Made by a program: the position numbers and the translations under genes. A stretch of DNA of 64,000 bases from assembly GCA_038845975.1 (NCBI GenBank), contig JAWBQF010000008.1, positions 29,673 through 93,672 of the forward strand, given 5' to 3'. Of this stretch, positions 1-64,000 are shown in pieces; the stretch's first letter is position 1; each line of letters starts with the position of its first letter. Below the pieces are notes generated by a model. That model had not been told where the DNA came from. It saw only the letters and a list, made by a program, of their open reading frames with translations, and searched no databases. Source of the stretch: Candidatus Methanomethylicia archaeon. GTDB taxonomy: Archaea > Thermoproteota > Methanomethylicia > CALHIW01.

Positions 1-252
1 AAATGCTTGGTTAGCATCAAGTTCTCCACGTAGAATCTTCATTAAATCCTCTTTTTTAAGTATGAGTGTTGCTGTTGGGGATTGATGTTCACCTTTAACT
101 ACTATTGCCTTATCATTCTTAAACTCTATATAGAATGGTTCTCCATCAGAAACTTTAAATTGAAATATTTTACTCCAACCCCTAATTACCGGGGTAATCT
201 TATCTAGATTTCCCTCCAGATTTTCCTTTAATATACTAAATGGTTCAGACAT
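1..252 (-). CDS. SCP2 sterol/lipid-binding domain protein (runs off the window edge)
   Basis: Not in the ORF track. Hand translation from ATG at 252: MSEPFSILKENLEGNLDKITPVIRGWSKIFQFKVSDGEPFYIEFKNDKAIVVKGEHQSPTATLILKKEDLMKILRGELDANQAF, an SCP2-type pattern (G...P.ATL......L..I..G.LD..QAF). Confidence 0.75.
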   Translation of the reverse strand, partial: MSEPFSILKENLEGNLDKITPVIRGWSKIFQFKVSDGEPFYIEFKNDKAIVVKGEHQSPTATLILKKEDLMKILRGELDANQAF

Positions 253-532
253 AACGTTCCAGGTATATTTAGCTAAACTAATTAATAAACTTCTCTATTT
301 TGCTTGACTTCATAATTTAGATTTGAAGATATATGTAGTTGATAGCTTAAGTTGGCTTCTAGCCGTATGATTAGAATTCATTGATATAGTATTTGTATAT
401 TATTGATTTATCCATAATACTCTTAATGTAGTATTTGGAAGCTTCCATTTCTAGCATAGTACTGTGCAGTTTTAAATGTATAGAGATATATTTGCACACT
501 AGGGATTTAAAGGCTAATAACATCTCTATATT

Positions 533-2242
533 ATGCAGAGTCTTAGTGAAATACCTATTAATGCAGCTCATGGACTTGTAAAGTCGATGGAGGAGTTTAA
601 TGTAAAAATTGTATTCGGTATTCCAGGAGGTGCTGTTCTTCCATTTTTCGATTATCTATATGATTCAAATATAAGGTTTATACTTGTAAGACATGAACAG
701 GCAGCTGTTCATGCAGCAGATGCTTATGGAAGGGTTACAGGTACTCCAGGTGTAGTGGTTGCAACTTCTGGTCCTGGAGCTACGAATCTTATTACTGGTT
801 TAGCTACAGCATATATGGATAGTTCCCCTCTAGTAGCTATTACTGGACAGGTTTCTAGGGATATGATTGGTCGTGATGCCTTCCAGGAGGCAGATATTAC
901 TGGTTTAGCTATGCCTGTTACGAAGCAGGTTTTCCTAGCTGATGATGCTGAAACAGTTCCATCACTGTTTAAACTATCTTATAGATTATCATCGCATCTT
1001 AGACCAGGCCCTATACTAATAGATATACCTAAGGATTTATGGCTTCAACCTATTAAGCAGGTTAGAAATGTAGAGTTTATAGTTAAAAGAATATCTGAGC
1101 CTGATTTAAATCTAGTTATGGAAGCTACAAGTATTCTTCTTAAGGCTGAGAAACCAGTAATACTTGTAGGTGGGGGTGTAGCTATAAGTGGGGTTTGGAA
1201 TGATGTTTTAAGTCTTGCTGAAGCCTTAAATGCTCCAATAGTAACTACGTTAATGGGTAAGAATAGTATTCCATCAATCCATCCATTAGTTATGGGAGTT
1301 GCTGGAATGCATGGTAGACCTGAAGCAAATATTGCTCTTCTAGAATCCGATGTTGTTCTAGTTGTTGGCGCAAGACTATCTGATAGAACAGTAAGTAATT
1401 TCAATTCTTTTAGGAGTGGTAGGAAGATTATTCATCTAGATATTGATGCTAGTGAAATAGGTAAGAATATTAAGCCTGATTTAAGTATTGTTGGTGATCT
1501 ACATAAAAGCATTTCAGAAATGGTTAAGCTAGTATTAAGCAATACTGTTAGGAGAAGTGGATTTATTAGTAGGCTTTACGAGGTAAGGAGGAGGTTTGAG
1601 GAATATTTAGATAGTCATTCTGAACCCTGTTTTAAGCCTTGGAAAGCATTAAAGATAATTCGTCAATCAATCCCATCAAACTCAATAATTACTACAGGTG
1701 TAGGACAGAATCAAATGTGGACTTCTCTTCATTGGACTGTTTTCTCGCCACGTACTTATATTACGAGCGGAGGTCTTGGAACAATGGGTTTCGGTCTACC
1801 TGCAGCTATAGGTGTTAAAGCAGCGTTTCCAGATAGAGTAGTTTTAGATATTGATGGTGATGGAAGCCTTTTAATGACATGTCAAAACCTAGCAGTAATA
1901 TCAGAGGAGAATCTTCCAGTAATAGTTGTTGTATTTGATAATAGAGCTTTAGGAATGATTAGACAGTGGCAATCAGTAATGTTTCGTAGGAGATATATTG
2001 CTTCAGATATAGGCTGTAAAACAGATTTTTTAAAGCTTGCTGAATCATTTGGTATTGATGGGGTTTCACCTAAAACATATAGTGAGCTTGAACATGTTAT
2101 TAGGAGGTACGCTGATTTAAACGAGCCATTACTAGTAGATTTAACAATAGATACTGATGAGCTTGTTTTACCATTTGTTCCTCCTGGAAAATGTTTAAGC
2201 GAGATGATTATGCCTGAAGGTGTAGATGTTAATGTGTGGTGA
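533..2242 (+). CDS. ilvB: Acetolactate synthase large (catalytic) subunit
   Basis: FGIPGG, RHEQAAVHAAD, TSGPGATN, DAFQEAD and ThDP motif GDGS...N; first gene of the ilv operon. Confidence 0.95.
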   Translation: MQSLSEIPINAAHGLVKSMEEFNVKIVFGIPGGAVLPFFDYLYDSNIRFILVRHEQAAVHAADAYGRVTGTPGVVVATSGPGATNLITGLATAYMDSSPLVAITGQVSRDMIGRDAFQEADITGLAMPVTKQVFLADDAETVPSLFKLSYRLSSHLRPGPILIDIPKDLWLQPIKQVRNVEFIVKRISEPDLNLVMEATSILLKAEKPVILVGGGVAISGVWNDVLSLAEALNAPIVTTLMGKNSIPSIHPLVMGVAGMHGRPEANIALLESDVVLVVGARLSDRTVSNFNSFRSGRKIIHLDIDASEIGKNIKPDLSIVGDLHKSISEMVKLVLSNTVRRSGFISRLYEVRRRFEEYLDSHSEPCFKPWKALKIIRQSIPSNSIITTGVGQNQMWTSLHWTVFSPRTYITSGGLGTMGFGLPAAIGVKAAFPDRVVLDIDGDGSLLMTCQNLAVISEENLPVIVVVFDNRALGMIRQWQSVMFRRRYIASDIGCKTDFLKLAESFGIDGVSPKTYSELEHVIRRYADLNEPLLVDLTIDTDELVLPFVPPGKCLSEMIMPEGVDVNVW

Positions 2243-2473
2243 ATATATGTTAAGCATAGATGGTATAGGATCTATAGATACTGTAATTAAAAGCCTTCTA
2301 GTTATTAGGAGGAGTAGACTTAAGTTTAGAAGTGTAGAGGCTACTACTAATGGATATGGAGTTAAAATTAAGATACGTATTAACGGATTAGATGATGAAG
2401 CATCTTGGATTGCTAGAAAAATTGAAAGTATAGCTAGTATTGCTTCAGTACAGCTTTTAAAAGGTGATTGCTG

Positions 2474-2474
<1 letters not shown>
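2226..2474 (+). CDS. Small ACT-like protein, probable acetolactate synthase regulatory subunit
   Basis: 82 aa, overlaps the ilvB stop and ilvC start; size and position fit an ACT-fold small subunit. Confidence 0.6.
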
Positions 2475-3457
<983 letters not shown>

Positions 3458-3554
3458 CCATAAACTCCTATAACATATATTCCACTTAATACTACATCTA
3501 CTATATGAGAATATATTACTTATGTTTATTTAACTGTTTATCTAGTGTTTAATT

Positions 3555-3854
3555 ATGAAGTATAGGATTATAGCTATAGTTAAGGATGTTAAGGGTTATT
3601 GCCCAATTTATAGGGTTAAAGATAGCTTTATAGTTGAGTGGTTCTATATTAAATCTGAATCTTCAAGTAATATATGTATACATGCCTTATCATCAATGCT
3701 AACTCTAATTTCAGCATTTATACATGGATTATCAGCTAAAGATCTCGGTATAGGTTCTGAGGATGATATTGGATATATTCAGTGTCCGGATCCAGGACCT
3801 CCATATACTAAAGGAGGAACTGTAATATTTGAGTTAAGAAGACTGAAAATTTAA
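3555..3854 (+). CDS. TIGR04076-like small Cys-containing protein
   Basis: VKGYCP...ICIHAL...QCPDPG...GTVIFEL pattern. Confidence 0.7.
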   Translation: MKYRIIAIVKDVKGYCPIYRVKDSFIVEWFYIKSESSSNICIHALSSMLTLISAFIHGLSAKDLGIGSEDDIGYIQCPDPGPPYTKGGTVIFELRRLKI

Positions 3855-3974
3855 ACTAGATACTTAGATATTGATTGGCTTATACGGAATCATTAATGGT
3901 AGCTCTTAAAACATTACAGTTAGCAGCTATTAATATCTTAGATATAATACATATGCTATATGAGTGTTTATTCT

Positions 3975-4700
3975 TTATCTAATAGTTTTGTTATTGATTA
4001 TTTGTTTAAGTTCTTTTAATACTGGTATTTCCATCATCATTTCATCTGTTATTAATCTCCAAATTATTCCGCTTGGTCTAGTTCTAGATTTTTCGGTTTT
4101 TATGATTCTTATAGGGGTTACTATGTAGTCTACTGGAACATCAAATTCTTCTTGTGGAATTTTTTCAACTATTTGTAGTTCATGTATTGTTGTTATTATT
4201 GGAGTGTTTTCATCTATTCTACCTAGTTCTCTAAGTATTCCGTATTCAAGTTCACTGTATCCTGACCCTTTACCTATTCTCTCCCCTCTTAGACTTACAG
4301 CTACTGATCCTACTATTTTAATATCTATATTTGGAATATCTCTAAGTTTTAGTTTTTTACCGTGTTTAAATGCTCCATGTATTGTTGAGGCTTCATAGTA
4401 TAGTTTCCTAGGTATATTGTTCGGGTTTAAAATTAGGAATCCCTCCTTAAGTCTAGGAGTAGCCATAATTATGGTTTTACCATCTCTAAGTATAAGTTCA
4501 CGTAGAGGTCTTTGAGGAGAATCTGGATTAGTGAATACTGTTTCAGCCTTAACATATTCTCTTAAGCTTTTAACTAGGTATGCTGCTTTCCCCGCTCCCT
4601 TAAAGTTCGGAATTCTACCTACTATAGGTTTTGGAGGTAATGCTTCACCTTTTTCCTCAAGAATTCTCCATATACTCCTCCTAATATCCTCCTTATCCAC
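3975..4700 (-). CDS. 5-formyltetrahydrofolate cyclo-ligase family protein (archaeal/MTHFSD type)
   Basis: [39 protein letters not shown]. Confidence 0.9.
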
Positions 4701-4992
4701 AAAATCATTCTTACTAGTAATTTTTAAACGTTACTATATGATTAATAATATCTATTCATATTCTATAGGCTTTAAAGAGCATATTTGAAGACTTGCTCTA
4801 TGTAAAATCCAATAAATTCATGGACCTGCTAGCTTAAGTATTTACTCTTCATATCTAAGTTTACAAAGTATGTAGACTCGCATTGTGAACTTAAGCAATC
4901 AATTACATGTACTTCTCATATCTAAGGTTTATAAAGCCCGTAGACTGGTAGAAATACTTATATTCTCCAGTTTTCTTAATACATGGTTCAGT

Positions 4993-6123
4993 ATGAGTCT
5001 TCTAGAAACTCCTCTATGTAGTTTTCATGCTGAACATGGAGCTTTAATGACTGATTTTGCTGGTTGGCGTATGCCCTTATGGTATGAGGGCATTATTCCT
5101 GAGCATCTTGCAGTTAGAGATAATGTAGGGCTTTTCGATGTTAGCCATATGGGTAGACTACTGGTTAAGGGAGTGAACGCTGAGAAAACTATAGATTATC
5201 TAGCTACAAATAATGTTAGGGCTTTACAGATAGGTGGAGCTCAATATACACCTATATGTAATGATAATGGAGGTATAAAGGATGATGTTATAGTCTACAA
5301 GATTCAGCAGGATGAGTTTCTAATAGTTACTAATTCTGTTAATAGATTGAAAATTTATAATTGGATTAATGAACATTTAAAACCTAACGTTGAAGTTAAT
5401 GATTTAACGTTTAATATACTTATGCTTTCACTTCAAGGCCCTAAATCAGTTAATGTATTAAATGATCTAGGATATCTAAATGTTCAAGGTCTTCAGAGAT
5501 TCAGCTTCATAATTGATAGGTTTAACGATTCTAAGCTGTTAATAGCTTATACGGGATATACTGGTGAGAGAGGATATGAACTTATGCTTTGGCTACCTAA
5601 GGATAGTGAGCGGGAAGTATCTGAAGAGTTTACATCTAGACTTATAGATACCGGTGTTAAATATGGCTTAAAGCTTTGCGGTTTAGGTGCTAGAGATACT
5701 TTAAGGCTTGAAGCTGGAATGGTTTTATACGGTAATGACATAGATGAAAATACAACTCCTATTGAAGCAAAGCTTAGCTTTACAGTTAAGCTTGATAAAG
5801 GCGATTTTATAGGTAGGAAGATTCTTGAAGAACAGAGAAGAACAGGTGTTAAGAGAGTTAGAATAGGATTTATATGTGAGGGTAGACAGATTCCAAGAAG
5901 AGATTATAAAATATACTATGAAGGAGTAGAAGTTGGAGTTGTTACAAGCGGTTCATATTCACCAATATTACAGAGAGGTATTGGAATGGGCTATATATCC
6001 CCAAGTCTTGATAAGCCTGGATTATCCATCAATATTCCTATGAGAATACATACAGCAACAGCAGTAATAACTAAGTGGCCATTCTACGATACTAGAAGAT
6101 ATGGATATATGAGAGTAGAGTAG
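4993..6123 (+). CDS. gcvT: Glycine cleavage system aminomethyltransferase T
   Basis: FAGWRMP, GLFDVSHMG, TGYTGERGYE, GLGARDTLRLEAG. Likely start is ATG 4993 (MSLLETPL) rather than 4885. Confidence 0.93.
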   Translation: MSLLETPLCSFHAEHGALMTDFAGWRMPLWYEGIIPEHLAVRDNVGLFDVSHMGRLLVKGVNAEKTIDYLATNNVRALQIGGAQYTPICNDNGGIKDDVIVYKIQQDEFLIVTNSVNRLKIYNWINEHLKPNVEVNDLTFNILMLSLQGPKSVNVLNDLGYLNVQGLQRFSFIIDRFNDSKLLIAYTGYTGERGYELMLWLPKDSEREVSEEFTSRLIDTGVKYGLKLCGLGARDTLRLEAGMVLYGNDIDENTTPIEAKLSFTVKLDKGDFIGRKILEEQRRTGVKRVRIGFICEGRQIPRRDYKIYYEGVEVGVVTSGSYSPILQRGIGMGYISPSLDKPGLSINIPMRIHTATAVITKWPFYDTRRYGYMRVE

Positions 6124-6357
6124 CAATATATCCCTATATACTAAGTAGATCTATAATTTCTGACTACGTATTAGTTGTCTACTTGGCTCTATGAAGTTTA
6201 TACGTGGAAATTATGAGTAGTTAATGCCTAAATAGATAAAGCATATTAGGTAGCTCTATAAATCTTAGATATGAGAAGTACATGTAATTGATTGTTTAAG
6301 TTTATAGACATGTTAAGCTGTAGTAAACCTTATTAATATCTCTTGTAAAGCTAGTTC

Positions 6358-6645
6358 ATGCTTGATTTAGAGTATCAAGTAGTTACGTTTATAATGTTTA
6401 TAGTTCCCCTCTATGTTTTAGCGTTTCTACTATATGTTGTAAGAGTTTTGAAGGGTCCAACAATATCTGATACTGTATTAGCTTTAGATTCTCTACTTTA
6501 CGATGTTGCTGCCTTTACAGCTATATTAGCTTTGTTTTTTAAATCCCCAATTCTAGCTCCAATATCTATAATTATTGCTTTATGGGCTTACGCTACGGAT
6601 ATTTATGTAGCGAAATATCTTGAAAGTAGGGAGATGGGTGATTAA
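6358..6645 (+). CDS. mnhF: Mrp/Mnh Na+/H+ antiporter subunit F
   Basis: RVLKGPTISDTVLALD motif; three hydrophobic segments. Confidence 0.85.
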   Translation: MLDLEYQVVTFIMFIVPLYVLAFLLYVVRVLKGPTISDTVLALDSLLYDVAAFTAILALFFKSPILAPISIIIALWAYATDIYVAKYLESREMGD

Positions 6646-7017
6646 ATGAATTTAGTTAGCTATATAATCGTATTTATTGGTGAGTTTTTACTATTTGTAG
6701 GGGTTATTGGAGATTTGATTGGAGCTTTAGGATTGCTTCGATTTCCTAACTTCTTTATACGTCTTCATGCAGCAACTATAGGTGTAATTGGTGGTGCTTT
6801 CTATCCATTATTAGGAGTTACATTAATAGCTATTGGAGCTGATTTTCTTGGGGTTTATAGATGGTTTATTGCAGGTTCTTCTCTTATTACAGCTTTTCTA
6901 ATCGCTATTCTAGCTCCTACCGGTACTCACGCTCTTGCAAGAGCAACATATAGAGCTAGAGTATCTATACCGTATCCTAAAGTTATCGATCATTTAGAGG
7001 AGGATAGTCGTGCTTGA
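6646..7017 (+). CDS. mnhG: Mrp/Mnh antiporter subunit G
   Basis: GLLRFPNFFIRLHAAT, PTGTHALARA. Confidence 0.9.
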   Translation: MNLVSYIIVFIGEFLLFVGVIGDLIGALGLLRFPNFFIRLHAATIGVIGGAFYPLLGVTLIAIGADFLGVYRWFIAGSSLITAFLIAILAPTGTHALARATYRARVSIPYPKVIDHLEEDSRA

Positions 7018-7264
7018 AGTTATTTTTACTCTTCTTCTAATAATGATTTCCTCGCTTATATCTACTATTGCTGTTTATTTAGCTATTACTGAGCGTAATT
7101 TAGTAAGAGCAGTTCTCTTCTCAGCTTTACAGAGTATGTGTTATGCTTTTCTATACTTTATTCTTATGGCTCCAGATATAGTTTTAGTCTATGTACCTGT
7201 TTCTATCGGTCTATATCCTGCAGCTATTCTATTCCTAATAAGGAAGACAAGGGAGTGTGAGTAG
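7010..7264 (+). CDS. Mrp/Mnh antiporter small subunit (DUF4040/MbhD-like)
   Basis: Hydrophobic 84 aa with the LMAPDIVL motif; inside the operon. Confidence 0.8.
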   Translation: MLEVIFTLLLIMISSLISTIAVYLAITERNLVRAVLFSALQSMCYAFLYFILMAPDIVLVYVPVSIGLYPAAILFLIRKTRECE

Positions 7265-8075
7265 GTTGCTTTTAAGAAGGTTATTAACTGTTTTTGTATT
7301 GATGGTTTTCATTGTTTTAACATCATATACCGTAACTGTTCTTAACGTATTCGGTGAGCTTCCACCTAGAAGTCTTAGACCTCTAGCTTTCTGGTTTATA
7401 AACACATCAATTACTCCGTGGCTTAGCTATTTCAGCGCTATGGCTCCTGAAACGGTTACAGCTATAATTTGGGATTATCGTGGTTTAGATACTCTGTTTG
7501 AAACTGCTGTCTTCTATTTTGCAATAATAGCTAGTATAGCTCTCTTCAGAGGTATTGAGGAGAAGTCTAGTAGAGGTAGGTATGCTGGACTTTCAAAAAT
7601 AGTTAGGGTTGTAAGTAGAATTTTACTTCCAGTTAATATTGCTGTTGCTGCTTCAATAGCTGTTCATGGAACCATAACTCCTGGAGGTGGTTTCCAGGCA
7701 GGTTCAGCTATGGCTGTCGCTCCATTAATCCTTATAATTGTGTTTTCAAGATTCTTTCTTAAGGAGAAGGGTTTATCGAAGAATCTATTAATAGCTTTAC
7801 GTGGAGTTGGACTTGTTGGGATTGGTATAGCATCCATTCTAGTTTTAATTGTAGGTTTATTATCTGGAAGCTATGCCTTCATATTTCAAAACCAGCCTAA
7901 AATAAATGCACCTATAGGTTTACCGTCGGAGATTTTAGGTTTTCCTATTGCTGGTACATTGTTTATTTTTAACATCTTTGAGTTCATAGCTGTTTTTGCA
8001 GGTTTTACTATAATATTTATTCTATTATCAATTCCTGAAGATATAGCTAGGGAGGCTTTACATGATGAACATTAA
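7257..8075 (+). CDS. mnhB: Mrp/Mnh antiporter subunit B
   Basis: VTAIIWDYRGLDTLFE and HGTITPGGGFQAG motifs. Confidence 0.9.
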   Translation: MSRLLLRRLLTVFVLMVFIVLTSYTVTVLNVFGELPPRSLRPLAFWFINTSITPWLSYFSAMAPETVTAIIWDYRGLDTLFETAVFYFAIIASIALFRGIEEKSSRGRYAGLSKIVRVVSRILLPVNIAVAASIAVHGTITPGGGFQAGSAMAVAPLILIIVFSRFFLKEKGLSKNLLIALRGVGLVGIGIASILVLIVGLLSGSYAFIFQNQPKINAPIGLPSEILGFPIAGTLFIFNIFEFIAVFAGFTIIFILLSIPEDIAREALHDEH

Positions 8076-8475
8076 TCTATACATGTTTACATTTACTATA
8101 ATAATTGTATCTTTAATAGTTAATTTAGCATTATCGCTTTACGGTGTTCTAGTAAAGCCGAATATAGTTAAGAAAATAATATCATTAACGATTTTAGGGG
8201 ATTCAGCTAATACCTTCGCAATACTTATAGGTTATCGTGCTATATATCCTGTTTCACCACCTGTCCAATTAAATATTCCTCCAAGTCCTAGCGATGTATT
8301 TCAGCTTACTAGTTTAAGTGTTGATCCATTACCGCAAGCTCTCGTATTAACAGCTATAGTAATAGGATTAGCAGTAAATATCTTCCTTATATTTCTAGCT
8401 ATTCAAATACATAGGCTTTACGGAACTCTAGATATGAGGGAGATAGCTAGGATTAAGGGTGTGGGATATGAGTAA
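8062..8475 (+). CDS. mnhC: Mrp/Mnh antiporter subunit C
   Basis: DPLPQALVLTAIVIG motif. Confidence 0.92.
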   Translation: MMNINLYMFTFTIIIVSLIVNLALSLYGVLVKPNIVKKIISLTILGDSANTFAILIGYRAIYPVSPPVQLNIPPSPSDVFQLTSLSVDPLPQALVLTAIVIGLAVNIFLIFLAIQIHRLYGTLDMREIARIKGVGYE

Positions 8476-8974
8476 ACTATTGAAGGTTACTGTTTTAGCC
8501 TTTATAGTTTTTATAGTTTACATGGTGTTTAGCGGGTCAACAATGCTTTTCGACTTATTGATCGGTATTATTGTTGCTTTTATTACTAGTATGTTTGTTG
8601 CTGATTTTTTAGTTTTGAATCCTAGTAAGCTTCTTAGTCTTAAAAGAATTATAAACCTTATAGTTTATACTCTATACTACTTTACAAGGATTGAGTTTAC
8701 AGCTCACTATGATGTTATTAGGAGGATATTGAATCCTAAGATGCCTATAAATCCAGGTATTGTAAGAGTTCCCTATTATTCTGAAAGCGATTACTCCATG
8801 GTTACTGTTGCAAACTCTATAACTAATACTCCGGGTACTGTTGTTGTTGATTTTGACGAGGTACGTAAAGTATTTTATGTCCACTGGATAGATGTGAAAT
8901 CTATAGATCCTAGGGATACCTACAGCTTTATTGCTAGAACGTTTGAGGATTATGCTAGGAGAATATTTGATTAG
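8459..8974 (+). CDS. mnhE: Mrp/Mnh antiporter subunit E
   Basis: INPGIVRVP, VANSITNTPGTVVVD, YVHWID. Confidence 0.92.
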   Translation: MWDMSKLLKVTVLAFIVFIVYMVFSGSTMLFDLLIGIIVAFITSMFVADFLVLNPSKLLSLKRIINLIVYTLYYFTRIEFTAHYDVIRRILNPKMPINPGIVRVPYYSESDYSMVTVANSITNTPGTVVVDFDEVRKVFYVHWIDVKSIDPRDTYSFIARTFEDYARRIFD

Positions 8975-10588
8975 GTGGTTTTCTTGATCTTATATGTTGG
9001 TCTCCCACCCTTAATGCTTGTTGTTGCTGCATTTATACTTGTTATTTTAACTCTTATAACTAGGAGGAAGATAATATATGATGTTTATGCACTTCTATTT
9101 TCCCTTTCTGCATTAATACTTACCATACTGGTTTTTAAACTGGTTTACGAGGGAGGTAAGCCTGCTATATATTCATTTGGTGGTTGGCCTCCACCAATTG
9201 GAATATTTTATGAGGTTGATTTCCTAGGAGCTTTTCTAGGTGTTGTTGTTGGAGTTGTTATGTTTTTAGTTGTTCTCTATAGTATTTGGTATACTGGTGG
9301 ATTAAGTGGTTTTGAATATTATTATGCTCTTCTTCTAGGTATGGAGGCTGGAATGCTTGGCTGTATATATACTGGTGATGTTTTTAATTTGTTTGTTATG
9401 TTTGAGGTTTTAGCTATATCTTGCTATGGTCTTGTTGGATTCTATAGGTCTAAGCCTGCAGCTGTAGAGGCTGCTATTAAGTATGCTTTAATCGGGGCTT
9501 TAGCTACAACACTATACTTTCTAGGTCTTGTTTTCATTTATGGATCGTTCGGTACGTTGAATATGGCTGATTTAGCTCTTAAATCCCGTATTGGATCTAT
9601 AGGCTATTTTCCATATAGTGGCTTCCCAATATCTGATGTTAGAGTTGGTGGTTTAGTGGCTTTAGCATTGGCTTTATGGGCTTTCACGTTTAAGGCTGCC
9701 CTGTTTCCCAGTCACTTCTGGCTTCCAGATGCTCATCCTGAAGCTCCAACTCCAATTTCAGCTGCATTATCTGGATTGGTTGTTAAGATTGGTGTTTACG
9801 CTACAGTAAGGTTTCTCTATACTATTTTCAGTTCTAACTCATTAATAGCTAAGGGTTTCCTCCAGCTTTCCCCATGGAGTCTCCTAACATACATTCTTCT
9901 AGCTTTAGGATTATTATCAGGTGTTTTAGGTGCTTTACTAATGGCTATACAAATAGATGTGAAGAGGTTGCTTGCATATAGTACGATTAGCCATGTAGGG
10001 CTTATATTTATGGGTATTGCTACAGGTAGTGGTTATGGTTTAGCTGCATCTACATATCATATTATGAATCATGCTCTCGGTAAGGCTCTTCTCTTCATGT
10101 CTACAGGTATTTTAGTAAAGATGTTAAATACAAGAAATCTAGATGAACTAGCAGGATCCGGTAGATTCTACCCTACTGTAACTATAGCTACGATTCTCGG
10201 AATTCTACATATGATAGGTGTTCCCCCATTTAGTGGATTCTATAGTAAGCTACTACTATACACTTCACTGTTTGAGATGGGTGGATTACTATTAGCATCA
10301 AGTATAATCATAGTTTCAGTTATTTCAATTTTCGGCTATGCTAAAATAATCTATAGCTTAATGTTTAAGTCTCCAACTTCAATAGTTAATAAACCACCTA
10401 TAGAGAAGAATAGGTCCGTATCTATTTTAATGTTAATTATTGGATTAGCAACATTCATACTTGGATTATTTGCTGATACAATAATAACAGTTGTTTTCAA
10501 AGTAGCTGAAAACCTATCTGAAAATGGTGTAGCAATATATATTCAGTCAGCCTTAACAGCTATACAGGAGCTTTCCCCAGGTAGTTAG
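8975..10588 (+). CDS. mnhD: Mrp/Mnh antiporter subunit D (proton-conducting membrane subunit)
   Basis: GGWPPPIGI, GDVFNLFVMFEV, HFWLPDAHPEAPTPISA, KRLLAYSTISH. Confidence 0.9.
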   Translation: MVFLILYVGLPPLMLVVAAFILVILTLITRRKIIYDVYALLFSLSALILTILVFKLVYEGGKPAIYSFGGWPPPIGIFYEVDFLGAFLGVVVGVVMFLVVLYSIWYTGGLSGFEYYYALLLGMEAGMLGCIYTGDVFNLFVMFEVLAISCYGLVGFYRSKPAAVEAAIKYALIGALATTLYFLGLVFIYGSFGTLNMADLALKSRIGSIGYFPYSGFPISDVRVGGLVALALALWAFTFKAALFPSHFWLPDAHPEAPTPISAALSGLVVKIGVYATVRFLYTIFSSNSLIAKGFLQLSPWSLLTYILLALGLLSGVLGALLMAIQIDVKRLLAYSTISHVGLIFMGIATGSGYGLAASTYHIMNHALGKALLFMSTGILVKMLNTRNLDELAGSGRFYPTVTIATILGILHMIGVPPFSGFYSKLLLYTSLFEMGGLLLASSIIIVSVISIFGYAKIIYSLMFKSPTSIVNKPPIEKNRSVSILMLIIGLATFILGLFADTIITVVFKVAENLSENGVAIYIQSALTAIQELSPGS

Positions 10589-10597
10589 CTGTAATAT

Positions 10598-12142
10598 GTG
10601 TGGTGGTTTATAATGTCCTATATGCTTACATTACTAATCATGCTGCCGATTTCTATAGCCTTAATGTCCCCTCTCCTCTTAAAGTTTTTAGGTTATCGAG
10701 TAGTTGTTATTATTAACTCTATTTCCCTACTACTTCCTGGAGTTTTAGGTTTTACATATCTACTACTTATGGGGTCTAATACTGTTTTAATAGAGGTTTT
10801 ATGTGTGATTAAAGGTATTGGTACGTTTGCATTTCTACTAGACTACTTGAATCTACCTATTTTATTATCTATTTCGATTGTAACTGCTTCAGTATGTATT
10901 TACTCTATACCGTATATGAAGCATAGATTTAAGGAGATGCTTGATGAGGGGGAGGAAGCCCCAGGATGGAGTATTTACCTTATGCTCTATACATTGTTTT
11001 CATCTAGTATGCTTGGTATTGCTGCATCAACAAATATTATTGAATTCTACTTGTTCTTGGAGTTAAGTCTTATTCCCTCCTTCCTATTAATAGCTTTATA
11101 TGGTTATGGTGATAGGAGGAGAATAGCTTTAATGTATTTTGTATGGACTCATATTGGAGCTCAACTATTTCTTATAGGTTCACTAATATACGGTATGTCT
11201 ACTGGAAGCTTTGATTTTTATAGTGTTACTCTAGGTAGGCCACTAGTAGGTTTTGGAGAGTATTTACCGGGTAGATTAGCTGAAACTGCATCTATCCTTA
11301 TGGTTTTAGGATTATTCTTTAAAATGGCTGTTTTAGGAATGCATTTCTGGCTTCCATATGCTCATGCTCAAGCTCCAACCCCTGTATCAGCACTTCTATC
11401 ACCTAATCTAATAGGGCTTGCAGGCTATGGTATTTTAAGAATTGTTATTACGTTGTTTCCAAATATTACATATAGCTTCTCAACATCTTTAATGATTTTA
11501 TCCATTGCTACAATAATATATGGAGGTTTACTAGCTTTAAGACAGGATGATTTTAAACGTCTTCTAGCATACTCAAGCATATCTCAGATGGGCTATATTC
11601 TTCTAGGTATTTCAAGCTTTACAATTATAGGCTTTACTGGAGCTATTCTACATTATCTTTCACATGCTGTTGGTAAAGCCCTCTTATTCATGGCTGCAGG
11701 AGTATTTATAACTGAACATCACGGTTTAAGAAGCATATCTAGAATGGGTGGGTTTGCAGCTAGCTACCCATACCTCTTCGCATTAACACTCTTCGGGGTT
11801 ATGAGTTTAACAGGTCTCCCACCGTCAAGCTGCTTAATAAGTAAGTTCCTAATAATAGCAGGAATATCTTCAGTAATTATTAAAATGGGGTTAACATCAA
11901 TGATTATCCTTAGCATTGCAGTTATAGTAGGTATAGGGTTAACATTAGGATATACTTTCTGGACTATAAAGAGAATTTTCTTCGGACCTATAAGTCTTAA
12001 AAACCATACAAATACAAATCCATACTTTACCATAACAATGACTATTATAGCTCTTCTCGGACTAATTTCCTTCCTATATCCAAAACCATTCGTTGATTTC
12101 CTACAAACATACTTACAAAATATTCTTGGAGGACATGAATAA
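10598..12142 (+). CDS. Second proton-conducting antiporter subunit (MrpA'/MrpD, NuoM-like)
   Basis: FYLFLEL, HFWLPYAHAQAPTPVSA, KRLLAYSSISQMG. Confidence 0.85.
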   Translation: MWWFIMSYMLTLLIMLPISIALMSPLLLKFLGYRVVVIINSISLLLPGVLGFTYLLLMGSNTVLIEVLCVIKGIGTFAFLLDYLNLPILLSISIVTASVCIYSIPYMKHRFKEMLDEGEEAPGWSIYLMLYTLFSSSMLGIAASTNIIEFYLFLELSLIPSFLLIALYGYGDRRRIALMYFVWTHIGAQLFLIGSLIYGMSTGSFDFYSVTLGRPLVGFGEYLPGRLAETASILMVLGLFFKMAVLGMHFWLPYAHAQAPTPVSALLSPNLIGLAGYGILRIVITLFPNITYSFSTSLMILSIATIIYGGLLALRQDDFKRLLAYSSISQMGYILLGISSFTIIGFTGAILHYLSHAVGKALLFMAAGVFITEHHGLRSISRMGGFAASYPYLFALTLFGVMSLTGLPPSSCLISKFLIIAGISSVIIKMGLTSMIILSIAVIVGIGLTLGYTFWTIKRIFFGPISLKNHTNTNPYFTITMTIIALLGLISFLYPKPFVDFLQTYLQNILGGHE

Positions 12143-12210
12143 AACCAGGTAATTACTCCTAAATAGGCTTACTGAAATCTACAATTGAAATGCTTTGATA
12201 CTTTACGAAT

Positions 12211-12692
12211 TTAGCTTGAACCAGCCTCTATGAGAGATACTATGGGGAGTTCTAGTTCCTCCATTCTATCAAGCATTTCCTTCTCCAGATTTAGGAAGAT
12301 TGCTTTTACTTGGAGCTTTACCGCTATAGCTATTACATAACATTCTGGTAGAGCTGTTCCAAGCTTTTTCTAAGTTCCTAAACTTTAACAGCTATATCTG
12401 GCATTATCTCTACTGTTTTAACTTTCATGGTAAGCCATTTAATGAAGTTCAAAGCCTCATCCTCGAGTTTTTCAATACCTGCCAACTCATAGATTCTAGA
12501 CACTATATACGTAAGCTCTGAGATTGTAATGGGAGTTATATAGAGTTCTATTTTTTCTACTGATTTCTGCAACTACTATTGTGGGTGTTGCTGAATTCCT
12601 CTCCTCAATGTAGTCTTTCACAGTAGCTCCCTCACTAGACCCTATAAAATACTTCATCCATGCATGTGAGTCTATTATAAAATCATAACTCA
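12211..12692 (-). pseudogene. Disrupted PIN-domain (VapC-like) toxin remnants
   Basis: Frame pieces FIIDSHAWMKYFIGS...TPTIVVAEISRK and YITPITISEL...DIAVKV*...LGTALPECYVIAIA; in-frame TAG at 12378-12380 plus frameshifts. Confidence 0.65.
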
Positions 12693-12698
12693 GGAGCT

Positions 12699-12881
12699 CT
12701 ATCTCATCTTCCCTCTGAATAGAGTTAAATTCGGATTTGAGCCGAATAGGGAATTTTGAACTCTATACTTTTCACTCACCATGATTCTTATAAGTTCATC
12801 ATAAGTTTTAACATTCATCCTCTTCATCAATTCCTTCAAAATCCCTACTGTCCTCCTACTAACCTGTATTGTTGTTTTCAT
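12699..12881 (-). CDS. VapB-like antitoxin (possibly C-terminally frameshifted)
   Basis: MKTTIQVSRRT...KTYDELIR...SLFGS, immediately upstream of the PIN remnant; ATG at 12881. Confidence 0.65.
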   Translation of the reverse strand: MKTTIQVSRRTVGILKELMKRMNVKTYDELIRIMVSEKYRVQNSLFGSNPNLTLFRGKMR

Positions 12882-13789
12882 AATATAGCTATACTTAAAC
12901 ATTTCGAACATCATTAATATAGCATTAATTCTAATGTTACTCATAATTTTGATTATAATGAAATTTTCCAATTCACTATATTATTTTGAGTTACTGCTGA
13001 ATTGCAGTCTTAGTTTTAATTACTAAATACTATATGGAAAGCATTAAGACTTTCCTAAGAATGAAAGCTGGAGTCATATGCAATATGTCTATTACTAATC
13101 TTAACCTATTAGCTACATCTATAGAAGAAAGGCTTAATGAATTCTACTTATTTAAACATCATGAATAGTAAGAGTAATTCAAGTAGTTTACAGTAAGTTT
13201 ATTATTAGTTTTCCTAATAACTCCTCTACATAATCTATGTATTGTCTACTTTCAATTTCTACCCTTCTAATCGCCTCTACCCCATATCTCCCATTAAAGA
13301 AGCATTTTATATATAGTATATTCCCTAGCCATAAATCTACTTCTAAACATAGTTTCACCCTACTACTTAAACTCTCAAGTACAATTCTCTCCTGCTTATA
13401 CATTCCTATCTCTCTCTAAACCTTAAATAACATAAGAGCTGTTACTACCGAACTATAACCATGATTTTCAGCAGTATCCTACATAATCCTCTTTCCTCCT
13501 AAGTCTTCTTTCAAGGCAGGACTGAAATCTACTAGATATTCAATAAATGTCTTATACCGCTACTCATAAATGCAGTCTCATAATAGCAAGTTTAAATTTT
13601 ACTTAAAGATATTTTGAATGATGCTTTATATATTAAGTTGTTTTAAAGCATTCTTATAGTAGATTAAACCACTATTTTACCTAATAATCCACCAAAGCAT
13701 TCTACATATTTACTCATAAACTCTTGTTTCAATTAATATTCTAATAGGGAATTGCTTGTATTAATGCATCTGATATTATAATTTTTATC

Positions 13790-14509
13790 GGCTTTGTTAA
13801 CTTAAGCATGTTTTATCACCTCTATTTTGGCTTTGTTTTCTATGAATTCCTTAGCTTTTATTTTCCTGTTAATCCATGTTTGTTTAGTATGTATGCTATT
13901 TACTTCATAAGCATTAATGTATGTTCATTACCGCATTTATCCTTCATGCATGGTATGTAGTTATCGAATACTCTAGTTCTATCCTTAACATACTGTATTA
14001 TTCTCTCCATTAGTTCTAACCTCTAAACTATATAATTCATGTTTTAATTTTAATATTTTACTGCTTTATAAGTATTGAGCTCCATCACTTAATACAGCTA
14101 TATTTGAACCGTAAATAGCTCTAATCTTTTAAGGAATGTTAGAGATGTAAGCATGTTGCAACATCACAAACCCATACATATAGAATCCTTCTTAATAATG
14201 GCTCAAACACAACATAAACAATCTTCCTCATAGACCCCACATTAATAATAGTATCATCAACCATAAAATCTAACATCCCCCCTATCAAACTCAAATAGGA
14301 AGCTTAAGATAAACCACGATAATATAGATACATAACCTAAAACAATGAAGCTTAAAATATCTGAAGCCATTCTAGAAGAACGGAAATATATAAGCAATAA
14401 ACAACTAGAGTAAATGAGGGTTCTCTCCCTACAAACCTAACAACTTTAGACATACTAACACCATAAATAAGGGAGAGAACTCCCAAATAAATCTAAAGTT
14501 AACAAAGCC
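13790..14509 (-). mobile_element. Defective IS6-family element, copy A (720 bp)
   Basis: Terminal inverted repeats GGCTTTGTTAACTT ... AAGTTAACAAAGCC; frameshifted DDE transposase pieces (VDDTII, SDGAQY, MERIIQYVKDRT). Confidence 0.85.
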
Positions 14510-14561
14510 GCTAATAGTCAAGTAAGATTTATATGTGGGAATTACAATATAGATTGGTGAT

Positions 14562-15083
14562 TTGATGGGTAGACTTAATGGTAAGAAGGTGGCTTTTCTA
14601 ATTGCAGATATGACTCATGATGAAGAGTATAGTTTTCCGAAATACTGGCTTGCATGGGAGGGAGCTAAAGTAGTTACTATAGGCTTAAGTAAGCAACATA
14701 TCTCAAGATTTAATAGATCTTTAACTGCAGATTTAACTATAAGTGATGCAAAAGCTGATGACTATGATGCTGTAGTAATTCCTGGTGGATTTGGTCCAGA
14801 TAGGCTTAGAGCTAATAAGGAGGTTATTAAGTTTGTTAGGGAAATGATGGAGAAGGGGAAAATTATTGCAGCTATATGTCACGGTCCTCAAGTACTTATT
14901 TCAGCAAACATTATTAAAGATCGAAAACTAACATGCGTAGAACAAATAGCTATAGATGTAATTAATGCTGGAGGAAACTATTTAAATGAACCTGTTGTGA
15001 TTGATGGAAACTTAATAACATCAAGACATCCAGAAGACCTACCAGCATTTACAACATCAATAATAGAGGCATTATTAAAATAA
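14562..15083 (+). CDS. PfpI/DJ-1 family protease/deglycase (type 1 glutamine amidotransferase-like)
   Basis: YDAVVIPGG, AAICHGP, VVIDGNLITSRHPEDL. Confidence 0.9.
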   Translation: MMGRLNGKKVAFLIADMTHDEEYSFPKYWLAWEGAKVVTIGLSKQHISRFNRSLTADLTISDAKADDYDAVVIPGGFGPDRLRANKEVIKFVREMMEKGKIIAAICHGPQVLISANIIKDRKLTCVEQIAIDVINAGGNYLNEPVVIDGNLITSRHPEDLPAFTTSIIEALLK

Positions 15084-15155
15084 TAAATATATTTTCATTC
15101 ACTACTATATTAAGCTGCTTCCAACCATGTTTTAGAAAATCAATTTAGGTAATAT

Positions 15156-16061
15156 ATGAGTGTAAGTAGAATTGTTTTAGCTATCATAATTATTTCACTA
15201 CTACTATATTTTAGCTATACTATGTTAGGACGGGTACATATAGTTTATATTGCAACAACTACAAGCATAAAGGATACTGGACTTCTTGATGTAATAATAC
15301 CTCGATTTGAGGAATACATGGCGAAGCTAGGATACAGTGTTGATTTGAGATGTTTAGCTGTTGGTTCTGGGCAGGCAATCGAAATGGGTAAAAGAGGAGA
15401 TGTAGACATAATTATAGTTCACGCTCCAGATCTTGAAAGAAAATTTATGAATGATGGATATGGCATATGTAGAAGGATAATCGCATATAACTTCTTCATA
15501 GTTGCAGGTCCTAAAAATGATTTATTAAACATATCAAACACCTCTACTATAGAGGAGGCGTTTAGAAGAATATTTAACGCCGGTATTAAGGGAGAGGCTA
15601 AATTTATTTCTAGAGGAGATAATTCAGGAACAAACCTGAAGGAAATGGAGATATGGAGATTAGCGGGTATAGACCCAAAAAGGTATTCAGGTGGGTGGTA
15701 TATAGAGAGTGGAAAGGGTATGGGTGATACACTTCTAATAGCTGAAAACATTAATGGATATACGTTAACAGATATTAGTACATGGCTTAGATTCAGAGAT
15801 AAACTACAGCATCTAGAAGTGCTTATTGAAGCTTCTGAAAAGCTTCTAAATGTGTACAGTGTTATCATAGTTAGAAATACTAAAAACATTGATATAGCAA
15901 TGGAATTCATGAAGTTTCTAAGTAGGGAGGGGCAGGAAATCATTGGTAGCTATGGAGTGGAGAAGTATGGTCAGTCTCTCTTCAAACCAATAAGCTTAGC
16001 TGATAATAGAGTTCTACAATGGATTAAGGAGATGAATATAGATTTTGAATCTAGCTGTTAA
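15156..16061 (+). CDS. tupA: Tungstate ABC transporter substrate-binding protein
   Basis: ATTTSIKDTGLL (TTTS motif), AVGSGQA, VHAP, FISRGDNSGT; N-terminal membrane anchor. Confidence 0.88.
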   Translation: MSVSRIVLAIIIISLLLYFSYTMLGRVHIVYIATTTSIKDTGLLDVIIPRFEEYMAKLGYSVDLRCLAVGSGQAIEMGKRGDVDIIIVHAPDLERKFMNDGYGICRRIIAYNFFIVAGPKNDLLNISNTSTIEEAFRRIFNAGIKGEAKFISRGDNSGTNLKEMEIWRLAGIDPKRYSGGWYIESGKGMGDTLLIAENINGYTLTDISTWLRFRDKLQHLEVLIEASEKLLNVYSVIIVRNTKNIDIAMEFMKFLSREGQEIIGSYGVEKYGQSLFKPISLADNRVLQWIKEMNIDFESSC

Positions 16062-16703
16062 CTACTTGAATACTCCATCCTCCATATATAGGATTTTAGT
16101 ATTAAACATTTGAGCTTCAGGTAGGTAATGTGTTACATATATAATTGTTTTACTTCCTAAAAGCTCCTTTAAAATCCTCAATACAATCTCTCTACTTTCA
16201 CCATCTAAATTAGCTGTAGGCTCATCTAGGAGGAGGATACGGGGATTACATGCTAAAGCTCTAGCAAGCATAACTCTCTTCCTAAAACCTGTAGAAAGGC
16301 TTAAAGCATTCCTATCAAGTACGTTTTTCAGCTTAAACTGTTCAGCTAAAACCTCAACTACACCTCTAACATTACCCTCCCTAACACCTAAAGCAATATT
16401 TTTATAAACAGACATATTAAACACTATAGGCTCCTGAAAAACCATGGTTACATCACCTCTAAGCCTTAATGCATTATTCCAGCTACTTGTAGTATCAGTT
16501 CCAAATAGGATAAGTCTACCATCATCAGGCTTTTCAAGTAAAGCTATAATTCTTAATAGTGTTGTTTTACCAGCACCGTTAGGACCCATTATAACAGTAA
16601 ACTCACCATCCCTAACCTCAAAGCTTACACCTTTAATAACCTCAATCCTGCCATTACTTGTACTGTAAGATTTTCTTAGATTAATTGCTCTAATAGCAAT
16701 CAA
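16062..16703 (-). CDS. tupC: Tungstate ABC transporter ATP-binding subunit
   Basis: GPNGAGKT, LSTG signature variant, LLLDEPT; linked to tupB. Confidence 0.8.
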   Translation of the reverse strand: MIAIRAINLRKSYSTSNGRIEVIKGVSFEVRDGEFTVIMGPNGAGKTTLLRIIALLEKPDDGRLILFGTDTTSSWNNALRLRGDVTMVFQEPIVFNMSVYKNIALGVREGNVRGVVEVLAEQFKLKNVLDRNALSLSTGFRKRVMLARALACNPRILLLDEPTANLDGESREIVLRILKELLGSKTIIYVTHYLPEAQMFNTKILYMEDGVFK

Positions 16704-17368
16704 AAAACCACCCTTCTAGCAATAATTCTTCCAGTAATAATAAATGTTAATATCGTAATTAGGGATATAATGAGGAGAAATATAAAGCCGAGAATTAATG
16801 CAAAACTCCAGTTACCAAGTCCAGTTTCAAAGGCTATAGCTGTTGTAATAACTCTAGTCTTAAATCTTATATCGCCACCAAGCATAAGTGCAACTCCAAG
16901 CTCACCAATAGCTCTATTAAACCCAGCCATTATCGAAGCTATAATACCCCTTATAGAGTAGGATATAACAACAAGATTAGCTTTCCACTCACTTAAACCT
17001 AATGTTAAAGCTGCATCCTTTATTTTCGGATCAATACTTTCCACAGCACCTATAACAAAACTAATAATTAATGGAGTAATTAGTAGTGCTTGACCAATAA
17101 TAATTGCATTAACAGTATATAGTAGATTAAGCCAACCTAAAGGTCCAGAACGGGTAAGTAACAAATACAATATAAGCCCCTCAAGAACTGTTGGAAATCC
17201 TATTAAGCTATTAAATATTGAGGTTAATACATATCTACCCCGAAATCTCCTTAATGCAAGTATAAGACCTAAAGGTATAGACCATGTTGAGGCAGTTAAT
17301 GTAGCTAATCCAGCCACATAAATGCTTCTAGAAACAATATCTACAATTTCCCAATACATTGAAATCAA
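16700..17368 (-). CDS. tupB: Tungstate ABC transporter permease
   Basis: PTVLEGL..Y...RSGPLG, GFNRAIGELG, GGDIRFKTRVITTAI. Confidence 0.85.
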   Translation of the reverse strand: MISMYWEIVDIVSRSIYVAGLATLTASTWSIPLGLILALRRFRGRYVLTSIFNSLIGFPTVLEGLILYLLLTRSGPLGWLNLLYTVNAIIIGQALLITPLIISFVIGAVESIDPKIKDAALTLGLSEWKANLVVISYSIRGIIASIMAGFNRAIGELGVALMLGGDIRFKTRVITTAIAFETGLGNWSFALILGFIFLLIISLITILTFIITGRIIARRVVF

Positions 17369-17802
17369 ATCAACAAATACTAGAATTATTTAATAGTTTC
17401 GCTTAATAAAGGGTTTAGAGAAACATAAGCTATTAATTGTGATCATTAACTATAGCCATAATATTGAATCTGGAAGTATGTAGCTACACCATGCTTAAAC
17501 TATACTCTACATACTAATTTCATTACGGATTCATTAATAGTAACATAACATGTACTTTACGTAGTACACATCATACTTACCTTAACTATTCTTTAAGTAG
17601 ATAAACTTATGAACTTTTACCTATTCATATTAGGAGTGACTTAACCATATTTAAATTCTAATCCTAGCTAATAGATATTACTGGCTAGAATGAGGATTAA
17701 GCTAGCTTCTATACAATTGAGCTTAGAAACCTAGGTTTGGCTGCCCAGATCAATGAGTGGAGGGTAAAATTTTGGATATAAGAGGTATTATTACTTTATA
17801 AA

Positions 17803-19104
17803 TTAGCCAATTAGAATGTAGAAGATGTAGTGTAGCAATTCTCCGAATGCTACAGCTATAACAGTATATGGTACTCCAAGCTTCATAAACTCTAGAAGAG
17901 AAACCTTCCTTTCATTTCTCTCAATTATACCTACACCAACAGCATTAGCTGCCGCACCAATATATGTACAGTTACCTCCAAGGCTTCCACCTAGTAGTAG
18001 TGCCCACATTAAGGTATATACATTCATACCTGACATTTCTGATAGCTTAATTACTAGGGGAATCATTGTTGCAAAGTATGGAATATTATCAATAAAACCT
18101 GAAAGAAGAACTGAAATCCATATCAGAACTGCTGAAGTTAAGATGATGTTTACACCGCATAACTCATAGATTTTCAAGGATAATAGATTAATAAATCCTG
18201 TTTCGGCAAGTCCTCCAGTAATAACGAATACAGATGATATGAAGACTATTGTTTTCCAGTCAACCCCCTCAATAAACGGCTTTAAAATGTTTCCGCTGAA
18301 TATTCGAAGTATCGAAATTATTGAGGCGCCAAGTAATGGTGGAAACCACATGGGAATATTGTAGATATTCCTAATACTAAGGAGGAATATGGTTAAAATA
18401 AATATGACTAAAACCTCAACGATGAGAATTTTATCCTTAATATATTGTTTCTCATCAAGCTTCAAAGTTTCCGCTACTAATCTTATAGATTTAAAGTATT
18501 TCCTAGCTGTAATCTTAAGAGTAAATGCGGCGATTGGGCATGCAGCCATTATAAGGAAAAACATGCTTGGTCTACCATTAAAAACTATGAAATCTATGAA
18601 GTTAAGATTTAAAGCTGAAGCAACCATCATGCTTGGAGGGTCGCCGATCATTAATGCAGCGCCTACAAGATTTGAACCTAAGGAAACGCCAATAACATAG
18701 GGCACTATACTAACACCTAAAGTCCTAGCAACACTTATAGCTATTGGGGAAATTAGAATTGTTGTCGAAACATTATCTAGAATAGCTGAAATTAGGGAGC
18801 CTACACTGGAAAACATTATAAGCATATTAATAGGATTGGAGCCTACAGCCTTAATAAGCTTGATTGAGAGCCATCCGGCAATTCCGGATTTTTCAAGGTA
18901 ATAGGTTATTACAGCCATCCCGACGAGAAGACCTACAACATTAAAGTCTAGATAGCTGAAAGCCTCATATGGAGTTAAAATGCCTAGAAGCATTAGAAGA
19001 ATGGAGGAAGCTAATCCTATATAGGCTCTATGTATTTTACCCCACGCAATAAAAGCAAATGTAGCTATAAAGATAACTACAGCTATACTCATCTTATCAA
19101 GCAT
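17803..19104 (-). CDS. ArsB/NhaD (SLC13/P-protein-like) ion transporter
   Basis: LDNVST, IGDPPSM, GFIDNIP, GGNCTYIGAAAN; many TM segments. Confidence 0.85.
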   Translation of the reverse strand: MLDKMSIAVVIFIATFAFIAWGKIHRAYIGLASSILLMLLGILTPYEAFSYLDFNVVGLLVGMAVITYYLEKSGIAGWLSIKLIKAVGSNPINMLIMFSSVGSLISAILDNVSTTILISPIAISVARTLGVSIVPYVIGVSLGSNLVGAALMIGDPPSMMVASALNLNFIDFIVFNGRPSMFFLIMAACPIAAFTLKITARKYFKSIRLVAETLKLDEKQYIKDKILIVEVLVIFILTIFLLSIRNIYNIPMWFPPLLGASIISILRIFSGNILKPFIEGVDWKTIVFISSVFVITGGLAETGFINLLSLKIYELCGVNIILTSAVLIWISVLLSGFIDNIPYFATMIPLVIKLSEMSGMNVYTLMWALLLGGSLGGNCTYIGAAANAVGVGIIERNERKVSLLEFMKLGVPYTVIAVAFGELLHYIFYILIG

Positions 19105-19151
19105 AAGTATCCGAAAATACGGGAATATATAAGCTTTTTTAGAAGTAGGGG

Positions 19152-19824
19152 GGCTTTGTTAACTTAAGCATGTTTTATCACATCTATTTTTGGTATTATG
19201 TTTTCTATGAATTCCTTAGCTTTTATTTTCCTGTTAATCCATGTTTCGTTCAGTATGTATATTATTGATTTTATAAGCATTAATGCATGTTCACCATCAC
19301 ATCTATCCTTCATACAAGGTATGTAGTTATCGAATAGCTTAGTTCTATCCTTAACATACTGTATTATTCTCTCCATTAGATTCTTAACCTCTAAACTATA
19401 TCATGTTTTAATTTTAATATTTTACATGATGCTTTATAATAATGAGTACCATCACTTAATACAACTATATTCCATAGATAGCTCTAATTTTCTTAAGGAA
19501 TGTTAGAGATGTAAGCATGTTGCAACATCACAAACCCATATGTAGAGAATCCTCCTCAATAATGGCTCAAACGCAACGTAAACAACCTTACTCTTAGAAC
19601 CTACACTTATAATAGTATCATCAACCACAATCCTAACATCCCTCCTATCAAATTCAAATAGGAAGCTTAAGATAAACCACGATAATATAGATACATAACC
19701 TAAAACAATGAAGCACCATAACAACTAGAGTAAATGGAGTCCCCCCTAACAAATCTAACAACTTTAACCATAATTCACCATAAATGGGGGAGAACTCCCA
19801 AATAAATCTAAAGTTAACAAAGCC
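19152..19824 (-). mobile_element. Defective IS6-family element, copy B, with 8-bp target-site duplication
   Basis: Same 14-bp TIRs as copy A; flanked by AGTAGGGG at 19144-19151 and 19825-19832; ORF fragments 19164..19376 and 19503..19724. Confidence 0.9.
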
Positions 19825-19827
19825 AGT

Positions 19828-19962
19828 AGGGGCGTGTCCAAAAATTCCTTTAGCCCCATCAAACCTGAGACCCCGCGTCCCAGTCCTAAGTCCTCCAACT
19901 CATCCTAAAGCATGGAAGAGGAGGAGGCTTTCCATGGAGTGGGCGATTTTTAAACACGCCCT
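19828..19962. mobile_element. ~135-bp GC-rich MITE
   Basis: Imperfect TIRs AGGGGCGTGTCCAAAAAT / ATTTTTAAACACGCCCT; TAGAAGT occurs on both sides once the IS6 insertion is removed. Confidence 0.65.
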
Positions 19963-20210
19963 TAGAAGTGGAGCGTAGTACTTTATCTGTTAAGCTATAT
20001 CTACTGTAATGCATGGTCAGGCTCATAATATGTATCAATTTTTAAGTCTATTTTTAGGTATTGCTTCTTAACTTTCCTGATTTATGATGGAAATATAGAT
20101 TGAAGAAAATTTAAATAAGTAATACGATTAGGAATTATGAATTGGATAACTAACCATTTCAAGCTTGTTTAACTTTGAAGCATGGTTTCCTAGTAAATTA
20201 TCATCTATTA

Positions 20211-21122
20211 TTAACCTCCTATTTTAACGTAGAATCCAAGATTTTCAATTTTTTCCTTAATCCATATTAGCTTCTCTTTCGATGGTGTATTGCGAATTGG
20301 CATTTTATACTTAATTCCTAAGTGGCGATATTTTTCCTCTACATCATGGAATGGAAGAATATCCACTTCCTCAACTCCTTTTATTAATGATAAAAATTCT
20401 AGGAGATTAACTATGTTCTCCTCAGTATCTGTAATTGTTGGAATAACTGGAAAGCGAACTATTACCTTCGCTCCTTCTGCTAGTAGAAATTTTAGATTTT
20501 CCTTAATTATTTTGTTTGAGACACCTGTATACTTTTTATGATCCTCATCATTAACTAGTTTTAAATCGTATAGAAAAAGGTCAACGTAAGACATAATAGA
20601 CTCCAATATACTTCTTGAGGTGTATCCCGAGGTTTCTAGGCAAGTATGAATATTAAGCTCTACACACTTCCTTAATGTTTCTCTTAGGAATTCAGGTTGG
20701 AAAAGAGGCTCTCCACCTGAAAAAGTTACGCCTCCATTAGAGGAATCGTATATTAGAACGTCTCTCTCCAATTCCTTTACTAGCTCTTCTACACTTATTT
20801 TTCTTCCTACTAGCTTTAAGGCTCCTGTAGGGCAGGCTTCCATGCATATTCTACATTCTAAACATTTATCCCTATCAATATGGTGCCTATCATACTCATT
20901 AATTGTTATTGCATTTATGGGGCAGGCATGAATACATTTATGGCAGTGAATACATTTATACTCAAAATATACGAGTTGGGGATTAGATAGTATTCCCTCA
21001 GGATTCTGACACCACCAACATCTAAGAGGACAGCCCTTAAGAAATACGAGAGTTCTTATTCCAGGACCATCGTGAATAGCGTATCTCTGTATGTCAAAAA
21101 TCATTCCTTCCATTTCTACCAC
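20211..21122 (-). CDS. Glycyl-radical enzyme activating protein (radical SAM with ferredoxin insert)
   Basis: HDGPGIRT, CPLRCWWC, two extra CxxCxxCxxxCP motifs, SGGEP; adjacent to the GRE. Confidence 0.95.
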   Translation of the reverse strand: MVEMEGMIFDIQRYAIHDGPGIRTLVFLKGCPLRCWWCQNPEGILSNPQLVYFEYKCIHCHKCIHACPINAITINEYDRHHIDRDKCLECRICMEACPTGALKLVGRKISVEELVKELERDVLIYDSSNGGVTFSGGEPLFQPEFLRETLRKCVELNIHTCLETSGYTSRSILESIMSYVDLFLYDLKLVNDEDHKKYTGVSNKIIKENLKFLLAEGAKVIVRFPVIPTITDTEENIVNLLEFLSLIKGVEEVDILPFHDVEEKYRHLGIKYKMPIRNTPSKEKLIWIKEKIENLGFYVKIGG

Positions 21123-21160
21123 AGAGGTAAGCTAAGATTTTATTTAATATTGAGTTATGG

Positions 21161-23635
21161 TTAAAGCCTCTGCTCCGTTCTTGCAATTATCTCGTCCTGA
21201 AGCCCCTTCGGCAAGTTTACGAAGTAGTCACTATATCCAGCAACTCTTACCATTAAATCCTGAAAGTCTTGGGGTCTTCTCTGAGCTTCTCTAAGTAGCT
21301 CAGCGCTTACCACGTTAAACTGGACATGATGACCACCCATTCTGAAGAAGGCTCTTATAAGGTAGGCGAGCTTCCTAATGCTTTCCTCATCAATAAATAG
21401 GTCAGGTGTTAGTTTCTGATTTAGTAATGCTCCTCCAGTTTTATCCCAATCACACTTCGTAACACTTCTAAAGACAGCAGCAATACCTCTCCTATCCATT
21501 CCCTGAACTGGTGATACACCTTCAGAAACTGGGAAGCTTGCTTTCCTACCATCAGGTGTTGCTCCAGTAACTCTTCCAAAATATACATGAACAGTTGTAG
21601 GTAAGAAGTAAACTCTTCTAGAAGCTTTCCTTAACGGTGATGGGGGATGGCTTTCAACAATATCAACTATAACATCAACTATTTTCTTAGCAATACTATC
21701 CACGTAATCATCATCGTTTCCATACTTTGGAGTTTTCTCAGGATTACGTAGAATCTCCCGCACTACCTCGTAGCCTTTAAAGTCTACTTTGATAGCTTCT
21801 AAAAGCTTACTCATAGTAAACGTTTTCCTGTCAAATACATGGTATCTAATCGCTGCTAAACTATCAGTTACTGTTCCTAACCCAACAATTTGAATATATT
21901 GAGTATTGTATTTAGCTCCTCCAGCATTATAATCTTTCCCCTTCTTTACACATTCCTCTATCCATAAAGAGAGGAAGGGGACAGGCATATATTTAGCATA
22001 TAGAGCTTCAACAATATCGTTTCCCCTCATCTTTATGTTCATGAAGTGTTTTACTTGCTTTATGAAGGCATCCCAAAGCTCATTAAAGCTATTGAATTCT
22101 TCAGGATTTCCTGTCTCTAGTCCTATCTTTAATCCTGTTTTAGGATCTACACCATTGTTTAGAGTTATCTCCAGTATCTTAGGTAGGTTAAAGTAGCCGG
22201 TTAATATGTATGCTTCCTTTCCGAAAGAGCCTGATTCAATACATCCACTTACCCCAGATGTTCTGGCGTCCTCGATAGTTTTCCCCTGTCTTAGCATTTT
22301 CACTACTATCCCGTCAAAGTTGAAGAAGGGAGGTTCACCGAAGCCTGGTGCAACAACCTTTAAAGCCTTTATTAGGAAGTGGTCAGGAGTCTTATTACTT
22401 ATTAGTACTGCAGTGTTTGGTTGGAGAGTTCTCATTTCATCAAGAACCTCAAGTATAAGGTAGGAAAGTTCATTAACACCATCAGATCCATCCTCCTTTA
22501 AGCCTCCTAGGTTAAGCTTTGAAAAGTCGTTGTATGTGCAGCTTTCCTCTGCTGTTACTCCTACTTTCGGTACTGCTGGCTGATTATTGAATTTAAGCCA
22601 GAATGCTTGAAGAAGCTCTTTAGCCTCCTCTCTTGTAAGCCTTCCTTCCTCAATATCCCTCTTATAGAATGGATAGAGATGCTGATCTATTCTTCCTGGA
22701 TTGAAGGAATCCCATGGATTTGATTCATACACTACCCCAACATGAATAAACCAGTAGTGCTGTAATGCCTCCCAGAAGGTTCTTGGAGCATGTGCTGGAA
22801 CCCACTCACATATCTCAGCCATTTTCTCCAGCTCCTCCCTTCTTTTAGGATCCATTTCCTTCTTAGACATTTCCCTTAACCTTTCTGAGTAGCGTTTAGC
22901 GTAGATTAAAATAGCATCAGCTGCAATATCCATAGCTTTAAGTTCCTCTATCTTATCATAGTATTCCGGATCGCTTGGATTAAGCCTCTTAACCACTTCC
23001 TTAATCTCCTCCTTTATATCTAAAATCCCCATTTTAAACATTCTTAACCCTCCTGCTGTATGTCCAGGAACTCTTTGCTCCATAAACTCTGTCCAAATAC
23101 CCGCTTCATAGCAATCCTTCCATTCCTTAGGTAAATTCTCAAATAGGATATCTCTCATAGCTCTTCCCTTCCAGAATGGGATTATTTCACTACTATAGGT
23201 CTTCTTTACCTCATCATCAACTCTATAAGGCATATTCTCCCTTGAGTTAAGAATATCTAAATCCTCCAAGCTATGTACACATATTTCAGGATAAGTAGGA
23301 ACCTCCTTAATACCAGTGCCTCTAAGCCCAACTATGAGCTGTCCATCCTCTATAGGTAGGCTAACACGCTCCATTAAATACTTGAAAGCTAATGCACGTT
23401 GAACAGGTATAGATTTCCCCTTCGGAATATCACTCTTATAGAATTCAGTTATAATTTTAGCTCTCTCCAAGGAGATTTTAACCTCTGCCTCGACACTCTC
23501 CCTTCTTAGCTTAGCGATTCTTCCACTTATAGGTTTAATAACAGATCTTCTCTTCTCCAACTCCTTACCAATTCTCTCTTGGGGAGAAGCTAAAGTAGCC
23601 GAGATGGAGCTTCTAGGAGATATTTCTAAACTCAT
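21161..23635 (-). CDS. hypD: Glycyl radical enzyme, trans-4-hydroxy-L-proline dehydratase-like
   Basis: RVAGYS glycyl loop, SGCIE Cys loop, and HypD-type motifs EFMEQR.PGH, WDSF, YNDF, LTGY, LPTT. Confidence 0.75.
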   Translation of the reverse strand: MSLEISPRSSISATLASPQERIGKELEKRRSVIKPISGRIAKLRRESVEAEVKISLERAKIITEFYKSDIPKGKSIPVQRALAFKYLMERVSLPIEDGQLIVGLRGTGIKEVPTYPEICVHSLEDLDILNSRENMPYRVDDEVKKTYSSEIIPFWKGRAMRDILFENLPKEWKDCYEAGIWTEFMEQRVPGHTAGGLRMFKMGILDIKEEIKEVVKRLNPSDPEYYDKIEELKAMDIAADAILIYAKRYSERLREMSKKEMDPKRREELEKMAEICEWVPAHAPRTFWEALQHYWFIHVGVVYESNPWDSFNPGRIDQHLYPFYKRDIEEGRLTREEAKELLQAFWLKFNNQPAVPKVGVTAEESCTYNDFSKLNLGGLKEDGSDGVNELSYLILEVLDEMRTLQPNTAVLISNKTPDHFLIKALKVVAPGFGEPPFFNFDGIVVKMLRQGKTIEDARTSGVSGCIESGSFGKEAYILTGYFNLPKILEITLNNGVDPKTGLKIGLETGNPEEFNSFNELWDAFIKQVKHFMNIKMRGNDIVEALYAKYMPVPFLSLWIEECVKKGKDYNAGGAKYNTQYIQIVGLGTVTDSLAAIRYHVFDRKTFTMSKLLEAIKVDFKGYEVVREILRNPEKTPKYGNDDDYVDSIAKKIVDVIVDIVESHPPSPLRKASRRVYFLPTTVHVYFGRVTGATPDGRKASFPVSEGVSPVQGMDRRGIAAVFRSVTKCDWDKTGGALLNQKLTPDLFIDEESIRKLAYLIRAFFRMGGHHVQFNVVSAELLREAQRRPQDFQDLMVRVAGYSDYFVNLPKGLQDEIIARTEQRL

Positions 23636-23933
23636 AATATCTTGAGTTAATACTATTATAGATACTATTAAACTTTTACCTCTAAATTAAAATGCTTTAT
23701 GAACTAACCTAAATAGTAAAAGTAATAATATTAGAAATTCTATTACTTAATTAAGTTTCTTTAAAAGCGTAATGGAGTTAAATAAAATGATCTATTCTTC
23801 TATCTACCTTATTTTGGTAGCTAATAACTACATGAGCAATGGAAATAGGGAAACTTAGCATTATAAAGCTCCTTAGTAGCAGTAGTTTAATCAATAAATT
23901 ATTTGAATGGTACTTGTATAGCTTGGTTTAGTA

Positions 23934-24001
23934 TTGTTTGAGGGGAGTTCCTATCAAACAAGAAGTATCTAAACATGTTTGCGATAAGCCCCCTCAAACA
24001 A
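23934..24001. repeat. Intergenic inverted repeat / long hairpin
   Basis: TTGTTTGAGGGG (23934-23945) pairs with CCCCTCAAACAA (23990-24001); inner TATC/GATA and AAACA/TGTTT can also pair. Confidence 0.6.
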
Positions 24002-24519
24002 GCCTCAATAGCTAAAATTACAGCAAGCTCAGATTTAATGATTAAACCCTATACCTAGCTTACTTTTTAGTACTATATGATTAACTTAAAGAAGTTGTTG
24101 TAAAACTCTACTACTTAGGTTTACTGGTTAAATTCTAATGTCAAAATAGTATTGTAGGAAGTTGCTAATATGCTTAAGCTCATATCTGAAGTTTTACAAT
24201 AAGTTCAAAATAGAGATTTTATATTTCACTATAGTGCTCTAAATAATACATTAGACTTAATAAAACAATTTAGTAATAAGATAAGTATAGAAGTATTATG
24301 ATGATTAGCTTTATGAAGCTGTTAGCTTCATAGACTTAATCCATCACATGTACTCTCTATATTTGACTCCTTCAACTTCTCTTATACTCAAATGCTGAAG
24401 TAATGAGGGTTTAAGGAATTAGATACTCTAATTTATAAAGCTTAAGTAGTTTAGGTAAAAGTTTATAAGAAGGCCTTATACTATTTACGGAGTTTATAAT
24501 GGGATAGTAATTAGAGATC

Positions 24520-25353
24520 ATGTCTACCAAGTTTGTTTCTCTCTCTAAAGAGGAGTTTGCTGAGGAGGCTATGAATATTATTGAGAAAGCTAAGAGTAGA
24601 GGTATAGTATTAAGAATACTTGGTGCTCTTGCAGTCTACATTCATTCAAAACATGAGAGAAATGCTTTAGAAATATATAGTAGGATAGGTAGATTTGGTG
24701 TAGATAACCCTACTTTTACAGATCTAGATTTAATAGCATATGGGAAACAGAGAGGAGAAATTGTGAAGCTTTTTGAGAAGGAGCTTAAGTTCAACTATAA
24801 CGCATTGGTGAAGGCATTGTTTATGAATAAGAGACTAATATATTTCCATCCTAAGAATCAATATCAAGTAGATATATTCTTCGATAAGCTTGAATTCAGT
24901 CATGATGTAGTATTCGGTGATAAACCTGGTAAGGGTAGGTTAGACCTTGATTACCCAACAATTACCCTAACAGATTTAGTTCTTGAAAAAATACAGATCC
25001 ATCAAATCAATTTAAAAGATATAGTTGACTTAATAATTACATTTTACGGGCATGACGTAAACTATAAAGATGACCAAGAATACATAAATGGTAAATACAT
25101 AGCTAAAATACTATCTGATGACTGGGGGTTCTGGTATGATGCAATAACAAACCTAAATAAAGTTAAACTCTTCGTGGAAAAATTTCATAATGAAAATAAG
25201 CTAACAAAAGAGGAGAAGGAACTAGTAAATAGTAGGATAGATAAATTGATAAAGATAATTGATGAAGAACCTAAATCCGGAAAATGGAGAAAAAGAGCTG
25301 AAATAGGAACTTCAAAACCATGGTATCGTGAAGTAGAAGAAGTTACTAAATAA
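24520..25353 (+). CDS. Uncharacterised protein with probable nucleotidyltransferase (pol-beta-like) fold
   Basis: LRILGALAV ... TDLDLI ... QVDIFF ... LEKIQI..INLKDIVD, resembling the hG..A / DxD / D and K..KD.xD NTase pattern. Confidence 0.55.
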   Translation: MSTKFVSLSKEEFAEEAMNIIEKAKSRGIVLRILGALAVYIHSKHERNALEIYSRIGRFGVDNPTFTDLDLIAYGKQRGEIVKLFEKELKFNYNALVKALFMNKRLIYFHPKNQYQVDIFFDKLEFSHDVVFGDKPGKGRLDLDYPTITLTDLVLEKIQIHQINLKDIVDLIITFYGHDVNYKDDQEYINGKYIAKILSDDWGFWYDAITNLNKVKLFVEKFHNENKLTKEEKELVNSRIDKLIKIIDEEPKSGKWRKRAEIGTSKPWYREVEEVTK

Positions 25354-25666
25354 CTGTAATATTTTACTTTGGGAATCAAATTAATTAAGACTAAACATCA
25401 TCATGTAAACTCTTACAATATGAAGAAGACAGAAGAAGGTTAAATTGTGATATTATAGTCTACTTAAGCTATTTAAATCTCATAATTTTATGAAATTACA
25501 TAAACTTTCAGTAATAATTTACAGAACCCTCTACTATATTTATTCTAAGTACTGGTATTTTTAATATTTATTTTAAAAACATCGATAGTTTATGAATTAC
25601 ATAGCTAGAATTGTTTATTAAGATATTTTTCATTACTGGAGCCTCTATTTTAAAGTAAAAATATAT

Positions 25667-27265
25667 ATGTATGCTAGAGGAGTTAATATGGGTGTATTTA
25701 TGGAGGAAGTAGTGTTTGCGAGGAGGGCTTCTGGACTTGTTAGAGAATTAGGGTTTCAAGATGCTTTCATATGGGCTATAGCAACACCTGCAGCTTCAGG
25801 TATAACTTTCTACTCTGTTAGAATGGCTTTTACATATCCGGGATCTAATGCTGCGTTATCCTTCCTTATAGCTTCACTAATTATACTTCCAATAACTATT
25901 ACGCTAGGTATAATGTCTGCTACAATGCCTAGATCTGGCGGAATGTATGTACAGGTAAGTAGGGTTTTAGGACCTACAATAGGTGTTTATGCTGCATGGG
26001 CTATGGTTATAGGGTGGGGTATTGCTATAGGCCTTCTAGGCTATATTGTAACGGGTATTTTAGGGTCTGCCTTAATCATGGCTGGGCATGCTGGTGGAGG
26101 AGCTGGATTTATAAGTGTAGGTAGCGCTATGGCTACACAGCTTTGGCAAACTATTGGAGGAATAGTATTTACATTATTCTTCTGGATTGTAAGTCTATAT
26201 GGACTAAGATATGTTAAGTGGATTGAGAGAATCCTCTTCTACCTTCCACTTGCAGCTACAATACTTGCAATACTATTATTTATAGGAATTGGTCCTGGAG
26301 GTGTTTCAAAAATGTTTGATAGTATGTGGGGTGAGGGAACATACATGAAGATACTTAGTGCAGCGAGAGATAAGGGATGGGGATTTCCAGGATTTTCATG
26401 GAGTGCTACTATAGCTTCACTTATCGTTCCATTCTGGGCTTGGACAGGCTTTGAATCAGTAACCTTTGCTAGTGGGGAGGTTAGGGATCCTAAGAGAAGT
26501 CTAGTTTACGGCTTTATTGGGGGATATATAGGATGTATGATTCTCTATACTGTTGTAGCCTGGTCCGTATACTATCCCTACCAGGAGTTTATAGGTGCTT
26601 ATGTTTTCCTAGCTAATAAACATCCTGATGTATTAGCTGGAATAATGCCTGCAGCAATAACTCCCTCAGTACCCTTCTTTGCAGCTTCTCTAAGCGGTAA
26701 CCTAATATTAGGAGCAATAATTGCAGTACTTATAGCTTTATGGTATGCAAACAGTATACCTCCAGTATTTGTAAGTACGTCAAGAACCCTATTTGCACTT
26801 GCTTTTGATAGAGCATTCCCCTTAAAGCTAAGTGAAGTTAATGAGAGAGGATGCCCAACATGGGCCTCCCATGTAACAATGATTTGGGGAATTGTAGGAG
26901 TATTTGTTGCTGCTTTTTCAGTTGATGTTATACTTGGAATATTAGACTTTACAATGCTGAACTTCTTCTGGCTTATGGGCTTATCAGCATTACTACTACC
27001 ATTTATTAGACCAGAAATCTATAAGATGTGTCCAGTACAGAAGAAGATAGCTGGAATACCTCTACTCTCAATACTTGGCTTAATATCATTTGCTTTAGGA
27101 TTCTGGATAGTTTGTTTCTCAATACTTGAGTTTACATATAGTGTAGCTGTAGTTATGGCTGTTTTCCTAGCTGTTGGATTCATAGTACATGTATGGCAAT
27201 ACTCCAGAAATGTTAGGGAGGGTATTGATGTTTCAAAGATATATACAGTTCTACCGCCAACCTAG
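25667..27265 (+). CDS. APC-superfamily amino acid/amine permease
   Basis: VFARRASGLVRE, MPRSGGMY, GEVRDP, SRTLFALAFDR; about 12-14 TM segments. Confidence 0.9.
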   Translation: MYARGVNMGVFMEEVVFARRASGLVRELGFQDAFIWAIATPAASGITFYSVRMAFTYPGSNAALSFLIASLIILPITITLGIMSATMPRSGGMYVQVSRVLGPTIGVYAAWAMVIGWGIAIGLLGYIVTGILGSALIMAGHAGGGAGFISVGSAMATQLWQTIGGIVFTLFFWIVSLYGLRYVKWIERILFYLPLAATILAILLFIGIGPGGVSKMFDSMWGEGTYMKILSAARDKGWGFPGFSWSATIASLIVPFWAWTGFESVTFASGEVRDPKRSLVYGFIGGYIGCMILYTVVAWSVYYPYQEFIGAYVFLANKHPDVLAGIMPAAITPSVPFFAASLSGNLILGAIIAVLIALWYANSIPPVFVSTSRTLFALAFDRAFPLKLSEVNERGCPTWASHVTMIWGIVGVFVAAFSVDVILGILDFTMLNFFWLMGLSALLLPFIRPEIYKMCPVQKKIAGIPLLSILGLISFALGFWIVCFSILEFTYSVAVVMAVFLAVGFIVHVWQYSRNVREGIDVSKIYTVLPPT

Positions 27266-28209
27266 CCCTCAACTCTCCAAAAACTTTTAATACTATTTTT
27301 ATCTATTTCAACTATATAGGCTTTAAGTATTGCTGATTCATACTCTGAGCCTGGATTTAAAACAGGTACCTTATCCACATAGTCAACACCTCCAGACTCA
27401 TGAATATGTCCATGTAGACCGATAAGAGGCTTATATTTCTTAATAGCCTCCAGAATCGACTTACTTCCTACATGCTTATATCTTACGCCTCCACCTACAA
27501 CTATAGGTTTAAGGTTTTTATCAAGTTCAGGAGCTAAATCAAGCTTAGTACCATACGGTGGTGAATGAAAGTTAAAAATAGACTTATAGGGGTCTTTAAG
27601 CCGTTTAATAAGCTTCTCTATACTTCCCTTAAGTTTACCTTCATCAGCTTCCCTAGGAGTACACCATGGAGTTGGATTTACATAATCTAGGCTTATCATC
27701 TCAATACCTCCAACCTCAACAACATCATTTAGAGGATATATTATACCTTTATCTTCATACTCCTTGATAACTTCATCAACTTCAAGTATATCATCATTTC
27801 CAGGCATAACAACGACTTGTACTCTTCTAGTATCTATTCTACTAGTTAGAAAATTAAGCCAACTCCTCATTCTCTCCAATATCTTTTCATTCATAATTCT
27901 AAGCATATCCTCATAATTATTCTTTAACGTTTCAACCTCCTCAGAAGATAACGTAATAGTATAAACTCCTCTCTCCTCAAGCTCCCTAGATACCTTCTCA
28001 ATATCTTCCTCACTAAACCTACGCTTTAAACCCCTGTATGAAACACTATATGAGCCGTCAGAACCCCTCACTATTGGAACCATTAACTTACCTGTTAGAT
28101 CACCGCAAAACATTAAAACATCAGCTTTATAAATCTCCATGGCTGATATCCATTTTCTCCATAATGCAGTATTTCCATGAACATCAACTGAAAAGAAAAT
28201 TCTAACCAT
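27262..28209 (-). CDS. Calcineurin-like metallophosphoesterase
   Basis: DVHG, GDLTGK, PGNDD, FHSPP, GLHGHIHE, NPGS. Confidence 0.9.
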   Translation of the reverse strand: MVRIFFSVDVHGNTALWRKWISAMEIYKADVLMFCGDLTGKLMVPIVRGSDGSYSVSYRGLKRRFSEEDIEKVSRELEERGVYTITLSSEEVETLKNNYEDMLRIMNEKILERMRSWLNFLTSRIDTRRVQVVVMPGNDDILEVDEVIKEYEDKGIIYPLNDVVEVGGIEMISLDYVNPTPWCTPREADEGKLKGSIEKLIKRLKDPYKSIFNFHSPPYGTKLDLAPELDKNLKPIVVGGGVRYKHVGSKSILEAIKKYKPLIGLHGHIHESGGVDYVDKVPVLNPGSEYESAILKAYIVEIDKNSIKSFWRVEG

Positions 28210-28590
28210 GAAGACAAAACCATATACAACATAATAAATTTTTCGGAGACATAGCTTAAAGTAGAAAGACTTTTAACAATCTAAATCAAACTGAAGAAAT
28301 CTCCATCGAACCCTATTAATTTCATATTGCCTTTATAGTTCTTCCTCTAATTGTTCTTACAAAGCTCCCTTTAATATTTTCCTCTATCTTAATCATGCTG
28401 CTTTTCTTACTGCAATATATTTAAGCTTTCTTACCACATATTCAAATAATTTATTTAATCCATAAATGAGTCTACATCATAAATCTTCAGTTAGAAGCAG
28501 ATTGGTTAATATAAATTACCTGGAACAACAGGAATAGGGAAATTTTGGATAGGCTAAATTTACAATGTGATCTAAACCAGAAAGATATAT

Positions 28591-29484
28591 ATGGTAGCTC
28601 TAATAATAATTATTGCCATGTATGCTTCATACAGCCTATTAGGTCAGAACCTAATTGTTAATAGCATAGTGAAAATGTTCAGCGATATTATTGCTGCATT
28701 ACCATCTATCATTGCAGCTATAATTATTGTTGCTATAGGGTATGTTGCAGGAACTGGTATTGGAAAAGCTGTAAATTACCTTATTGAGAAGACAGGTATT
28801 GAAAAAAGCTTCGATCAAACAGAGACTGGAAAAGCTTTTAGAAAGGCAGGATTAGACCTCTCATCATTTATAGGGGGTTTAATTAAGGCATTTATCATCA
28901 TCATATCGATAATGATTGCGCTTCAAGTACTTAACATTAGTGGAGTTATTGGAGACTTCCTTATGAGAGTAGCTAGCTACTTACCTAGACTTCTAGGAGG
29001 AATAATTGTAATTGTTTTCGGTATAGCTTTAGTTGAGTTCCTAACATCCCTAATAAGTAGGGTTTTAAAACCAATATTTCCAGAGCAGAAATCAGAAGTT
29101 GTTGATATGCTGAGAAATCTTCTACTAATAGGTCTTATTGCTGTGGTCTTGTATATAGCTTTAGATTTAATGCAACTAGCTGGGCAAATGGTTTACCCAT
29201 TAATATTGGGATTTGTAATTATTGGGGCAGGAATAGCATTAACAGATGGCTTAATAAAATCTATAACTGATGAACATAAGGAATTCATACCAGTAGCTGG
29301 ATACGCTAAATTCATACTCTACAGCATATTCCTAGTGGTAGGAGTAGCAGCAATATTTTCCACATTTTCAGGAGTAACTCAAACTATAGCTAATATTTCA
29401 TGGGCCTTTGCAATAGCACTAGCAATAATGCTTATACCAGTAGTATACAATCTCTCAAGGAAAATACTAAAGGAAACAACATAA
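28591..29484 (+). CDS. Membrane protein with MscS/CmpX-type TM-helix repeats
   Basis: Repeated LP.(II/LL)(AA/GG)II units followed by TM helices. Confidence 0.65.
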   Translation: MVALIIIIAMYASYSLLGQNLIVNSIVKMFSDIIAALPSIIAAIIIVAIGYVAGTGIGKAVNYLIEKTGIEKSFDQTETGKAFRKAGLDLSSFIGGLIKAFIIIISIMIALQVLNISGVIGDFLMRVASYLPRLLGGIIVIVFGIALVEFLTSLISRVLKPIFPEQKSEVVDMLRNLLLIGLIAVVLYIALDLMQLAGQMVYPLILGFVIIGAGIALTDGLIKSITDEHKEFIPVAGYAKFILYSIFLVVGVAAIFSTFSGVTQTIANISWAFAIALAIMLIPVVYNLSRKILKETT

Positions 29485-29973
29485 ACCTTTTTTTAATCAT
29501 AGTTTAATTTTCCAAAATTAGAAATTACATATTAACCATTAAATTAGGGAATCTACTTAAACTTGGCTAAATCCAAAACTGAAATCGTTCTTTATGAATT
29601 AATTATTGTCGTATTTCCTCTTTCGATTTTAATATTTCGTTAACTTCTTTTATCCATGTTGTAGGTTTACTACTATAATTGTTAGCTCTTTGATTATGTT
29701 AGTAATTCTTTAATAATGGAGTACTTGTTTAAACATTGAAAACTATTTCAACACCAGCACTTACCATAATATTAGAAGATCATAATCTGATAAAGCTGAA
29801 ACTTAAGTCATAAACACAAAATTAAGTATTCTATTAAGTATTCTAAGGATATACTAATAAATAATAGGAAATGTTAAAGCTATAAATCCTTGTAAACTTA
29901 AGCTATTAACTCTACATTATCATCTTATGAATCATAAAGAAAAGTTTAAATATGGAATATTCAAAAATATCTA

Positions 29974-30030
29974 GGGCTGGGAATGCTGAGTAGTGATGAT
30001 CACTGGGTGCTGTGAGCACTGCGATGATAT
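29974..30030 (+). ncRNA. Candidate C/D-box-like (K-turn) small RNA or structured leader
   Basis: GC-rich island after TTTAAATA (29945-29952): CTGA 29986, GTGATGA 29993, GTGA 30012, GCGATGA 30021. Confidence 0.35.
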
Positions 30031-30050
30031 GTCAATTTTATGGTTAATTT

Positions 30051-30278
30051 ATGTTGATAAGGGAATATAGATTAGTTTTAAGGGGATATCAAGTTCTTAT
30101 AGGTTTATTCTTAGTTTTATCATTTATAGGTTTAATAGTATTCCATATTGTTTTTTCAGGTGATACTCTTATACTAATACTTAGTATTATCTCTCTAATT
30201 CTTGGTTTACTTCTAATCTTCTTAGCTAGAAAGGATATAATTGTTGCCCCGCCAGTTTTAAGGTTTAAGAGAAATTAG
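30051..30278 (+). CDS. Small two-TM membrane protein
   Basis: 75 aa with two hydrophobic helices; ends convergent with the radical SAM gene. Confidence 0.5.
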   Translation: MLIREYRLVLRGYQVLIGLFLVLSFIGLIVFHIVFSGDTLILILSIISLILGLLLIFLARKDIIVAPPVLRFKRN

Positions 30279-31690
30279 AGAGTACTTTTTAGAATTTGAA
30301 GATGTCTAGGTTTTAGTATTCTCATAACCATTTCAGTAATTAGTTTAAATCTTCTACTCTCCATTTCCTTGAAGAGGCGATTAGGGCTAAAGTAGAATAG
30401 AATATATGCTTGAACTAATAGTTTTGATACTTGTTCTCTAGTAAAGCTATAACCTCTAATTACAGGTATTAATGTAGTGTAGTGACTCCAATTCTTATCC
30501 TCAATTAAATTATCTTTTAATGCAAGCATATAGAGTGGAGTTCCAGGATAGGGTGTAGCAACTGTAAACTGAGCATATGATGGATTTAGCTTTGAGGCGA
30601 AAGCTATTGTTCTCCTCATGTCCTCAATTGTTTCCCACGGTAATCCTAGAATAAATGATCCAGCTGATTCACCCTTAACCTCTCTAACTAGTTTGAATGC
30701 ATTAATTATTTGTTGAACTGTTATCTTCTTACCTATTTGATCTAGAGTTTTCTGATTTGCTGATTCAACACCAAAGTATATTATGCTACATCCTTGACTA
30801 TACATTCTACTAATAAGCTCCCGGTCTACATGATCTACTCTTGAGCCACATGTAAAACATATATCAAGCCTCCTCTCTTTAAGACCATTAAGAAAGTCTA
30901 TCATCCACTTCCTAATAATTGTAAGTTCATCATCAACAAAAACTATGTTTTTCACCCTATATCTATATACAACATCCTCAATTTCATCTAAAACACTATT
31001 AACACTTCTAATTCTATAGAGTCTACCCATGAAGTATGATGTGGAGCAGTATATACAGCCATATGGACAGCCTCTACTAGCAATCACATGTACAACTCTT
31101 ACAGGCTTATCGAATACTGTGTATCTATCCATTGGTAAAAGATGTCGTGCTGGTGGAGGTAAAGAATCTAAATTAGCTATTAGTCTCCTATAGCCAGTAA
31201 AGTAGATTTTACCATTATCTCTAAATGCTATACCCTTAACGGATTTTAAAAGGTTAGGGTTTAAACCATGCTTTCCAATCACATTTAGTAGCTCAAGAAA
31301 GGTATATTCACCCTCCCCGATTACAGTAATATCTATATTTACTGATTCACTTAAAACTTCTTTATACATAAATGTTACATGAGGCCCACCGACAACAATA
31401 GGAACTTCCTTATCAATTGCTTTTATATACTTAGCAATTTCATAAGCATTATAAATCGTAGGTGTTAAAGCAGTTAAACCAACAATATCCGGTTTAAACA
31501 TCTTAATCTCTAAAATAACCCTTCTAAGATCAAAATCTAGGGTAGGTGAATCAATAATTTTAACCTTGTAACCATTATGTTCAAGAATAGAGGCTATATA
31601 AGCTAATCCAAGAGGAGGAGCTCTAACACCAATACTTTGACATATTTCAAGTCTCTCCAGCCCAGGTGGAGCTAGAAGTAAAACCTTCAC
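30275..31690 (-). CDS. Cobalamin-binding (class B) radical SAM protein
   Basis: PPLGLAYIA, VGGPHVT, GEGE, SRGCPYGCIYC, TPYPGT. Confidence 0.92.
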   Translation of the reverse strand: MKVLLLAPPGLERLEICQSIGVRAPPLGLAYIASILEHNGYKVKIIDSPTLDFDLRRVILEIKMFKPDIVGLTALTPTIYNAYEIAKYIKAIDKEVPIVVGGPHVTFMYKEVLSESVNIDITVIGEGEYTFLELLNVIGKHGLNPNLLKSVKGIAFRDNGKIYFTGYRRLIANLDSLPPPARHLLPMDRYTVFDKPVRVVHVIASRGCPYGCIYCSTSYFMGRLYRIRSVNSVLDEIEDVVYRYRVKNIVFVDDELTIIRKWMIDFLNGLKERRLDICFTCGSRVDHVDRELISRMYSQGCSIIYFGVESANQKTLDQIGKKITVQQIINAFKLVREVKGESAGSFILGLPWETIEDMRRTIAFASKLNPSYAQFTVATPYPGTPLYMLALKDNLIEDKNWSHYTTLIPVIRGYSFTREQVSKLLVQAYILFYFSPNRLFKEMESRRFKLITEMVMRILKPRHLQILKSTL

Positions 31691-31831
31691 TATTAGATAT
31701 TAAGTATAGCTGAATATAAACTTTACGAATTTGCAGGTTTGTGAGCTTTAGATGGATAAGATTTAATGGTTAAGTTCACAATATGATAACCTAAGTAGAA
31801 ATCTTTTTAAACACCCAATACATTTAAACTT

Positions 31832-32038
31832 ATGCCACCAAGAGGCTATAAGGCTATCGGTGTAACGCTTAGAGAAGAAGAGTATACTCTTCTTAATAGT
31901 AAGTTAAAAGCTTATGGTTTTGAAAACTTATCCGATATGGTTAAAGCCATAATTAGAGGTGATGTTAAAATTACAGCAGAAAAAAATGTGAAAACTTCAG
32001 GATTCTACTCAAAACTAAGAAAACTCTGGACATCATAG
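31832..32038 (+). CDS. Small ribbon-helix-helix/CopG-like protein
   Basis: MPPRGYKAIGVTLREEEY...NLSDMVKAII strand-helix-helix pattern; TATA-like TTTTTAAA upstream. Confidence 0.45.
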   Translation: MPPRGYKAIGVTLREEEYTLLNSKLKAYGFENLSDMVKAIIRGDVKITAEKNVKTSGFYSKLRKLWTS

Positions 32039-32363
32039 TAAGCATATAGCTTAAGTCTAATAATACACGATTGATACCACTTACTAGTAAGATGATTTAA
32101 AGCTACTTACTAGTAAATAGCTAATATACATAATCTTACTATAAAAGATTTAAAATAACTTTAGGAACTAATATTGAGTCTTCATAATGTAAAGTAGAAA
32201 TAGAATTGAAATGTTTTCATTTGAATGGTGGAGATTGAATACTAGTGACTGGATATAGCATACAGGACTTAGAATATTATTAATTTAGAGAGTCAATAAT
32301 TCTCATTAATAACGGAATAAATCATTATTAGTAAAACCAATTTTAAAACTTCTTACTAGTAAT

Positions 32364-33170
32364 TTAACATTGTTTTATTGAGATTTGAAATGTACAGAAG
32401 CTATTACCTAATGCAATACATGAAGTTTCAGTTATCCTTATATTCTTCTTGAGAAAGCTAAATAGAAATCCTTCTAGAAAACCTTTAAAGTACCGGCTTG
32501 CAGAACCTTGAACTTTTCCTTCTAAAACTTCACATTCCCATAATCTATCAGTCTGTACTACAATATTATCTTCATAAAGTCTTACATTAACTATTCGTGC
32601 CCATCCGAAACCTATTAGGAAAGCATTTAAAAGTTCTAGGGCTTCCTCTAACTTAATGTTTTTATCACCAATATATACTTTATGGAAAGCCTTACCAGTA
32701 TTGTACCCAGTATAGTATAGTAGAGATTCTGTAAATCCTTCTCCAAAATGTTCCTTAAATAAGCTAAGTAGAACCTTAATAGTATTTTGATCGATCATTA
32801 TACTTCTTACATCTCCTTGATATATTGGGAAGAGATTTCTGCTATAAATAATACTACCTTCAATAGGCTTCACAATCCTAACTTCAAACACCACTTCAAG
32901 CTCCTCAATTTTAGACTTTATATCCTCTGGTGATAATAGAGAATTTGAGAAGTCTCCAACAATAAATCCGTGAACCCGCTCCTTCTCCGAGATTGTTGAT
33001 GGAAGTGTTACTGAAAGTATGTTGATATTATACTTAGAAAAAACATTTGAAATCGAAGCTAAAACACCTGGTTTAGAGGGTATTACTATATCAAATGCAA
33101 CAATATTTTTCCCACCTGTAAACATGATGTTTCCAAGTGTTAATATGGAAAATACTTCCTCCCGCATCAT
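32364..33170 (-). CDS. ACT + V4R domain protein (putative small-molecule sensor)
   Basis: N-terminal KPGVLASIS...INILS (ACT); C-terminal GFGWA, WECE, ETSCIALGNSFCTF (V4R). Confidence 0.85.
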   Translation of the reverse strand: MMREEVFSILTLGNIMFTGGKNIVAFDIVIPSKPGVLASISNVFSKYNINILSVTLPSTISEKERVHGFIVGDFSNSLLSPEDIKSKIEELEVVFEVRIVKPIEGSIIYSRNLFPIYQGDVRSIMIDQNTIKVLLSLFKEHFGEGFTESLLYYTGYNTGKAFHKVYIGDKNIKLEEALELLNAFLIGFGWARIVNVRLYEDNIVVQTDRLWECEVLEGKVQGSASRYFKGFLEGFLFSFLKKNIRITETSCIALGNSFCTFQISIKQC

Positions 33171-33579
33171 AACTTACACACCTACTAATATAAAAACATT
33201 CACTAAAATTTAAAGATATAGCACCAGCATAACATGTTTAACCCTAAATATTCTACTTACTGTCTAGTACCCATAAACTAACACTAAATTTTAATTAGCC
33301 ATGGATGTACTGAGTCTAAAACATTACTAAAACTAATATTAACTATGATGCAAGTATTAGGCTTTGAAATGTAATTCAATTATAAAATAATGAAGATATT
33401 ATTATATGTCTAACCCTTATAATAAGGGATACTGTATTAAAGACCATTATAGATACTAATACTGAATATTAGAGATGAATAAATGAACAGCTATGAAGCC
33501 TATAACAGCATATGCTAGCTTCATGACACAGCAGCGTTAAGTATTTATAATACTAGTTAATAGCTTGCTTGGTGTTGGT

Positions 33580-33801
33580 ATGACTGATATAAGAACATGG
33601 AAGAGTGAAAGTTTAGGTATAACTATTGAAATAGACTATGATAAATGTACTGGTGAAGGAGAATGTGTTAATGTATGTCCTACAGGTGTTTATGAAATTG
33701 TTAATGGTAAATCTACAGCTCCAAATATTGATCAATGTATTCAATGTTGTGCATGCGTTGCAGCATGTCCACAAGCCGCAATAAAACACTCAACATGCTA
33801 A
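33580..33801 (+). CDS. Dicluster ferredoxin
   Basis: CTGEGECVNVCP and CIQCCACVAACP motifs. Confidence 0.9.
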   Translation: MTDIRTWKSESLGITIEIDYDKCTGEGECVNVCPTGVYEIVNGKSTAPNIDQCIQCCACVAACPQAAIKHSTC

Positions 33802-34084
33802 CCCTTTTTCCCTTATTATACTAAGCAATATTAAGACGCTGCTTTACTATCATACTGCTTACATATTTGCTTCAAATCTATTAGGGATTATTTGATATTT
33901 ATCACCATAAAAATAGGAAATGCTTGATTACCGGATCTTCTACATTCTATCTTTCTAGAAAGTTTACTTAAAACTTAAGGAATAAATGAGAGCACACATT
34001 GTAAACGTAGCCTTATCATTTACACTCCATTCTTACAGCAATAACATCTTTATTGAATAAAATTTAAGTTTCCCTCCTTGATAA

Positions 34085-34794
34085 TGATGCTGTTACGTTT
34101 AGATTTTTGAGGAGACTTTGGGAAGCAATTTTTAGAGGTGATGTTCATAGATAGGTTTCTTAAAGCCCTAAAGAATAAAGGGACTTTTGGGCGTAATAGA
34201 GTTGTGCTTAGAAGGAGGATGAGTACATGTCTTCTCTACATGGTTAAGCTATAGGGATACTGCATATGTCTATGAATCGTTAACGTAAGCTATGTATCCG
34301 TGTGACGTTGGGTTCAGAGATTTGAAGACTTAAGAATTGATGTGAATCCGAAGCATCAAGGAACAATAGATGAGACGAAGCTAAAGGACGTTATTTCTAC
34401 ATATAAGCATAGACGTTAAAACAAAGAAACTTATAGCTATAAGGATTTCATGGTAGAGAAGTATTCTGGATACAGTTCTCTTTTAAGATAAATTTTGAAG
34501 ACATGTATTAATAAGCCTCTAATCCTAGTCGATAGAGGAGCATGGTATCTAGAAGCTCTTAAAACCATGAGCTAAGATGGAGACATTAGACCTTCAGGCT
34601 AAGGAATACCGTAGAGAGATAGTTTCAAATCCTTAAGGATAGAGCGGGACACTTCTACAACAGACAAGGAGGAAGCTAATCAAGATTAACCTACTACTCA
34701 AACTCTTCATACTATGGTATAACTGGATAAGATCACATCAAACCCTAAGAAAACAGCCAGCAATAACATAAACACCTAAAAGTAACAGTATCAT
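34085..34794 (+). mobile_element. Second, distinct defective IS6-family element
   Basis: TIRs TGATGCTGTTAC / GTAACAGTATCA; TTGATAA direct repeats at 34078-34084 and 34795-34801; broken transposase IDETKLK...LVDRGAWY...RNTVER*FQILKDR. Confidence 0.8.
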
Positions 34795-34931
34795 TGATAA
34801 CTGATAAATATGTCAACATTTAAATATTAAGATAAATAGCTCTTCTGAAGCTACGGGATATTTCACTAGAACATAAATATAGCAAGAATTAATGTAAGGA
34901 CATACTAATAACTGGAAAAGTATTTATATTT

Positions 34932-35588
34932 GTGTATAATAGGTATTTGATATCCTTGCTTGAGCTATACATAATGTTTGGTTTAGCTATTGCTTCCTTA
35001 GTAGTTTATGTCATTGGCTCCATTAAGAATAGGAGAATTATTGTGAACTACTCGAAAACTGTTAAAGAAGAGGCATCTCTCTACTGTACTTTTACTGGAT
35101 TTAGAATTTTTAGTAGAGGCTTTGAGGCATTATGTCAACTTAGAGATAACAGAGTCTTCAGTAGAGTAAATATTAGATTTTTACCAGCAAGGAGGGAGAA
35201 TTTTATGTATTATTTACTGAAATTCCTAGTTAAAGATTATGATAAAATAATTTTTTGGGGTCTTCTCAATGATGAGGCCCCAATTACATTAAACATAGTG
35301 AATAATAATAATGTGAAAATGATAGAAAAACTTAAGAATAGTAGCTTAAGGAAGATAGAATTGGGCAATACTGGATTCACAGCATTTACTGACAGTATAG
35401 AGAAAGCTGAAAAAATTACTGGAAAAATATATAGCTACTTATTTCAGGTTAAGGACAACACTACCCTAATAACTATAAATAGAATGGATGACTGGATTAG
35501 AGTAGTAGGTGTTATGAGGGAAAACTCAGTTAAAGACACATTGAATTTACTAGTTAGGCTTGGAGAAGTAATGAAGACTCTAAAATAA
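34932..35588 (+). CDS. Hypothetical N-terminally membrane-anchored protein
   Basis: 218-aa ORF with one TM helix followed by G..KNRR and an RREN motif. Confidence 0.7.
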   Translation: MYNRYLISLLELYIMFGLAIASLVVYVIGSIKNRRIIVNYSKTVKEEASLYCTFTGFRIFSRGFEALCQLRDNRVFSRVNIRFLPARRENFMYYLLKFLVKDYDKIIFWGLLNDEAPITLNIVNNNNVKMIEKLKNSSLRKIELGNTGFTAFTDSIEKAEKITGKIYSYLFQVKDNTTLITINRMDDWIRVVGVMRENSVKDTLNLLVRLGEVMKTLK

Positions 35589-36629
35589 AATTCAGTTTAA
35601 AACATTATGCTTAATAATCCTAAACCACATCATCAACATGGACTGCTCTTAAATTAATATTTCTAAAATTATCTTAAATATAGCACCATGGAAATCTTAG
35701 ATCAAACTACATTTATAGTACTATAGTTCTTAACCACTATATTGTTTACTATTATCTTCATTCTTTTTGATGATTTGTTACTATAATTTATACATTACCC
35801 CTCAATATAAGAGGGGAAAATCTGGTTACTGTCTCTAAAATCTTACTAAAATAGCAAGTATAAATGCTCTTTACATACTTTTATAACTCAAACAACACTC
35901 CCTAAACTGGAGGCTACATAGTTAGTATGAATGTTATTGTATTTGCTAAATGTTTATTATGTTCTTACATTATGATGTTTGCTCGACACCTTACTTCCTT
36001 TTATCTTCTTATAGTTAGCTCTTTTATTCCCTGCCAACTTTAAACTTAGCTTTAGAATTCCTTTAACACTATAGTTCCAAGTATTTTTTATTGCTTAACT
36101 GTCTGTAAAGGCTAAGATTTTAGATAGAATTACTCAAAATGAAGTAGCAACTTATACTAACTAGTCTTGCAGTTTATGATGGATTTTTAAGCTTTCGCTC
36201 TTACTTCTTTAGTGGATAATTGTTGCTGTTAGTTAACTACATGTTGATCAAATCCTCTACATATATTCTTACACTAATAAAACCTTAATTAGTTGCTTCA
36301 TATATTTCATTTGACTTAATCTTTCCATCACTAAAAGCTAAATTAGGCTTATCTCTCTAGCCATAAACAAAATAGAGGAAAGAAACGAGTAAGTTATTAC
36401 TTGCCAGGAAGATGAAGACAGAATATTACGTAGAGCTACTTTAAAATTAAGGCAATTCAATGCGTTACATTTGAGCTCTTACATTGCCAATTTTAGAAGC
36501 TATTAAGAAACAATATCTAAATTTTGCAGATCTATCTTAATCTTAGATATTTTACAGTGTTTAAAGCATTTCTCCATAGGGCTATCAACACTTAGAACTA
36601 AGGCTCAGCTTCTTACTCTCATAACACTG

Positions 36630-37640
36630 TTAAATTTTTAGTCCTCCAGCTAATGCCCTAGCTACTTTTTCTATCATTTCAATTCCTATAACCTCACTCT
36701 CGTAGAGAGGTATATAGGCTCTTACAAGTCCAGGAAACTTTTTATGTATGGTTTCTAGATATCCTTCTTGTTCTTTAAGCTTGTTTAACACATATGATGA
36801 GGGGTTTTCGATAGCACATATCTCTTTAGGAATAAGGCCGTTTACAATTACTCCGCCTATAGGAATATTAAATGCTTGAACCCATGTAATAAATCTCTCA
36901 ATAACAGCTATAGGTAATGCTAGTGGTAATGTAACGAAGAAGAACGCTGTTTTTTCAGCATCTGTTAATACTTTCTTAGCCTCCTCAGTACGTCTCCTAG
37001 TTTCAAGAGCACTCTGTAGTATTGGATCCTTTTTTATTTCTTCAGCTATTTTCTCCTTCCTAAAAGCTAGTTTAAGTCTTGTAGATAAAGCCTCCTCTCT
37101 GCTTTTAATTAGTCTTGCAAGCCATAAATCATAAACCTTAGACATTCCGAGAAGCCTATACGTATGTGCTACCGGGGCAGTGTCAAATACGTAAGCATCA
37201 AATTCCCCTTTAAGAATGAGGTCGATCATATCGTCAAACATAGCCGCCTCCTCAAAAGCAGGATTTGTTGTAGCTATATCTATGAAGGGTTCAGGATTAA
37301 CAGGTATATCTGCATGTTTTACAAATGTTAATATTTTATCTCTAACTTCAACCTTATATTTCTCAATTGTTTTGGATATGTCAAGTTCAATAGCGTATAA
37401 ATTATTAGCTATTTTCTGAATTCCCTTACCCCATAAATCCATTTTAAAGGTGCTTGATAAACTATGAACTGGATTTGTTGAGGAAATTACTGTTTTCCTA
37501 CCTAAATGCTCAGCCAAATAGTATGCTGCTCCTGCAGCAACTACTGTTTTTCCAACTCCTCCCTTACCGCCGAAGAAGAGATATTTAAGTCCAGGTTTAG
37601 AATTAATAAATTCAGTAAAGTTCAAGCTATACACCTCCAA
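36630..37640 (-). CDS. ArsA/Get3 (TRC40)-family ATPase, paralog 2 (switch I Asp->Asn)
   Basis: GGKGGVGKT, STNPVHSLS, FDTAPVAH. The true start is probably TTG near 37625 after GGAGGTG. Confidence 0.9.
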   Translation of the reverse strand: MEVYSLNFTEFINSKPGLKYLFFGGKGGVGKTVVAAGAAYYLAEHLGRKTVISSTNPVHSLSSTFKMDLWGKGIQKIANNLYAIELDISKTIEKYKVEVRDKILTFVKHADIPVNPEPFIDIATTNPAFEEAAMFDDMIDLILKGEFDAYVFDTAPVAHTYRLLGMSKVYDLWLARLIKSREEALSTRLKLAFRKEKIAEEIKKDPILQSALETRRRTEEAKKVLTDAEKTAFFFVTLPLALPIAVIERFITWVQAFNIPIGGVIVNGLIPKEICAIENPSSYVLNKLKEQEGYLETIHKKFPGLVRAYIPLYESEVIGIEMIEKVARALAGGLKI

Positions 37641-38604
37641 AAAGATATTGAGCTATCTTAGCTATCATTTCTAATCCTTTAGGCTCCCTATCAAGCATGG
37701 GTACAGTTCCAAGAACTAAACTTCCAAATTTCTGTTTTATTGTCTCCATGTGTTTCTGCTGCATTAATATTCTGTTCTTAAGGTATTCTGGAACACAAGG
37801 ATCGTTAAGCAATTCAATAGGATATACTTGATTGACAATAATACCGCTTAATGGTATTTTAAACTCCTGAAACATTTTTAAAGCCTTCTCAGTATCTAGA
37901 ATAGCCATAGCTTCAGGTATTAGGACATAGAAGAAAGCTGTACGTTTCCTATCCCTCATAACCTCTCCAACAAAGTCAAGTCTGGACCTAATAAAGTCAA
38001 GCTCCTTTAATATAGCGTCTTCCTGAGCTAGACCACCCTTACCGCCAAGAACAGCAGCTATTTCCCCATACTCACTAGCTTTCTTTCTAGCTTCAACAAC
38101 CTTATCAATCCAAGCATCGAGAAGTTGACTCATACCTAGAAACCTTATAGCATGCCCATGAGGCATCATATCAAATATGTAGTAGTCATATCTACCACTA
38201 GTCATAAGCTCCACCATAGCATCAAAAGTAGCTGACTCAGCCATAGCCGGCTCAGCAGATGCTGACTTAATGTATTCATCGATTTCTGAAGGTACCTCCC
38301 CATACATTTCAATGATTTTCTTCCTTATTTCTTCCTGATACTCTGCAATACGTTTATCAGCATCTATTTCAAGAGCGTAAAGATTTCTGGCTATTTCTAC
38401 TTCCCCCTTACCGAAAATGTTTCTCTCAAAAATATCAGTAAGACTTGCTTGGGGATCAGTTGAGAAAACAATGACTTTCTTTCCTCTACTTGCTAGCCAA
38501 TATGATGTAGCTGATGAAAGAGTTGTTTTACCAAGACCACCCTTACCGCCGAAAATAATGTATTTAATATCGGGATTTGCTTCAAAATACTCCTTAATAT
38601 TCAT
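37627..38604 (-). CDS. ArsA/Get3 (TRC40)-family ATPase, paralog 1
   Basis: GGKGGLGKTT, STDPQASL, ALEID, FDMMPHGH, IIVNQV. Confidence 0.9.
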   Translation of the reverse strand: MNIKEYFEANPDIKYIIFGGKGGLGKTTLSSATSYWLASRGKKVIVFSTDPQASLTDIFERNIFGKGEVEIARNLYALEIDADKRIAEYQEEIRKKIIEMYGEVPSEIDEYIKSASAEPAMAESATFDAMVELMTSGRYDYYIFDMMPHGHAIRFLGMSQLLDAWIDKVVEARKKASEYGEIAAVLGGKGGLAQEDAILKELDFIRSRLDFVGEVMRDRKRTAFFYVLIPEAMAILDTEKALKMFQEFKIPLSGIIVNQVYPIELLNDPCVPEYLKNRILMQQKHMETIKQKFGSLVLGTVPMLDREPKGLEMIAKIAQYLFGGV

Positions 38605-38612
38605 GGAAACAC

Positions 38613-38912
38613 CTACATCAACATATCAGTTACATCTCTCTCCCTTAAGAGAGTTCTCTTCCAAGTCTTTACATGTGGAACAGCATATGGAAGAAGCCTA
38701 AGAGTATAGTATGGTGGAAGAATTGGGATACCAAGCATATCCCCCATTGTTATAAGCATAAATAGATTCTCTAAATGCATTCTAGTTTTTAATGCGTATG
38801 TAACCATTCCGTGAGCAGCCATACCGTAGACAAGACCCTTAACAGCCTTAGTAACTTCGCTTTCCTCTTTATCCTTATTATTTTTTCTTTTAATCAACGG
38901 CATAATAATCAT
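38613..38912 (-). CDS. Small conserved protein of cstA-arsA loci
   Basis: LENLFML..GDMLGIP.LPPYYTLRLLPY...W...LLRERD; 8 bp upstream of the arsA paralog 1 start. Confidence 0.7.
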   Translation of the reverse strand: MIIMPLIKRKNNKDKEESEVTKAVKGLVYGMAAHGMVTYALKTRMHLENLFMLITMGDMLGIPILPPYYTLRLLPYAVPHVKTWKRTLLRERDVTDMLM

Positions 38913-39770
38913 AAAACTTAATACACAAAATATTTAAATTTTACTGATGAATAGTTGTGACCTGTTAACTTTAGGTTACTGTATCATTTATTACCCTCTT
39001 AGAGAGATTATTTCATTCACTTTCAAAATTTTCTATTATGGTTTTGAGTATTAGTGATGTGCAATCTTAGGATACGGTATACTATTAGTATATATTGTTG
39101 AGTTATTCTTAACTCTTCTATCTATTATCTTGAGAATTTAACACTACTTGATGGAACATAATCCTCCTACTAAAGTATGAATATAACTAATAACTTCAAC
39201 TAACATGATAAGTAAGCCATATATTCATGAATTATGTAAACCATTCATAATGAATTAAAGAAAATATCAAATAACTGGCTTAATGTAACTTCATAATTAT
39301 GCTTCCTAAAGCTCTTTGCTACTACTCTACCTAGATGCCTAATATTATACTATTGTTTCTATCCTTCAATCAATATTAACATATAGTTCATCAACTCAAC
39401 AACACCATTAAACTCAACATAATTAAACCTACATCTAATCCTTAACATAAGCCTTCTCAAAACCCTAAAGATAATTATAGAGCATTTATCAAAAACCAGT
39501 TAACATAAATGAATTATGTAAACCTAGAACAGTGAAATATTGTACCAGTTTTATCATTAAAAAAGCTTTGTGGTTTAATATTCATTTCTCGTAATCTATA
39601 TCATTAAATACTATGGTTATAGGAATGCTTATTAAGCTTTTTCGTACTTTATATAAACTTGAATCTGCAAAATTTTGGAATTAAGCCACAAAGCATTAAA
39701 AAATATTCTAAAGTTGACAAGAAACAGCTTCAGAGCAAATAAATTTAAAAGCTTACGGATAACACATATT

Positions 39771-40019
39771 ATGCGTAAGTTTAGAAATATTATTAGGGAT
39801 ATTTTTATTGGTGCTGCAACTTATGATACTATTCACAGTCTTCAAAGAAAACGTTTTCAAAGTGAATGCCTCTTAATGCTCTCTATCATGGGCGATAGAT
39901 TAGGATTAAATACTTCATGCTACTATAAATTGATATTTATCCCATATTGGATGAAGAGATTTAAACAATTTGAAGAGGAGCTACTACGTGAAAAGGATTT
40001 CTTCGAAAAAATATCTTAA
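39771..40019 (+). CDS. Paralog of the 38613..38912 small protein
   Basis: ECLLML..GDRLG....YYKL.FIPYW...LLREKD aligns by eye with 38613..38912. ATG 39771 is preferred over 39675. Confidence 0.65.
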   Translation: MRKFRNIIRDIFIGAATYDTIHSLQRKRFQSECLLMLSIMGDRLGLNTSCYYKLIFIPYWMKRFKQFEEELLREKDFFEKIS

Positions 40020-40559
40020 ACCGTAATTATTATTGAGTCTATCTGAAAACTTCATAATTAATTATATGGTTAACTTACCTACTAAGTCTTAACAACGTTC
40101 AAGGGTTTTCAGATGAATTCATCGTATATGTTTGCTAAGTTCATAAAGCTTAAGAATACTAAAGTAGTTATTATAAAGTTAAGTATATTAAAACAGTCAT
40201 TTCAACTGATGTAGTATCACTATAAGGCTTCATGTAAGATTCTAACTTAAAATAGTATATAATTTAATTAAGAATCAGCGTAGAGTAAGCTAGGAATAGA
40301 TAAGCTATTCAATGATTATATATCATGCATAAAGAAAATATTGAAATGGCTCAAAATCAATAGCATTAATACTAAACAAGCATGAATAACAAGAGTATTA
40401 AGTAAATTCATAGAAGGTAGTACCAATAATAAAGGGTATAACATGCTTAGTTTCAATGGTTCTAGATTAATTTTCTAACTTTTACTAGAGTTATACGCAT
40501 AAGGCGTTTAAATGGCTTAGAATTTAAGATTAAATAAATATAAAAAAATAAGTTATGAT

Positions 40560-42221
40560 TTATGCTGCTTTTTTCAATCTTGAATATGCCTTCACAGAGT
40601 CATATATGAATATTATTCCAAGGATTAGTAGAAATACTCCTACAATAGTTGCTAATAGGTTCCCAACAATAGCCAATCCTGTAGCTTTCATAGCTGTTAT
40701 GTACGTTGTATATGACATTATTGCTAGAGCGCTTAGGCATATTGCCAGCATGAATATTGCAGGTATTGATGTAAAGTATGCTGGCTTCTTTATTCTTACA
40801 AGGTATAGTGTTGCGATTACAAGGTTCATGCCTGCTAATAGTTGGTTAGCTCCTCCGAAAAGCGTCCAGACATATAGTAGTACTCCTCCAAATCTTGAGC
40901 TTCCAAGCAAATAAGCTAATATACATGGAATTATTGATGCAAAATAAATGTTCTTAAATGCCGGTATTCTAGCTCCAAAAAGCTCTGCTAGTCCTAGCCT
41001 CATAATTCTAAGATTTAGATGGAGAACTGTAAGTACAAGTACAGCTATTACTGCTGCTACAAATGGAAGTATACCTTGAACTGAGAATCCAAGATAACCT
41101 AGTGACTTAGCCCACCCAAGAGCAACCATATCTGGAGCTGTTAGCCCCTTAACCTCTGCTGGTAGTAAAGGAGCAACAGCTCCAATAGTTGTTAGTGAAA
41201 GTATTCCTTCCATAAGCATCGCTCCCCCACCAACAAATAATGCATCAGCCTCATTATCTAGCTGCTTTGAAGATATTGAAGAGCCTACAAGTGAATGCCA
41301 TCCAGATATAGCTCCACAAGCAACAGTTACAAATAGAAGGGGTACTAAGGGATCCATTCCTGTGGGAATAAATGATACAAAGGCTGGCTGATTAAAATCT
41401 GGATGACCTACAAAAACTCCAAGCATTACTGCGATTAATGTACCGTATACGAGGTAGAAGCACATATAGTTTACAGGCTGTACGAAAAGCCATATTGGGG
41501 TTACAGATCCAATAAAGCAGAAAAGTAAAACCCAGAAGTACCAGAAGTCCTCGAATAGATATGGATCCTTAGCCATCCATTCAGGAAGAGTTACAGGCAT
41601 ATGTAATCCAATATAGGATACTATAATCATCAATATTATAGCTGCTAACGTCGTATACACTACATTAATTTTAAGCTTAAACGTAGATACTCCTGCGATT
41701 ACAGCTATAATTGTTACTAGTAGGAATATTATTGGTGCTGTTGAATATTTTCCAAGATAGCTTTTAGCAACAATCATACCGTATGATGATGTGGAAAGCA
41801 ATAGATAAAACGTTATGAAGGAGAGTAGAAGGAGTCTAGCTCTAGGACCTATGAGCTGGTATGATAATGGTCCAAATGATGCGCCTTCATTCTTAACTGA
41901 AACCATAACTCCAGAGTAGTCATGAATCCATCCTATAAAGAGGTTCCCAAGCAACACCCATATTAATGCTGGTAACCAACCCCACTTAAAAGCTATTATA
42001 GGCCCAGTTATAGGACCAGCAGCTGCTATGCTTTTCCATTGAAAACCAAGTAGAACGTATTTGCTTGTTGGGAAGAATTCAACGCCATCCATATATACGT
42101 GGGCTGGTGTTGTTTTTTTAGGATTTGACTCCATTATTTTACGATCAAACCATTTACCATAGACAAAATAGGCGATAGCATACACTATAAGTCCAAGAAT
42201 AACCACTATTACAGACATCAT
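40560..42221 (-). CDS. cstA: Carbon starvation protein A (CstA) family permease
   Basis: TPAH..MDGVEFFPT, SIAAAGPITGP, GWIHDY, VACGAISGWHSLV, GAMLMEG, LFGGANQLLA. Confidence 0.92.
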   Translation of the reverse strand: MMSVIVVILGLIVYAIAYFVYGKWFDRKIMESNPKKTTPAHVYMDGVEFFPTSKYVLLGFQWKSIAAAGPITGPIIAFKWGWLPALIWVLLGNLFIGWIHDYSGVMVSVKNEGASFGPLSYQLIGPRARLLLLSFITFYLLLSTSSYGMIVAKSYLGKYSTAPIIFLLVTIIAVIAGVSTFKLKINVVYTTLAAIILMIIVSYIGLHMPVTLPEWMAKDPYLFEDFWYFWVLLFCFIGSVTPIWLFVQPVNYMCFYLVYGTLIAVMLGVFVGHPDFNQPAFVSFIPTGMDPLVPLLFVTVACGAISGWHSLVGSSISSKQLDNEADALFVGGGAMLMEGILSLTTIGAVAPLLPAEVKGLTAPDMVALGWAKSLGYLGFSVQGILPFVAAVIAVLVLTVLHLNLRIMRLGLAELFGARIPAFKNIYFASIIPCILAYLLGSSRFGGVLLYVWTLFGGANQLLAGMNLVIATLYLVRIKKPAYFTSIPAIFMLAICLSALAIMSYTTYITAMKATGLAIVGNLLATIVGVFLLILGIIFIYDSVKAYSRLKKAA

Positions 42222-42278
42222 AATTTACTCCCTAGTGTATTTTTGAAGCAAATATATAAGCTTTACTTTCAAAATAAA

Positions 42279-42690
42279 GGCTTTGTGGATTTTAGCTTTA
42301 TTTGAAAGTTCTTTTCTTATTTATGGTGTTGGTATGTCTAAAATTGTTAGATTTGTTAAGGAAAGAGTTCCATTTATTCTTGTTATTTTACTTATATATT
42401 TTCGTTCATCTAGATACTTCGAATATTTTAAGCTTATGTAGAAGTTATGTTAACTTAAGCATGTTTGATCACCTTTATTTGGTTTTGTTTTTTATGAATT
42501 CTTAGCTTCTATCTTCTTATTAATCCATGCTTATAATAGGATCATCAACCATAAAATCTAACAATCCTCCTATCAATAGAAGCTTAAGATAAACTATAAT
42601 ATAGATACATAACTTCTATTAACAGTAAAAACTTAGAATATCTAAAGCCATCCTAGACGAACGAAATATATAACCTCCCTAACAAATCTT
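42279..42690. mobile_element. Two degraded fragments of the copy A/B/C IS6 family in opposite orientations
   Basis: 42279-42435 resembles the start of copy C (GGCTTTGT...TTATTTATGGTGTT...); 42443-~42690 resembles copy A/B sequence with internal deletions. Confidence 0.7.
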
Positions 42691-42699
42691 AGAGTTTCC

Positions 42700-43445
42700 C
42701 TAAATCTTAAATCCTTTGTGAGTGTTATACCTGGTAGCACATCATCAGCAGCTGCAGCTGAGAACAAGAGCTTAAAAGAATTCCAAGAGCTTCAGAAAAA
42801 TTCTATGAGGCATCATTAAAAGAGAAAAAGGAAATAGGAGCGAAATTCGGGGAGGGTAGACATCATGGAGTAAGCGTTGCAAGTTTTCCTAAATTAGCTG
42901 GATTAGAAGTAATTACGGAAAATGGACGTAGGAATGCTATAATGTTTCCTGAGTATGATATGTGGTTAGGTGCAGAAATAGCTGACAATGTTGAGGCGGT
43001 AGGTGGTATTGATTTCTTAGTTATCGCAGCAGAGTATGGTTTAGAAGGTGAAGAGCCTCTTTATACAGGTCCATCAGGACCCTTCATGTCACATCCAGTA
43101 AATATGAAGGGAAGAATTGGTAGCTATCTACTTATAGGTAGCTTTGATCCTGTTGCTTGTGATGCTGTAGGTGCAAGGGTGCAAGGTTGGTCAGCTGAAC
43201 AATTACTTGCTTGGCCAGGAATTCCACAGCTCCATTTCGTCTCTATGAAAGAATTAGGAACATTTGATCTCAGCTATATGGAGGTACGTGGATTAGGACC
43301 TAAACCAGTACCCGCAACTTCCATAGATATTTCTAATGCTAGATTTATTCCTGCTGAACAGGAAAATTTCCTACGGAAGAATGAATGGCTACCAGCATTA
43401 GAGAAGTACGGAGAACTTTGTATCTTCCCAGAACTTCAAGCATAG
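42700..43445 (+). pseudogene. 5'-truncated DUF362-like protein
   Basis: C-terminal DPVACDAVGAR motif in ORF 42942..43445; upstream broken piece SLNLKSFVSVIPG; begins right after IS debris. Confidence 0.55.
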
Positions 43446-43673
43446 TTATGAATAAAAATAACCATAAACCTTTACTTTTTTATTTTTATTAAATACTGCG
43501 ATTACAGAATCTCATTAAGATTTCATATTTTATGTAAACTTGAATTTACAGGTTTCAGAATTAAGCTACAGGACATTAATAGCTAAATGATTAGGTATGA
43601 TATCTTAAATCTTAAGGATTCGTATTTTTACCAACTATAATAAAGATTAGGAGTATCTCTACTTAACTATAGG

Positions 43674-45011
43674 CTAATAGCCTTGCTTTTCCTGTATATA
43701 TTCTAGTAGGTTTATTGATTTATATTTCTGTTTTCTAAATTTCTCACTCTTTCCCTCAATAGGTATTGTAGCATCTATACCTGCTTTTGCTGTTATTGGT
43801 TTTTCCCCTGGTATATGCTTTGCTGATGGATCTAGTGATGATCCTCTTTGGTTAGTATAGATATATATATCTTTATCTGCTTGAACTCTTGTAGCTATTG
43901 CCCATTCAACCTCATTGGGATCGTAGATATCTACATCTTCATCTACTACTATACAGTGTTTTAGTGATTTATGTGTTTTAAATGCTGTTTCTATAGCTTT
44001 TTTAGGATCATCATTATGTTTTTTCTCTATCTGTATTACTGCATGTAGCCATGAGCATCCCCCAGGAGTTATCAAAACATTTATGCATCTGCATACTTTA
44101 TTTACTTCGCTGTAGATTACTGACTCTATAGGCATACCCATCAATATTTTATGTTCATTTCTGCCTGGAAGTAATGCTTGATATATTGGATTTCTCCTAT
44201 GAGTTATCCTTTTTACCTCTATTATTGGCTGTTCACGTTCTATATCGTAGGTTTCAGTTATATCTAGAAATGGGCCTTCAGGAGCTTTTTCTCTAGTTAT
44301 TTTACCCTCTAATACTATTTCTGTTTCTGCCGGAACTTCAATATCAATTGTTCTACATTTTACTAGTGGTGTTGGGTATAATGCGTTGGCCATGCTTAAC
44401 TCATCAACTCCATGTGGTAATGGTGTAGCTGCAGATATTAGTACCTGTATTGGAGCCCCAATACATATAGCTACATAAGCTTCTCCACCTGACCTCTTCA
44501 ATATGGTATCAGTTCCTCTTCCCTCAACTATTCTAGCAACAAATCTTCTTTCATCAAGTAGTAGTAATCTATGGAATGAAGAGTTCCTAATACCGGTCTC
44601 CGGATCCTTCAATATACATACAGCACTAGTAACATATCTTCCACGATCTCTAGGCATATGCTTCAATACTGGGAGTATTCCTAAATTAACATTTACCTCC
44701 TCTACTTCCTGGCATGGACCACTATCTAAAACTTCAGGCTCCTTTAAATTTCTCATTGCCCAGTTAAGCCTACTTATTATTTCCTCTTTTCTAATTCTTA
44801 AAGCTTTAGCTACAAGATCTCTTGATGATACTATGTTTCCAACTACCGGTATTTTTGACTCTTTTATCTTCTTGAAGTAGACAGGGTTTCCATCCAGTGC
44901 TGCAAGTATGCTTGCAACCTCATACTCTACAGATGCTTCCTTAACTATTTTTACTAGGCTACCTTCAGCTTCAAGCTTCGAAATAAAAGTTCTTAAATCC
45001 ATACTCCACAA
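43674..45011 (-). CDS. UbiD-family (prFMN-dependent) decarboxylase, possibly anhydromevalonate phosphate decarboxylase
   Basis: RNSSFHR, EIVLEG, PEGPF, GGCSWLHAV, VVDEDVD...VEWAIATR, GSSLDPS, GIDAT. Confidence 0.88.
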   Translation of the reverse strand: MWSMDLRTFISKLEAEGSLVKIVKEASVEYEVASILAALDGNPVYFKKIKESKIPVVGNIVSSRDLVAKALRIRKEEIISRLNWAMRNLKEPEVLDSGPCQEVEEVNVNLGILPVLKHMPRDRGRYVTSAVCILKDPETGIRNSSFHRLLLLDERRFVARIVEGRGTDTILKRSGGEAYVAICIGAPIQVLISAATPLPHGVDELSMANALYPTPLVKCRTIDIEVPAETEIVLEGKITREKAPEGPFLDITETYDIEREQPIIEVKRITHRRNPIYQALLPGRNEHKILMGMPIESVIYSEVNKVCRCINVLITPGGCSWLHAVIQIEKKHNDDPKKAIETAFKTHKSLKHCIVVDEDVDIYDPNEVEWAIATRVQADKDIYIYTNQRGSSLDPSAKHIPGEKPITAKAGIDATIPIEGKSEKFRKQKYKSINLLEYIQEKQGY

Positions 45012-45420
45012 AACATCTACTTCCCTATATGTTTAATTACTTCCAGCATTTCCCTGTAAACTTAAACCCTAATTATAGTATAGACATGTTTAAGCTACTG
45101 GGTTATAGAAAGGCTACTTATTAGTTATTTTAATTTGAACGTTGTATTTTGAGCGTTTATTATGGAATTCTTATTCTTCATCTAGCAATTTTTAGTTGTT
45201 GAATATTTGTTATGGTAATATCGATGTTCTTAAATCAATTATCAACCTATGCATGGCTACGTATATTTGTTTATGAAGTATTCATTAGTTCGCCATAGTA
45301 GAAACTCAGACAAATCACTATTATGAGAGTCTAAAAGATGATGAACAATAAGCCGCGAAATCATAGAGGCAAGAACTTTACTTCAGTAAGAGAATGTTTA
45401 AGTGAAATGTTTATAAGGCT

Positions 45421-45654
45421 ATGGTTAGGGAAAGTAGTGATGTTGAAGCTATAGGTAGAAGGATTTGGAACAATAGGGTTATTGAACATGATATTGGTGA
45501 AGCAGTCATTAAATGTATGGGTAGGAAATCAACATGCATAATTGTTTTTGCTGAGGAAAATAATAGTGAAGTACTTGGAGTTACAGCGCTTGAAAACCTA
45601 GGTTTAGAAGTAGATCTTATAGCAAAGCAGCTTAGGGAATTGAAGCAATACTAG
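45421..45654 (+). pseudogene. C-terminal remnant of an archaeal clan AA aspartyl-protease-like protein
   Basis: EVLGVTALENLGLEVD motif; the N-terminal DTG motif is absent. Confidence 0.55.
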
Positions 45655-46196
45655 CATTACATTCACTTGATCGGCTTTAAGTCTTCTACATTCTTAACAT
45701 TACCAATATTACCTAACATGAAACTATAGATTTAGTACCATTAATATCTATTCTAATGTAAAGCTTTACATTATTATATATTATTTCTATTGTTTCGAAA
45801 CTTTAAGTCATATTTAATGCTTCACCAGTTGTGAAGGTTCCAGTATCCAGCTGATATGTATGTAAGAGTCTACATTGACGCTCTTCATGGCTTAAGTTAG
45901 AAGATCCCTGTTTTGGTGATGATTCACAGTCCAGCAACCATTCGGTAGCTACTTCACCCACAGTTCACACCCTTAGATTAGGATATGTCACTACTGTAAA
46001 AGCATTTTATTCATTAAGATGGAGGCAGTATATACCAGTATCTCGAAGAGAATCTTCCCTGCTTTCAGCATTAATCTTCCCCGATTACAGTGAAGTAGGA
46101 AGTATTTAAATCCGGACAATTCACTTATAGTTAAAAAGTACTTTCCTGCTGAATTTTGTAATGGTTTTAAATCTTGAGGCGGCTACAGTTACCTTT

Positions 46197-47243
46197 TCAG
46201 AAGGGATTATAATCATACTCAACAAGCTCCTTAATTCTCCCTGTAACTGCATGGGAGAGCTGGCTAGTACTACTTGACCCTCCAAGATCTGGAGTTAATG
46301 TTTTACCTTTAGCTAATACATCTTCAACAGCTCTACTTATAATGTTTGATGCATTAAGACATTTTAAGTCTTTAAATTTATCGTAGAACCACTTAAACAT
46401 CATTGAGGTTGAAAGTATTGCTGCTATAGGGTTTACAATATCTTTCCCTGCAATATCGAAGAATGCACCATGCATGGGTTCAAATATAGCGTAGCTATCA
46501 CCAATATTTGCTGATGGTGATAAGCCTAAGCCTCCAGTAATCTGGGCTGCTTCACTCGATAATATATCGCCGAACATATTTGTCGTAACTATAACATCGA
46601 AGCTTTCAGGATTTCTTATAAGATTCATGGTGCATGTATCAACATGCTGTTCTTCATAGATTACGTTAGGATAAATTTTGGAAACTTCCCTACAGGTTTC
46701 TGCAAACAACCCACATGTGATTTTTAAGATATTAGCTTTATGAACAGCTGTAACCTTACGTCTACGTGTTAAAGCCTGCCTGAAGGCAGCTTCAGCAATT
46801 CTTCTAGAAGCCTCCCTACTTATCACTCTTAAGCCTACAGCTATATTACCAGTTACAAATTCAAATCCTTTATATAGATCTTCAGTATTCTCCCTTACTA
46901 TAAGTAGATCTATATTGCTTCTTAAGCATGGAGTATTAGGATATGATTTTGCAAGTCTAAGATTAATGTATAGGTTAAGTGTTTGTTTAAGCTTAACATC
47001 AACTACGGGCTCGCCTATAGGTCCTTTAAGACATGCATGTGTAGATTTAATGGTTTCAACAGCATCTTCAGGAAGTAGAATACCATACTTTTTAAAAGCA
47101 TTATCACCTCCTTCAACAGGTATTTTCTCAATATTTATTTGAAGAAGATCTTCGACAGCTTCAATAATAGTTATTGCTGCATTTATAACTTCAGGACCTA
47201 CACCATCCCCTTTCATTACAGCAATTTTATACATTTCCACCAC
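46197..47243 (-). CDS. leuB: Isopropylmalate/isohomocitrate dehydrogenase family (LeuB-like)
   Basis: GDGVGPEV, VRENTEDLY, VHKANI, NMFGDILS, EPMHGAFFDIAGK, TPDLGG. Confidence 0.75.
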   Translation of the reverse strand: MVEMYKIAVMKGDGVGPEVINAAITIIEAVEDLLQINIEKIPVEGGDNAFKKYGILLPEDAVETIKSTHACLKGPIGEPVVDVKLKQTLNLYINLRLAKSYPNTPCLRSNIDLLIVRENTEDLYKGFEFVTGNIAVGLRVISREASRRIAEAAFRQALTRRRKVTAVHKANILKITCGLFAETCREVSKIYPNVIYEEQHVDTCTMNLIRNPESFDVIVTTNMFGDILSSEAAQITGGLGLSPSANIGDSYAIFEPMHGAFFDIAGKDIVNPIAAILSTSMMFKWFYDKFKDLKCLNASNIISRAVEDVLAKGKTLTPDLGGSSSTSQLSHAVTGRIKELVEYDYNPF

Positions 47244-48381
47244 CTACAATTTCCTTAAATATATTGTCTAAATCCTCCTCGAAGAGAGCTTTTCTATTAA
47301 CACCTAAAGCCTTAACAGCTCTTAAAACCTCATCTATAGTAGATTTTGAAACATTTCCATAGCGAGCTTTAATGAAATGTTCAACACCATGTCTACCTGA
47401 ATGCTTACCGAAGAATATATGTCTTTTCTGCCCTATAGTTTCAGGTTTTAGAGGCTCGTAACATAGTGGATTCTCTAATACTCCATGAACATGAATTCCG
47501 GATTCATGTGCAAATGCATTTCTCCCTACAAGTGGATAGTTTGGAGGAATCTTTATCCCGCTAATGTCCTGCACTATTCTTGAGATTTCAGCTATTTTTT
47601 CAAATCTTAAATTGACGTTGAAGCCATAAATAAACTTTAATATACATACGGTCTGCTCAAGACTTGCATTACCAGCTCTCTCCCCAAGACCGTTAATGGT
47701 TACATGTATTTGGGAGGCCCCACCAAGAACTCCGGCAATAGTATTTGCTGTAGCTAATCCGAAATCGTTATGGCAATGTACGGATATGGGAGTATTAACA
47801 TGTCTCTTAAGATTAGAGATAAGTTTAAACATTAATTCAGGTGTAAAGACACCTACGGTATCAGGAATATTAACTATATCAACATGAGCATCACTAGCAG
47901 AACTGTAAAACTTTAAAAGCCTACTAAAACTTGTTCTAGTAGCGTCCTCACATGAAAACTCGCATTTCAACCCATGAGCCTTAACATACTCAATAGCTTC
48001 TACAACGTTTTCTAAAGCTTTTCCCTCATCTATTTTAAGCTTATACTTTAAATGAATATCAGAAGTACCTATGAAGACATGTATTCTATCAACATCGCAT
48101 CTTAAACAAACATCAATATCTCTAGACTCACATCTCGCTAATCCGCAGACTTCAGCCTTTAATCCCTCACCAGCTATAAGCCTAGTAGCCTCCTCTTCAT
48201 CCCTCCAGCTTGCTGGAAATCCAGCTTCAATAACGTTAACACCAAGATCATCGAGAAGTCTAGCTATTTTAAGCTTATCATCAACACTAAAACATACACC
48301 AGGAGTTTGCTCTCCATCTCTTAACGTTGTATCAAAAACAAGAACATCTCTATTTATACTATTTACCTCGTAGTTAAACAA
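47227..48381 (-). CDS. 2-isopropylmalate/homocitrate/citramalate synthase family, short form without C-terminal regulatory domain
   Basis: DTTLRDGEQ, EAGFP, HCHNDFG, GLGERAGN, AHESGIH, GKHSG. Confidence 0.88.
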   Translation of the reverse strand: MFNYEVNSINRDVLVFDTTLRDGEQTPGVCFSVDDKLKIARLLDDLGVNVIEAGFPASWRDEEEATRLIAGEGLKAEVCGLARCESRDIDVCLRCDVDRIHVFIGTSDIHLKYKLKIDEGKALENVVEAIEYVKAHGLKCEFSCEDATRTSFSRLLKFYSSASDAHVDIVNIPDTVGVFTPELMFKLISNLKRHVNTPISVHCHNDFGLATANTIAGVLGGASQIHVTINGLGERAGNASLEQTVCILKFIYGFNVNLRFEKIAEISRIVQDISGIKIPPNYPLVGRNAFAHESGIHVHGVLENPLCYEPLKPETIGQKRHIFFGKHSGRHGVEHFIKARYGNVSKSTIDEVLRAVKALGVNRKALFEEDLDNIFKEIVGGGNV

Positions 48382-48589
48382 TTCTTTAAATAGATCTATC
48401 CAAGTTGGTGCATAATAACACCTATCAGCTAGGTAGGCTGGACGCTAATAAAGATGTTGTGCAGACTTTTCCACATAATATTTACTAGATTTAGCTAATC
48501 TTATGATGAATTGAAGCCAATGCAAAACATATTCAATAGATAAGTTGTTAACTAGTAAAAGATTTTAAATAGGTTCACCATATAGTAGT

Positions 48590-50101
48590 ATGCCTAAGTT
48601 TAAAGCTAGAGTAATTGATGCTTCTATTGGTAGACGCATAGTTCTCATTAATGATGTTGATGCTAGAACTCTAGGTTTAAGATCAGGAGATAGAGTTAGA
48701 ATCGGTTACTGTGACCGATTAGTATTGGCTATTATTGAGGTAGGTAGAGCATTAGTTAATCAGGGTGAAGTAGGAATATTTAACGATGTTAATGCTCAAC
48801 TTAAAGCTAGCAATGGGGATCTAATATATATTGAACAGGCTAACATACCGGAATCAATAAAATATATTAGGAAGAAGATGTCGGGTAAGCAGCTTTCAAG
48901 AGAGGAAATATTTACAATAGTTAGAGATGTAGTTAACGGTGATCTTAGCGATCTAGAAATCGCAGCATTTCTACTAGCTGAAGAATTTCACGGCATGGAT
49001 TTAAGTGAGGTTATAGCTTTAACACAGGCTATGGTTTCCACAGGTTTAACGTTAAGTTTTGAAGAACCTGTCTACGATAAACACAGTATTGGGGGAGTTC
49101 CAGGTAATAAGGTTAGTCTACTAATAGTACCCATAGTTGCAGCTGCTGGCTTAATAATACCTAAAACAAGTAGTAGAGCTATTACAAGCCCTTCAGGAAC
49201 AGCTGATACAATGGAGGTTCTAGCACCAGTAGAGTTTACAGCTGAAGAGCTTAAAAACATTGTTAAAAAGGTTGGTGGAGCAATAGTATGGGGTGGAAGC
49301 TTAAATCTTGCACCTGCAGACGATATATTTATTAGAATTGAGCATCAATTAGAAATAGATCCTAAAAGTCAAATGCTAGCATCGATAATGGCTAAAAAAC
49401 TTGCTGTAGATGCAAACTATGTAGTTATAGACATACCGACTGGAAAAGAAGCTAAAGTTGAAACAATAAGTGAAGCACGGAAGCTTGCAAACGATTTCGT
49501 TGAGTTAGGTGAAAGACTTGGAGTAAGAATTAAATGTGGTATAACATATGGAGGACAGCCGGTTGGACATACTGTTGGACCTGCTTTAGAAGCTAGAGAA
49601 GCATTAAAAGCACTTCAAGGTGAGGGGCCTGCAAGCTTAATAGAGAAGTCAACATCACTAGCTGGATTACTTTTTGAAATGGGGGGATATGCTCCGAGAG
49701 GTGGAGGACAGGATATAGCGAAAAAAATACTTACATCAGGTAAAGCATATGAGAAAATGAAGCAAATAATTGAAACCCAGGGAGGAAAGCCAAACATAAC
49801 TCCTGATGAAATACCGGTAGGATCGAAAAGAATAATGGTTGAAGCACCATGTGATGGATTCATAACAGATGTAAGCAATGTAGCTATAACAGCAATAGCT
49901 AGAGCTGCTGGAGCACCAGTAGAGAAGGGAGCTGGAATAGTACTGCATGGAAAGAGAGGATATAAAGTAAGAAAGGGGGAGCCAATACTTGAAATATATG
50001 CTGAGAGAGAATCGAAACTAAATGAAGCCTACAGGATTGCATTAACATTAAAACCGGTAACAATTGAGGGAATGCTCCTATATCAGTATCCAGAGTATTA
50101 G
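48590..50101 (+). CDS. AMP phosphorylase
   Basis: N-terminal double-psi-barrel-like extension, DKHSIGGVPGNK, KTSSRAITSPSGTAD; 503 aa. Confidence 0.92.
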   Translation: MPKFKARVIDASIGRRIVLINDVDARTLGLRSGDRVRIGYCDRLVLAIIEVGRALVNQGEVGIFNDVNAQLKASNGDLIYIEQANIPESIKYIRKKMSGKQLSREEIFTIVRDVVNGDLSDLEIAAFLLAEEFHGMDLSEVIALTQAMVSTGLTLSFEEPVYDKHSIGGVPGNKVSLLIVPIVAAAGLIIPKTSSRAITSPSGTADTMEVLAPVEFTAEELKNIVKKVGGAIVWGGSLNLAPADDIFIRIEHQLEIDPKSQMLASIMAKKLAVDANYVVIDIPTGKEAKVETISEARKLANDFVELGERLGVRIKCGITYGGQPVGHTVGPALEAREALKALQGEGPASLIEKSTSLAGLLFEMGGYAPRGGGQDIAKKILTSGKAYEKMKQIIETQGGKPNITPDEIPVGSKRIMVEAPCDGFITDVSNVAITAIARAAGAPVEKGAGIVLHGKRGYKVRKGEPILEIYAERESKLNEAYRIALTLKPVTIEGMLLYQYPEY

Positions 50102-50114
50102 AGCATAGATTAAG

Positions 50115-51251
50115 CTAGGAACGTAACGTAAGTACTGTAGCTAATGCAGCTAAAGCGAAAGCCGTTAAAACCATGTACGAATACGTTAATCCATAAATTG
50201 TAGATATATATCCAGCTATAAAAGCTGAAACAGAGCTTAAACCGAAACTCATGAAAAACGTCAATCCATAAACACTACCTACACCGGAACCTCTAAAAAT
50301 CCTACCAATAAAGCTTGTAAATGCTGGCTGATGTCCATAATAGGATAAACCATAAACTACAATAGCTATAATAGTTGTTAAAGCTTCCGGAAATATTTGT
50401 AGAGATATTAAGCTTAAAACAACACCAATCTTAGTAGTAACTAATACCCTTCTATCACCAAGAACATCCGCAAACCTTCCAGTTAGTATTTGACCAATCA
50501 TACCGCTAAAAAGAATTATGGATAATGCGATACCAGCTAAAACCTCTGTAAATCCCTTCACCTCCTTCAAATATGTTGGAAGATAAAGCTCAACACCTCT
50601 AAAGTAGAGACCAATAAAAACCGTAAATACAGTAATCTTAAGTAGGACTAGCCGCTCAACATTACTCTCCACATTATCCTTCTCCACCATCACCGTAGAC
50701 TTCATATCTGAAGCCTTAATAAAATATGTTGATGTAAGTATTGATACTAACCCAAGAATTATAAATGGTGTACGCCAATCAAAAACTAATGCTAAAACTA
50801 TAGCAATAGTTGGAATAATAATCTGTCCTAAACTCCCTAATGCACCATGAATACCCATAGCACTAGCCCGAGTATCCCTAAACATATAAGCTAATAACGT
50901 GTTTGATGCTGGATGATAGAAGCTAGCCCAGAAAGATATAAGGATAAAGGATATGGAGAAGATCAATAGAGACTTCTGAAATAGGAGAATAAGAGAGCTT
51001 AAACCTGATAATAGAAGCGTAATGGCAATAACACTAGAAACATTAACTTTATCAGATAATCTACCTCCAAGTAAAGCTCCAAAACCATACATGAAATAAG
51101 CTAAAGTAGCTACTAGCCCAATATCACTTAACGATACGTTAAACTCTCTAACCATAAGAGGTACAAGAGGGGGTAAAGCAATATGGAATGAATGATTTAA
51201 TGTATGAGCTAAACCTAAGATGGCAAGCAAAACCTTCCTACTAAACTTCAT
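50115..51251 (-). CDS. MFS transporter
   Basis: GRLSDK and GRFADVLG loop motifs, FYHP, about 12 TM segments. Confidence 0.9.
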   Translation of the reverse strand: MKFSRKVLLAILGLAHTLNHSFHIALPPLVPLMVREFNVSLSDIGLVATLAYFMYGFGALLGGRLSDKVNVSSVIAITLLLSGLSSLILLFQKSLLIFSISFILISFWASFYHPASNTLLAYMFRDTRASAMGIHGALGSLGQIIIPTIAIVLALVFDWRTPFIILGLVSILTSTYFIKASDMKSTVMVEKDNVESNVERLVLLKITVFTVFIGLYFRGVELYLPTYLKEVKGFTEVLAGIALSIILFSGMIGQILTGRFADVLGDRRVLVTTKIGVVLSLISLQIFPEALTTIIAIVVYGLSYYGHQPAFTSFIGRIFRGSGVGSVYGLTFFMSFGLSSVSAFIAGYISTIYGLTYSYMVLTAFALAALATVLTLRS

Positions 51252-51332
51252 AGTAGACTTACCTTAAAGCCATATATAAACATTATTTCACGATTTCAGC
51301 GATTCTAGAAGCTAATCTATTTCATCAGAATT

Positions 51333-52297
51333 GCTTTGTGGCTTAATTCTTTAAGTTTCTTATGTTTTACTTTAATTTATGTATTGGTCTGTTGTTGATG
51401 AGAGGCTTATTAGGCGTGGTGAGCTTCTACTTGGCTTAGACTTTCTTGAAGGCTATGATGCTGAGCTTATGGATTTGAATCGTGGTAAGGTAGGTCATCC
51501 CTTCAAAATTACCGTTAGGTATGTTGAATTCCTTATGGTTGTACGTTATCTCTTCTCAATGCCTTACAGACAGCTTGAAGGCTTCACTAGGGCTTTAAAT
51601 AGGCTTATCCCTTCCATCAGTTGACTACTCCTGGGTTAGGAGACGTATATTAAGGCTTAACCCATCTTTACACGCTGAGGGACTCAAGCGAACCCATAGT
51701 TATAGCCGTTGACTCGAGTGGTGTTAGCGTCCACAAGTCCGGCGGATGGGTTACGCGTATATGGCAGGAGGAAGCGCTACATCAAGATCCACTTCGTAGT
51801 AAACGTTAAGACTAAGGAGGTCTTAGCTATGGATGTAACAACAGATGACGTTCACGACTCAGAAGCGGCATTAATTAAGGATGCCTCTAAGCTTAGGAGG
51901 GTTTCTGAAGCTGTTATGGATGGAGCCTACGATAATGCTGAAGCCTACAATCTTCTTAGAAGGATGGGTGTAAAACCCGTCATAAAGCCTAGACGTAACG
52001 CTAGAGATGATAGAGGACCCCCGGAGAGACGTAGGATGGTTAGACTTATCGGAAGGATGGGTGATGAAGGGTGGGCGGGGATGGTGGGCTACGGTAGACG
52101 TTGGGCTGTTGAAACAACATTCTCAACATTCAAACGCCAGTATGGAGAATACTGCATGGCGAAAAACATGGAATAAAGAAAGAACTAGAAGCCAAAACAT
52201 ACATATACAACATGCTAATAAACCTATAAAGCAAAATCAAAAAGAAAACATAAAATCAGAGAAGAAACCTAGACAACAAAGAATTAAGCCACAAAGC
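51333..52297 (+). mobile_element. IS5-family (IS903-like) element with frameshifted transposase
   Basis: 20-bp perfect TIR GCTTTGTGGCTTAATTCTTT; 9-bp near-direct repeats ATCAGAATT/TTCAGAATT; pieces YRQLEGF, IAVDSSG, MDGAYD, YGRRWAVETTFS. Confidence 0.9.
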
Positions 52298-52373
52298 TTC
52301 AGAATTTAAAAACTAAATGCTTAAGTTTATTCATAATTGTAAGTATATACTGAAATCAATAATGTAGATTCTA

Positions 52374-52898
52374 TTAGCTGAGCTGACGAATCATATCTAT
52401 TACATTTTTATTACTAGTACATTTCATCATTATAATATCATCATCATATGCATGTAGAATTCTTAATAATTTATCTGTAACAATCCATGAGGTTAAATCT
52501 TTAAGCTCGCTCCATGTAAGAACTGTATAGCCTCTCTTCTTAAACATTTTCTGTACCTTTTCATTTTCAAGCTTTGTTGAAGCAGTAATTACATTTACTC
52601 TACGTGAAAGGTTATTCTCAGCTTCATCAAGTAGTTTTCCACCAATACCTATACCTTGATAGGATGATATAACAGCCATGTAGTATAGTACACCTAGCTT
52701 AATATTTAGCTTTACAGTATAGTACATTATGAAGCCAATAATCTTGTTATCTACCTTAGCTACAAGAGTTCTAGAATTACTTAGAGACTTCATAACGAAG
52801 TAGCTATGAAATGGGCCGAGTGTACTTTCAGCTATTCTAATAACATCATTTCTTTCACAGCTACCTATAGGCTTGATAGATACAGGTAGATACATCAA
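52374..52898 (-). CDS. GNAT acetyltransferase
   Basis: AVISSYQGIGIG acetyl-CoA motif; N...QKMFKKRGY. Confidence 0.85.
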   Translation of the reverse strand: MMYLPVSIKPIGSCERNDVIRIAESTLGPFHSYFVMKSLSNSRTLVAKVDNKIIGFIMYYTVKLNIKLGVLYYMAVISSYQGIGIGGKLLDEAENNLSRRVNVITASTKLENEKVQKMFKKRGYTVLTWSELKDLTSWIVTDKLLRILHAYDDDIIMMKCTSNKNVIDMIRQLS

Positions 52899-54556
52899 TA
52901 CTCCCTAGTAGCTTCTAATAGTAGATCTTCAACTTCCCGAATACCTAGCTTAAACGCTGCCTTAGCTGAGTGAAGTATAGCTTCAAGCAGCTGTTTAATC
53001 CACGGCTTACCTAGATTAGCTAGGCTAACTACTTGGGAAACATTAATAGATGGTAGAGGCTTCTCCTCACCAGGTATTATGTAAGGTTTAATCTTACTCA
53101 GTAGCTTCACAGCCTCGTAAATATTGTTTGGCAACATATTGATAGAGTATTCAATAGTCTTAATATCATTAGCTACGAGAAGCTGGGGGCAAAGTACTGT
53201 TTTAAATGGTCCAGTATCAAGCCTATAGTCGCCTATAAATACTGCCTTATGCAAATTCATATTTACCATTCTAAATGCCCTCCATGAGCTTAACCTATCA
53301 ACAATACTACTTAAATAATTATTACCAATATCACTTAACACTTTCTTCAACTCCAATTTGTAGGCATAGTAATCTAGAGAATCCCTTCCATAAATAGCTA
53401 TTCTACTAGCAGTTCTATATACAATATCTATAGTATCCATTACAGCTTTCCAATCCACTACATCAATACTATCAGCATCAGTATGATAGTAGCTTAATAT
53501 TTCAGGTAATGAATGTATTGTTATAGCTGGAATACCGAATGAACTAAAACTATAACTGTCACAGTATGAATAGTCAAGCTCAAGCTCATATTTAACCTTC
53601 AAGCTATCAGCTATACTGGAGGTTAACCCTCTAATTTCAGGAGTACCAGCTAGTATTAATGGATAACTAGTAAATGCATCAACATTAACAACAGCAATAA
53701 CATCATTAAGCCTATTGGTTCTTCTAAGATTTTCAACATAGAATCTTGAACCGTAAGCCCAATACCAAGCTTGAAAACCCGGAGCGCCAAACTCTTCCGC
53801 TGTAAAGCTTACTAGTCTAATAGTATATGTTGTTCTCATACTTCCTAATCTTCCACCAACCTCATGGAGTAAGTATAAACTAGTAAGATTATCAGAAACT
53901 CCTGTTAGCCAGTGGTCATGATGTCCACATATAACTATGTAATCCTCTCTGGAGCCTGGAATTATAGCTTCAACATTATATCCTGTTGATTCCATAATGT
54001 ATGATTTAGATGTTAGACTAGCCCTACTTACACCATTTCTAACTAAATCTAAAACTTTAAGACCGTCCTCCCACTTAATATGAATACATGGTATTGGTGG
54101 TGGTGGACAAGGCATTTTCCTAAAGTCCCAAACACTACTAATAACTACTCTCCTAAATCTTCCTGGAGTATTATCGTAAACTATAATAGCCTGCGCACCA
54201 AGCTCGTAGGCCCTTAAATAAACTGTTTTAAGCTCATCTGGATCAGAGGGAAGCTCACATAAAACAATAGAGTCACTAACATTAGGCCATTTTAGACTTA
54301 GAGGTTTTTCAACATAGACAATTCTACCATCAACACTTGCTGAAAGTGTTGGCGGTATTGTAATAGCTTTAAGCTCAGCATCACCAATATTCATTATAGC
54401 TCCAAGATCACACCATAGATCTACAGGTACCTCCATAACCTTAACTTCTAAACCCATATTGGAAAACATCTTCCTAATAATATCTACAAGTCTACATTCA
54501 GTACTAGAGCCACTAACAACCTCACCTAGAGATACTAACAACTCTAATTCATCCAT
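52895..54556 (-). CDS. M28-family metallopeptidase with PA domain
   Basis: ICGHHDHW, DN, FTAEEFG, YHTDAD; overlaps the GNAT start. Confidence 0.85.
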   Translation of the reverse strand: MDELELLVSLGEVVSGSSTECRLVDIIRKMFSNMGLEVKVMEVPVDLWCDLGAIMNIGDAELKAITIPPTLSASVDGRIVYVEKPLSLKWPNVSDSIVLCELPSDPDELKTVYLRAYELGAQAIIVYDNTPGRFRRVVISSVWDFRKMPCPPPPIPCIHIKWEDGLKVLDLVRNGVSRASLTSKSYIMESTGYNVEAIIPGSREDYIVICGHHDHWLTGVSDNLTSLYLLHEVGGRLGSMRTTYTIRLVSFTAEEFGAPGFQAWYWAYGSRFYVENLRRTNRLNDVIAVVNVDAFTSYPLILAGTPEIRGLTSSIADSLKVKYELELDYSYCDSYSFSSFGIPAITIHSLPEILSYYHTDADSIDVVDWKAVMDTIDIVYRTASRIAIYGRDSLDYYAYKLELKKVLSDIGNNYLSSIVDRLSSWRAFRMVNMNLHKAVFIGDYRLDTGPFKTVLCPQLLVANDIKTIEYSINMLPNNIYEAVKLLSKIKPYIIPGEEKPLPSINVSQVVSLANLGKPWIKQLLEAILHSAKAAFKLGIREVEDLLLEATREY

Positions 54557-54701
54557 CCTTTAACATATACTAACAGAATTTAATAAGATTTTGTAGTTAC
54601 TTTCTAATGTTTTCTACGAATATTCTTGATCTTTTCATTATAGACTTAGTATTAGGGAATAATTCATTCTCATAATAATTCATTCTCATATTTCTATTCT
54701 A

Positions 54702-55320
54702 GGCTTACATAACTTATCTATGGTTTAAGCTAGCTTCCAATAGATACTCTATAATAGTCTTCAAGGCTTTGAAGAAGCTTATGTTAAAGCTTAGAGGTGG
54801 AATTAGCCTTATTGAATTTAAGGGTACTACCGAGGTTAATGAACTATACGTTAACGCTGGATTGAAGAGTAGGAGTAATAACATAGTATTAAGTGCTTGA
54901 ATAGAGTAGCTAGAAGGAGAGCTTTTAAGAGACATGAGTTATGGGATTACAGTAAACAACCATATTTATTCCCGTTGAAGAAAATTACATTCCATCAAGT
55001 AAAGTTAAATCTCAAAATAATAGGTAGAAAGTTTGGGGAGAATTCAACTACATACTGATAGCTTCAACTTATATCTATGTTTAAGCGAGCTAGAGTATAA
55101 ACATGAGTATGTAAACCATTCAGAATGGGTTAAAGGTAAATGCTACATAAATAGTTGCAAGAATAAACATCAATACTAAAACAATGTCCAACAATACATA
55201 TGTAATAATATAAGCCTATATTTAACAGCATTCAAACATGTAAAAAATCAAGAAGAATAAACTCAAAGAGCAATAATAGAAATCCTAACAATCCACAACA
55301 ATCTTATTAAAAAGCAGTTT
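54702..55320 (+). mobile_element. Degraded IS1595 (ISXO2-like) transposase pseudogene
   Basis: Plus-strand pieces GTTEVNELYVNAGLKSR, TDSF, YKHEYVNHSEWVKGKCYINSC; many stops; end points approximate. Confidence 0.65.
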
Positions 55321-55334
55321 TCAAATTCGAAAAT

Positions 55335-56546
55335 CTATAGCTTAATTTTCCTAGAGGGAGGTATATGTCCCCTACTTGTCTGTACAATAACGTTTACTAA
55401 ACCTTGATCTTCAAGTATCTTCTTCACCTTAACCATTTCCATTACAGATGGTCTCTCTATATTTCTCCTTCTAAATACTGGGAAGTAATCCAATACTGTA
55501 ACCTGAAGATTTGGATTTATAGAGTATATTTTAGCTCCTATTTCAGTAAGTTCACTAACTGTCATCCATGCCTTATTGTAGGCTATACCAACACCAATAT
55601 ATACTCTATCCATATACCTACTGGCTAAATATTCTAAAGCCATCCATGAAGTATTAAGATATTTTCTAGCTAAATCTTGATTATGAATACCTGTTATCTC
55701 CATGTATGTATTTAATCTTAAAGCTTTAGGTTCAACACCTATATTATTACATCCAGATTCAACAAGTTCATCTATATATTCTGGAGATAGTAATGTACCG
55801 TTACTATCAAGATGAAGCCTTTTATTCGGATTTAATCTCTTCAGCTCTCTAAAGAATTCTACTAGCCATTCTCTATTCAATGTAGGCTCTCCACCACTTA
55901 TAGCTAACCCTCTAGTTTTATATGTTTGTGAACATAATGTTAATACTTCAGCAGCTTCTCTAGGTGTTAAGGATGTAGATACATTATCATATGTTACACT
56001 ATAATTCTGGCATTGAGGACAACGTAGATTACAACCTGCAACCCATATTGCTGCTTCAACATAGTGAACTCCATCAACCTCCCACCATGGAGTAGCCTTA
56101 CCGCCAACAATATGAGGATCTGGACCATGAACAATTCTTCTAGGAGTAGTAGATCCTATATTTGTTTCAATTCTTATACCATCCCTAATAGGTGTTATGC
56201 AGCTTCTCTTAGGCTCACCATCCACTAAAACCATACATGTCCAGCATCCACCAATTCTACAAGCTAAAGATAAACCTCTAAACCCTAAATCACTAAACCT
56301 AAAACCTATAAGTTCAAGTGCTCTAGCTATAGTTATATTGGAGGGAAAACGGTAATCAACACCATCAATAGTAACCTTAACCTCTCCTTCAGCTTCAGAC
56401 TTAACAAGTATTCTAGCTTCATAAGGGCATGCATAATAGCATGCAAGACATCCACTACATTGAGGACTTGAAAAACACCTTGCAACTACACTACAAAAAT
56501 TACATCTTCTACATCTACTAGAATCAATAACAACCCTAAACATCAA
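55335..56546 (-). CDS. Radical SAM protein with N-terminal 4Fe-4S ferredoxin-like and 2Fe-2S domains
   Basis: CRRCNFC/CSGCLACYYACP, CRIGGCWTC...SC, GCNLRCPQCQN, SGGEPT. Confidence 0.85.
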   Translation of the reverse strand: MMFRVVIDSSRCRRCNFCSVVARCFSSPQCSGCLACYYACPYEARILVKSEAEGEVKVTIDGVDYRFPSNITIARALELIGFRFSDLGFRGLSLACRIGGCWTCMVLVDGEPKRSCITPIRDGIRIETNIGSTTPRRIVHGPDPHIVGGKATPWWEVDGVHYVEAAIWVAGCNLRCPQCQNYSVTYDNVSTSLTPREAAEVLTLCSQTYKTRGLAISGGEPTLNREWLVEFFRELKRLNPNKRLHLDSNGTLLSPEYIDELVESGCNNIGVEPKALRLNTYMEITGIHNQDLARKYLNTSWMALEYLASRYMDRVYIGVGIAYNKAWMTVSELTEIGAKIYSINPNLQVTVLDYFPVFRRRNIERPSVMEMVKVKKILEDQGLVNVIVQTSRGHIPPSRKIKL

Positions 56547-56607
56547 TACCTATATTATAAACCTAATATTTAAGCTAACATCAACTTGAAATCATTTAGA
56601 ATAATGT

Positions 56608-57816
56608 CTAAATATAATTAGCTAAATAGATAATGGTAGCCATAGATGAAAAAGCTAGAATTATAATAGCTGGAACAATATATGTGTAAGTATCGGTTAA
56701 CTTAACCTTATAATACTCACTTGATAATACAAGACATAAATGGAGAGGAGAAGCTAAATAGCCTAGAACTGAGCCGGCATATATTAATGATACATTAGCT
56801 GATGTTAAAGTAGTTATCCCCTGAACTATAGGGATAGATAAACCAATAGATGTTAGAGGTGAGCCGGTAATAAAGCCAATTATTATGGGGAGAACAATAC
56901 CGATAACATATTCGGGAATACCTAGAATACTTAGAGCTTTAGCTATCGATATGGAAACATTAAGTGAGGATATAGTAATACTGAAAACCATTAACCCTAA
57001 AGTAGCTAAAATAAAGTTTTGAAGCCCACATCTAAAGATAACATGTTTAAGATCATTTATACCGCCTCTACCGATAATTAGCGAGATAATAATACCAGCT
57101 AGAACAGGTAGATACCTAGGAATGTTAAGAAGAAAGGTTAATAGAACAACAATAAGAATTGGTGAGGTACATACTAAGAAATCTTTAAACATATTTTTAC
57201 TCCTATCTATTCTAAACCTCTTAATACCCCTCATCGAGAACATGTAACCCAATACTATTGAGATGATAAATATTGGAGCCATATACATAATGATGGATAA
57301 AATTGAAATACCTGTTAAGCCTGAGATCATGACTATAGCAGGTGTTAATGGATATATGAAGAAAATAACATGTCTAAACCAGACATTAATAAATGTCTTC
57401 ATCCTAGAATTAATATTAACATGACTACCAGCAATATCTACTATTGGAGCTGAAAACAAGGCTCCACCATATGTTGGAAGCATACCTAAAAGAGCTGGAC
57501 CAATAATCATGATAAGCCTAATATCACCTAAAATACTTTTAAGACCATTCATAAGCCTACTAATAATATTAAGTTTCTGCATAAGAAAGCCTAGAATAGT
57601 TATGAATGTAACAGTTAAAGTAACTTCAATAGTTCTCAAATCAATAATAGATTTAAATAGAAGCATTAAAGCATCAAAAAAGGGTAGAAATGAAAAGCAA
57701 AGTATAGCAGCTCCTACAATAGCAGATAAACCAATATTAACCTGTCTATAACTAAGAACAATAACAATAATCATAGATAATAGCAACAATAAAACATCTA
57801 TAGATAACATAACCAT
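56608..57816 (-). CDS. DUF401-family membrane protein
   Basis: PALLGMLPTYGGALFSAP, NVWFRH, SPLHLCLVLSSEY. Confidence 0.85.
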   Translation of the reverse strand: MVMLSIDVLLLLLSMIIVIVLSYRQVNIGLSAIVGAAILCFSFLPFFDALMLLFKSIIDLRTIEVTLTVTFITILGFLMQKLNIISRLMNGLKSILGDIRLIMIIGPALLGMLPTYGGALFSAPIVDIAGSHVNINSRMKTFINVWFRHVIFFIYPLTPAIVMISGLTGISILSIIMYMAPIFIISIVLGYMFSMRGIKRFRIDRSKNMFKDFLVCTSPILIVVLLTFLLNIPRYLPVLAGIIISLIIGRGGINDLKHVIFRCGLQNFILATLGLMVFSITISSLNVSISIAKALSILGIPEYVIGIVLPIIIGFITGSPLTSIGLSIPIVQGITTLTSANVSLIYAGSVLGYLASPLHLCLVLSSEYYKVKLTDTYTYIVPAIIILAFSSMATIIYLANYI

Positions 57817-57858
57817 CCTAAAAGTAGGAGATAATTTAAACCTTACTGTAGCTTCAAG

Positions 57859-58049
57859 GGCCTTGTTAACTTAAGCATTTTATCACCTCTATTTTGGTAT
57901 TGTATCTTCTATGAATTCTTAGCTTTTATTTTCCTGTTAATCCATGTTTCGTTCAGTATGTATATTATTGATTTTATAAGCATTAATGCATACTCATTAT
58001 CACATTTATCCTTCATACACGGTATATAATTATCGAATAGCTTAGTTCT
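57859..58049 (-). mobile_element. Terminal fragment of the IS6-family element
   Basis: Starts with GGCCTTGTTAACTT, matches about the first 190 bp of copies A/B, and stops abruptly at a hairpin. Confidence 0.8.
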
Positions 58050-58080
58050 TAGTGTATTAAGAAAGCCTTAATACACTAAG
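58048..58080. repeat. Perfect 14-bp inverted repeat with 5-nt spacer
   Basis: CTTAGTGTATTAAG-AAAGC-CTTAATACACTAAG. Confidence 0.85.
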
Positions 58081-58098
58081 CTGCTACATCCCCCTAGA

Positions 58099-58828
58099 GG
58101 CTTTGTTAACTTTAGATTTATTTGGGAGTTCTCTCCCTTATTTATGGTGTTAGTATGTCTAAAGTTGTTAAGTTTGTTAGGGAGAGAACTCCATTTATTC
58201 TAGTTGTTTATGGTGCTTATATATGTTTTCGTTCATGTTCATCTAGGATGGCTTCAGATATTCTAAGCTTCATTATTGTTAGGAGTTATTCTATATTATC
58301 GTGGTTTAGATATTTAAGCTTCCTATTTGAATTTGATAGGAGGGATGTTAGGATCGTTATGGTTGATGATACTATTATAAGTGTAGGTTCTAAGAGTAAG
58401 GCTGTTTATGTTGCATTCGAGCCATTATTAAGAAGGATTCTATATGTATGGGTTTGTGATGTTGCAACATGCTTACATCTCTAACATTCCTTAAAAGATT
58501 AGAGCTATCTATGGTTCAAATATAGTTGTATTAAGTGATGGAGCTCAATATTATAAAGCATCATGTAAAATATTAAAATTAAAACATGAACTGTATAGTT
58601 TAGAAGTTAAGAATCTAATGGAGAGAATAATACAGTTAAGGATAGAACTAAGCTATTCGATAATTATATACCGTGTATGAAGGATAAATGCGGTGATGAG
58701 CATGCATTAATGCTTATGAAGTCAATAGCATACATACTAAACAAACATGGATAAGGAAGATAAAAGCTAAGAATTCATAGAAAACAAAGCCAAAATAGAG
58801 GTGATAAAATGCTTAAGTTAACAAGGCC
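58099..58828 (+). mobile_element. Defective IS6-family element, copy C
   Basis: TIRs GGCTTTGTTAACTT / AAGTTAACAAGGCC; CCCTAGA directly repeated on both flanks; ORF fragment 58122..58484. Confidence 0.9.
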
Positions 58829-58875
58829 CCCTAGAATACATAAGTTTTAAATATATGTGTTTCCAATATTAGTTT

Positions 58876-59538
58876 ATGGTTATTGAAATTGATGATTTAA
58901 CTCGTAGACGTGTTACTAATATATTTAAGATTTTAAAATCTCCTGTTAAAATCTACCTCTTCACAACAACTATGCACTGTCTATACTGTAATGAAGTCGA
59001 GGGAATAGTTAATATTATTAGTAGTTTATCACCTCTCATATCTGTTGAGAAGTGTACATGTAGTATAGATCATCCTCAAGCACGTAGATTTAGAATTGAT
59101 AAGCATCCAGCTATAGTTATACATGGTGAAAAGGAGTTTAATATTAGATATTTCGGCTTACCTGTAGGCTATGAGTTTGGGGTTGTTATTGATAGTATTG
59201 TTGCAGCATCTACAGGTATGGTTAAGCTTCCTCCCAACATAGTTGATCTAGTTAAGAATATAAGTATACCTATACATATTCAGGTATTTGTAACTCCAAC
59301 CTGTCCATACTGTCCATCTGTAGCTAAGACAGCATATAGCTTTGCAGTATTAAACCAAAATATAACAGCTGATGTTATTGAAGCAACAGAGTTTCCTGAA
59401 TTATCTAGACGTTACGGTGTTTATGCTGTTCCTAAAACAGTTGTAAATGATGTTGTAGAGTTTGAAGGTGCTGTTCCAACTGATATATTTCTAAGACATG
59501 TAATGAGAGCTACTGATCTTGCTGGTAGGAGGGATTAG
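58876..59538 (+). CDS. Protein disulfide oxidoreductase (PDO, two thioredoxin folds)
   Basis: CLYC and CPYC motifs, GLPVGYEF, YGVYAVPK, FEGAVP. Confidence 0.92.
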   Translation: MVIEIDDLTRRRVTNIFKILKSPVKIYLFTTTMHCLYCNEVEGIVNIISSLSPLISVEKCTCSIDHPQARRFRIDKHPAIVIHGEKEFNIRYFGLPVGYEFGVVIDSIVAASTGMVKLPPNIVDLVKNISIPIHIQVFVTPTCPYCPSVAKTAYSFAVLNQNITADVIEATEFPELSRRYGVYAVPKTVVNDVVEFEGAVPTDIFLRHVMRATDLAGRRD

Positions 59539-59541
59539 TTA

Positions 59542-60468
59542 ATGTCTATATTTCTATCCGAGAAACCTCTTTACGATGTTGTAATTATTGGAGCTGGACC
59601 TGCTGGCTTAACAGCTGGAATATATTGTGCAAACATGGGTTTTAAAACATTAGTTATTGAGGGTTCATCTCCATCAAGACTACAGCTAGCAGGACAAATA
59701 CATAATTATCCAGGCTTCCCAGATGGAATTTCAGGTTCTGAACTTTTAAACAGGATAAGAATTCAAGCATTAAATGCTGGAGCTGAACTAAGAAGAGGAG
59801 ATGTGGTAGCTATTGATCTTCTTAGTCCAGTAAAAACAGTAATAACTAGAACTGAAAGCATAACTACATTTACAGTTATAATAGCTGTCGGTTTAGGGAA
59901 GCGTAAGCTAAATATTGAGGGAGAAGATAGGCTTCTAGGTTTAGGTGTTTCATACTGTGCCTTATGTGATGGCCCACTATATAAAGGTAAAACTGTAGCT
60001 CTAGTTAGTGATGAGCTTTCTGAAGATCTATTAAGTCTTAGCAGGCTTGCTTCTAAAATATACTTTATACCATTAAAGCCATTAGGAGGCGTAAGTGGAC
60101 TACCAGATAATGTTGAAGTTATCAATGTAAAAGTTAAGGCTATTAATGGAGTTAATAAAGTTGAAGGATTAAGAATTATTAAAAATGGTGTTGAGGAAAT
60201 ACTTCAAGTTGATGGTGTATTCATATCAACTCAAACTATTCCATTTACAAGTATTATTGCAAAAAGCGGCGTTGAAGTTGATGAAAGAGGCTGCATTAAG
60301 GTTGGTAAAGACATGACTACAAATATCGAGGGAGTATATGCAGCCGGAGACTGTACATGTGGAGGTATGCAGGTAGCGGTAGCCGTAGGGCAAGGAGCTC
60401 TAGCAGCAATAAGAGCTATAGCCTACATTCACGAACAACAGAAAGAATTGAAATCACTAATAATATAG
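59542..60468 (+). CDS. trxB: Thioredoxin reductase-like flavoprotein
   Basis: IIGAGPAG, NYPGFP, GVSYCALCDG, VYAAGD; co-oriented with PDO. Confidence 0.85.
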   Translation: MSIFLSEKPLYDVVIIGAGPAGLTAGIYCANMGFKTLVIEGSSPSRLQLAGQIHNYPGFPDGISGSELLNRIRIQALNAGAELRRGDVVAIDLLSPVKTVITRTESITTFTVIIAVGLGKRKLNIEGEDRLLGLGVSYCALCDGPLYKGKTVALVSDELSEDLLSLSRLASKIYFIPLKPLGGVSGLPDNVEVINVKVKAINGVNKVEGLRIIKNGVEEILQVDGVFISTQTIPFTSIIAKSGVEVDERGCIKVGKDMTTNIEGVYAAGDCTCGGMQVAVAVGQGALAAIRAIAYIHEQQKELKSLII

Positions 60469-60630
60469 TCGGATTTTAAAGCCATAAATCCATCAATTTC
60501 ACATAATCTTTACTTTACAGTATAATACTGAAAGTATTTTGAAAATACATTAATATTAGAGACTTTACGAGAAACATAATCGATAAATACCATTACATCA
60601 CAGATAGTTTTTGATATTCAAGTTTATTAT

Positions 60631-60743
60631 GAACTCATTGCAAAACTCCAGAGTTTAAACATGCTAACAATCTTCTTACGATACTATTCTAACATGTAGA
60701 ATTAAACCGTTAAATCTTGGTAGTAGGTTTTTGCAATGACTTC
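60631..60743. mobile_element. 113-bp MITE
   Basis: TIRs GAACTCATTGCAAAAC / GTTTTTGCAATGACTTC, TAT on both flanks; related sequence at ~62590-62706 and from 63848. Confidence 0.65.
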
Positions 60744-60978
60744 TATGAGAAGAGCTATACATTCCATATTGTTATGTTTAAATTTAAGCTTCTACTCGAT
60801 TTTAATGAAAAATGTTGGGATTATTATGGTTGTAATGTAGTGAATATATGTTTAGACAGGATAATGTATGATAGAGGTTAACTTCTATCAATTAATCTAG
60901 AAGTTATGGGCATGACCATTCCTACAGGAATACGTTATAATATGGGATCCAGATTATTTCTGTAGGTATGGAGTAAAT

Positions 60979-62292
60979 TTATATTATTAATGAGTTTTGT
61001 GATATTAACTGTTTAAGTTCTAAGATTTTTATACCTTCTATTTCCTCTTCACTTTTCTCCGGTACTACGAAGTAGCTTTGAGGATTTTTAAGGTTTAACT
61101 TACTAGCTAGAATATCTACTTTACCTTTAAACTTTATTACATCAGATGAATCTATTCTTCCTGTTTTACACTCGAAGAATATTGTTTTCTCATTACCTAT
61201 TGCCACTACATCTACTTCATTTCCCTCCCTATCCCAGTAAGTTCCAACTTTATATCCTTGAAGTGTTTTTGAGAGAATGGATAAGCATATTTTTTCAAAT
61301 ATTTTACCTATGTATGATTGAAGTTCCTTGATTATCTTGTTTAATACGTACTCCTCCTGTCTTAACTCTATGTTTAACGTATTTGGGTGTATGAATCTCA
61401 TGTAGAATTGGAAGAAGTTATCTTTAAACCCATATCTAGGTATATCCTTCCTTAATATGCTTGTTTCACGTTCTATTAACATCAGCTTTTCTAGAATTAA
61501 TAAATACTTTTTTAGTTTATGTCTCTCTAGACCGGTATAGTCTGATATTTCTTTTAGAGTTGCTTTCCCCATGCTTATTGCTTCAAGTATTTCAAGATAT
61601 CTAGATGGATCCCTTAACTCCGCTGCTAATAGTCTTTCAACCTCTTCGTATAATGGTGCTCCTGGTTTTAGGAATAAGCTTCTAATATTTTCCTCTAATG
61701 TCCTAGATTTGTCATATAGCATTAAGTAGTGTGGTGTACCTCCTAAAATGGAATAAATCTTTACGTTATCCTCCTCTCTTCCTCCAAATATTTCTCTTAC
61801 AGTCTTATAATCGAATCCATCCATTCTAATAATTCTCGTCGACCGACCATAGAGTGGACCTAAATAGCTAATATCCCGCTCAACCATTCCAATAGTTGAG
61901 CCTAATAATAAAAGCTTAACCTTACTTTTTCCTGAACTAGCATCCCAATGATACTGTATTCTAGGTGAAAGCTTTCTAGATATTCTCTGATATTCATCTA
62001 ATACTAGAAGCCTATTCTCACTACCAAATTCTAAGAAAACATAATCTAGGAAATCATCTATGGAATGAAATGTTTTACTCATAACATTTGAAGCATCTAT
62101 TAAAAACCTTTGGATACTGGAACCCTCAACATAAATATAGGTGCCCGGATACTTCTCAAGAAGCTTTCTTGAAAGAACTGTTTTCCCAATTCTCCTACGA
62201 CCATAAATAATTATTAACTCAGCTCTTTCTGAGGATAGTGCTTCTCGTAGAATGGAGAGTTCTATTTCTCTATTATAAAAGGGTATACTCAT
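60979..62292 (-). CDS. Archaeal AAA-type ATPase with wHTH and C-terminal DUF234/PD-(D/E)xK-like domain
   Basis: FYNREIEL, YGRRRIGKT, LDEYQ, LYGR, GGTPHYL, DNFFQFY, EVDVV...FECK. Confidence 0.9.
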   Translation of the reverse strand: MSIPFYNREIELSILREALSSERAELIIIYGRRRIGKTVLSRKLLEKYPGTYIYVEGSSIQRFLIDASNVMSKTFHSIDDFLDYVFLEFGSENRLLVLDEYQRISRKLSPRIQYHWDASSGKSKVKLLLLGSTIGMVERDISYLGPLYGRSTRIIRMDGFDYKTVREIFGGREEDNVKIYSILGGTPHYLMLYDKSRTLEENIRSLFLKPGAPLYEEVERLLAAELRDPSRYLEILEAISMGKATLKEISDYTGLERHKLKKYLLILEKLMLIERETSILRKDIPRYGFKDNFFQFYMRFIHPNTLNIELRQEEYVLNKIIKELQSYIGKIFEKICLSILSKTLQGYKVGTYWDREGNEVDVVAIGNEKTIFFECKTGRIDSSDVIKFKGKVDILASKLNLKNPQSYFVVPEKSEEEIEGIKILELKQLISQNSLII

Positions 62293-62316
62293 AAGTATTA
62301 TACTTATGAGTATACC
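62282..62316. promoter_or_regulatory. 35-bp palindrome overlapping the ATPase start codon (putative operator)
   Basis: GGTATACTCATAAGTAT-T-ATACTTATGAGTATACC; a minus-strand TTTATATA box lies directly upstream (~62317-62324). Confidence 0.6.
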
Positions 62317-62589
62317 TATATAAACCTTCCTAAAACTAAATCTGCCTTATGGACTTAAGCCATCAATTATATATGCTTCTCATATCTAAACCTGGACTAC
62401 ATCAATAAGCAAATGAGTCATACTCTGAAAACCATAAATAAACACAGCCTTATGTTAAACAGTAATAAATTCAATAATACCTAATTAACTCTAGGCCTAC
62501 CAGTTCTAACCCTAAAAGGAAGTGAAAATCTAATAAATACCTAATCACTAGCTCACAAACTCCATACACAACCAAAAATAAGAAATAAC

Positions 62590-62706
62590 CTTGAAATAAC
62601 TTCTGAAAACGTGTCCTCTTAGAATTTAAACATATTAATAACCACAATACTATTCTAACATGTAGAATTTAACCAGTTAAACCTTAGAGGGTTTCGCGAT
62701 GACTTC
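62590..62706. mobile_element. Degraded copy of the 60631 MITE
   Basis: Shares TACTATTCTAACATGTAGAATT and the right end ...ATGACTTC; left end uncertain. Confidence 0.55.
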
Positions 62707-62859
62707 ATTATCAATAAATTACAGGATTTATAATTCATTATGAAAACATTATTGTTTACCTAATATAGAAACCGTAAAATTAGTGGAGTTGATAGAAACT
62801 TATTAGGTATAATTGTTTTTCAATAGTTAATTATATGTGCTGCTACGTGTATTAGTTTT

Positions 62860-63804
62860 ATGAATAGTATTATAGTTACTGGTGGTGCTGGATTTATTGG
62901 TAGCTATATTGTAAGTTTTCTCTTAAATATTGGATATAAGGTTACTGTAATTGATAATTTATCAAGAGGATCCTTAAGGAATCTACAGGGAAATATTGGA
63001 AAAGAAAATTTTAAAATTTTAACCGAGGATGTTCGAAACCCAAATGTTCACAGCATTTTAAAGAAGGCTAAAGCTATAATTCACTTAGCAGCTCTAGTAT
63101 CAGTTGAAGAATCAATAGAGAATCCAATACTATACCATGATGTAAACGTTAACGGTACATTAAACCTACTTAATGGATATAAGGATAGTAGTGGTTTATT
63201 CATATACGTATCGTCAGCAGCTGTTTACGGAGAACCAATAGATCTTCCTTTAAGAGAGAATAGCTTACCGAGACCAGTATCGCCTTATGGGGTAAGTAAG
63301 CTTTGCGCAGAATACTACGTTAAAGTCTTTGGGGAAAACTATAATTTTAAAACGTTAATATTAAGGTTATTCAATGTATACGGTCCCAGGCAATGGAGGA
63401 ATCCGTATGCTGGAGTAATAAATAAGTTTATTGAAAACATATACTTAAACAAGCCATTAGCAATATATGGAAGTGGGGAGCAGACGAGAGACTTCATACA
63501 TGTAAGGGATGCTGCTAGGGCAATAGTTAGCACGTTAAATCTAGACTTAAGCGGTGAAGTTATAAATATAGCTTCAGGAAAGCCTACAAGAATAATTGAT
63601 CTTGCATTAAAGGTAAAGGATATAGCTGAGAAGAAGCTTAATAAGACAATAAGTATAGTCTATAGCAAATCAAAACCTGGAGATATAATGCATAGCTATG
63701 CATCAATAGAAAAATCCGAAAAACTACTTGGATTCAGGCCGGAAATAGATCTTAACAGTGGACTTAAAGAGCTTATAGATCAATATGAGTTAGAGAATAG
63801 ATGA
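62860..63804 (+). CDS. NAD-dependent sugar-nucleotide epimerase/dehydratase (GalE-like extended SDR)
   Basis: TGGAGFIG, HLAA, SSAAVYG, YGVSK, FNVYGP, RDFIHV. Confidence 0.93.
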   Translation: MNSIIVTGGAGFIGSYIVSFLLNIGYKVTVIDNLSRGSLRNLQGNIGKENFKILTEDVRNPNVHSILKKAKAIIHLAALVSVEESIENPILYHDVNVNGTLNLLNGYKDSSGLFIYVSSAAVYGEPIDLPLRENSLPRPVSPYGVSKLCAEYYVKVFGENYNFKTLILRLFNVYGPRQWRNPYAGVINKFIENIYLNKPLAIYGSGEQTRDFIHVRDAARAIVSTLNLDLSGEVINIASGKPTRIIDLALKVKDIAEKKLNKTISIVYSKSKPGDIMHSYASIEKSEKLLGFRPEIDLNSGLKELIDQYELENR

Positions 63805-63847
63805 TAATATGAGATTATCAAGGAAAGCAGTAAGATGCGATATCAAT

Positions 63848-64000
63848 GAACTCATTGCAAAACCCTTAGGTATATTATTATGCATGCTATTTGTATGAAT
63901 CCTAGGAATGTTGATGCTAGTCTTTCGTATCTTATGGTTATTCTTCTGAATGATGTTATCCATGAGAAGAATCTTTCAACAGCGCTCCTCATGCTCTTAT
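63848..64000. mobile_element. Left end of an element sharing the 60631 MITE TIR (runs off the window)
   Basis: GAACTCATTGCAAAAC is identical to 60631-60646 but followed by different internal sequence. Confidence 0.45.

Follow-up and report, generated by a model that had tools for sequence, protein, structure and literature searches.

Two adjacent genes of a Candidatus Methanomethylicia archaeon, contained in a window of 64,000 nucleotides (the whole stretch of DNA analysed here), encode ATPases of the Get3/ArsA family, and one of them carries an asparagine where the family has the catalytic aspartate of switch I. The locus raises the question of whether the two proteins are decayed copies that make up for each other's losses or partners in a dimer with two unequal nucleotide sites. 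ATPases of this class are SIMIBI P-loop proteins with a "deviant" Walker A, in which a pair of ATP molecules is sandwiched between the two subunits and each subunit extends the first lysine of GKGGxGK into its partner's site.

Motifs of the two ATPases

Both ORFs (P1 and P2, Table 1) lie on the minus strand and bear the deviant Walker A GKGGxGKT, as the initial annotation had reported. In profile searches, P1 and P2 matched PF02374 with E values of 3.2e-70 (237.2 bits) and 1.7e-60 (205.3 bits), respectively, for a cut-off of 24.3 bits, and both exceeded the 135-bit cut-off of TIGR00345 (235.5 and 208.2 bits). They are 37% identical and, judged by sequence, are old paralogues. The true start of P2 is probably the TTG at 37625, which lies 1 nt past the P1 stop behind a GGAGGTG and gives a protein of 331 aa. 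When aligned with 3UG6, a solved archaeal Get3 homologue, the motifs of both proteins fall under its STDPAHSL and DTAPTGH. The switch I catalytic Asp (S-T-D-P) of the TRC40/GET3/ArsA family is present in P1 and absent in P2; P2 is, by its sequence, a family member without the switch I catalytic feature.

Table 1. Features of the ATPase pair and of its neighbours, numbered from the first letter of the window.
Feature	Position	Strand	Basis or remark
P1, Get3/ArsA-family ATPase, 325 aa	37627..38604	-	ORF list and profile matches
P1 Walker A, GKGGLGKT	38524..38547	-	
P1 switch I, STDPQASL	38440..38463	-	without the His of the consensus
P1 Asp50 codon (GAT), retained catalytic Asp	38455..38457	-	aligned to 3UG6
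P1 switch II, DMMPHGH	38152..38172	-	
P2, Get3/ArsA-family ATPase, 336 aa from TTG as listed	36630..37640	-	ORF list and profiles
P2 Walker A, GKGGVGKT	37545..37568	-	
P2 switch I, STNPVHSL	37458..37481	-	
P2 Asn51 codon (AAT), at the position of the switch I catalytic Asp	37473..37475	-	aligned to 3UG6
P2 switch II, DTAPVAH	37164..37184	-	
CstA-family permease, 553 aa	40560..42221	-	PF02554, 8.5e-114; upstream of the pair, same strand
S, conserved helical-hairpin protein (CstX-like, DUF7990), 96-99 aa	38613..38912	-	directly upstream of P1
S2, second, diverged DUF7990-like paralogue, 114-aa ORF	39675..40019	+	26% identical to S (alignment)
CstY-like protein, 218-aa ORF, probable start 34974	34932..35588	+	N-terminal membrane helix and alpha/beta domain

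The complete catalytic set was found in P1 (GKGGLGKT, STD50PQASL, D145MMPHGH and N258). The initial annotation was right that P1 keeps STDP and has DMMPHGH, although it did not record that the full switch I, STDPQASL, has lost the consensus His, a residue that P2 retains in NPVHSL. It was also right about STNPVHSL in place of STDPAHSL in P2. Its statement that P2 keeps the switch II DTAP is true of the window, where the motif is DTAPVAH and not an intact DTAPTGH; across the 30 P2 loci, that sequence was found in 6, and the other 24 carried D[TM]AAVAN, in which P and H are both lost. Each of the two proteins retains the Walker B Asp, and the other nucleotide-site residues of P2 are in place (the two lysines of Walker A, D148 of Walker B and N262 of the adenine loop).

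The Asn of P2 was present at 30 of 30 loci, drawn from 301 sampled genomes of the phylum, and in 120 of 120 close homologues (118 scored by pattern and two read directly from the sequences), which rules out that it is peculiar to this assembly and bears out its predicted conservation across orthologous pairs. The P2 proteins of those loci are 44-75% identical to that of the window, and among the 150 sequences (30 loci plus 120 homologues) there was no reversal to Asp. The Asp/Asn asymmetry of switch I is fixed, far above chance. Within the top 150 representatives from a set of 1.84 billion proteins, NPVHSL was confined to those most similar to P2, and one such P2-like cluster contains proteins named from Methylomirabilota bacteria.

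The same invariance in so diverged a set of lineages, together with the fact that the matching mutation is the standard hydrolysis-deficient form of Get3, makes it unlikely that P2 hydrolyses ATP usefully, with the Asn or its neighbours positioning the water, both sites turning over and the Asn merely tuning the rate. Such a role would agree with the invariance in P2 of every other nucleotide-site residue and of the His of NPVHSL, and it has a precedent in the Get3d proteins, which, according to the available text of PMC10248533, still have ATPase activity with a divergent switch I.

P1 is constrained as well. STDPQASL, with its Asp, was kept in 29 of 29 P1 proteins from the genome loci of the phylum, and in 27 aligned orthologues GKGGLGKT, including the extra "signature" lysine, was invariant. 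Its switch II reads DM[MP]P[HF]GH over the loci, with D145, M146, P148, G150 and H151 invariant in that alignment. Since these five residues, the new Met146 among them, do not change, we consider this a specialised motif and not a decayed one. Similarly, the 76 invariant columns of P2 in 28 orthologues, among them G19-T27, D148 and N262, indicate that P2 is not decaying either.

These patterns disagree with the complementary degeneration proposed at first, according to which switch II is faulty in P1 and switch I is faulty in P2, leaving a full set to the mixed dimer only. It is true that in the lineage of the window the paralogues depart from the consensus at different motifs (P1 at DMMPHGH and at STDPQASL, which lacks the His, P2 at STNPVHSL), and that the nearest unduplicated relative (P0130) is canonical, with STDPSHSL and DTAPIGHT. 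However, the D, P, G and H of the P1 switch II are all invariant, as is Met146, and P2 deviates in both switches; with P and H of switch II gone at 24 of the 30 loci, the degeneration is one-sided. Moreover, each nucleotide site of this fold depends on the two switches of a single subunit, with no complementation across subunits, and a dead switch II in P1 would therefore kill the sole site that still has the Asp. We regard complementary degeneration as highly improbable.

A coupled pair and its proposed asymmetry

Two matches were found in 31 of the 301 sampled genomes, always adjoining and on the same strand. A locus search of the genome contigs with P2 alone returned 4 loci, and the counts come from the search of the sampled genomes. 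As far as start codons picked by heuristic allow gap lengths to be read, P1 and P2 are separated by -4 nt at 17 of 27 loci and by 17 nt or less at all of them, and the gap between S and P1 is likewise -4 nt at 17 of 27. A quick FastTree tree grouped P1 and P2 into clades of SH 100 each, joined with one canonical single protein at SH 99, and the two subtrees mirror one another. Mirrored trees are also expected from shared vertical descent alone. We read P1 and P2 as a fixed, co-inherited and tightly coupled pair. Fused proteins of about 640 aa were considered as P2-P1 fusions (D[TM]AAGAHA in the N-terminal half, with one SVNPAHSL, and STDPQxSL in the C-terminal half), and this was rejected by the tree, which placed both halves in a separate clade and so points to an independent duplication.

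A coupled pair with an Asp-to-Asn change in one subunit is most economically read as an asymmetric heterodimer with one hydrolytic site. The observations on motif sequence and conservation, on pairing and on the coupling and context of the genes lead us to infer that P1 and P2 probably assemble into an obligate heterodimer of Get3/ArsA type, with one hydrolytic and one ATP-holding site, which would serve as the ATPase of the CstA module described below. The P1 site would be complete (P-loop, Asp50, Walker B Asp145 and, in trans, Lys21 of P2) and would hydrolyse ATP. In the P2 site, the two lysines, Asp148 and Asn262 should suffice for ATP binding, and Asn51, in the place of the water-activating Asp, would leave the ATP held, with slow or no hydrolysis. 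An Asn at the position of the catalytic Asp lowers hydrolysis in mutants, and D57N is the ATP-binding, hydrolysis-deficient form of Get3. A slow turnover at the P2 site could still be functional. The catalytic residue of Get3 is the Asp at the yeast D57 position, where P2 has its Asn (PMC10248533, in the part available). The pair would then work as a one-stroke switch in which the dimer is held closed by one ATP and the timing of the cycle is set by the other. To this extent the asymmetric pair with one catalytic site that had been proposed for this locus stands, by inference from the co-inheritance and from the Asn at the D57 position, once its complementary part is given up.

To our knowledge, the known single-domain Get3 proteins are homodimers, which counts against a heterodimer. 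Accordingly, two separate homodimers could be envisaged, (P1)2 being active as an ATPase and (P2)2 serving, permanently locked with ATP, as a holdase or scaffold. The solved single-domain relatives (3UG6, 3ZQ6 and the yeast Get3 entries) are homodimers or tetramers, and the two small-protein paralogues of the module could serve one homodimer each. Nevertheless, the genes always adjoin, mostly with a 4-nt overlap, and two dead sites would not allow reopening by hydrolysis. Further, a version of the module with a single ATPase (loci L043 and L044) has the canonical STDPAHSV and DTAPIGHT plus one small protein, which fits subfunctionalisation of one dimer after duplication. Separate homodimers therefore seem very unlikely to us. 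A complex prediction with P1, P2, S as the scored partner and two ATP gave S a score of 0.48-0.54, for 0.00 and 0.00 in the controls in which S was replaced and 0.53 in that in which P2 was replaced, a result that speaks neither for nor against the complex.

The CstA module

P1 and P2 sit in a six-gene module, whose other four members are a CstA permease, a membrane protein of CCDC47/TtfA-like fold and two small CstX-like proteins (DUF7990). The initial annotation mentioned neither these neighbours nor the pairs of this kind described in 2010. CstA adjoins the pair in 29 of the 31 pair-bearing genomes, in the order CstA, S, P1, P2 in 25 of them and in convergent orientation in 4 more; in the two exceptions it lies 38 kb away (one genome) or on another contig (one genome). 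A functional link between the pair and CstA, to which this neighbourhood points, is most likely. Among the ORFs examined between 32.3 and 47.3 kb, none matched an arsenic-gene family, the neighbours being CstA, the small proteins, a UbiD-family protein and others.

S was upstream of P1 at 29 of 30 loci, and at the 30th there was no upstream DNA. All 28 members of the S family tested matched NCBIfam NF041419 (cory-CC-star), with a best E value of 6.1e-10 and every score below the 80-bit cut-off, and the assignment to DUF7990 (PF25952) comes solely from a look-alike search of the ESM Atlas (score 0.98). The S profile had exactly two matches in this genome, S and S2, and DUF7990 paralogues adjoin the pair in other genomes too, two per pair. 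The predicted model of S consists of two long helices (pLDDT 70). None of the 28 S proteins had a credible match in the Pfam library searched, which does not include PF25952, and no link emerged between S and YbdD/YjiX, the small E. coli partner proteins of CstA. The CstY-like protein matched no Pfam family in the profile search, and its relatives adjoin CstA in 11 of the 13 other genomes with a match. Its predicted model (pLDDT 90.4) resembled chain 4 of 7TM3 (CCDC47, Z 18.7) and TtfA (6T84, Z 13.7).

The heterodimer would most likely act on the CstA complex via the small proteins, in assembly, chaperoning or gating. E. coli CstA-family transporters are not known to need such an ATPase. CCDC47, which is part of the multipass translocon of eukaryotes, is an accessory factor in membrane-protein biogenesis, and the mycobacterial TtfA is one of a transporter. 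Both points, the second by way of the modelled fold, argue against the possibility that the pair energises an ATP-driven CstA pump, as ArsA does for ArsB, with CstX as coupling protein, instead of being an assembly or chaperone factor; so does the fact that, among solved structures, P1 and P2 are closest to archaeal Get3 homologues and not to ArsA. The pump was put forward from the gene neighbourhood of ArsA homologues with CstA and CstX (Castillo & Saier 2010, PMC2963123, as far as its available text goes), and that neighbourhood is confirmed here in the 29 genomes given above. We find this role doubtful, if a real possibility. It concerns the target only and is compatible with an asymmetric dimer. 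More tentatively still, and rather against the odds, the six genes may be a dedicated prokaryotic biogenesis or quality-control machine for CstA, consisting of a Get3-like heterodimer that fires at one site, two hairpin adaptors and a membrane protein with the CCDC47/TtfA fold.

Relation to known ATPases and significance

P1 and P2 share family and fold with Get3/TRC40 and with the archaeal Get3 homologues 3UG6 and 3ZQ6, which are their best solved matches (E 2e-67 to 1e-50), and have in common with Get3 the deviant Walker A, the switch I and II regions and the adenine-loop Asn. The Get3 homologues, however, form homodimers or tetramers whose two sites are equal, whereas the P1 and P2 sites are unequal by sequence, and P2 bears naturally what in Get3 is a laboratory mutation. 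Get3 proper, which takes up tail-anchored membrane proteins in a hydrophobic groove and delivers them, also has at its dimer interface a CxxC zinc clamp that P1 and P2 lack: neither has a CxxC aligned with the CDFC of 3UG6, and neither ortholog alignment (27 P1, 28 P2) contains an invariant Cys. A CRCS is present in another protein of this genome. The mycobacterial BagA-BagB (Rv3679-Rv3680; PDB 6BS3) are encoded by two adjacent Get3-like ATPase genes and reportedly interact, but are only distant from our pair (PDB match with E about 7e-7); scores of P1 and P2 were 51.9 and 35 bits for BagA (NF053622, cut-off 400) and 39.3 and 27.2 bits for BagB (NF053621, cut-off 521). E. coli ArsA, a fused A1-A2 pseudo-dimer, is similar in having two nucleotide sites, and these are unequal in activity. 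Its two non-identical homologous halves, as described in the accessible part of PMC2963123, also recall the pair. Unlike P1 and P2, which are separate single-domain chains, it is one fused chain with metalloid-binding cysteines and Asp in both halves and works with ArsB; the scores against its profile (TIGR04291) were 111.8 bits for P1 and 91.1 bits for P2, below the cut-off of 650. A natural lack of the water-activating Asp is also known for the SIMIBI protein BcsQ (Cys39), whose ATP-sandwich dimer is stable and uncoupled from hydrolysis, and BcsR2Q2 of bacterial cellulose secretion likewise brings together a SIMIBI ATPase and BcsR, a small helical protein, at a membrane machine (PMC8892547, available portion). 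BcsQ belongs to another SIMIBI branch (MinD/ParA-like) and is a homodimer, which makes the analogy a functional one only.

Among the closest counterparts is "cluster 15" of Castillo & Saier (2010), which includes adjacent pairs of ArsA homologues in Pyrobaculum arsenaticum and Symbiobacterium thermophilum and, as here, joins two ArsA homologues of about 330 aa to CstA and a small protein of about 90 aa, without arsenic genes (PMC2963123). It has one CstX, whereas the window has two paralogues, and S and the CstY-like protein were matched to its CstX and CstY by size, position and description, not by sequence. In its available text, the D of the "SXD" motif is said to be replaceable by N alone, and that text neither interprets the pairs as heterodimers or as having a dead site nor reports an experiment on them. 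The literature searched, which covered few subscription journals, yielded no experimental work on DUF7990, on cory-CC-star or on ArsA pairs linked to CstA. Pairs of this kind have thus been known by gene association since 2010, at least from what is available of PMC2963123, and their fixed Asp/Asn asymmetry is read here as probably that of a dimer with one working site.

As a rule, dimers of Get3/ArsA-class ATPases are regarded as symmetric, and the Asp-to-Asn change is familiar as a trap made in the laboratory. Nature has fixed that trap in one subunit of this pair, which is found in bacteria as well as in several classes of archaea and so offers a natural system in which to study the purpose of the second ATP site. 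The module, which links a motor of Get3 type with CstA, a common permease for nutrients, and with a protein of predicted CCDC47/TtfA fold, is widespread, with the pair in about a tenth of the sampled genomes of the phylum (31 of 301) and related proteins named from Methylomirabilota bacteria. If the biogenesis reading were true, relatives of two eukaryotic ER biogenesis factors would already cooperate in one operon of archaea and bacteria, and the subunit with its natural "D57N" would show how a targeting ATPase can run on a single hydrolysis event.

The ATPase pair and its probable origin

By sequence, the adjoining genes P1 and P2 encode clear members of the Get3/ArsA family: profile searches matched PF02374 with E values of 3.2e-70 (P1) and 1.7e-60 (P2), and TIGR00345 with 235.5 and 208.2 bits, respectively, for a cut-off of 135. 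The two proteins are 37% identical (122/332). In a HMMER alignment, STDPAHSL and DTAPTGH of the solved archaeal Get3 homologue 3UG6 fall over the switch motifs of P1 and P2, and the switch positions are thus homologous. The motifs read in the initial annotation were confirmed at their positions, with the corrections that P1 switch I lacks the consensus His and that P2 switch II departs somewhat from the canonical form. The true start of P2 is more likely the TTG at 37625, which lies 1 nt past the P1 stop, is preceded by GGAGGTG and yields the 331-aa form found in public gene calls.

Features of the module and neighbouring genes in the window
Feature	Position	Strand	Description
ACT-like/V4R protein	32364..33170	-	268 aa; N-terminal ACT-like region, C-terminal V4R domain (weak, below Pfam cut-offs)
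CstY-like protein	34932..35588	+	218-aa ORF
P2 ATPase	36630..37640	-	336-aa ORF, counted from TTG; Walker A GKGGVGKT, switch I STNPVHSL, switch II DTAPVAH
P2 switch I Asn codon	37473..37475	-	AAT
P1 ATPase	37627..38604	-	325-aa ORF; Walker A GKGGLGKT, switch I STDPQASL, switch II DMMPHGH
P1 switch I Asp codon	38455..38457	-	GAT
S	38613..38912	-	96-99 aa; directly upstream of P1
S2	39675..40019	+	second, diverged DUF7990-like paralogue
CstA permease	40560..42221	-	PF02554, 8.5e-114; upstream of S
UbiD-family decarboxylase	43674..45011	-	UbiD_N, UbiD, UbiD_C; ~1.5 kb upstream of cstA

In a phylum sample of 301 genomes, P2 matches at E <= 1e-30 were present in 48, and 31 carried two matches, always adjoining and on one strand. 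Thirty loci were fetched, including the window's own and one near-duplicate. With start codons picked by heuristic, the gap between P1 and P2 was -4 nt at 17 of 27 loci and 17 nt at most. A FastTree phylogeny of 109 family members placed P1 (28 rows) and P2 (35 rows) in separate clades, each with SH support of 100, and joined both to P0130, a single protein with canonical motifs (STDPSHSL, DTAPIGHT), in one clade with support of 99. This fits a single old duplication, in which a canonical homodimeric ATPase gave rise to two copies that then divided the work between them. The branching order is identical in the P1 and P2 subtrees; mirrored trees would, however, also follow from vertical descent alone. 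Taken together, the sequence comparisons make a good indirect case that P1 and P2 work as a pair.

The window's genome encodes two further full-length family members, one of 396 aa carrying an ArsA_HSP20 domain at its C terminus (L001, contig C1; SSDPAHSL, DTVPSGE) and one of 321 aa with a CRCS motif (L003, contig C7; STDPTPSL, DTAPAGG), the latter possibly a canonical Get3 homologue. Both have the switch I Asp and neither is close to CstA. Fused ArsA-like proteins of ~640 aa were also found (P0134, P0135, P0146, P0147, P0182 and P0232). In their N-half switch II is degenerate (D[TM]AAGAHA), and P0147 also reads SVNPAHSL there; their C-half reads GKGGCGKT, STDPQxSL and DTAPTGHT. In the tree both halves group in a clade apart from P1 and P2, so a lopsided dimer would have arisen independently in these proteins.

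A one-sided asymmetry of the catalytic motifs

The switch I Asn of P2 was present in all 120 best P2 homologues, which are 69-100% identical to it (118 by pattern, two read directly) and whose named sources are Bathyarchaeia, Nitrososphaeria, Nezhaarchaeales, Verstraetearchaeota and unclassified Thermoproteota. The fetched loci, whose P2 proteins share only 44-75% identity with that of the window, carried xNPVHSL in 30/30 cases and FSTDPQASL in P1 in 29/29. These results show that the Asn is not unique to this assembly. In a library of 1.84 billion proteins, the 150 best representatives showed NPVHSL only in the most P2-like rows, and relatives further from P2 had STDP. Bacteria are represented as well, since the P2-type cluster P0123 (STNPVHSL) holds proteins named from Methylomirabilota. 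A few P2-like proteins are more altered: the P-loop of P0139 is broken (GKSSVGNT) while its switch I reads STNPAHSL, and P0124 has SLSTLHSL at switch I; their sequences suggest that in some lineages the P2-type subunit has wholly lost its nucleotide chemistry.

The initial annotation had described the degeneration of the two paralogs as complementary, and this was not supported. P1 switch II follows the pattern DM[MP]P[HF]GH, and D145, M146, P148, G150 and H151 are invariant across 27 orthologues; judged from this alignment, it is a conserved specialised motif in which the Walker B Asp is retained along with the Pro and the Gly-His. DMMPHGH occurs at six loci and DMPPFGH at 23. In P2, DTAPVAH is restricted to the window's own group (6/30 loci), and the remaining 24 read D[TM]AAVAN, which lacks both Pro and His. 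On these alignments P2 thus departs from consensus at both switches, whereas P1 keeps to it at the essential positions. As a general feature of this fold, the two switches of a given subunit act on the same nucleotide, so a defect in P1 switch II could not be compensated by P2. We think, therefore, that the asymmetry is one-sided. As for the asymmetric heterodimer itself, the part of the proposal that is supported is a fixed pair with one Asn-bearing subunit, found at 30/30 loci and adjoining in 31 genomes; the regulatory role of the second site is putative.

P2 is under strong constraint: it has 76 invariant columns, and every residue of the P-loop, its two lysines included, is among them, as are Asp148 and Asn262 of the adenine loop. 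It has what ATP binding needs and lacks the water-activating residue. D57N is the usual Get3 mutant that binds ATP and is deficient in hydrolysis. The counterpart of the water-activating residue in yeast Get3 is D57 (PMC10248533).

Small proteins, CstA and the CstY-like protein

Together with P1 and P2, the proteins S, S2, CstA and CstY-like make up a six-gene module. S lies upstream of P1 at 29 of 30 loci, the 30th having no upstream DNA, and at 17/27 loci the end of S and the start of P1 share 4 nt (start codons picked by heuristic). S carries the motif GDMLG.P.LPPYYSLRLLPY...RERD.TD and is highly conserved; it is predicted, with modest confidence, to form a helical hairpin. No family was found in a local Pfam library; NCBIfam NF041419 ('cory-CC-star') was matched by 28/28 S members with scores below its cut-off, and the ESM Atlas assigns S to DUF7990. 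The window's genome has exactly two S-type genes, giving a tally of two small proteins and two ATPase subunits. In other genomes S2 lies directly after P2, convergent to P2 or ahead of S, and a profile search recovered a second S-type copy in 5/5 genomes where the pattern had missed it, and in four of these the copy lay no more than 5 kb from the module. S2 was seen at L016, L017, L019 and L023-L042; at many Thermoproteia-type loci it is directly after P2 and ends in ...DVH.

Among the 31 pair-bearing genomes, CstA is on the same strand just upstream of S in 25, convergent and just after P2 in four, 38 kb distant in one and on a separate contig in one. The CstY-like protein, for which a Pfam search returned no family, belongs to a family present in 14/301 genomes; in 11 of the other 13 its member lies ~1.5 kb or less from CstA. 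In its confident model (pLDDT 90.4), a membrane helix at the N terminus is followed by an alpha/beta domain and a helix at the C terminus. The model matched 7TM3 chain 4, from a structure of the multipass translocon (Z 18.7, rmsd 2.6 A, 202/204 residues), 9I78 chain 4 (Z 16.6), 6W6L chain 7 (Z 12.6) and mycobacterial TtfA 6T84 (Z 13.7, 152 residues). From the composition of 6W6L, the description of CCDC47 (PMC7505659) and the residue ranges, we infer that the matched translocon chains are CCDC47. The ACT-like/V4R protein may be a small-molecule-sensing regulator, judging from its weak domain matches. Two genomes (L043 in G067, L044 in G181) of the same genus as some pair-bearing ones have a single-ATPase module with overlapping start and stop, comprising another CstA, an S-like protein of 77 aa and a single ATPase of 300 aa whose motifs are canonical (STDPAHSV, DTAPIGHT).

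The gene pair and its context have been known since 2010 (PMC2963123). By genome comparison, Castillo & Saier found that single-domain ArsA homologues of several clusters share operons with cstA and a ~90-aa cstX, sometimes with a ~210-aa cstY (PMC2963123), which is probably the CstY-like protein described here. Their cluster 15 comprises adjoining pairs of Pyrobaculum arsenaticum and Symbiobacterium thermophilum, and they proposed that CstX couples the ATPase to energise CstA (PMC2963123). A heterodimer with a dead site is not among the readings of the pair in the accessible text of that paper, which remarks in passing that the D of an 'SXD' motif 'can be substituted only by N' (PMC2963123). 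A literature search found no paper on the CCDC47-fold partner, on a second S-type paralogue or on the fixed asymmetry at a putative dead site and, with most subscription papers outside its scope, no experiments on CstA-linked ATPase pairs, DUF7990 or cory-CC-star.

A putative one-stroke switch at CstA

Mycobacterial BagA-BagB are reportedly heterodimeric Get3-like ATPases; P1 and P2 score far under the BagA/BagB profile cut-offs. ArsA is a fused pseudo-dimer (PMC2963123). The closest parallel in function is BcsQ, a SIMIBI ATPase of cellulose secretion that naturally lacks this Asp and, with a small helical partner, forms stable ATP-sandwich dimers (PMC8892547).

In the proposed mechanism, P1 and P2 would assemble as a heterodimer whose two ATP sites are composite, and ATP would be hydrolysed at the P1 site. 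The P2 site would retain ATP and hold the dimer closed, and the complex would therefore be a one-stroke switch. Judging only from the gene order and the 2+2 gene counts, the hairpin proteins S and S2 probably pair with P1 and P2. The analogy with ArsA-ArsB leans towards a switch that would power or gate CstA transport; the Get3-like character of the ATPases and the modelled CCDC47/TtfA fold of a protein in the module lean towards assembly or accessory functions, in which the switch would assemble or chaperone the CstA complex.
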